Virus record (IMG/VR): IMGVR_UViG_3300049733_000162
Coordinates: 1 to 32,493 of that record
Source of the DNA: a virus
Lineage: Duplodnaviria > Caudoviricetes
Direction: 5' to 3' (one strand)
Length of the DNA stretch: 32,493 nucleotides
Position 1 is the stretch's first letter. Every line of letters starts with the position of its first letter. This document shows, in pieces, positions 1 through 32,493 of the stretch. The notes below the pieces were generated by a model. That model saw only the letters and a program-made list of their open reading frames with translations. It had not been told where the DNA came from and ran no database searches. The translations under genes and the position numbers were made by a program.

Positions 1-49
1 ATCTCTCGAATCACCCGCACGACGCGAGCCTGGCGCTGGCGGAGTTCGC

Positions 50-256
50 TCATCGCCAATCCTCCGCCAGAATGCGATGGTGCTCTTTCAGCTCAAAGCT
101 CTGCGGTTCACCCCCATTGAAATTGATCAGCACCTGGCCCACGACGCCGCGCATCATCGTCTCGGCCAGACATCGCTTGACCTTTGATGGCAAGTGCTGG
201 ATCAGGTACTCGTCAATCGTCGCGCCCATCTGTGGCAAGCGGCCAGGGTCGCTCAT
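50..256 (-). CDS. hypothetical phage protein
   Basis: 68-aa ORF coupled by ATGA overlaps to the upstream gene and to a partial gene starting at 53 that runs off the window. Confidence 0.6.
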   Translation of the reverse strand: MSDPGRLPQMGATIDEYLIQHLPSKVKRCLAETMMRGVVGQVLINFNGGEPQSFELKEHHRILAEDWR

Positions 257-510
257 CCGCGCCGTGCCTCCTCAATGTCCTGTTGCCCCAAGCGTATCAG
301 CCGATCCAGCTCCCTGGGTAGCTCATCCAACACCGCCAGCATGGCAATCCCTGAGCGCATAAGGCCCTCGGTCAACGTCTCGTTGCGGTGATGTAGCACA
401 AGATTGGCAATAGCCTTCTCACGCAATTTGTTGAGCTGTGGTCGTAGGCGCCCCAGCACATACGCCGCCTCTTGCCCCTCGTGGTGATAGTCCTTATCCA
501 GGTCCAGCAT
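253..510 (-). CDS. hypothetical helical protein (post-portal)
   Basis: ATG at 510 overlaps the TGA of 510..731 (TGATG); MLDLDKDYHHEGQEAAY... Confidence 0.65.
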   Translation of the reverse strand: MLDLDKDYHHEGQEAAYVLGRLRPQLNKLREKAIANLVLHHRNETLTEGLMRSGIAMLAVLDELPRELDRLIRLGQQDIEEARRG

Positions 511-731
511 CAGAGGCTCACCTTCACGCCGTTGGGCGTGAATAGGACCGGGCTGCGCCCTTCGGCCTTGCGCAAATCCTCGATCATCATGGCCTGCAGG
601 CGAATGACGTTGGTCAGGGCTTTGATGGTGAAAAACCATCTCTGATTAGGATCTTCTACACCGTTTCGACCATAATTATTTTCCCACCAAGTCACAAGGT
701 CAGAATATGCATCTTCCGTTCTCTTTGACAT
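510..731 (-). CDS. hypothetical protein with an AT-rich, apparently replaced 5' half
   Basis: 73-aa ORF; roughly the first 32 codons are A/T-ending, the rest G/C-ending. Confidence 0.65.
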   Translation of the reverse strand: MSKRTEDAYSDLVTWWENNYGRNGVEDPNQRWFFTIKALTNVIRLQAMMIEDLRKAEGRSPVLFTPNGVKVSL

Positions 732-732
732 G

Positions 733-741
733 TGGTATACT
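733..741 (+). promoter_or_regulatory. extended -10 promoter for the HNH gene
   Basis: TG-G-TATACT; predicted +1 near 748 coincides with the start of the leader stem. Confidence 0.6.
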
Positions 742-747
742 ATACCT

Positions 748-839
748 CGCGGCTAGAGGGACGCCTCGAACCTCCGATGCCTTGATCGGACCGCCGCGCA
801 CTCATCAAGGCTCTACGCAACCAACAAGGAGGTTGCATC
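748..839 (+). ncRNA. structured 5' leader RNA (three-way junction plus RBS hairpin), copy A
   Basis: CGCGGC 748-753/GCCGCG 793-798; GAGG/CCTC; TCCGAT/ATCGGA; GCAACC/GGTTGC covering GGAGG; same architecture at 23698-23783. Confidence 0.55.
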
Positions 840-1388
840 ATGGCTACCTATACTTGCCCTTACTGCAATAAACCATTTTACGACAAACCGAGCAACCGAC
901 GAAAATTCTGCTCTCGATCTTGCCAGTATGCTAGTCGCCCAAAAGTTCCACCAGAAACTCGATTTTGGGCACTCGTCGATCAGTCCGACGGCGAAGATGC
1001 ATGCTGGCCCTGGCTTGGATTTCGAGATGCCAAGGGCTACGGTAGCTTTATGATTGGTCGTGGCATTCGTGCTAGGGCACATCGCTTTGCTTATGAATCT
1101 CATTATGGCGTACTTTTGCCTGAATTGCTCGTTTGTCATCGATGCGATAATCCGCCTTGCTGCAACCCGAAACATCTGTTTATTGGTACGGCTGCTGCGA
1201 ACACGGCCGACATGATGAAAAAATCCAGGCATCGTAGCACCAAGATGACGTCGTCACAAGTTCAAGAAGTCATGAACCTGAAAGGTATTGAGTCTTCGTA
1301 TTCCCTTGCGCAACGTTTTCATGTTACTCAGGGCAATATTATATTCATCTGGCAAGGAAAAACGTGGCGCAATCTAACATCTTCGTAG
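840..1388 (+). CDS. free-standing HNH homing endonuclease with N-terminal Zn finger
   Basis: CPYC...FCSRSC; AHRFAYE...[28 protein letters not shown]; AAGGAGG RBS; lower GC than flanks; antisense to the operon. Confidence 0.9.
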
Positions 1389-1407
1389 ACTGGTGCGGCT
1401 CGTGAAT

Positions 1408-1599
1408 TCATGCCTGATCCTCATCGTTCAATGCCCGCAGCGCCTCTTGTAGCGCTGGCGTATAATCGCCTACGTCGAAGTCGTCAAGGTCGTACCGGCG
1501 CTCTTTGCCGATTGAGCCGTGCAGAATCTCCGGCAAGGTGTCTATAAGGTCGTCAAACTTCTGGCGTTCCTGTGCGGCCTCGGCTGATAGGTCGTTCAT
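1408..1599 (-). CDS. small acidic hypothetical protein
   Basis: ORF coupled to neighbours downstream of the portal. Confidence 0.55.
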   Translation of the reverse strand: MNDLSAEAAQERQKFDDLIDTLPEILHGSIGKERRYDLDDFDVGDYTPALQEALRALNDEDQA

Positions 1600-1787
1600 C
1601 AGCGTTTCCTGGCCTTTGCAAAGGCAATGGCCCGCAACATGGCCTCTTTCTTCTGGCCCTTCACCTTGGCCCGCGTAACCGTGCTCGGGATGTTGCGATG
1701 GACCTCAGCCATCGCCGCTTCTACCTTCGATCGACTAGGCTGACTGTGCCACTTGTGCCGTGGTGTATGCTTGGGTGCCTTCATCAC
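1599..1787 (-). CDS. small basic hypothetical protein
   Basis: 62 aa, K/R-rich, overlaps the portal stop. Confidence 0.55.
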   Translation of the reverse strand: MMKAPKHTPRHKWHSQPSRSKVEAAMAEVHRNIPSTVTRAKVKGQKKEAMLRAIAFAKARKR

Positions 1788-3727
1788 ATCCCCCCCGCAA
1801 TCGGCATGCGTTCAAGGGGTAGGTTGCCCGGCACCTCAGCCGGCATCTGTGGGCCTGTAGGTCCGCCCCCCTGGCCGCCCTGCTGCTGCATCAGCATCTG
1901 CTGCATCTGGCCCATCTGGGCCTGTTCTTGTGGGTCTGGCTCCAGCGTGGATGGATCGAGGTTGACGCTCTTGAACAAGTGATTCCAGATTTTTGTCGGG
2001 CTGAACCGCTGCCAAAAGGTGAGGCCCATGACCGGATTGCTCCCCGCCAGTTGCAAAATGGCCATGAGCTTCTGGAAGTCCCGCACCCGCGCCACAATAG
2101 CCGATAGGCCGGTGACTTTGAATTGACACCCGGCGAGCTGGGCATAGCGCTCAGCCGGACTGAGCATGGCGAGGCGTAGTGCGGCCTCTTCCCCTACCGC
2201 GGACACGACTTCTTCGGCGTCGGCATCGTCCATAAATTGCATCAGGTTCGACCACATGAGCGAGAGGGCTTGGCTGATCGTCTTTTCGGTGTCTTTGATC
2301 ATCCCATCGAAGAAGTTGGCACTCTGCGCTTGCGCTTCCACCACGGCGGTCGCCGTCGTCTCCCCGCCCGGCGTCTGCCCCATGCGGGTCGCATTCACCT
2401 GTGTGGCAATCTGAAACTCCTGATCGGTGAGCTGAAACGCGGCCAGCGCTTCTGGGGGCACTTTGCCCGTCACCACTTGCTCTACCACCTTGAGCCCCGG
2501 AGGCGCCCCCTCTTTGATAATCAGCGTATCGCCCTGTACAATGCCGTCTTTCACCTGTCGTGGATCGTCCAGGTACTCGGGATAGAGTTGCTTGACGCCC
2601 CACACGGAGGCAATGCCACCGTCCAGGATCAGGTTATACAGCTCGTCCTCAGCCTTATTCAGCGCGACGGCATGATCAAAGAGTGCCTTGTGCCACGTAC
2701 TGAACGGCACACGCAGCAAGGGACGGCTAGCAAAGGGGTGCTTACCATGCCAATAGGGGTTGGGCTCTGGGGGCCTGATCAGATACTTGTTGTTGGCCAT
2801 GGCGCACACGATATTCCGCTCGGCATACCGCCCGCGGTCATCAAGAATATCCCCCCAGCACTCCAGAATGACCACCCGCCGCCGAAAGTCTGGCGGGGTC
2901 GCATCGGTTCGATCCCGCGAGCGCTCATCGGTGCGATAGGCTCTATCCTCCTCCTGGGCGTAGTCCTCTTCGATCTGATCGACCATCGCCTGATCATACA
3001 CGCCCGCGTCGGCCATGGCCTGCACCTGGGCCAAGTCGCGCTCAACTTCGTGCATCTCGTACAGCTTGCGCCCGGTGGGATCGGGTAAGTAGTCCTCGGG
3101 CGCCACGAGATCAATCACCGATTGCCAATAGTCCACCTGCCGTCGCACGAGGTTCGACACAATCTGCGGTACCACGGAGCCATCAGGCGCGGGAATATAC
3201 TGAATCCCCCGCTCGGCTCGAAACACGTCTTTAGTGGCGTCCCGCCCATGGATTTTAAGAATCATGAGGCTACCCATGAGCGCCACGGTGATGAGATCCG
3301 CCACGAGCGCCGGGAAATCCTCATCCGGCACACTGCCGCTCGTGCTGGCGCTATCTAGGGCATATTGCAGCAGCTTCCGGGCTTGCTCATCGCTCAAGAC
3401 ATCCTCTTGCTTCAGATCCGTGGTAAACCAATCGCCAAAGTCGGTCAATCCCCGCTCGATGAAGGCGCTAATCTGCTCTTTGGCCATCGCCACTTTGGGC
3501 AAATGTTCGCGGCTCTGGCCCTTCTGCTTGTGCGACCAGTCCATGACCCCCATGAACATATCCCAATTGGCCTTGGTGAGGCGTAGGCGCTCTTCGCGGG
3601 CCTTGTGCGCCTCGGCTCGGTACGCTCGTAGCGCGGCCATGACGGTCAGGCTGGCGCCTTGAACCACCGGGGGGTCAGCGGTGATTGGTGTGGCTTGTGG
3701 GCCTGTTCGTCGTCTAGCTTGCGCCAT
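1784..3727 (-). CDS. portal protein (P22/podovirus-like)
   Basis: 647 aa; NPYWHGKHPF, ETTATAV and Q/P/G-rich C-terminal tail typical of P22-like portals; downstream of TerL. Confidence 0.8.
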   Translation of the reverse strand: MAQARRRTGPQATPITADPPVVQGASLTVMAALRAYRAEAHKAREERLRLTKANWDMFMGVMDWSHKQKGQSREHLPKVAMAKEQISAFIERGLTDFGDWFTTDLKQEDVLSDEQARKLLQYALDSASTSGSVPDEDFPALVADLITVALMGSLMILKIHGRDATKDVFRAERGIQYIPAPDGSVVPQIVSNLVRRQVDYWQSVIDLVAPEDYLPDPTGRKLYEMHEVERDLAQVQAMADAGVYDQAMVDQIEEDYAQEEDRAYRTDERSRDRTDATPPDFRRRVVILECWGDILDDRGRYAERNIVCAMANNKYLIRPPEPNPYWHGKHPFASRPLLRVPFSTWHKALFDHAVALNKAEDELYNLILDGGIASVWGVKQLYPEYLDDPRQVKDGIVQGDTLIIKEGAPPGLKVVEQVVTGKVPPEALAAFQLTDQEFQIATQVNATRMGQTPGGETTATAVVEAQAQSANFFDGMIKDTEKTISQALSLMWSNLMQFMDDADAEEVVSAVGEEAALRLAMLSPAERYAQLAGCQFKVTGLSAIVARVRDFQKLMAILQLAGSNPVMGLTFWQRFSPTKIWNHLFKSVNLDPSTLEPDPQEQAQMGQMQQMLMQQQGGQGGGPTGPQMPAEVPGNLPLERMPIAGGM

Positions 3728-3992
3728 ACCGTGCCCCTGGTATCCGTACCGGCCCTGATTCGGCTTTCTGTAGACACTCGCTGCACAGCCCGATTGTGAC
3801 GGTAGCCCGGCTCAACACCAGCCCACAGTGCCGACAGTCGGCGTCCCACTGGTAGGGCACCATCGGTTCATACACCCCGACGGGCGAGGCCGGTGGCTCG
3901 GGCTCAATGACTGGCCTTGGCGCCTTGGCGCGTCCAGTAGGGGCGACTCTGCCGCCGCCGCGGGCGTTGCTCTTCTTCGCTGGTGCCTTCAT
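3714..3992 (-). CDS. hypothetical protein with CxxC...CxxC
   Basis: CRHCG...CSEC; overlaps the portal start. Confidence 0.45.
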   Translation of the reverse strand: MKAPAKKSNARGGGRVAPTGRAKAPRPVIEPEPPASPVGVYEPMVPYQWDADCRHCGLVLSRATVTIGLCSECLQKAESGPVRIPGARYGAS

Positions 3993-5163
3993 GTCGCATC
4001 CCGATGAGAGCCATCCGTCGATATCGTGACCCGGTGCCTCCCATGCCCCCCTGGATGATCATCCCACCACTGACGGTCATCGGCTGCGCCAGATCAGTCT
4101 CTAGCGCCTGACTGACCAAGCGCCGCTTGGGTGCCCAGGCAATAGGACGGGCCAGATCAGTCTCGACCACTTGCCCGACGGCCTTGAGCTTGCGCTTCGT
4201 GAGCGCTTGTGCAAGGTCCGTCTCGCTCACCTGCCCGACGGCCTTGAGCTTGCGGCTGGTCAGGGCTTGGGCGCTATCCGTCTCGAGGGCTTGCCCAATC
4301 AGGATCGCATGTTGCGCTCGGATGGCTTGGGCGAGATCGGTTTCGGTCGCCTGCCCCAGCGTCCGGCGTTTCTGGCCTGTCAGCGCTTGCGCACTGTCGG
4401 TCTCCGTCGTCTGCCCCAGCGTAATACGATGCTGCGCCGTGATCGCTTGGGCGAGGTCGGTTTCCAGCGCTTGCCCGACGGCCTCCACCATCTGCTGACC
4501 AAGGGCTTGCGCGGTATCGGTCTCTTCGGCCTGGCCCAACGTGCGACGTTTGGCCGTGGTGAGCGTTGAGGCACTATCGGCCTCGGTGGCTTGTCCAACC
4601 AGACGGAGCTTGCGAACCGTCAGCGCTTGAGCACTGTCCGTCTCGGTGGCCTGCCCCACGAGGCGCCTGATCGCCCAGGTGATGGCTTGCGCGGCGTCGG
4701 CCTCGGCGGACTGCCCTACGGCAATAAACTGCTTGCCAACCAATGCCTGTGCGGTGTCGGCTTCGAGCGCTTGCCCAACCGTCTGCTGCTTGCGGCGTGT
4801 GAGCGCCTGCGCCAGATCGGTCTCCGTGGCTTGTGCCACCGCCAGGAGCTTCCGTCTGGTAAGGCCCTGGCTGCTGTCCGTTTCCGTCGCTTGGTTGACC
4901 GTCGCCCGCTTGAGGGACGTCAGCGCTTGCGCCGCGTCAGTTTCCAGCGCCTGACTGACCGTGACGAGCTTACGGACGCTGATGGCTTGGGCTAGCGTCG
5001 TTTCCGTGGCTTGCCCGATTAGACGATCTTTCGGCGCCCAGGCGATCGTCTGCGCGGTATCGGTCTCGACCACTTGCCCGACGGCAATTGTCTGCGGGCC
5101 AGCGGTTTTGACTCGCGCCAGGAGACGTGACCGAAAAGGAAAACTGCGCCCAAAAATCGGCAT
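3904..5163 (-). CDS. tandem-repeat virion/fibre-like protein
   Basis: 17 copies of a ~20-aa unit VGQAxETDxAQALTxxKxxx. Confidence 0.75.
   Translation of the reverse strand: MPIFGRSFPFRSRLLARVKTAGPQTIAVGQVVETDTAQTIAWAPKDRLIGQATETTLAQAISVRKLVTVSQALETDAAQALTSLKRATVNQATETDSSQGLTRRKLLAVAQATETDLAQALTRRKQQTVGQALEADTAQALVGKQFIAVGQSAEADAAQAITWAIRRLVGQATETDSAQALTVRKLRLVGQATEADSASTLTTAKRRTLGQAEETDTAQALGQQMVEAVGQALETDLAQAITAQHRITLGQTTETDSAQALTGQKRRTLGQATETDLAQAIRAQHAILIGQALETDSAQALTSRKLKAVGQVSETDLAQALTKRKLKAVGQVVETDLARPIAWAPKRRLVSQALETDLAQPMTVSGGMIIQGGMGGTGSRYRRMALIGMRHEGTSEEEQRPRRRQSRPYWTRQGAKASH
4075..5083 (-). repeat. 60-bp degenerate coding tandem repeat
   Basis: 60-nt periodicity visible line to line; encodes the 20-aa repeat. 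Confidence 0.85.
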
Positions 5164-5173
5164 ACGTTATGCC

Positions 5174-5647
5174 CTATGACGCCCGGAAAAATCCAGCAGT
5201 CGCTATCTGGGCTACAATATCGCTGCCATCCGGAGTCACGACGAAATCATGCGCTGTCAACGGGATAATCGCGCTATCCGCCCCGCCCGTGCTATCGGGG
5301 TCATAACACACTAGGAGTTTACTCCAGCCATCACCCGCCGCCACCGCCGTCCAGGTCTGATCGGCAATATCCACGTCTACACGATCGTTGGTGTCATCCA
5401 CGGTCACGGTAATGCCGGCCGTGTTATCCAAGACCTTCCGCGCATAGCCCGAGTTGGTGACTTCGTTCGTCGTCCCAGCCACCACAGCCGCGAGGTCGTT
5501 CATGTCGATCAAGGTCGCGTCGGATTCGAGCCCGGAGGTCGCTAACACGACGATCACAAACACGCTATTGGTCGGGTCGTTCGCATTCACGCGGGCCGCG
5601 TATTCGGCCACTTTTCCTTTGGCTACATTGAAAACGAAATTAGCAAT
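5174..5647 (-). CDS. probable minor virion protein; likely ATT start
   Basis: GGAGGT-N5-ATT GCT AAT TTC gives (M)ANFVFNVAKGKVAEY in frame with ORF 5174..5611; beta-rich, GYARK and VTPDGSDI motifs. Confidence 0.7.
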   Translation of the reverse strand: MANFVFNVAKGKVAEYAARVNANDPTNSVFVIVVLATSGLESDATLIDMNDLAAVVAGTTNEVTNSGYARKVLDNTAGITVTVDDTNDRVDVDIADQTWTAVAAGDGWSKLLVCYDPDSTGGADSAIIPLTAHDFVVTPDGSDIVAQIATAGFFRAS

Positions 5648-5681
5648 GGCACACCTCCATTCAATATACTAGAGTGCATCC

Positions 5682-6146
5682 TTAGCCCTCTTCGAATTCT
5701 AAATACGCCTGAACATTCACCGTCGCCGGTGCTGTGCACCGAATCAGCAACGCATCAGCCGTCACGGTCTGCTCAGGCTCCCGACCCAGCGGAAACTGGA
5801 TCACAAATGGCAGCCCGGCCGGATGCACCAGCCAGCGCTTCAGCACGGTAATCGTCGTCGGCTCCGCCGTGAAGTTCCGTGCCCCCGTCGCCTGCACGGT
5901 GCGGGTGGGGCCCCGAAGTTGGACGATGGTATGCGCCGTACTCGTCCCGGCACCCGCCTGGGTACAGGAGCACAGCTCAACCGTGACCGGCTCCGCCGTG
6001 ACGCTGGTGCCATCGAAGCTCGCGCCCAGCTCAACGATGCGAATCAGCGAGTTCGCGGCGTTGATTACACTCACCACCGTTTTGGCGGTGGCTGCTGTCA
6101 GCGCGATATCGCCATTCGACTCGACGGTATAGCCTGGACTGCTCAT
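5682..6146 (-). CDS. beta-rich putative virion protein
   Basis: 154 aa, T/V/A-rich, in the late operon. Confidence 0.65.
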   Translation of the reverse strand: MSSPGYTVESNGDIALTAATAKTVVSVINAANSLIRIVELGASFDGTSVTAEPVTVELCSCTQAGAGTSTAHTIVQLRGPTRTVQATGARNFTAEPTTITVLKRWLVHPAGLPFVIQFPLGREPEQTVTADALLIRCTAPATVNVQAYLEFEEG

Positions 6147-6154
6147 CGCATCCC

Positions 6155-6868
6155 CTAGAAATATGCTGCACGCATCATGGGTACTGGCACCCGTAAGGCT
6201 GAGGGTAATTTCTCGGCGGCGGCGGCTGCCCCCTTGAAGCTAGCCAAGCACGCAAACCAACTCCGACTTGCACCCAGGGTAAAATTGACCACTTGGCTCG
6301 TAGTAGCTGCGACAATTTTGTACTGGCTGCTATACGTCTGGCCGTTGTCGTTGTCCTCGTTTTCGCTGATCTCTGTATAACTATCTGCCGTATCCACCGC
6401 CCAGGTCGTATCATTGCCGGTATGCGAGCCCATGGCAATCACGACTTCATCGGCTTGTGCCAACGTGCCACTGGTGACTGAAGGGCCACTGGACGAGCCG
6501 CTATTCGTCACATTGGCATCAAGCCCTGCAGCGGTAGCAGCAGAAGAAAACTCCAAAATATCCCCTTCAAGTTGACCATCGAGGCTTCCTGCGCTCCACG
6601 TATATGTTAGTGTTGTATTACCACTCGCAACATTCAAGGCATAAATAATGGCAATATGACTATTTGCATCACCATTAGCAATAACCGCTTGCTGCCAACT
6701 ATTACTAGGACTACTTGTAATCGTAATTGTACGCCCTTGGCCATGATAATACGCTATCGGTGCCACCAACAAACTACCCGCCGCGACGCCATTGATTAGT
6801 TGCGTAGTCGTATTGGGAAACGTCGTCCGCGTCTTATGCACAATCGCTTGCGCAAGCGTGATCGCCAC
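6155..6868 (-). CDS. beta-rich putative virion/receptor-binding protein
   Basis: 237 aa, S/T/A-rich, two similar beta-rich halves. Confidence 0.65.
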   Translation of the reverse strand: MAITLAQAIVHKTRTTFPNTTTQLINGVAAGSLLVAPIAYYHGQGRTITITSSPSNSWQQAVIANGDANSHIAIIYALNVASGNTTLTYTWSAGSLDGQLEGDILEFSSAATAAGLDANVTNSGSSSGPSVTSGTLAQADEVVIAMGSHTGNDTTWAVDTADSYTEISENEDNDNGQTYSSQYKIVAATTSQVVNFTLGASRSWFACLASFKGAAAAAEKLPSALRVPVPMMRAAYF

Positions 6869-6871
6869 ACG

Positions 6872-7165
6872 CTAGCCCACCTGATCAATGAGCGTGAGTG
6901 CATCGGCACTTTGAATGACACCCTTGATCGCGCCCAGTGTGCCAGCGATGAGGTTGTAACAATCATCCCCAGTACCCGCGCTAAGGCCAAAGAGCGTTTC
7001 TACACCACCATAGTTCGTATCGTTGATATTATGTTCCATAATGCCCTTGATCTTTTCAGCCTCGTCAATCACATTGCGCAAGTGATCGACAAAGCGCTTG
7101 AGATCGCCCGCAAATTTATGCGTGAGCGGTGCTGATTCGTTGATCGTGATAAAGTCTTGTGCCAT
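6872..7165 (-). CDS. hypothetical protein
   Basis: GAGGT RBS then MAQDFITINE. Confidence 0.6.
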   Translation of the reverse strand: MAQDFITINESAPLTHKFAGDLKRFVDHLRNVIDEAEKIKGIMEHNINDTNYGGVETLFGLSAGTGDDCYNLIAGTLGAIKGVIQSADALTLIDQVG

Positions 7166-7173
7166 AGCCGTGC

Positions 7174-7413
7174 CTACCTCTGCTTGCGACCTACCTTCGC
7201 CCGGTAGCACTCAAGGCAGATATCTTCTTCCCGTAGCGGGTCGTAACTGTGACTACTCGAAATGTGTCCGCAATCCCGCAGATCTTTGACCCCGCCTTGC
7301 GCTTCCAAGGGTGGCCCCCAATCCACGGTGATCAGCGGATAATGCTCGGCTGGGGGCTCTGGCGTCGTCCAGAGGCGCTGCCAGTAGTCACACAGCCAGG
7401 CCCACGCGCTCAC
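7174..7413 (-). CDS. hypothetical protein with Cys motifs
   Basis: CGH...CLEC; coupled to the upstream gene. Confidence 0.5.
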   Translation of the reverse strand: MSAWAWLCDYWQRLWTTPEPPAEHYPLITVDWGPPLEAQGGVKDLRDCGHISSSHSYDPLREEDICLECYRAKVGRKQR

Positions 7414-7769
7414 ATGACCTCCTGCTTGAACAAGCTCACCTGTACCTCGCCGGTGATACTGCCCACCAGCACGCAGCGTAAGCGTTGATCCTGCGTGACC
7501 TGGATCTTGTTGGGCAGCATCAAATCGTCATTCTTGTTGCTGTCCGTCGCGGCAAACCGCCGCCGCTGGCTCTGCACGGTGGCATCATTGGCCGCATTCC
7601 TGAGCTGCAGGTCGTACACCACAGCCACCGTCGCACTGGCCACCACACCCACGAGGTAATAGCCTCCCCGCAGCGCACTCAATGGCCCCGTGTCGACTAG
7701 CACATCCCCGTTGCTGGGATTGGTGAGCACGTTGCCGGTATGCCATTGCCCGATAAGTGCCGTCGTCAT
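7410..7769 (-). CDS. beta-rich hypothetical (possible virion) protein
   Basis: 119 aa, ATGA-coupled. Confidence 0.6.
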   Translation of the reverse strand: MTTALIGQWHTGNVLTNPSNGDVLVDTGPLSALRGGYYLVGVVASATVAVVYDLQLRNAANDATVQSQRRRFAATDSNKNDDLMLPNKIQVTQDQRLRCVLVGSITGEVQVSLFKQEVM

Positions 7770-7960
7770 GGGCGAGGCTCCGGGAATGGCTTGGGGGTCT
7801 GTCGCACGGTCATGATGCCCTCATGCTCCTCAATCCATTGCATCCACCAGCGGCGAAGGGCTTCACGCCGGGCCAGCCAGGGATCATACTGCATCACGCG
7901 ATAGAGCGCATTCAGCGCGGCGTCATCGATGCCGAGGTGGGTGCAGGTCTCTCGCGTCAT
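7766..7960 (-). CDS. hypothetical protein
   Basis: ATGA overlap with the TerL stop. Confidence 0.5.
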   Translation of the reverse strand: MTRETCTHLGIDDAALNALYRVMQYDPWLARREALRRWWMQWIEEHEGIMTVRQTPKPFPEPRP

Positions 7961-10311
7961 CGTCCCGCCCCCACACCATACGCGGCGGATTTCACCGACA
8001 CCCGCCCTTGCGGCGCACGCTGCTGTCGCACCGGGCGCTCGGTGATGCAGAGATAAGAGGCCCCGTCACTTAAATGGGTCAACTGGCTGTACGGGTCACG
8101 GTGATTGTAGGTCTTCTTGAGCCCACCATGCGGGTCCATCAAGACTTGCTCAAAATCTCGAATCATCGCCACGCACTTGGGGTCGATCAGGATATGGCTC
8201 GCCCCCTGCGCGTCCTTAAAGGCGGCGTTCATGGCGTTCAGGCGATCAACCTCCAACGGATTCGCGGCGGGCACTTTCATCTTGACCGGGCTCGGATACC
8301 GCTGCAAGCGCGACAGGATCAGATCATAGCTGCTCCGCGGCTTCCCGGCTGTCGTATGGCTGCGGTTGCCTCCATTGGCATCGCCATAAATCCAGAGCTC
8401 ATGCGGGTGCCGGGGGTAGCGCCGCTCAAACTCATCGAGCATGGCGTCGATGTTGCCCTCATCGAGCACGATCTCATCGTAGCAATACATCTGATCGGGA
8501 TGCACCTGCCAAAGCGAGGTGCAGAACGGGCTGACGTTAAAGTCCCAGGCCCAGCACAAGGGCCGGTGTGGTGACAGCGGCGGAAGCTTGCGCACATGCA
8601 CGGCGCGGGCAAAGTTCCCATACGCCACGGCGCCTGCAATCCCCGGCAGAATCTCGCCATTCAGTCGAATGCGCCGCGATAGGGAGCCCAATGGGTAGCG
8701 GGATTCAAGCTGCTGAATCTCTTCGCCGCTCAGGTGGGGATTATCGTAGATGCTGGCCTGGAACAGCCCGACATCGGTCACACGGCCTTGAATGATCGGC
8801 TCGAGGATTTCCTGGTACACCCAGGAGATGCTTTCGACATGCCCCTGGGGTGGGAGAATGGTGGCGGTGAAAAACTTGCGAAAGCGCCGTCCCGCGCCGA
8901 TACGGATCAAGAGCTCGTCATAGTGCGGCTTCTTCGGCGGTTCATCGCCATGCAGCCAATCGATCGCCCCGCCTGCGACCTTAAGGGCGTCCTGCTCCCC
9001 CGACTTCCAGCCGATAAACGAGCCGTTGCGCAGCTTGAGGATCTGCGCCTCGACTTCCCACTTCGCAATCTCCCGCTCAGGGATAAAGGGCTCGGGCATC
9101 CCCGGCTTGAGGTAGCCATTGTCGAAGTATCTCGGCTGGATAATGTCGCGGTTCGTATTGCTATCGAGGCCCAGCACCCAGCCCGCCGTAGCCTTGTCCC
9201 GTACGTCCATGCTCGTGCCATCAGGCAAACGGCTGTACGCGGTGCCGACCGGCTCAGGAAGGCCCTGCCGGGCCAGCGTGGCACCACAGTACGCCCCGAC
9301 GCTCGTGTTGTGGTGCAGCACGCCTGATGCCCAATAGCAATGTGTCCCTTGTACCTCAAAGTCTACTATTGGACGTAAACCGATTTTCTGGTATGCTATT
9401 AGCCTACAACCACCCACCAGGAGGATCGGCCATGGCAATACGTGCCAATCGTTGCTACCGTACCACGCAAGACCTTGAATCTCGTGGTATTGCTGTTCTG
9501 TTGGAGCAGGGCTTGACCCGTCGTCAGGTCGCTGAATCTCTTCATTGCCACAAGTCGACGGTCGATAAGTGGTGTCAGAAGCATCAGTGGTCCACAGGGC
9601 GAACAGGGCCGAGAGCAGGTGAGGGTCATCCCTCGTGGAATGGGGGAAGGCGCCTAGACAAGCACGGATACGTTCAGGTGTGGGCACCGTTACATCCACA
9701 ATCTCACCAGGATGGCTATGTGTATGAGCACCGCTTGCTAGCAGAGGTCTTGCTATGGCGCTATCTTCGGACGGAGGAAGTTGTAGACCATATTGACGAC
9801 TGGCCCTATCATAATTGGCCTGATAATCTTCGTCTCTTTCCGTCCAACGCGGATCACCTATCCTGGACAACAAGCTACCGACCGCAATCCACCCGGCGCG
9901 GGTCAATACCCGGTGCCTATACGTCGCCTCAAAAGCTTCCCCAGTGTCCAGATGCAGACGCAACGCTGGCTCAATGCTCCGCAGAAATACGGCAGAGGCT
10001 TGACTGGCACATCGAGTCACACCGTCCCAGGATTGAACATCGAAACTTGCCTCGCCGATCATTTCGGCAGGTAGGCGCGTGGCGGAACCCATTTCCACGG
10101 GTGTCCATGGGGTAAGACACTTGCCCACACGATTGGCGCCCACGAACCAATTTTCCCAGTGGCCCCCGTCCTCCGGGTGCAGCACGCTCTGGATAAAGGG
10201 CTGATGCACAATGAGCGGCTGCCACAGGCGCAACGGGTCGCTGGCCTGACGTTGGGCCAAGGTGAGACTGGCGATGCGCTGGAGGAGTTGCAGCTCTTCT
10301 GCCGTCGGCAT
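7957..10311 (-). CDS. terL: terminase large subunit containing an intein
   Basis: Walker A GANRVGK|T split by the intein; Walker B WLHGDEPP; SIYDNPHL; nuclease WAWDFNVSP...HLSDGASY. Confidence 0.9.
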   Translation of the reverse strand: MPTAEELQLLQRIASLTLAQRQASDPLRLWQPLIVHQPFIQSVLHPEDGGHWENWFVGANRVGKCLTPWTPVEMGSATRLPAEMIGEASFDVQSWDGVTRCASQASAVFLRSIEPALRLHLDTGEAFEATYRHRVLTRAGWIAVGSLLSRIGDPRWTERDEDYQANYDRASRQYGLQLPPSEDSAIARPLLASGAHTHSHPGEIVDVTVPTPERIRACLGAFPHSTRDDPHLLSALFALWTTDASDTTYRPSTCGNEEIQRPDDGSSPAPTEQQYHEIQGLAWYGSNDWHVLPWPILLVGGCRLIAYQKIGLRPIVDFEVQGTHCYWASGVLHHNTSVGAYCGATLARQGLPEPVGTAYSRLPDGTSMDVRDKATAGWVLGLDSNTNRDIIQPRYFDNGYLKPGMPEPFIPEREIAKWEVEAQILKLRNGSFIGWKSGEQDALKVAGGAIDWLHGDEPPKKPHYDELLIRIGAGRRFRKFFTATILPPQGHVESISWVYQEILEPIIQGRVTDVGLFQASIYDNPHLSGEEIQQLESRYPLGSLSRRIRLNGEILPGIAGAVAYGNFARAVHVRKLPPLSPHRPLCWAWDFNVSPFCTSLWQVHPDQMYCYDEIVLDEGNIDAMLDEFERRYPRHPHELWIYGDANGGNRSHTTAGKPRSSYDLILSRLQRYPSPVKMKVPAANPLEVDRLNAMNAAFKDAQGASHILIDPKCVAMIRDFEQVLMDPHGGLKKTYNHRDPYSQLTHLSDGASYLCITERPVRQQRAPQGRVSVKSAAYGVGAGR
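9369..9397 (+). promoter_or_regulatory. sigma70-type promoter inside the intein, antisense to terL
   Basis: TTGGAC-N17-TATGCT with TG extension; AGGAGG at 9419-9424. Confidence 0.65.
9432..10115 (+). CDS. HNH endonuclease encoded antisense within the intein
   Basis: HTH (GLTRRQVAESLHCHKSTV), GEGHPSWNGGR, GYVYEHRLLAE...VVDHIDDWPYHNWPDNLRLF...H; AGGAGG-N7-ATG. Confidence 0.85.
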   Translation: MAIRANRCYRTTQDLESRGIAVLLEQGLTRRQVAESLHCHKSTVDKWCQKHQWSTGRTGPRAGEGHPSWNGGRRLDKHGYVQVWAPLHPQSHQDGYVYEHRLLAEVLLWRYLRTEEVVDHIDDWPYHNWPDNLRLFPSNADHLSWTTSYRPQSTRRGSIPGAYTSPQKLPQCPDADATLAQCSAEIRQRLDWHIESHRPRIEHRNLPRRSFRQVGAWRNPFPRVSMG

Positions 10312-10454
10312 CAAGGCTTCTCCACCACGGGCCCCAACGTGCCCCCAAGTCGGGTCGCCGCGGGCCTCTTCAGCAGCAACAGCTCATTAAACGCCTGCAA
10401 GATGAGCTGTTGCCCTCGCAAAAAGGTGGCTTGAATCCGCTCCAGGTCGGTCAC
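10311..10454 (-). CDS. small hypothetical protein
   Basis: GTGA and TGATG coupling on both sides; (M)TDLERIQATF. Confidence 0.5.
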   Translation of the reverse strand: MTDLERIQATFLRGQQLILQAFNELLLLKRPAATRLGGTLGPVVEKP

Positions 10455-10801
10455 GGCTTCGTCTGCGGCACGCCGAACGCCCCGCCCAAGCTGGACGCCT
10501 GATTGATCACATGCAGCGTAACCACCTCGCTGATATGCTGCACGCCGGCGCCCAGGTCCACATCCGCCTCGACGCTGTAGGCCGTATCCACGGGGCCAGC
10601 CTCGCCGTCGGGCAGAGTGTCGGAGACGAGAAACATCTGATAGCCGGCAGGCTTCGACGCATCCCAGGCGGGATGGAGCGGATCGTCCAACAGCGTGCCA
10701 TTGCCACTGACCACGGTCCACACCGGCACACCATCCAGTGGGCCATCGGGGTTGAGCGTGTAAAGCACCATCTGTGTATCACCAATCGTCGCTTCCGGCA
10801 T
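10451..10801 (-). CDS. hypothetical beta-rich protein
   Basis: GGGGAG RBS, MPEATIGD... Confidence 0.6.
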   Translation of the reverse strand: MPEATIGDTQMVLYTLNPDGPLDGVPVWTVVSGNGTLLDDPLHPAWDASKPAGYQMFLVSDTLPDGEAGPVDTAYSVEADVDLGAGVQHISEVVTLHVINQASSLGGAFGVPQTKP

Positions 10802-10820
10802 GGCGTTCTCCCCTGTGTGA

Positions 10821-11243
10821 CTACGCCGCACTCCCCGGCAACAGGCGCAACGCGCCGTCGGTGTCCCTGGCTTCCATGGCGGACAGAAATGCGCCGAGCT
10901 CCAGGTCACTGAGACTCAGTAAGACGCTGATATGGGTCTGGGTAATGTTCAGGTCGACCGTCTCTTTGGGCTTGCCCCAGAGGTGTTCGGCAAAGAATTT
11001 TTCCATGTGGGGCGCATCGCCGGCCTTGAGGCGAATAGCGAGGGCTTTAAGGTACTCGGGTTGTTGCAGCAGCTCAGCCGCCATCTCCTTGATGGGAATG
11101 ACTTCGAGGGTGGCACGGCTCACGGAGCCTTTAGGTCTGCCAGGGCCAGGCATGCCCTGACCAAACCGTCCGTTCGACAGCCGAATAGGAGGCTTGGGAA
11201 CGATCCGTTTTCGACCGTTTGAGGGCCGTTTGTCGGACGCCAA
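10821..11243 (-). CDS. probable terminase small subunit
   Basis: GRFGQGMPGPGRPKGS and LWGKPKETVDL motifs; first gene after a consensus promoter, upstream of terL. Confidence 0.6.
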   Translation of the reverse strand: MASDKRPSNGRKRIVPKPPIRLSNGRFGQGMPGPGRPKGSVSRATLEVIPIKEMAAELLQQPEYLKALAIRLKAGDAPHMEKFFAEHLWGKPKETVDLNITQTHISVLLSLSDLELGAFLSAMEARDTDGALRLLPGSAA

Positions 11244-11278
11244 CCATCTAACTCCGCGAATTTTGGCAGGTATGAGCG

Positions 11279-11307
11279 AGTATACGGCAGGATATGCGAG
11301 ATGTCAA
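11279..11307 (-). promoter_or_regulatory. sigma70 promoter of the packaging operon
   Basis: TTGACA-N17-TATACT. Confidence 0.75.
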
Positions 11308-11335
11308 GAATGATGAAAGCAGACATGGCGTCTGC

Positions 11336-11884
11336 CTAGCGGGTCATCGAGCGCCAGGCGGTGAGGGTGCCATCAGGGCCAAAGCGCAGCATGAGCACCT
11401 GTCGATCCTCGTCCACCATCGTCTGGACGCCGGCACCCGCGGAGAGGCCAGCCATGGCACCGCCCCAGACGCCCGTGGTCGGACCCTGATAGGCCGGATA
11501 CGGGCGATAGCTGTAGGCGCTCGTCTCTGAGCGCTCCCAGGCGAGGAGCGTGTCAGATCCCAAATGTCGCTCATAGGTGGGAGGCCCCAGGCGCATCAGC
11601 GCCTCATCCATCGTCAGGCGTCCCACAGCGGCATCCATGTTCGCCTCAAAGCGTGAGGTGGCGCAGCCAGCGACGAGCACGACCAACATCAACACCATGA
11701 GCGGTAACCACATCAACCGAGACACGAGACGCTGGACCCGATGCCGCACACACCAGGCCTCAATGGTGTCACCCCACAGGGACGCCGTGGTGATCATGGC
11801 GAATCCCATCACCACAAACGCCCAGGCCCACCACGGGGCCATCTGCATGTTATTGAGCACAGATCTCAGCACATCCGTCAGCAT
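11336..11884 (-). CDS. membrane protein/lipoprotein (possible superinfection exclusion)
   Basis: two hydrophobic segments, lipobox-like LVAGC; function inferred from position only. Confidence 0.55.
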   Translation of the reverse strand: MLTDVLRSVLNNMQMAPWWAWAFVVMGFAMITTASLWGDTIEAWCVRHRVQRLVSRLMWLPLMVLMLVVLVAGCATSRFEANMDAAVGRLTMDEALMRLGPPTYERHLGSDTLLAWERSETSAYSYRPYPAYQGPTTGVWGGAMAGLSAGAGVQTMVDEDRQVLMLRFGPDGTLTAWRSMTR

Positions 11885-12072
11885 CCTGAGCCCTCCGCCG
11901 TCGACCCACCGAAATCCTCTGGAGATTGTAGCAACATTTCCTTCGCGTTCGCCACCATATGCAAGCATAGGCGAATGACCGCCGATTCATTTTGCTGGCC
12001 CCAGCGGCGCATAACTTTTTTGAGCGCTTCCTCGTCGGCATCGGTCAGATCCACCGTCGTCCGCTTGGCCAT
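11878..12072 (-). CDS. ribbon-helix-helix regulator
   Basis: MAKRTTVDLTDADEEALKKV...ESAVIRLCL, CopG/Arc-like pattern. Confidence 0.65.
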   Translation of the reverse strand: MAKRTTVDLTDADEEALKKVMRRWGQQNESAVIRLCLHMVANAKEMLLQSPEDFGGSTAEGSGC

Positions 12073-12192
12073 CGCAGACCTCATGCACCATATCCTCACA
12101 TATTGTCATACATTGTCATGGAATCACGTCACCATAGAATATATCTCCAGTATTTAATATATGCAATAAATTTTTATATGTGCCAATTTTGG

Positions 12193-12232
12193 GCTTGACT
12201 TTATTCCATCACCAGCCCATATTAAGTCAAGC
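12193..12232 (+). promoter_or_regulatory. promoter bracketed by a 9-bp inverted repeat (operator candidate)
   Basis: TTGACT-N17-CATATT; GCTTGACTT 12193-12201 and AAGTCAAGC 12224-12232; AT-rich divergent intergenic region. Confidence 0.6.
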
Positions 12233-12261
12233 ATTGGCTCAATTCGAGGCACTAGAGGAGA

Positions 12262-12456
12262 GTGATGGTTATGGTTGACCATAACTTAATGACCGTTCCA
12301 GTGGATAGGCGCACCCATCAAATTCTTCGAGTGCTCGCCGCAGGGAAGGGCATCAAAATGCGTGAGCTGCTCGAAGAAATGGCCAAGCCCTATGAGCATA
12401 TACTGATCCCCTTCGACACACCGAACGGGCACAAAGCCAAAGCATCTCACGACTAA
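12262..12456 (+). CDS. ribbon-helix-helix-like regulator
   Basis: MTVPVDRRTHQILRVLAAGKGIKMRELLEEM; GAGGAG RBS. Confidence 0.6.
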   Translation: MMVMVDHNLMTVPVDRRTHQILRVLAAGKGIKMRELLEEMAKPYEHILIPFDTPNGHKAKASHD

Positions 12457-12459
12457 GCC

Positions 12460-13615
12460 GGGCTCCTGACACCCAACTCGCCGGTCACAGAATAGGTCAC
12501 AGGTCGTATGCTCATTCTTCCACAATGCCAGGCACCATTTGTTGAGCCAGATGCTCACGCCCTAGCTCACACCCTCCTGATCAAGCGATGCGGGCAGGCG
12601 TGTGGCCGCATCGAGGCGATGGATCGCCTGGCGTTCATGCTCCACGCTCGGATGCGTATAGGCGGCGGTCATCGTGATTGTCGCGTGCCCGAGCCAGCGT
12701 TGCAGGGTTGGCAAGTCGACGCCGGCCTCGATGGCTCGGGTGGCAAACGTGTGGCGACAACTGTGGGGTGTGATCGCCAGATCCAGCCCCGCCCGCTCCA
12801 CCGCCCGCCGAAACATCGTCCGAATACTCTTGTAGCCAAAGATACGGCTGTCGCGGCCGTGCATGGGGAGGTGTGCCAGCACCTCCCGAGCCGTGCGATT
12901 CAAGGGCACCTGTCGTGCCCGTCCGCTCTTGGCCACATCGACGCCTACCTGTACCAGACCCGCCTTGAAATCCAGATCATCCCAGCGCAAAGCCATCAGC
13001 TCCCCGAGGCGAAGGCCCGTATGCAACGCAAAGCGCGTCAGCAGGGCCAATCGGCTCGGCATGGCGGCGAGCAGCGCGGTCTCTTCTGCCAGGCTGATGA
13101 TCCGTCGTGGAGCCTGCCGGGTGCGCAGATTCCGCACCGTGGGAATGCGCTCCAACACGCCCCACTGACCCGCCACTTTGAGGGCGTGTTTGATCGGCGT
13201 CAGGTAGACGTTGATCGTGCTCGGCGTCAGGCCCCGATGCAACCAGGTCGTCTGCAGCAAGGCCAGCGTTTCCCCGGTGATCGCGGTGAGGGGCATCTCG
13301 CCCAACACCTCACAGGCGAGGCGAAAGGCGACGTCAGCCACGCGCACCGTGTTGGGCCGGCGTTGCGGCTCCCACCAGCGCTGAAAACGTCGGAGAAACT
13401 CCGCGAACGACGTCATCTGCGGTGGCGGCGGTCTGAGGATACCCTCGGCTACCTCCACCCGGCGTTTACGCTCGGCTTGCAGCGCCGTCTGATAGCTCAC
13501 CGGGCCAAGGGATTGGCGATAGCGTTTCCCACGAAACCGAAAATCGTATTGATACGAGTGGCCACGTCGGTACACAGCCATGATGGTCCTCCTACGTTCG
13601 GCGCGTCAGGAGCCC
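12460..13615. repeat. 11-bp inverted repeats flanking the recombinase gene
   Basis: GGGCTCCTGAC 12460-12470 and GTCAGGAGCCC 13605-13615; GGTCACAG direct repeat at 12483 and 12495. Confidence 0.65.
12562..13581 (-). CDS. int: tyrosine recombinase/integrase
   Basis: HTGLRLGEL, KSGRAR, HSCRHTFAT, LGHATITMTAAY; N-terminal arm-binding-like segment; AGGAGG RBS. Confidence 0.92.
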   Translation of the reverse strand: MAVYRRGHSYQYDFRFRGKRYRQSLGPVSYQTALQAERKRRVEVAEGILRPPPPQMTSFAEFLRRFQRWWEPQRRPNTVRVADVAFRLACEVLGEMPLTAITGETLALLQTTWLHRGLTPSTINVYLTPIKHALKVAGQWGVLERIPTVRNLRTRQAPRRIISLAEETALLAAMPSRLALLTRFALHTGLRLGELMALRWDDLDFKAGLVQVGVDVAKSGRARQVPLNRTAREVLAHLPMHGRDSRIFGYKSIRTMFRRAVERAGLDLAITPHSCRHTFATRAIEAGVDLPTLQRWLGHATITMTAAYTHPSVEHERQAIHRLDAATRLPASLDQEGVS

Positions 13616-13771
13616 AAAACCATCATATCGGTGCATCGGCGTGGCGTCTAGAGGGTGCGCTCCAGGCCAGGGATGGGAGGCTCGTGCTGGGCACCTTGGC
13701 AGGCACCAGCGCGAGTTGAAGAGCGCCGGGGGGCGCCACCTGGCCTGGGGTGCATCGGGAAGGGAGAGGGC

Positions 13772-14041
13772 ATGGATGGACATCTGTTGATCGCGGTGCA
13801 AGCCATCATGATCTGGAAGACCGGGCACTTCCTGCCGTCGCAGACCTGGCATCTCACAGGCCCCTATGCCCCGCTGCTGAAGGCGCTGCAAGCCTGCCTG
13901 ATCACCTGTGACGACTGGACACCCGCACAGCGGGCGGTGATGTGTAGGGACATCTGGTCGGCGGTGGGGGCCTGGCCACGCTTCAAGGTGCTCGGGGATG
14001 GGGTGCAGGCATTCGAGGAAAGGGTGGCCAATGCCCGGTAG
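13772..14041 (+). CDS. hypothetical protein
   Basis: GGAGAGG RBS; overlaps the helicase start. Confidence 0.5.
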   Translation: MDGHLLIAVQAIMIWKTGHFLPSQTWHLTGPYAPLLKALQACLITCDDWTPAQRAVMCRDIWSAVGAWPRFKVLGDGVQAFEERVANAR

Positions 14042-15464
14042 CCTGGACACACTTCCAGACATCCCGTATGGCGATGTCTTCAACGCCGCCTGCCTGATCC
14101 AGCTCTATGGGCAGGATTTGCGGTTCTGTAAGCCGCTGGGTGGCTGGCTGCATTGGACCGGGACGCATTGGAAGCTCGATCAAGTCGACCACATCATGGA
14201 ATTGGCGCGCCAGACGATTACAAGGCTCGGTGAAATCGCCTTACAGCGGCAAAACACCGAAATGCTCAAGCACATTTCTCGATGTTTTCAGCATCGACAG
14301 CTCACGAACATGCTGCGGCAGGCAGAAACCTTCCCTCATGTGGTGGCGACAACCGATCAATTCGACCAAGACTCCTGGCTGCTCAACTGCCAGAACGGGA
14401 CCATCGACCTCCGCTACGGCCTGATCGATCAAACGAGACCCCATCGGCGTGAGGATTGGATTACCCGATGCCTCGATATCCCGTATAGTCCCGACGCCGA
14501 GTGTCCGACGTGGCAAGCCTTTCTCTGGCGGGTCATGGGTGGCCCCCTTCCCGAAGAAGAGGGCAGTGAGTCCGCGCTGCTTGAGCGCCATGAACGGGCC
14601 GAACGCCTCGTAAGCTTTCTTCAACGCGCCGTCGGGTATGCCCTCACCGGCCGCACCGATGAGCAGTGCGTATTTATTCTCTATGGCACGGGGCGCAACG
14701 GAAAAAGTCGATTCATTGAAGCCTGTCATGAGTTACTCGGACCCTATGCCAAATCCGCGAACATGCAGAGCTTTTTGCATCAAGAGCGCGAAACGGTCCG
14801 GAATGATCTGGCAGACCTGCATGGCGTGCGGCTCGTCTCCGCGATCGAAGCGAACCAGGGCCAGAAATTCAGCGAGGGACTATTGAAGCAGCTCACCGGG
14901 GGCGATCGCGTGAAAGCGCGGTTTTTGTTCAAAGAGTATTTCGAGTTTCTGCCGCACTTCAAGCTCTTTCTGGCCTTCAATCATAAGCCCGTGCTCAAAG
15001 GGAACGACATGGCCGTGTGGGAACGGGTCAGGATGATCCCGTTTGATGTGTATATCCCTCCGCATGAACGTGATCCATATCTACAAGAAAAGCTGCGGGC
15101 GGAGCTGCCAGGCATCCTCACATGGGCGGTCGATGGATGTCTCGCGTGGCAGGTCGGCGTCAATGGGAGCCCAAGTGGCCTCCGTCCACCAGAAGAAGTC
15201 ACACAAGCCACCGAAGCGTACCACCGAGAAATGGACGATCTGGGGGAATTTCTGGATGAGCGATGCCTCCGTTCAGATCTGGTCCGGGTCGACGGCAAGG
15301 ATCTGTATCAAGCGTATGTCGACTGGTGTGCTCACGAGAATCAACCGCCGATGCATGTGAGAACCTTCGCACTTGACTTGCAACATCGAGGCGTAACTCG
15401 GCAGAAAAGCAACGGAAAAGTCTGGTACAAGGGCATTGCTCTCAAAGACATAAGCAGTGACTAA
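14031..15464 (+). CDS. P4/D5-family SF3 helicase (primase C-terminal type)
   Basis: LLNCQNGTIDL, Walker A GTGRNGKS, LKQLTGGDRVKARFL, C-terminal winged helix LYQAYVDWC. Confidence 0.9.
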   Translation: MPGSLDTLPDIPYGDVFNAACLIQLYGQDLRFCKPLGGWLHWTGTHWKLDQVDHIMELARQTITRLGEIALQRQNTEMLKHISRCFQHRQLTNMLRQAETFPHVVATTDQFDQDSWLLNCQNGTIDLRYGLIDQTRPHRREDWITRCLDIPYSPDAECPTWQAFLWRVMGGPLPEEEGSESALLERHERAERLVSFLQRAVGYALTGRTDEQCVFILYGTGRNGKSRFIEACHELLGPYAKSANMQSFLHQERETVRNDLADLHGVRLVSAIEANQGQKFSEGLLKQLTGGDRVKARFLFKEYFEFLPHFKLFLAFNHKPVLKGNDMAVWERVRMIPFDVYIPPHERDPYLQEKLRAELPGILTWAVDGCLAWQVGVNGSPSGLRPPEEVTQATEAYHREMDDLGEFLDERCLRSDLVRVDGKDLYQAYVDWCAHENQPPMHVRTFALDLQHRGVTRQKSNGKVWYKGIALKDISSD

Positions 15465-15552
15465 GTGACGATAGTGACTCATTTCCCAAAGGGTATAGGC
15501 GCGTATATAAGGAGGTTACGAAAAACGCATCACCGCCGTCACTTCGTCACTA
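15455..15552. repeat. AGTGAC iterons, probable replication origin
   Basis: AGTGAC at 15456, 15464 and 15473; inverted GTCACT at 15538 and 15546; directly after the helicase. Confidence 0.6.
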
Positions 15553-15569
15553 GGAGAGGATTGGGAGAA

Positions 15570-15770
15570 ATGATCGAGAATATTCATGGTGTCGTGACAT
15601 TTGATCAGCGGCGAACATCTCGAGAGAAGGCCACACATGAGCGGCTGTGCAGATACCTCAGAGAGCAGCCGTTAGACGATATTCGCCAAGCATCCGTGGT
15701 GTTCTGGTATGCGCATCAGCCTGTACGTATGTCCGCGCTACGCTATCTGGCGTACGTCGCGGCCAAGTGA
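15570..15770 (+). CDS. hypothetical protein
   Basis: GGAG RBS, MIENIHG. Confidence 0.5.
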   Translation: MIENIHGVVTFDQRRTSREKATHERLCRYLREQPLDDIRQASVVFWYAHQPVRMSALRYLAYVAAK

Positions 15771-15781
15771 GGAATGTACCC

Positions 15782-16036
15782 ATGCTGACCCCCCACGGCG
15801 CCACCATCCACCTGGAGCTCCCCGGCTGGCTGCTGATCTTCGAGGCCGGCGCCTTCACCGACGCCTCTGTGAGCGTGGGCGATGATCAGGTACAAGTGCA
15901 TCTCACCTGCAGCCATGCGGCGCTGGTGCAGGCCCAAAAGCGGGGCAAAGCCTACAAACGTGCCATGGCGCGGCAGGGACGGGAGCAGCAGATGGCGGAA
16001 GCCGTGACCCGCAAACGAGAGGAGCGCACGCGATGA
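15782..16036 (+). CDS. hypothetical protein
   Basis: GAGG RBS, MLTPHGA; G/C-ending codons. Confidence 0.5.
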   Translation: MLTPHGATIHLELPGWLLIFEAGAFTDASVSVGDDQVQVHLTCSHAALVQAQKRGKAYKRAMARQGREQQMAEAVTRKREERTR

Positions 16037-16230
16037 CGCGCACGAAGCCACCATGGACGCCGACGCCAGATGATCCCTGGATTTTTGGCAAGCCGCCAAT
16101 GGTGAAACAGCCTGACGTGCCACAGGTTGAATCCGATGATTCGGAGGTGATTGTAGAAGGGGTAGGACGAGAACGTGCAGCCACGAGGATGCTAGACCCC
16201 TTAGACGCGATTCTGGAGGAGACACGATGA
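16033..16230 (+). CDS. hypothetical protein
   Basis: ATGA-coupled at both ends. Confidence 0.45.
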   Translation: MTRTKPPWTPTPDDPWIFGKPPMVKQPDVPQVESDDSEVIVEGVGRERAATRMLDPLDAILEETR

Positions 16231-16823
16231 CTCACCTCATTTTGGACATCGAGATTCAACGCACCATCGAAGATACGCCGGGTGGGTGGGATGCGACAGA
16301 TGTCTTGGGTGTGTCGGTCGCCGTCGTTTATGACGTAGGCGAGGACCGCTATACCATCTATCGGGATAGTCTCCAGGACCGCATCGACTTGCAAACGCAC
16401 CTCAACCGTGCCGATCGGCTTACCACATTTAACGGGTGGAAATTCGACTTGCCGGTTATCTGGGGTAAGCCGCAACCGAAGCGGGTTGAGCATCTACGCG
16501 CTCGCTCAGACGACCTCTTACGGCGCATCTGGCAGGGACTCGGGCTCAATCCTGACGTGTTCACGAAAGACCACAGCGGGTGGGGCCTTGATGCCGTCTG
16601 CAAGGCGACACTGGGGCGCGGCAAAACCGGCAACGGGGGCGATGCTCCACGGCTCTACCAGCAAGGCCGATGGGTCGAGCTGATCAACTACTGCCTAGAG
16701 GACGTTCGGCTCACGAGGGACTTGTGGAGGGCGTCAGAGGAGATGCCTATTGCTGGCCCCAAGGGAATTGTCACCCTTGCGCCATGGCCGAATGGCACAA
16801 CACAGGAGGCATCCCATGGCTAA
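16227..16823 (+). CDS. DEDD/RNase H-like 3'-5' exonuclease
   Basis: ILDIE, TFNGWKFDLPVI, LDAVCKATLG, YCLEDV. Confidence 0.85.
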   Translation: MTHLILDIEIQRTIEDTPGGWDATDVLGVSVAVVYDVGEDRYTIYRDSLQDRIDLQTHLNRADRLTTFNGWKFDLPVIWGKPQPKRVEHLRARSDDLLRRIWQGLGLNPDVFTKDHSGWGLDAVCKATLGRGKTGNGGDAPRLYQQGRWVELINYCLEDVRLTRDLWRASEEMPIAGPKGIVTLAPWPNGTTQEASHG

Positions 16824-16913
16824 CCAGTTATCCCTGATCCCCGTCAGTCCGCTGGAGTTCACGAAGGCCGCCTATGACCTGGCGGGGCTGCTACAGCAAC
16901 TTGGAGGGACTCC

Positions 16914-17339
16914 ATGAGCGAGATTCGACTCGACCCGGAATATATCGCCTTGCTGGATGCGTGGCAGGATCTCCAGGTCCAGGTACAGGCGCTGGAAGCG
17001 GAGAATGCTCGGCTGCAAAGCGATCTTCGCGCGACACAGGAGGGCTACATGGCGCTGAATCTCCAGCTGGTTGAGGCCCAACGGGCGCTCGACACGTGCC
17101 AGCGCGCGCGGCAGGAGAGCGATGACGAGATGGCCCGAGAAATACGGGCATTGAAGGAACAGAACACCGCCCTGCGTCAGCCCTATACCCACACGCCACC
17201 GGGGAGCGACCCGACCTGTGTGCTGTGTCGGGTGCGGACGGCGCTGTTGAAACAATTCGAGGACTTGACATTTCTGAGTCAGGACGGCATTGGGCGCCTG
17301 TTTGATGCCGCCGTGCAGGCGGTACGGGAGGGGGCATGA
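16914..17339 (+). CDS. coiled-coil hypothetical protein
   Basis: heptad-rich sequence; GGAGG RBS. Confidence 0.6.
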   Translation: MSEIRLDPEYIALLDAWQDLQVQVQALEAENARLQSDLRATQEGYMALNLQLVEAQRALDTCQRARQESDDEMAREIRALKEQNTALRQPYTHTPPGSDPTCVLCRVRTALLKQFEDLTFLSQDGIGRLFDAAVQAVREGA

Positions 17340-17530
17340 GCTATCTGCTACGCGAAGAGCTGCTTGATCGGTTGGGCCGTGACTTTGATATCCGTCTGCT
17401 CTATCCCGAGCGCATCGATCGTCAGGATTTGCAGGCCATCTATGACGCGCTCCAGGAGAAACACGAGGTCATCACAGACCTGTTTGCCGAGGTGGAGATC
17501 GGCCTCGAACGTCAGCGCAAGGAGCGCTAA
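17336..17530 (+). CDS. hypothetical protein
   Basis: ATGA-coupled. Confidence 0.55.
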   Translation: MSYLLREELLDRLGRDFDIRLLYPERIDRQDLQAIYDALQEKHEVITDLFAEVEIGLERQRKER

Positions 17531-17830
17531 ATGCCGCACCATCGCAGCCGTAGCCATGATGCCGCCCGAGATCGTCTCGCCCCGGTGACGGTGGAGCCGA
17601 TCGAGGCGCTCTGGCCCGCGGCCCCCAAGGGCGTACCGGCCCCGCAGCGCACCTATGCGGCCTATATGGATGTCCTCGATCGAGCCTTTCGCGGCTTGGC
17701 GTCCATGGCCGACGTCGGGCTGGCACGCGCCGCGTGGTGCCAGGCGTGCAGTGCCGAGGTCGAACGTCGCCGGCATGAGCGCAAGCCCCTGGAGGGACCG
17801 AAGGGGCGGGGATGGAGGCGTGAGGGGTGA
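17531..17830 (+). CDS. hypothetical protein
   Basis: adjacent ORF with AAGGAG RBS. Confidence 0.45.
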   Translation: MPHHRSRSHDAARDRLAPVTVEPIEALWPAAPKGVPAPQRTYAAYMDVLDRAFRGLASMADVGLARAAWCQACSAEVERRRHERKPLEGPKGRGWRREG

Positions 17831-17849
17831 GGGGTGAGGAGAGCAACGC

Positions 17850-18131
17850 ATGGGCTGTGAGCGAGTGATCACCAATGATGGGAATATGATGATCGTCTGC
17901 ACACGCGGACGCCAACCATGGCCGAAGTGTTCCGTCTGTCAGGCACGCCCGATGATGCGCCTGTGCGATGCACCACTGAGCAAGATCCGGACGTGTTCCG
18001 CTCCGCTGTGCGTACAGTGCGCGATTCGTGTCAGCGACGAAGAGGACTATTGCCCGACGCATGCGCCCGCCGCGTATGCCGAGCGGGCAGCGCAGATTTT
18101 GGGCGAGGCGCAGCGAAGGAGGGTGATGTGA
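17850..18131 (+). CDS. Cys-rich Zn-finger protein
   Basis: CSVC...LCD...TCSAPLCVQC...DYCPTH. Confidence 0.6.
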   Translation: MGCERVITNDGNMMIVCTRGRQPWPKCSVCQARPMMRLCDAPLSKIRTCSAPLCVQCAIRVSDEEDYCPTHAPAAYAERAAQILGEAQRRRVM

Positions 18132-18484
18132 CCCGCAGCGAACGCCAACAACGCTACCGTGCCGAGCGTAGAGCCCTGGGGGAATGTAGCTATGGACGCC
18201 ACCCGGCCACGCCGGGGATGGCCTCCTGTGCGGCCTGCCGAGCGCGCTATGGGCGGGGCGCCCAGGCCAAGACGGAGGCCCGCGAGCGGAACACCTATGA
18301 GCGCAAGGTGCCGGCGCAGCAGATGACCCGGCGCGAGTGCCTGCGCTGTGATCGCGCCTTTGACTCCTGGGGGAAGGCGAACCGCTTGTGTCCGGCGTGC
18401 CGGCACCCACAGCATGATCCAGGCCCAGGGGCGCGGCCCCTGCCGGAGCATATGCATGAGATTGTCAATGGGTGGAGCCACTAG
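18128..18484 (+). CDS. Cys-rich hypothetical protein
   Basis: GTGA coupling; CAAC, CLRCDRAF...RLCPAC. Confidence 0.55.
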   Translation: MTRSERQQRYRAERRALGECSYGRHPATPGMASCAACRARYGRGAQAKTEARERNTYERKVPAQQMTRRECLRCDRAFDSWGKANRLCPACRHPQHDPGPGARPLPEHMHEIVNGWSH

Positions 18485-18639
18485 GGGCGAGGCGTGCGGG
18501 GGTGCCCACGCTTGCGCTTAGGCTCTTTCGGTTGGTTCCAACGCATCGAACGGCAGCCTTTGCGAGCACAGCGCTTGGGGTACTCATCGCTGACCCATAC
18601 GTAGTCACACTGATTGCAGGAATAAGGCGTTCGTGGCAT
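18481..18639 (-). CDS. small Zn-ribbon protein, probably leaderless regulator
   Basis: CNQCDYVW...PKRCARKGCRSMRWN; ATG sits 7 nt after a -10 box. Confidence 0.6.
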   Translation of the reverse strand: MPRTPYSCNQCDYVWVSDEYPKRCARKGCRSMRWNQPKEPKRKRGHPRTPRP

Positions 18640-18645
18640 AGGGTG

Positions 18646-18709
18646 AATATAAAATAATTGGCGCATGGTGTCAATACCTCTTGACATCTCTCCTGTGTGG
18701 GTATAGATT
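18646..18709. promoter_or_regulatory. back-to-back sigma70 promoters
   Basis: minus strand TTGACA(18674)-N17-TATATT; plus strand TTGACA(18681)-N17-TAGATT. Confidence 0.75.
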
Positions 18710-18758
18710 AAATGGTACAAAACGCCAATAACTGATATCACACTGGAGATACGACACC

Positions 18759-18893
18759 ATGACCGACGCCGACATCTACCGCCTCGAATGTTTGCTCGAA
18801 GAGCTCGTGACCCGCCTCGGCTGGCAGCCGCATGATTGCGACCGCTGGGCACCCGCGATCGCCAAAGTGGCACGGGAGTATCTCAACAAGTAA
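18759..18893 (+). CDS. 44-aa hypothetical protein
   Basis: GGAG RBS; MTDADIYRLECLLEELV; too short for the ORF track. Confidence 0.5.
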   Translation: MTDADIYRLECLLEELVTRLGWQPHDCDRWAPAIAKVAREYLNK

Positions 18894-19001
18894 CCCCTGG
18901 CGCCGCACCGCAGCGAACGGCGGGAACGTGTGGTATCGCCCACTGCCCGGCCCGGCTGACCCGGTGCGGCGCCTGACCGACTATGAGAGGAGACGCCGAT
19001 C

Positions 19002-19202
19002 ATGACCGATGACTATCACGCTGTTCTCGGACTCATTGCCGACCATTTATGCGCGATACACCGCTCCATCGAGGGCCTGAATCGCCACGCCGCCCGGCTG
19101 GATTTGCTCCTCACCACGTATGTCATGCCCCAGCAAGACGAGCTGCACAAGGCGCAGCAGGCGCTCAGGCAGGTCGAAATGCTCCTAGGACCAGCGGCAT
19201 GA
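19002..19202 (+). CDS. hypothetical protein
   Basis: GAGGAG RBS; helical. Confidence 0.55.
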   Translation: MTDDYHAVLGLIADHLCAIHRSIEGLNRHAARLDLLLTTYVMPQQDELHKAQQALRQVEMLLGPAA

Positions 19203-19258
19203 CGCCAGCCGTCCAGCGCGCCATGACGCGCTTTTATGATCGATTGGAGGAGATTCAG

Positions 19259-20437
19259 ATGGACGACAACGGAGTACCGTCCACCAGGCCAGCCCCCCTG
19301 GCCTTGGGGCACCGTGGCCTCGAGATTAGCACGCTGGAAGAGCTGTACCGCTTTGCAAAAGCTGTTTGCAGAACGGCCTTCGTGCCAAAAGACTTTCACA
19401 ATGACCCGGAAGGGACGATGGTCGCGCTGGAGTATGCCATCGAGCTAGGCTTGCCCATGCTGCAAGGGCTGCAGAATATCTACGTCGTTGGCGGGCGCCC
19501 CAGTATCTTTGGCGATCTCGGCCTCGCCATGGTGGAAGCCTCGGGGCTCATGGAAGATTTCTTCGAGGACTTCGAGGGAGAGCCCTACAAGGATGATTTC
19601 AAGGCCATTTGCATCAGCAAGCGCAAAGGCCGTAGTCGGCCCACGATTTGGCAGTTTTCCGTGCAAGATGCCAAGATGGCCAAGCTCTGGGGGAAGTCCG
19701 GCCCCTGGAGCGAGAATCCAAAGCGCCAACTCCAGATGCGTGCCCGGTGGTTCGTGCTGCGCAATGCCTATGCTGACGTGCTACGTGGGCTGTACGGACG
19801 TGAGGAGATGGAGGACTCCATCACCATGGCGCAGACACCACAAGGCTACCAGCAGGCTCCCGAGACGGCCCTCCCCGCCACCGTGGCGGCCCAGCTCGAA
19901 GCCCCCCCAACGCACCCCAGCGCCCAGCACATTAAAGACTTGCTGACCCTGATGACGCATGCTGGCGTGCCGAAAGAGTTGCATTATATCGAGCTACGCA
20001 AGGCCGTACCGCGCCTCGAAGAGGGCAAGACCACGCAAAAATATCTGCAGGAAACGCTCACGACAGACGAATTCGAGGATCTGAGGACGGCTTACCAAGA
20101 ACGCCTGCAGCTCCTTATCGAGTCCGATGTGCCTCTCAATGATGCCCAGGAAGGCACCCAGGAGGCGCCAGAATCATCGAAGGATGACGCGCGGCTGGAT
20201 CCAGACAGTGACCAGACTGCATCTCAGGGCGAGCGAGACGCCAAATCACCCCATCGGGAGGGTATGGCCTCGACCGAGGCGGTGATGCGCGTGGCACACT
20301 TTGCCGAGGCGCACAACCTGGGCAGTCTCTTTAGTCAGGCCATGCGGCGCTGGCCCGATGGCATCACGCCCGAGGCGCTCGATCGGGTTCTCGCCAATCT
20401 CAAGGACAGGGTTGAAACTGACAATATCTCTGGTTAG
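19259..20437 (+). CDS. RecT/Redbeta-like single-strand annealing protein
   Basis: ELGLPMLQGLQNIYVVGGRPSIFG, AKLWGKSGPWSENPKRQLQMRARWFVLRNAYADVLRGL; GGAGGAG RBS. Confidence 0.8.
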   Translation: MDDNGVPSTRPAPLALGHRGLEISTLEELYRFAKAVCRTAFVPKDFHNDPEGTMVALEYAIELGLPMLQGLQNIYVVGGRPSIFGDLGLAMVEASGLMEDFFEDFEGEPYKDDFKAICISKRKGRSRPTIWQFSVQDAKMAKLWGKSGPWSENPKRQLQMRARWFVLRNAYADVLRGLYGREEMEDSITMAQTPQGYQQAPETALPATVAAQLEAPPTHPSAQHIKDLLTLMTHAGVPKELHYIELRKAVPRLEEGKTTQKYLQETLTTDEFEDLRTAYQERLQLLIESDVPLNDAQEGTQEAPESSKDDARLDPDSDQTASQGERDAKSPHREGMASTEAVMRVAHFAEAHNLGSLFSQAMRRWPDGITPEALDRVLANLKDRVETDNISG

Positions 20438-20567
20438 GTGCGGCAAGGTCTGATCAGGCGAGGCCGGCTGTGGTGAGGTGCGGCCAGGTGCGGAGAGGTA
20501 AGGTGTGGCCTGTTTCGCTCGGGTGAGGTGCGGCACGGTGCGGCAGTGGTTAGGTGTGGCCTGGTAA
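20432..20567 (+). ncRNA. GGY-NN pentamer array, candidate guide RNA
   Basis: 27 five-nt units, 22 beginning GGT/GGC, variable last two nt, one 1-nt slip at 20547. Confidence 0.75.
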
Positions 20568-20576
20568 GGAGTGATC

Positions 20577-21200
20577 ATGACACCGAAGAATACGCTTGAA
20601 ACGTATCATCCCGTGAGTAACGGGGCAGAACCGTCAATCATTCATGAATTGCCGTATCGTGTGGAATTTGTGCTCGAAGGCGTGTGTCCGCTCCTGTTCC
20701 ATGCCTGGAATAATGAGGCCGTTGAAGAAAAGTCCAAAGCGAAGAAAGGCAGTGCGGCCAAGAAGTCCGACAATATTGAGAGTTACGTGTATCGCAATGA
20801 ACAGAACGAGATTTGTCTGCCTTCCGAATATGTGAGGCAGGCCATCATTAAAGCCGCACGGTTCCGGCAAGATCCGAGATCGCCGCGCAAGAGCGCCATG
20901 GATCTCTTTAAGGCTGGGATTGCCTCAGAGATCGAACTCGCATCGTTAGGCAGTACGGAATGGGACTACGTTGACAAGCGCCGTGTCGTAGTCCAGAGGA
21001 ATGCCGTTACCAGGATGCGTCCGGCGTTTCAGAAAGGATGGACCGCCACCTTTCAGTTCCTCATCTTATTGCCAGAGTATATCGATGCGGCCATGCTCCT
21101 CGAAACGTTGACACAGGCCGGGCGTGTGATCGGTGTCGGAGACTTTATTCCCTCGTTTGGACGATTCCAGGTTGTCCGGTTTGATGTCTTGAAAGCCTAA
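20577..21200 (+). CDS. solitary RAMP/Cas7-like protein
   Basis: beta1 YRVEFVLEGVCPLL, ICLPSEYVRQAIIKAA, RPAFQKGWTATF, C-terminal Gly loop AGRVIGVGDFIPSFGRFQV; AAGGAG RBS. Confidence 0.75.
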   Translation: MTPKNTLETYHPVSNGAEPSIIHELPYRVEFVLEGVCPLLFHAWNNEAVEEKSKAKKGSAAKKSDNIESYVYRNEQNEICLPSEYVRQAIIKAARFRQDPRSPRKSAMDLFKAGIASEIELASLGSTEWDYVDKRRVVVQRNAVTRMRPAFQKGWTATFQFLILLPEYIDAAMLLETLTQAGRVIGVGDFIPSFGRFQVVRFDVLKA

Positions 21201-21643
21201 CCCCACACGCCCGCCGCAGTCCGGGTGAGGGCCTGGCCCCAGAAGCGCACCGTTCGAGAGACCCGACGGTGAGATGGCGGTGCCATGCGGAGGTCGGGGG
21301 CGCTGAGCGGAGCGAGCGACTCCGCCGGCGGGTATGTCGTAGGAAACTATATCCCTTGAAGGGATATGGTTTATTTCGAGGTTGTCGACATGTGCGACAA
21401 CCTCATAGAAATGAGGTGATCTATCAAGATGATACAGGTCGTAGGCTACCTCTCTAGTCATTGTCGCTTCCGCCATCACACGCATAAGGAATCGCCTCAT
21501 GACGATCGACCTGCCCCCACGCAAAGGTCAGTGTACCGGCTGCGGCTTCGTCACGAAGGAGACGTATCTTGAGCTCATCACCATCTGGGACTACGCGCAG
21601 CGCCGCGAAATCCCACACCGCCACTGCTGGCGCTGTCGGAAGC

Positions 21644-21955
21644 GTGCCGGAAACGGAAGCGGGCTTTTTGGAGGCCGTGATTGCGCTGGCAAGACTCCGC
21701 GGCTGGAAATGCTTTCACCCCAGGCCAGCCCGCACGGCTGCCGGCTGGCGGACGGCACTGCAGGGTGATGCCGGATGGCCAGATTTGGTACTCTGCCGGC
21801 CCCCGCGGCTCATCATTGCGGAACTGAAGACGGAACGAGGGCGGGTAACGCCAGAACAAGACACTTGGCTGCAGGCGCTAGCGTTGGTGCCGGATGTGCA
21901 TGTCTTTGTGTTTCGGCCCCATGATTGGCCCGCGATCGAGGCCATTCTCCAGTAA
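21644..21955 (+). CDS. VRR-NUC (PD-(D/E)XK) nuclease; start uncertain
   Basis: TEAGFLEAV, GWPDLVL, AELKTERGRVTPEQDTWL. Confidence 0.85.
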   Translation: MPETEAGFLEAVIALARLRGWKCFHPRPARTAAGWRTALQGDAGWPDLVLCRPPRLIIAELKTERGRVTPEQDTWLQALALVPDVHVFVFRPHDWPAIEAILQ

Positions 21956-21965
21956 GGAGGTGTGC

Positions 21966-22211
21966 ATGTGCTGGCTCGGATTTCTCTATGGTGTGGGAAC
22001 GACGCTCGTCTTATTCACGGCCAGTGTGGCGGTCGCCTCGCTCCGGCTGAAAGATCCGGAGGGCTGCGACGTGGCGGAACGGCTGCGCTGCGCAGAGGCA
22101 TTGCAGGGCCAAAACGGTCATGAAATCGAGATTGACATTGGCCACGATTCACGGGAAATGATTGCGGCGAAACTCGATGAACTCAGACGGAGGATACACC
22201 CGCATGCGTAA
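21966..22211 (+). CDS. small membrane protein
   Basis: AAGGAGG RBS; N-terminal hydrophobic helix. Confidence 0.5.
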   Translation: MCWLGFLYGVGTTLVLFTASVAVASLRLKDPEGCDVAERLRCAEALQGQNGHEIEIDIGHDSREMIAAKLDELRRRIHPHA

Positions 22212-22707
22212 ATTACTCATCGGCCTCATGCTCAGTCTAGCCCTGGGTGGACTGAGTCATGCCCAGTCATCGTTTGGCATCACCCCGCAGCAGAAATGGT
22301 GCCTCGTGGACAACTACGACAATTTCTTTGAGCTACGCATCTATCAACCGGATAACGGGCAGATGATCCTCTTCGGCCATGTGCATAACCTGGCACTGCC
22401 GAACCATGACCCCTGCTACACCCAGGACTATACCGGGACGGGGCGCCTGTGGGATGCCACGAGCCGCACGCCCTTGGTGGCGAGTTTTACGCTGGATCTG
22501 AAAGATGCCCGGCCCGAGTGTCGATCACTGGTGGCGACGCTCAGTGGCAGCGTGGATGCCCGGCCCATTATCTATGCAGGGGAGGTGATTATCACCACGA
22601 AGGAATTGTACTACAGCCCCACCGGCGATCCGTTACTCGTATCCACAGAAACGTACCTAGACGATTATGTGAGTGAGCTATTGCCCGATTGCTCGACGCA
22701 TCCCTAG
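22204..22707 (+). CDS. secreted protein
   Basis: signal peptide MRKLLIGLMLSLALGGLSHA; GGAGG RBS. Confidence 0.65.
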   Translation: MRKLLIGLMLSLALGGLSHAQSSFGITPQQKWCLVDNYDNFFELRIYQPDNGQMILFGHVHNLALPNHDPCYTQDYTGTGRLWDATSRTPLVASFTLDLKDARPECRSLVATLSGSVDARPIIYAGEVIITTKELYYSPTGDPLLVSTETYLDDYVSELLPDCSTHP

Positions 22708-22720
22708 GCTGGAGACGACC

Positions 22721-22966
22721 ATGAACGACTGGCAAGAGATCGACACGGTGAGTTTGTTTGAGGCTTTGGGCGCGTGGTTGGCAAAAGCGCCCTGTACTGT
22801 CACGACGAAGGAAACGCCACACACGTTGCTGATTGAGTTGCAGGTTCCCCCCGGACAGGTCGGACGGCTCATCGGCAAAAAGGGCCGCACGATTGACGCA
22901 CTACGGACACTCGCCAGCGTCGGACGCACCCCCGCGCAGCGGCTCGTGCTGGAGGTAATCGAGTAA
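22721..22966 (+). CDS. single KH-domain RNA-binding protein (KhpA-like)
   Basis: VGRLIGKKGRTIDALRTL...LVLEVIE, 81 aa. Confidence 0.8.
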   Translation: MNDWQEIDTVSLFEALGAWLAKAPCTVTTKETPHTLLIELQVPPGQVGRLIGKKGRTIDALRTLASVGRTPAQRLVLEVIE

Positions 22967-22969
22967 GCA

Positions 22970-23674
22970 CTACGGCCCTGGGCGCACGCCCAAGCGCTGC
23001 AAGAGCCACGGAATCAGCACCGCCGTCAGCATCGCCCCGATCGCCGCAATCACCTTGCCTACCATGCCCCACTTGCCCTTCTCGCGCTCGGCTTGCCGGG
23101 CGCTGAGTTGGGCTTGCAACAACTCCAGCTTGGTCTGTAGCGCCCCGATATCCTCTTCATCTTGCGCCCGCCTAGCTTCAGTCACGGCCAGTTGCTCCCG
23201 CACCTGGCGCAGCTCTTTGATCTCGCGCTGCAGTTGCTCTACGGCTTTCGCATTCTGGCTCATCGACAGGAGTTGTTGTTGTTGGGCTTGATGGCGCGCC
23301 ACGGCGAAGAGCATCGCCTCCCGTAACAGCCGCTCGGCAATCTCCGGCTCCATCGCGGCATCAGGTTTGAATACACAACTCACCGCCCCCTGGCGAATCA
23401 GCGAGGCGGCGTAGGCCGGATAATGGAGGGCGGTATAGACCATCACCGCGGTCTGCGGGCAGACTTCCAAGACTTTGGTGAGGGCATCACCGTTCGTGGT
23501 GCCGGGCATGCGGAGATCGGTGAGAATCAAATCGTATTCCTCAGCCTCAGCCGCGCCAATCCCCTCGGCCAGGCCGCAGGCATAGGTCAACGTGGCCCCC
23601 TCGGGAATGGCCTGTTGCACCATCGTAAACGCCTCGATATCGTCGTCTATCAAGAGAATTTTTATTGTATTCAA
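22970..23674 (-). CDS. receiver (REC) domain + coiled coil + C-terminal TM protein; start codon uncertain
   Basis: KILLIDDD, YDLILTDLRMPG, VMVYT, VFKP; WGMVGKVIAAIGAMLTAVLIPWLL. Confidence 0.8.
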   Translation of the reverse strand: MNTIKILLIDDDIEAFTMVQQAIPEGATLTYACGLAEGIGAAEAEEYDLILTDLRMPGTTNGDALTKVLEVCPQTAVMVYTALHYPAYAASLIRQGAVSCVFKPDAAMEPEIAERLLREAMLFAVARHQAQQQQLLSMSQNAKAVEQLQREIKELRQVREQLAVTEARRAQDEEDIGALQTKLELLQAQLSARQAEREKGKWGMVGKVIAAIGAMLTAVLIPWLLQRLGVRPGP

Positions 23675-23693
23675 CCTCTTAACGTGCTATTAT
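23665..23693 (+). promoter_or_regulatory. sigma70 promoter for the HNH gene
   Basis: TTGTAT-N17-TATTAT with TG extension. Confidence 0.7.
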
Positions 23694-23697
23694 GAAT

Positions 23698-23783
23698 TGT
23701 GCGGCTAGGGTCTGCAGCCTGACAAGCCCGTCACCCGAACGGGTTGCCGCACATCGTTTCGGGAGAACCCACGGGAGGTTTGT
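23698..23783 (+). ncRNA. structured 5' leader RNA, copy B
   Basis: TGTGCGGC/GCCGCACA; TAGG...CCT; CCCGT/ACGGG; AACC/GGTT over GGAGG. Confidence 0.55.
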
Positions 23784-24281
23784 ATGGCACTGAGCAGCCG
23801 TAAGTCTCGCGCACTGGCCTACCGAAACACCCGCTTCTGGTCGCACGTCAAGAACACTGATACCTGCTGGTGGTGGACCGCTGCCATCCTCAAAACTGGT
23901 TATGGCCGATTTTCGCTCGGCGTTGGCAAGGCCGTTTCGGCTCATCGTTATGCCTACGAAATTTCGTATGGCCCAATCCCTGACGGCTTATGTGTCTGTC
24001 ATCGCTGCGACAATAAAAGTTGTGTGCGACCGTCGCATCTCTTTCTTGGAACACGCCTTGATAATATGCAAGACATGATCAGAAAAGGACGCCAGATCGT
24101 TGGCGTCCGGCGAAGAGGACTTGAGCCAGTCAACGCGAAGCTGACGAGTCGAGACGTTCTTGACATTCGCAAACGATTCACTGATGGGGAATCCAGCAAA
24201 AGCATCGCCGCCGAATATCCGATTCATGTCAGCTATATTCGCCAGATTGCCATGAAAAAATGCTGGAAACATCTGCCTTAA
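23784..24281 (+). CDS. free-standing HNH homing endonuclease
   Basis: RFWSHV...CWWW, AHRYAYE...VCHRCDNKSCVRPSHLFLGTRLDNMQDMIRKGR, C-terminal HTH-like tail. Confidence 0.9.
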   Translation: MALSSRKSRALAYRNTRFWSHVKNTDTCWWWTAAILKTGYGRFSLGVGKAVSAHRYAYEISYGPIPDGLCVCHRCDNKSCVRPSHLFLGTRLDNMQDMIRKGRQIVGVRRRGLEPVNAKLTSRDVLDIRKRFTDGESSKSIAAEYPIHVSYIRQIAMKKCWKHLP

Positions 24282-24294
24282 CCATAGGCCCCTG

Positions 24295-24561
24295 TCAGGA
24301 GCGCCGCACCGATTGCTGAAAGAGATGCGCAATCGCCGCCCCGGTCAACATGGTCATGATTTGATTATCGCCCGCCACGCTGCGCAAATACCCGACCAGT
24401 TGCACCAGGAGAATCAGACAGGCCATCACGTTGGGCAGCGTGACGCGGAGAAAATCCGCCACATTGTTCACCCATAAGCTCTCGATCTTGCGGTCATCGT
24501 AGAATTCGATCGGCTCGTCAACCAATTTTGGTGCCTCAATCGCTTTCACCGCTTCGTCCAT
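24295..24561 (-). CDS. holin-like membrane protein
   Basis: two hydrophobic helices; AGGAGG RBS; position at the end of the tail operon. Confidence 0.5.
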   Translation of the reverse strand: MDEAVKAIEAPKLVDEPIEFYDDRKIESLWVNNVADFLRVTLPNVMACLILLVQLVGYLRSVAGDNQIMTMLTGAAIAHLFQQSVRRS

Positions 24562-24841
24562 GACCCTCCTTTTGATGCGCCAGGAGAAAGTCCCGCAGGC
24601 GGTCGACGCGGGCCTGCAGCTCGGCCATCTCCCGATCACGCGCCAGCTCCCCGCGCCGAATCACGCCTAAGTCCGTGCGCAGCTCATAGCATTGCGTCCT
24701 GACGCTCATCAGCTCATCCCGCAGCGCCTCGATGCTACCCTGCATCTCGTTCGCCACGTAGCCAATCACCGCCATGCAGACGGCAAAGAGGCCGCCGAGG
24801 ATGAGCTTCAGGACTGTGCCGTTGCCGTGCTCATTGGTCAT
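24536..24841 (-). CDS. TM + coiled-coil protein (lysis-region type)
   Basis: LKLILGGLFAVCMAVIGYV followed by heptads. Confidence 0.55.
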   Translation of the reverse strand: MTNEHGNGTVLKLILGGLFAVCMAVIGYVANEMQGSIEALRDELMSVRTQCYELRTDLGVIRRGELARDREMAELQARVDRLRDFLLAHQKEGHGRSGESD

Positions 24842-25124
24842 CAGTCGGCGCCAATTGCGCTTGTCCTGTGGTGCGTACAAAGCCCCGGAGCGCTGCCGAA
24901 CCTTCGGGACTCAGGAGCTTTCCAGACTTGGCGAGCCCGCGCACCATGGCCCGTCCCGGTTCGCTCACCAGTACAAATGGTAGCGCCGTCATGATGGCCG
25001 ACTGCCGCCATATGATCAGCCCTTGCCCAATCATGGCCACAATGAGGCCCGCCACAATGGGCTTAAAAAAGGCAGCCATCCAGCGGTCGATCGCGCCAGG
25101 CGTGACGGGTGCCTGATCGTCCAC
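24831..25124 (-). CDS. chimeric TM protein carrying a second copy of the ejection-protein C-terminus
   Basis: C-terminal ~45 aa align with the end of 25126..26532. Confidence 0.55.
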   Translation of the reverse strand: MDDQAPVTPGAIDRWMAAFFKPIVAGLIVAMIGQGLIIWRQSAIMTALPFVLVSEPGRAMVRGLAKSGKLLSPEGSAALRGFVRTTGQAQLAPTDDQ

Positions 25125-25125
25125 C

Positions 25126-26532
25126 TCACGGCGCCGCCAGTTGGCCAGAGGTCTGCAGGAAGCCTCGCAGCGCCGCCGCGCCGGTTGGCGTCAACAGGCG
25201 ATCAGCGCGCATGAGGCCCTTGACGAGGCCGCGCCCCGGCGCACTCGCCAGCGCCATGCTCAGCAGCCAGGGCATTGAGGCCGCGAGACCGGTCATCAGG
25301 GGATCGCCGCCAGACGCCGCAAATGTGGTGCCTCCGAGCCCAACGCCCATGCCCGAGCCGAACATAGCCCCCGCGACTGGCCCTATGACGGGAATGGTGG
25401 ACAGGTCTTTGAGGAGGCCGCGAATCTGGGCTTGTTCTTCGGCGCTGAATGCTCCCGCAAACAGGTCATCATGCCGCACTTTCTGGTCGAATTTCCGCAA
25501 CATGGCCCCAGCATTCAGGCGCCCCGTGCCTTGGCCCTGTACGGATTCCGTGATACTGCCCTCGATGATATCGCGGAGGTCATCTACGGCCCGCTCTTTG
25601 CGATAGGTCTTGTTGGCCGCTCGCAAGAGGCTGGCCAGTGGGGTGCCTTCCTCCGCTGCCATGCGTTCGATATCGCGCCAAATGGCACCGTCGAGCTGCG
25701 CCAGCGCATGTCGTTCCTCGCCCTTCGCGGACCATAGCGCATCTCTGACGCGCTTCTGGGCCAACCAGAGGGTCTGAAAATCCGTACCTTCGTCGGCCAT
25801 GGTGCCGAGCGCTTCCGCGGTGTCTCGAATCAGCGGCGATTGCAGCGCACGCGGGAGTGTGCCCTCTTTGCCTAAGAGCTTCCCCACCTCGCTGGCCACT
25901 TCTGGCAGCTTCACCGGCATATTTTCTTTCGCTACGGCGGCATAGAGCACGTCGCTGGTCACGTTCGGCGTGAGACTCGTTGGCAAGGCCCTGGCTTGCT
26001 CCATGCCAATATCCTGCATGGCCGTCCCGACACCGGGTAAGCGCCGCGCGACGCCCTTCACCAGCGCCCCAGCGGCCCGCCCCGCCGCGGGAAATGCCAA
26101 TGAGGCCACATCCCCGCCCATGCCCGGTTCTTCCAGCCCCAGCGCGACATTGGCCCGCCGTGCCGCAAAGCTGCCAGCCGTCTCGCCTAACAGTGTGCCA
26201 CCCGGCACGGGAGACGCCGCCCCGAGAGCGGCACCGGCCACCGGCAAGCCAATGCCGAGCGCTTGCGCCAGACCGAATTTCACGGCAGGCATGGCCCCTG
26301 CGGCCATCTCGCCATAGAGCTGGTGGGTGCCTTCCGGCGTGGTTGCCAGGGGCATCCCGCTCATCGGGTCGGTCACAGAGCGGGGTGTGGGCGAGGTGCC
26401 CGGTACAGGTGCCTGCGGCTGACCTGGCGTGGGCACCTCGCCCGTCTGACGTGCGCGATCCAGCATGGCTTGCTGCTTCGGTGTCAGCTTCCCCGCCCGT
26501 TCGGCTTGTATCCACAGATCCCAGTCTGGCAT
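25126..26532 (-). CDS. internal virion/DNA ejection protein
   Basis: 468 aa, A/G-rich and helical; podovirus synteny. Confidence 0.65.
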   Translation of the reverse strand: MPDWDLWIQAERAGKLTPKQQAMLDRARQTGEVPTPGQPQAPVPGTSPTPRSVTDPMSGMPLATTPEGTHQLYGEMAAGAMPAVKFGLAQALGIGLPVAGAALGAASPVPGGTLLGETAGSFAARRANVALGLEEPGMGGDVASLAFPAAGRAAGALVKGVARRLPGVGTAMQDIGMEQARALPTSLTPNVTSDVLYAAVAKENMPVKLPEVASEVGKLLGKEGTLPRALQSPLIRDTAEALGTMADEGTDFQTLWLAQKRVRDALWSAKGEERHALAQLDGAIWRDIERMAAEEGTPLASLLRAANKTYRKERAVDDLRDIIEGSITESVQGQGTGRLNAGAMLRKFDQKVRHDDLFAGAFSAEEQAQIRGLLKDLSTIPVIGPVAGAMFGSGMGVGLGGTTFAASGGDPLMTGLAASMPWLLSMALASAPGRGLVKGLMRADRLLTPTGAAALRGFLQTSGQLAAP

Positions 26533-26533
26533 G

Positions 26534-28267
26534 TTATTGCCCCAGGGCTTTGCGAATGCTGTCCTCTTCGGCCTCCATGGCCGAATTGAGCGCCTTGAAC
26601 CGCTGGCGCTCTTCGCGCTCTTGCCGCCGCTGCTCCTGAAGAATCGCCCCGGCTTGACCCGGCTTCGCTCGTGCCAGATTCTCGGTGGTCTGCACTTTAC
26701 GGCTCAGCACGTCCTTGACCGCCTGCAGCTTGACGCGATAGTGCGGCCCGCCCCCCAGCTCGCGCCCGGTGGCAATGGCTTGCAAGAGGTTGCTGGCCTC
26801 GGTCGGGGTCAGCGCCGCGCCACCGCCTTCCGTGCGACTAAAGAGCTGTGAGTTGCGGAGCCTGACGTTGATCGCATCCCAGCGTTGAAATTCCGGGTCG
26901 GACGAAAACGCTTGCGAGGCTTGCTTGGCGGGTAGGCGGAGATAGCCCGCCCAGCGGTCAATGGCCTCGGGGGGAAACTCCTCGAGTTCGTCAATGATCG
27001 ACAGTCCTTCATTCAGCGCGTTCAGCTTCTCTTGCTGTACCGGCGTATAGCGCAAGTTCTCTAGCGCCACATCCGCCTTCGCCTGGCCCTCCGCTTGGGC
27101 AATACGCACCCGTGCCGCTTCCACCTCGGGGTTGAGAATTGACTCGCGCTCTTGCCGAGATTCTTGCTGCTGCTGTCGTGACTCCGTGATGGCAAATTGG
27201 CGCTGCTGCATGAGCCGATCGCGCTCTTGCTGGAGATTATTCAGGCGCTTCTCGATGCGTGCCGTCGGCGGGGCCTGGTTGAGGACATCGATTTGCCGCT
27301 GGATGCTGGCAATCTGGTTGTTGACGCCCATCAGATCCGGCCCACCCATGGCCTTGTAAACGCCCATGACCCGCGAGGCATAGGCGCGGCCTTCGGGACC
27401 AAGCGTGCTCGCCTCCGCATTGCCCGGCCCGGAATGGTAGGCCGTTAGGGCTTTTTCGACATCCCCCCCGAACCGCTGCAGCATCTGCCCCAGGTAGGTC
27501 ACACCCGCCTTGATATTCGCCTTCGGGTCAAAGGCTTGCGGGCCAGGCGTCAAGCCCAGCTCGCGTCCCGTCTCTGGCATGATTTGCATGAGCCCCTGCG
27601 CCCCAGCCGGGCTCACCGCCTGTGGATTGCCACCCGATTCCACACGCATCACCGAGGCGACTAAGCGCGGGTCAATCCCCTGTGCTGTGGCTTCGCGCTC
27701 GATGTCGGCTTGCCAAGCGGAGGATGGCACCATGGAGGTCTGTGCCGGGGGCGTCTCGCCCGTCTGCGCCGATTGCAGCCAGCGCTGTTCCATCTCGCGC
27801 TCTTCGCGCTGCTGCTTGAGTTCAATCCCTTTGCCGATGGTGGTCGCCATGGCGTTGAAATCCATGCCGAGATCGGCCAGCTTGGCGGCACCAAAGGAGG
27901 CATCAGCCCCGAAAATCTCCGTCATGGCGTCCAGCATCATTTGCCGGTCATCGTCGGTGGCTTTCCCCATGGCGTCGACAATGGTCTGATCAATCGGTTG
28001 CCCGGTGAGTTGCCCCGCCTGGGTGAGGTAGTGATTAATCCAGACCTTCTTGAGCGCGGGAGAGACCTGGGCCTTAAAGATATTCCCGAGCCCTTGGAGC
28101 ATATTGAGCCCTTGCTGGCGGTCCTGCATCTGGGCGAGACGTTCCTCGCGCTGCTGCTGGATCTGTAGTAGCTCATCCTGCCGGGCTTGTTCGACGCCGC
28201 GTAAGCCAAGCTGAATGCCCAGCGGGAGCCCACCCGACAATCCACCCCAGAATCCGCCTTGTGCCAT
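26534..28267 (-). CDS. internal virion protein with lytic transglycosylase (SLT) domain
   Basis: VMRVESGGNPQAVSPAGAQGLMQIMPETG...ALTAYHSGPG. Confidence 0.88.
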   Translation of the reverse strand: MAQGGFWGGLSGGLPLGIQLGLRGVEQARQDELLQIQQQREERLAQMQDRQQGLNMLQGLGNIFKAQVSPALKKVWINHYLTQAGQLTGQPIDQTIVDAMGKATDDDRQMMLDAMTEIFGADASFGAAKLADLGMDFNAMATTIGKGIELKQQREEREMEQRWLQSAQTGETPPAQTSMVPSSAWQADIEREATAQGIDPRLVASVMRVESGGNPQAVSPAGAQGLMQIMPETGRELGLTPGPQAFDPKANIKAGVTYLGQMLQRFGGDVEKALTAYHSGPGNAEASTLGPEGRAYASRVMGVYKAMGGPDLMGVNNQIASIQRQIDVLNQAPPTARIEKRLNNLQQERDRLMQQRQFAITESRQQQQESRQERESILNPEVEAARVRIAQAEGQAKADVALENLRYTPVQQEKLNALNEGLSIIDELEEFPPEAIDRWAGYLRLPAKQASQAFSSDPEFQRWDAINVRLRNSQLFSRTEGGGAALTPTEASNLLQAIATGRELGGGPHYRVKLQAVKDVLSRKVQTTENLARAKPGQAGAILQEQRRQEREERQRFKALNSAMEAEEDSIRKALGQ

Positions 28268-28269
28268 GG

Positions 28270-29049
28270 CTATCTCCCGTAGAGCCCACCCAACCGTCGC
28301 CCGAAGGCCCCACCGATCCCGCCCAGGAACGAGCCCGCGCCGATGCCGAGTAGTTGCCCCAAGAAATCCATAGCCCCCGGCTGCTGCGCATTAAACAGGC
28401 TCGCCTGGAATTGCCCTTGCCGCTGGCCCCCATACAGCCCCAGCGCTTGCCCGAGGGAATTGAGCGCGCCCACGCTATTGCCAAAGCCCGCGCCGGGCAC
28501 CTGAAACGCGCCCGCGAGGTTGGCGAGCTGCTGCTGCAATCCCCGCGCGTTCGCATCCCCACGCGCCAGGCCCAGCCCTTCGGCCAGGCTCATCTCGCCG
28601 CGCCGGGCGGAGGCCCGGAGCTCGTTGGCGCGGCTGCTCGCTTCGGCTAAGGCTTGCACGCCAGGCGTGCTGGTCGCATAGCCTGGCCCGAGCTGCTGCG
28701 CCAGGCTCTGCTCTAAGGATTGCCGACTCTCCGCAATGCCCCGCTCCAGCGCCGGGTCGACATCGAGTTCTCCCTTCAGTGCCTTCTGGCTGCGCTCGAG
28801 GTAGCCCTTCTCGATGTCTTTGCGTAGTGGGTCCAGTTCGTCAGGGATTTCCTCGAATCCCACGATCTTGCCGCCGTCATAGCGTGGCTTGAGCCCGGCC
28901 TGCTTGTACAAGAAGGGCGCAAACAAGTCTTGTAAGCGCAGTTGTTCGCTCAGCATCTCGCGTTGCTGGCGCAGCAGGTCGAGCTGAAAGCCCTGGAGTT
29001 CGCGCTCTTGGGATGACGCTTCAGGAAACCGTACACGCTTCGAGCCCAT
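28270..29049 (-). CDS. internal virion/pilot-like ejection protein
   Basis: Q/G/A-rich with a Gly-rich hydrophobic C-terminus. Confidence 0.6.
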   Translation of the reverse strand: MGSKRVRFPEASSQERELQGFQLDLLRQQREMLSEQLRLQDLFAPFLYKQAGLKPRYDGGKIVGFEEIPDELDPLRKDIEKGYLERSQKALKGELDVDPALERGIAESRQSLEQSLAQQLGPGYATSTPGVQALAEASSRANELRASARRGEMSLAEGLGLARGDANARGLQQQLANLAGAFQVPGAGFGNSVGALNSLGQALGLYGGQRQGQFQASLFNAQQPGAMDFLGQLLGIGAGSFLGGIGGAFGRRLGGLYGR

Positions 29050-29051
29050 GC

Positions 29052-29453
29052 CTAGCCCTCCAGGGTGCGCCGATACCAGGCCGCGTCCTCATCCTGGTAG
29101 AAAGGCTCAAAGTTGAGTTTATCCAGAATGCCCCGCCAGACCGTCTGGCTGTGCTCCACACCGAAGCAATAGGAGCGTACCCCCGCCTGCCACAGCACCC
29201 GTTCATACGCCTCACAGAGCCGCAGCAGCGTCACAAAAGGATGCCGAGACGTGGCGACAATCGGGCCGGCAATAATGGCTTTGTCGCTGGGAATCGTACC
29301 CAGGCAGCCAATCAGCTCGTTCTCCCGAAGCGCCACGATCGTCGGCCAGCTCAGGCGGTCGGATTCGATGCCCTGATCTTTCAAGAGCTGATGACACCGC
29401 TGATAATCCTGCGGGCTGTGGGCCAGACGATACAGGGTCTTCGTCGGGTGCAT
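29052..29453 (-). CDS. GNAT-fold-like protein
   Basis: YRLAHSPQDY, VALRENELIGCL, LDKLNFEPF; typical position before ejection genes. Confidence 0.5.
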   Translation of the reverse strand: MHPTKTLYRLAHSPQDYQRCHQLLKDQGIESDRLSWPTIVALRENELIGCLGTIPSDKAIIAGPIVATSRHPFVTLLRLCEAYERVLWQAGVRSYCFGVEHSQTVWRGILDKLNFEPFYQDEDAAWYRRTLEG

Positions 29454-30500
29454 CTATTCGGCTCCATTGGGCACGTGATAGCCAACCACTTCGATAATCG
29501 CCCCGCCACTGGTCGCCGGCGCGGCGCTGAGCTTGTAATCGAGCGAGGCGTTCGTGGTCAACCACTTGACCCAGTTGGCCGACGCCACTGTCACGCCGGT
29601 CACTTGTGCCGAGGCCGCCGCCACCACAATGCCGGCCGTCATATAGGTCGCGCTCGCGGGTCGCAAGAACAGGCCAAAGGCCGCGGTAGCGTTGTGCACA
29701 AAATTCAGGCGACAATTCAGTAGCACCTCGCGGCTGATCGATTGGGGCACTAGCGGTCCGAGATCGACGTTCGTAAATGTCGTCGCGGCGCCGTTGTTGA
29801 CGATGCGAGTCACGCCGCCGTCATCGATTTCATAGTAGACCCAGCCGTTACAGGTTCGCGTGCGCAGAAACTCCGTCGACGCATTCAGGCGCAGCGTGGT
29901 CAGATACGCCCAATGAGTATAACCTGAAGGCAAAGCTGGCCCCGCAAAGGCGCTGGGACCAACGGTGCTGGCAATCAGCCCCGGCGTGGTGCCATCGGTA
30001 ATGTAGTACAGATGCACGTAACTGTTCGCGCTAAACACCCCCGCCTGGTCGCGTCCATTGAGCACTGGCCCGGTCTGCGTGATGTCGACGGTGAACACGG
30101 TATTATTCACATCGTATGCGGGTTTCTTCGTGAGACTCGCCGCCGCAATGGTATGGGCTGAGAGGTCATACTGGGTCGTTGGGGTTGTCGCATTATTCGC
30201 CCCCAGCAGCCCCTTGACGGCCGACGTGCTGCCGGTGGGTTGATACCAGTAGGCAGTGCCATTCAGCGCCGCGATGGCATAGCGCAGCCGTTCCAGCTCC
30301 CCGGCGAGATTCGTCGCCAGGGACTCACTACCGACGCCGCCAGGGCTCGTTTGCACCCGCATCTCGGTCACGTTCGCGCTGTAATCGTCGGCGTCTTCCG
30401 GGATGTTATGGTCGACGTGGTTCTGATGATCGGCGTTATACTTTGTATGCGTGATCGTTTCCCCGTCGACGCGGCTCACAATACTATACGGATAGGGCAT
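29454..30500 (-). CDS. tail fibre/needle-like protein
   Basis: N-terminal GETITHTKYNADH, LAGELERLRYAI, LPSGYTHWAYL. Confidence 0.6.
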   Translation of the reverse strand: MPYPYSIVSRVDGETITHTKYNADHQNHVDHNIPEDADDYSANVTEMRVQTSPGGVGSESLATNLAGELERLRYAIAALNGTAYWYQPTGSTSAVKGLLGANNATTPTTQYDLSAHTIAAASLTKKPAYDVNNTVFTVDITQTGPVLNGRDQAGVFSANSYVHLYYITDGTTPGLIASTVGPSAFAGPALPSGYTHWAYLTTLRLNASTEFLRTRTCNGWVYYEIDDGGVTRIVNNGAATTFTNVDLGPLVPQSISREVLLNCRLNFVHNATAAFGLFLRPASATYMTAGIVVAAASAQVTGVTVASANWVKWLTTNASLDYKLSAAPATSGGAIIEVVGYHVPNGAE

Positions 30501-32485
30501 TAGCGCGTCCTCTCGCTGCCAGCCGTAAAGCTCAGAAATGCCTTGGCAATACTAAAATCCTGGCCCGGTTGATCGTTCGACACCTCGAGGCTCATGCGTC
30601 GCCCGCCACCCGTCAGGCGAAAGCGCCGAATCAACACGGCGCTCCCATCGGCCAGCACGCCGGCCCCGAGCTGCCAGGTGCCTAGATAATAACCGACAGG
30701 ATCCGCCGGGATAAAGCTCCCCTGCGTGGCGACTCGGGCATCCCACCAGACCGTCAGATTCACCGGCCAGCGCCCGGTGGGATTAAAGGCCAGCTCCAGA
30801 AAGGCGGCGTTCTTATCGCGGACCGCCAGGGATGGATCGGCAAAGCTGAGATCCGTCCACATGGTTTGAAATCGGCTGTCGTAGCCGACCCCATTTTTCT
30901 CATTGCCCGGCTGATCAAGATGCCAAATCTGCCCCGCATTATCGCCGGCCATCAGCTCGTGATCCTTGCCGCTGGCGCTAAAGATCGTCCCGCGCCGAAT
31001 CCACAGCGATTGACAGATATCCCGATTGGAGACGCGGAAGCGCGGGCGGTCGCTGCGGTTGAGATCGAGCACGAGGCGCTGCGTATTGACGCTCTCCCCC
31101 TTCACGCGTAGGGCAATATGCACCTCGCGCCGATAGGGGTAATAGATCATCCGTGCCCAGCGCAAGGCGTGCGTATCGGCATAGGCCCGGACGAGCTGGT
31201 CAATCTGCGTGGCACGGCTGAGGGATTGGCTGCCCAGGTTGGTAAACTCTTGCACGGCGCTCAAGAGTTGCACATCGCCCGAGGGATCGAGGAATACCAC
31301 ATCATTCTCGATTTGCACTTGCGTGACGCCGTTCAGACCTCCGTAGGCGGTCGTCAGGCGTTCGACGTGCCACGCTTCGGTGCCGATGCCTCTGGTATGA
31401 ATCGTATAGATGCCCTTGGGATACTTCCAGACAATCAGAATCCCCGAGAAACTGAGCATGCCGGAAATGTATTGCCCTTCGCCAGGGAAGACTTCCAGAC
31501 TGCCAGCGCCGGCGTTGACGCTCATGAAGTTTTCATGGTCGGTGGGCGTGGAATAGTAGACGCGGTGTGGACTATTGGCGTTACCCGCCGCCCAAAGGCG
31601 ATTCGCATGCAGGCTAGCACAGTGGGGCCAGTTCGTCCCGCTCCAATCGCTCGGGCGCCCATTCGTCGTGTTCACCGTGGGCGGGTCTTCATCGGGCAAA
31701 CTCCCCTGCGCGGTGACATCGTAGAACTCGGTATCTGAGTTGTTGTTGATCGTCGCCACCAACTTATAGCTGCTCGCGCCCGACTTATAGCGGAAGAGCC
31801 GGCGCCCTGTCGTGGTCGGGCCACCGATCGCAATCCCGACCACCTTGATCACCCCGCCGCCCGCTTGCGGCTGATAGACAGGACCGGATGGCGGGCTGGC
31901 CGTGGTTTCCCCTTCGGCGGTCAGGAACGTGATCACATAATGGTAAAAGCCCTGATCGACGTTGCCCGCGCCGACTAAGCCTGTATCCAGCGCGGCGCAG
32001 GCGGGTGGGGCCGCTAAGGGCGTGCCGCCGAGGACATTCAGGATGGTCTCCGTGCCACGCACAACGCCCGCAATGGTATTCTGGGCGAATACAAACAGTT
32101 TTTTGGAATTGCCCGCTATTTCGGCCCCGCCTTCGACAAACATGGGGGGCAGGATTTGCCCGATAAAGGCCACACCGCTCGCCACAAAAAAGGCGCCGTT
32201 GTTGTCGTCCATCTGGAGTTCGGCATTCGCCCCGTCGCTCACCACAATGACCGTGCGTTGCATCGTGGGCGTTGGCCACCAGTCAAAGCCCGCTTCGACA
32301 AAGGGCACGCTCAGCACGTTATTATTGTATTTCGTCGCGCCGCCCTCTTTGCGAATGGCCCCATCGACAAAGGAGACGTTGGTCGCCTGCAAGAGGGTAT
32401 CCGGGGGCGCCTGACCCGAGTTATTCGGCCCGATGAGCCCGCTCTCGCCCAATGGGAGTTGTAATACCTGGCCGCGGTAGGGCAC
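30500..32485 (-). CDS. tail nozzle/tubular (head-stabilisation) protein
   Basis: 661 aa with beta-propeller-like motifs HANRLWAAG, RVYYS; podovirus synteny. Confidence 0.7.
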   Translation of the reverse strand: MPYRGQVLQLPLGESGLIGPNNSGQAPPDTLLQATNVSFVDGAIRKEGGATKYNNNVLSVPFVEAGFDWWPTPTMQRTVIVVSDGANAELQMDDNNGAFFVASGVAFIGQILPPMFVEGGAEIAGNSKKLFVFAQNTIAGVVRGTETILNVLGGTPLAAPPACAALDTGLVGAGNVDQGFYHYVITFLTAEGETTASPPSGPVYQPQAGGGVIKVVGIAIGGPTTTGRRLFRYKSGASSYKLVATINNNSDTEFYDVTAQGSLPDEDPPTVNTTNGRPSDWSGTNWPHCASLHANRLWAAGNANSPHRVYYSTPTDHENFMSVNAGAGSLEVFPGEGQYISGMLSFSGILIVWKYPKGIYTIHTRGIGTEAWHVERLTTAYGGLNGVTQVQIENDVVFLDPSGDVQLLSAVQEFTNLGSQSLSRATQIDQLVRAYADTHALRWARMIYYPYRREVHIALRVKGESVNTQRLVLDLNRSDRPRFRVSNRDICQSLWIRRGTIFSASGKDHELMAGDNAGQIWHLDQPGNEKNGVGYDSRFQTMWTDLSFADPSLAVRDKNAAFLELAFNPTGRWPVNLTVWWDARVATQGSFIPADPVGYYLGTWQLGAGVLADGSAVLIRRFRLTGGGRRMSLEVSNDQPGQDFSIAKAFLSFTAGSERTR

Positions 32486-32493
32486 TAGCGGAG

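Follow-up and report, generated by a model that had tools for sequence, protein, structure and literature searches.

Several kinds of inteins with an unusual nuclease arrangement have been described, and the closest to the element presented here come from a preprint by Gosselin, Arsenault, and Gogarten (bioRxiv 10.1101/2025.01.02.630785). Its main text describes inteins with anti-sense LAGLIDADG and anti-sense VSR-like nucleases, in addition to in-frame HNH and frame-3 endonuclease VII-like inteins; for the Synechocystis dnaX and Chloroflexus cases it cites Gorbalenya 1998 together with Gogarten 2002, and it refers to Dassa 2009 as well. Invasion by a free-standing nuclease is proposed as the origin, with signs of continued invasion, and the activity of the antisense nucleases is argued from their distribution. 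The architecture, an antisense nuclease in an intein, is already known, and the element studied here belongs to neither of the two antisense groups described. We consider it likely that it is a terminase intein with a probable homing nuclease encoded apart from it, by an HTH-HNH gene on the opposite strand that is under selection in its own frame.

A terminase intein and the gene opposite it

The stretch of DNA analyzed (the window), a virus record of 32,493 bases, has genes for a portal, an integrase, a D5-type primase, RecT, and SLT. The following features concern the gene of the terminase large subunit (TerL), its insert, and the other strand's open reading frame (ORF):

7957-10314, minus strand: TerL gene, in a head-gene module; 785 aa including the intein and 514 aa without it; PHROG terminase large subunit, E=1e-7
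9307-10119, minus strand: intein of 271 aa (813 bases); C1 ... T66-x-x-H69 ... D253 ... H270-N271, followed by a +1 Thr
9850-10119, minus strand: N-terminal splicing region of the intein (approximately aa 1-90), pLDDT 85-97; overlapped by the nuclease tail
9307-9447, minus strand: C-terminal splicing region of the intein (approximately aa 225-271), pLDDT 80-98; the nuclease start signals lie on its antisense strand
9432-10115, plus strand: antisense HTH-HNH gene, 227 aa and a TAA stop codon; Pfam HTH_23, PHROG HNH
9474-9596, plus strand: HTH domain of the nuclease (aa 15-55)
9600-9869, plus strand: HNH (His-Me finger) core of the nuclease (aa 57-146), with D119-H120, N128, N132, N139, and H142; PHROG HNH
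9870-10112, plus strand: C-terminal tail of the nuclease (aa 147-227), lying antisense to intein blocks A and B

The nearest TerL homologues are 482-539 aa long, and many of them are annotated as terminase large subunit. The 271-aa insert lies between GANRVGK and TSVG, and interrupts the Walker A motif after GK. Class 1 inteins have an N-terminal Cys or Ser, a T-x-x-H in block B, an Asp in block F, a C-terminal His-Asn, and a Cys, Ser, or Thr at position +1. We find all of these motifs in the insert, together with a HINT fold made from both ends and an in-frame insertion into a conserved motif for which empty alleles exist. C1, H69, D253, H270, and N271 were invariant in an alignment of 69 intein sequences. 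A DnaB-intein model matched intein aa 3-91, the intein profile recovered solved inteins of DnaB, RecA, and DnaE (E=6.9e-17 at best), and the HINT fold was evident from 24 Foldseek matches (E≤0.001, best E=1.2e-6) when the AF2 model of the intein was compared with DnaB and RecA inteins. The Pfam Intein_splicing model, found in 27 of the 69 intein members, gave no match for the window's own intein. By motif and fold, the insert in TerL is a class 1 intein, and it is predicted to splice.

The AF2 model was confident for aa 1-90 and approximately 225-271, with pLDDT values below 50 at aa 102-159 and 184-205, and the sense-strand center of the intein had no Pfam, PHROG, or NCBIfam match. A reading made from the letters of the window alone (the sequence-only reading) had described intact splicing blocks around a center with no LAGLIDADG or HNH motif, and both descriptions agree with these results and with the lack of intein-frame selection in the center reported below. 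Together, these observations support the view that the center is a linker free of selection in the sense frame, and predicted to be unstructured.

On the plus strand, the ORF spans intein aa 2-229 and its stop codon is located 4 nt inside the N-terminal junction, as had been noted from the sequence. Profile scans of both strands, named beforehand as a check on the proposed opposite-strand HTH-HNH ORF, bore it out: Pfam HTH_23 (E=1.1e-6) and PHROG HNH families (nuclease aa 70-148, best E=1.7e-19) were found on the plus strand, and no domain was found in the minus-strand center. The PHROG matches over the nuclease core were to HNH families or families of unknown function, and neither LAGLIDADG nor VSR/EDxHD types were among them. 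Pfam HNH did not match the 227-aa protein at E≤0.01, and PF13392 was present as a precomputed annotation on 9 of 63 full-length nuclease homologues. In 63 of 63 members of the family described below, H120, N128, N132, N139, and H142 were invariant.

Members of the I-HmuI/HNH_3 group are defined by a catalytic His that ends the first strand, an Asn in the loop, and a His or Asn at the start of the helix (PMC5714182). The same arrangement was found in the predicted model of the window nuclease, where H120 is the last residue of the strand 117-120, the loop contains N128 and N132, and the helix 139-148 begins with N139. I-HmuI (PDB 1u3e) was also the only nuclease among the 50 VIA rows listed, as a weak match (Z 4.6, rmsd 3.9, 82 aligned). 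Foldseek gave no match for the model at E≤0.001, with I-HmuI at E=2.0, and I-HmuI was absent at E≤1 from a PDB profile search with the nuclease; HTH matches dominated both searches. A second HTH-like segment is present in many relatives, whose inteins are correspondingly longer (310-326 vs. 265-285). I-HmuI nicks DNA and does not cut both strands; by analogy, one might guess that the window nuclease nicks as well.

A family of terminase inteins and its distribution

Of the 87 matches from a protein search with the nuclease, 63 had 47-77% identity over no less than 83% of the query. The alignment of these 63 was used to retrieve loci from three collections, two of which contributed their best 80 of 231 and best 80 of 88 matches. 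Among these best-ranked matches, the opposite frame was open in the same phase as in the window (codon position 1 opposite position 1) in 136 of 136 close loci, compared to 2 of 28 distant HNH loci, and the other two opposite phases were open over the core in only 29 and 3 of the 136. The two open frames in this phase, which the sequence-only reading had pointed out in the window, are thus a property of the close loci, and their openness is more than chance. Another scan started from 14 shorter relatives (best 80 of 575 matches) and gave 69 distinct cores that partly overlapped the first set; the same-phase opposite frame was open in 80 of 80 loci, 72 of which end the intein with His-Asn and 8 with Lys/Arg-Asn.

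From 89 distinct loci, 12 with truncated or unresolved junctions were left out, and the 77 kept correspond to 72 clusters at 95%. They comprise 63 members of a long class, in which the ORF reaches the N-terminal junction, and 14 members of a short class, in which it stops 76-205 nt earlier. The end of the ORF 4 nt inside the junction is common to 38 of the 63 long-class members. The full catalytic motif was present in 73 of the 77, the remaining four having an Asn before the catalytic His. Every resolved insertion was in the Walker A motif of a TerL-like protein, at one of two sites three codons apart. Most were before [STC]GK (site a), while the window, locus L006, and 4 of the 14 short-class members had the insertion after GK (site b). 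Site b did not form a single supported clade in a FastTree of the 63 rows (L001, L006, and L007 were unresolved). Nothing but identical copies came out of two other searches, a single-protein viral scan and a scan with the C-extein.

Cultured carriers of a sister element were found by tblastn against GenBank phages, which matched eight genomes of Ymer-type Pectobacterium/Dickeya phages (approximately 40-42% over nuclease aa 29-148). In the three examined, Ymer, Sabo, and Taid, the match is antisense within a 754-aa "hypothetical protein", which is TerL interrupted at AGFG|TGKS by an intein of 288 aa; the antisense ORF has 232 aa and starts at codon 42 behind TATACT. The tail of this ORF is unlike the window's in sequence, and its stop is 40 nt inside the junction. 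Escherichia phage KW1E_UTAR, the nearest relative of the Ymer-type phages, is empty. Between Ymer and Taid, 40 of 867 bases are different in the intein and 144 of 1248 in the C-extein, a contrast that dual coding or a later transfer could explain. Since these phages are viable with an interrupted Walker A motif, their intein is predicted to splice. The element is unannotated in the three carriers, and the main text of the genus description (PMC11445585) makes no mention of an intein, HNH, or endonuclease. Three observations go beyond the sequence-only reading, namely a large family using two Walker A sites, cultured carriers, and a nuclease tail selected in both frames.

The presence of the intein and its empty allele were read from contigs of seven runs, four plus three, the contigs of RNA runs carrying no strand. 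Position 9306 is joined to 10120, with exactly 813 bases skipped, in contigs of a soil metatranscriptome (run X4) and of an aquatic run that is probably DNA (X10), and this join verifies the intein boundaries at the DNA level. The intein-free contigs of both runs share the same 8 differences at 9247-9276, with one amino acid change; located 31-60 nt from the insertion site, these may mark a tract of co-conversion or a target that resists the nuclease. These shared differences, and the presence in X10, indicate that the empty allele is another genotype and not spliced RNA. In X4, the empty-allele contig and contigs carrying the intein have the same ends (9217 and 10174), so that the two alleles may share a near-identical background.

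Among the 120 nearest TerLs listed, 116 were uninterrupted (114 with N[RQ]xGK[TS] and 2 with a variant), 2 had a related intein three codons upstream, 1 was the window's own fragment, and 1 lacked the region. Eleven uninterrupted TerLs were found at 56-71% identity, and the nearest intein relatives reside in exteins at 47% and 42%. Near-identical inteins were mostly in near-identical exteins, and intein and extein divergence co-varied. One pair of loci, L017 and L092, with 100% identity in the intein and 84-88% in the extein over 50-57 aa, provides the sole hint of a recent jump. The patchy presence and the two insertion sites favor mobility, and the sequences lend modest support to recent homing.

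These patterns also bear on the alternative that a phage function maintains the nuclease, either aiding the terminase in packaging or damaging competitors at terL, with the intein as a carrier and homing incidental. HNH proteins that aid terminases are known (PMC11855218), the selection on the nuclease is strong and old, intein and extein diverge together, and all eight Ymer-type genomes match the nuclease. However, nearly all of the nearest TerLs listed (116/120) do without the insert, an empty allele occurs beside the occupied one, and the combination of HTH modules with HNH is the homing-type architecture of the I-HmuI group (PMC5714182). We therefore regard a phage function as improbable, and a homing nuclease as the better reading of the gene.

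Start signals and selection in the two frames

Two putative start signals of the nuclease gene were located within the C-terminal splicing region:

9419-9424, plus strand: Shine-Dalgarno sequence AGGAGG, 7 nt before the ATG at 9432
9389-9402, plus strand: predicted extended -10 region, with the family box TG-n-TAnnnT at 9394-9402; the window copy reads TGCTATTAG, overlapping TGGTATGCT

The ORF finder placed the start at an upstream ATG (9327), and conservation in the family favors 9432, as the ATG is at codon 42-43 from the C-terminal junction in 55 of 63 members. A Shine-Dalgarno core was present in 47 of 74 members, compared to 7.5% of control windows. The ribosome site read in the window as AGGAGG-N7-ATG is thus in the sequence, and both its core and the offset of the ATG are conserved in the family.

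The promoter first proposed, TTGGAC-N17-TATGCT (9369-9397), stood only in part. Its letters are present, with 7 of 12 matching the consensus, and a conserved -10-like box is located nearby; however, it was not called in a sigma-70 scan, and TTGGAC as a -35 element is not conserved (TTGGAC in 1 and TATGCT in 3 of 63 members). The family box, with TG at 9394-9395 and the hexamer at 9397-9402, is 5 nt downstream of the one first proposed. TAnnnT was found at this fixed site in 36 of 63 members, with TG in 25. The intein codon opposite TA was the rare xTA in 37 of 45 cases vs. a background of 23%, and GCA was opposite TG in 21 of 45 vs. 14%, the members being related in both comparisons and the p-values overstated. 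The window copy is without the last T of the family box and has the overlapping TG-n-TATGCT.

A conserved -10-like box directed against terL could also mean that the antisense unit is mainly regulatory, its transcript or the HTH protein dampening terL/terS expression, and the absence of any called terminator-like site on the plus strand in 8500-11500 is in line with such a role. The sequence-only reading had raised antisense regulation of terL as a possibility, and had further proposed that a separate nuclease gene would free homing from the late expression of TerL. Invariant catalytic residues would, however, be needless for regulation, and we find a mainly regulatory unit very unlikely compared to a homing nuclease with its own predicted promoter.

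Selection on the nuclease was assessed as omega in each frame, from uncorrected substitution counts of 21 disjoint pairs that were up to 36% divergent, with some near-copies across different pairs. In the C-terminal splicing region, omega was 1.06 in the nuclease frame and 0.14 in the intein frame. The HTH region showed the reverse (0.22 in the nuclease frame and 1.38 in the intein frame), and in the HNH core the values were 0.07 and 0.40, respectively, the latter probably being spill-over. In the tail, both frames were constrained, with 0.33 (0.21-0.47) in the nuclease frame and 0.29 (0.17-0.43) in the intein frame; a repeat count on 17 of those pairs, aligned in the intein frame and with five with short exteins left out, gave 0.37 and 0.31. 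For the C-extein, used as a control, the same shadow frame had an omega of 1.19 (0.93-1.58), and the TerL frame 0.17. Nucleotide entropy was highest at the intein wobble positions within the C-terminal splicing region, was highest at the nuclease wobble positions in the center, and was flat in the tail. The per-frame selection across homologues, which had been suggested as a check, accordingly divides the element into a center selected in the nuclease frame, a C-terminal end selected in the intein frame, and a tail selected in both. A passive-shadow reading of the HNH core was ruled out by its omega of 0.07, against 1.06 and 1.19 in the controls, which came out as they should despite the crude counts. 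The results support that the antisense HTH-HNH ORF is a real gene under selection, with its own predicted start signals.

The tail is where the idea that the plus-strand ORF, or at least this part of it, merely shadows the intein sequence has most to build on. It is opposite conserved splicing blocks, from which alone some conservation is expected, and its openness within the long class is circular, as the class is defined by the ORF end. On the other hand, stop codons make up 4.2% of codons in the same shadow frame opposite the extein and 3.2% (35/1078) opposite the N-terminal region of the short class, which puts the chance of a 77-codon open tail at approximately 0.04, omega is far below the 1.19 of the extein shadow, and intein-synonymous changes per site drop from 0.56 opposite the extein to 0.19 in the tail. 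A passive shadow is, by these comparisons, slightly less probable still than a regulatory unit, and the statement in the sequence-only reading that this is not the usual mirror shadow frame holds for the core and very probably for the tail. The tail of the selected nuclease gene had pLDDT values of mostly 84-97 in the predicted model, and among the 150 representatives of 50%-clusters listed, just the 15 top-ranked ones matched it over its full length, which fits a clade-specific overprinted extension. Its role is likely DNA binding or stability, and it is a candidate de novo domain that arose by antisense overprinting on the catalytic blocks of an enzyme.

Proposed explanation and comparison with known systems

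In the explanation we favor, the TerL precursor would splice as a class 1 intein, its unstructured linker being tolerated as merely the back of the nuclease gene. The nuclease would be transcribed from the extended -10 promoter within synonymous codons of the C-terminal splicing strands, and would nick or cut intein-free terL at or near the Walker A motif in a co-infecting or resident phage, after which repair would copy the entire 813-bp element into the cut gene. Most likely, a TerL mini-intein was invaded a single time by a free-standing HTH-HNH gene in antisense orientation, and in the window's clade overprinting may later have carried the nuclease gene across the N-terminal splicing blocks. 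Such an invasion had been proposed from the sequence; it is plausible and matches the model for antisense LAGLIDADG/VSR inteins, and the architecture as such is not new. Removal of the insert at the RNA level, as an intron carrying an HNH gene, has next to no probability, since the contig from an RNA library that joins 9306 to 10120 differs in 8 letters at 9247-9276 and X10, probably DNA, has this form as well, and since the intein catalytic residues are invariant and selected.

We are evenly divided on a wider claim for this terminase intein and its homing nuclease, namely that they represent widespread phage inteins with two working enzymes on opposite strands, in which an HNH homing nuclease gained a folded 80-residue domain overprinted on blocks A and B, the promoter and ribosome site occupy synonymous codons of the other splicing half, the nuclease and splicing domain are no longer separable, and the element was retargeted by three codons within Walker A. 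Antisense-HNH terminase inteins form a large family that would otherwise be filed as decayed or mini-inteins. They add population-level evidence that antisense intein genes are selected and have their own predicted expression signals, and the cultured Ymer-type carriers make expression and homing of antisense intein nucleases directly testable.

The element resembles the anti-sense LAGLIDADG and VSR-like inteins (bioRxiv 10.1101/2025.01.02.630785) in having a contiguous intein, a separate nuclease ORF on the opposite strand, an unstructured in-frame center, and a patchy distribution, and terminase is among the hosts of non-canonical inteins in that preprint. It differs from them in its HTH-HNH nuclease, HNH being given there in frame only, and in the overlap of the ORF with the splicing domain, as the secondary ORF there is typically outside. 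A predicted promoter and ribosome site are embedded in the inteins of the window's family, while the word "promoter" occurs 0 times in the preprint's main text, and the window element is found outside actinophages. Neither an antisense HNH intein nor a dual-coded splicing domain was found in the literature searched, the search extending to sources other than subscription papers, InBase, and the preprint's supplements.

Like the ShiLan domain (PMC11855218), the window element conceals an HNH nuclease in an alternative frame of an insertion that lacks stops and interrupts a phage gene, and it shows signs of homing; the ShiLan domain, as described there, is on the same strand in frame 3 of a methylase host and has zinc fingers and no splicing domain, whereas the window nuclease is on the opposite strand of a HINT domain. 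With I-HmuI and HNH_3 (group 2 of PMC5714182), the nuclease shares an Asp followed by the catalytic His that ends the first strand, a loop Asn, a helix Asn, and HTH-type modules. Unlike I-HmuI, its HTH is N-terminal, its tail has no match outside the clade, and it is intein-borne and antisense rather than intron-borne or free-standing. In-frame HNH inteins, such as those of gyrase B and dCTP deaminase (group 22 of PMC5714182), likewise pair HNH with a splicing domain; there, the nuclease is within the intein polypeptide, and in the window it is a separate gene. The window element adds HNH to the nucleases paired with inteins from the opposite strand; its novelty lies in this nuclease type, in an N-terminal splicing region that is dual-coded, in start signals embedded in the intein, and in the availability of tractable cultured carriers.

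Other genes and possible variants of the window

Beyond the terminase region, the following features of the window were recorded:

12508-13719, plus strand, 403-aa ORF antisense to the integrase
12562-13581, minus strand, integrase
22970-23674, minus strand, protein with a response-regulator receiver domain (E = 2e-12), encoded by the phage

No Pfam match was found for the 403-aa ORF, and it may be a high-GC shadow. When contigs from sequencing runs were compared with the window, one from run X2 lacked 191 bases directly downstream of terL (7765-7955), a skip through which the 64-aa ORF at 7766-7960 was lost; this contig is likely a variant without a small accessory gene. One contig from the aquatic run X10 joined position 9919 to 10073, skipping 153 bases, with a short side of 40 letters at 80% likeness, and may represent either a deletion variant or another organism.

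Unusual loci and host labels

Among the loci with a related intein and antisense nuclease frame, eight (L181, L241, L242, L244, L245, L247, L248, and L250) had inteins ending in Arg-Asn or Lys-Asn rather than His-Asn. The host open frames of seven (L037, L065, L114, L117, L118, L191, and L253) measured 1120 to 1205 aa, exceeding their relatives by about 300 aa; either a further insertion or an in-frame extension at the upstream end probably accounts for the extra length. An almost identical element was present in bins labelled Chitinophagaceae and Accumulibacter (L082 and L083), and bin labels are therefore no guide to the host.

Cultured carriers

In the cultured Pectobacterium/Dickeya phages Ymer, Sabo, and Taid (L170, L171, and L173), the annotation of TerL reads "hypothetical protein", and none exists for the 232-aa gene on the opposite strand. 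The tail of this gene differs from that of the window's nuclease, and this dissimilarity in sequence suggests that it arose by a separate overprinting event.
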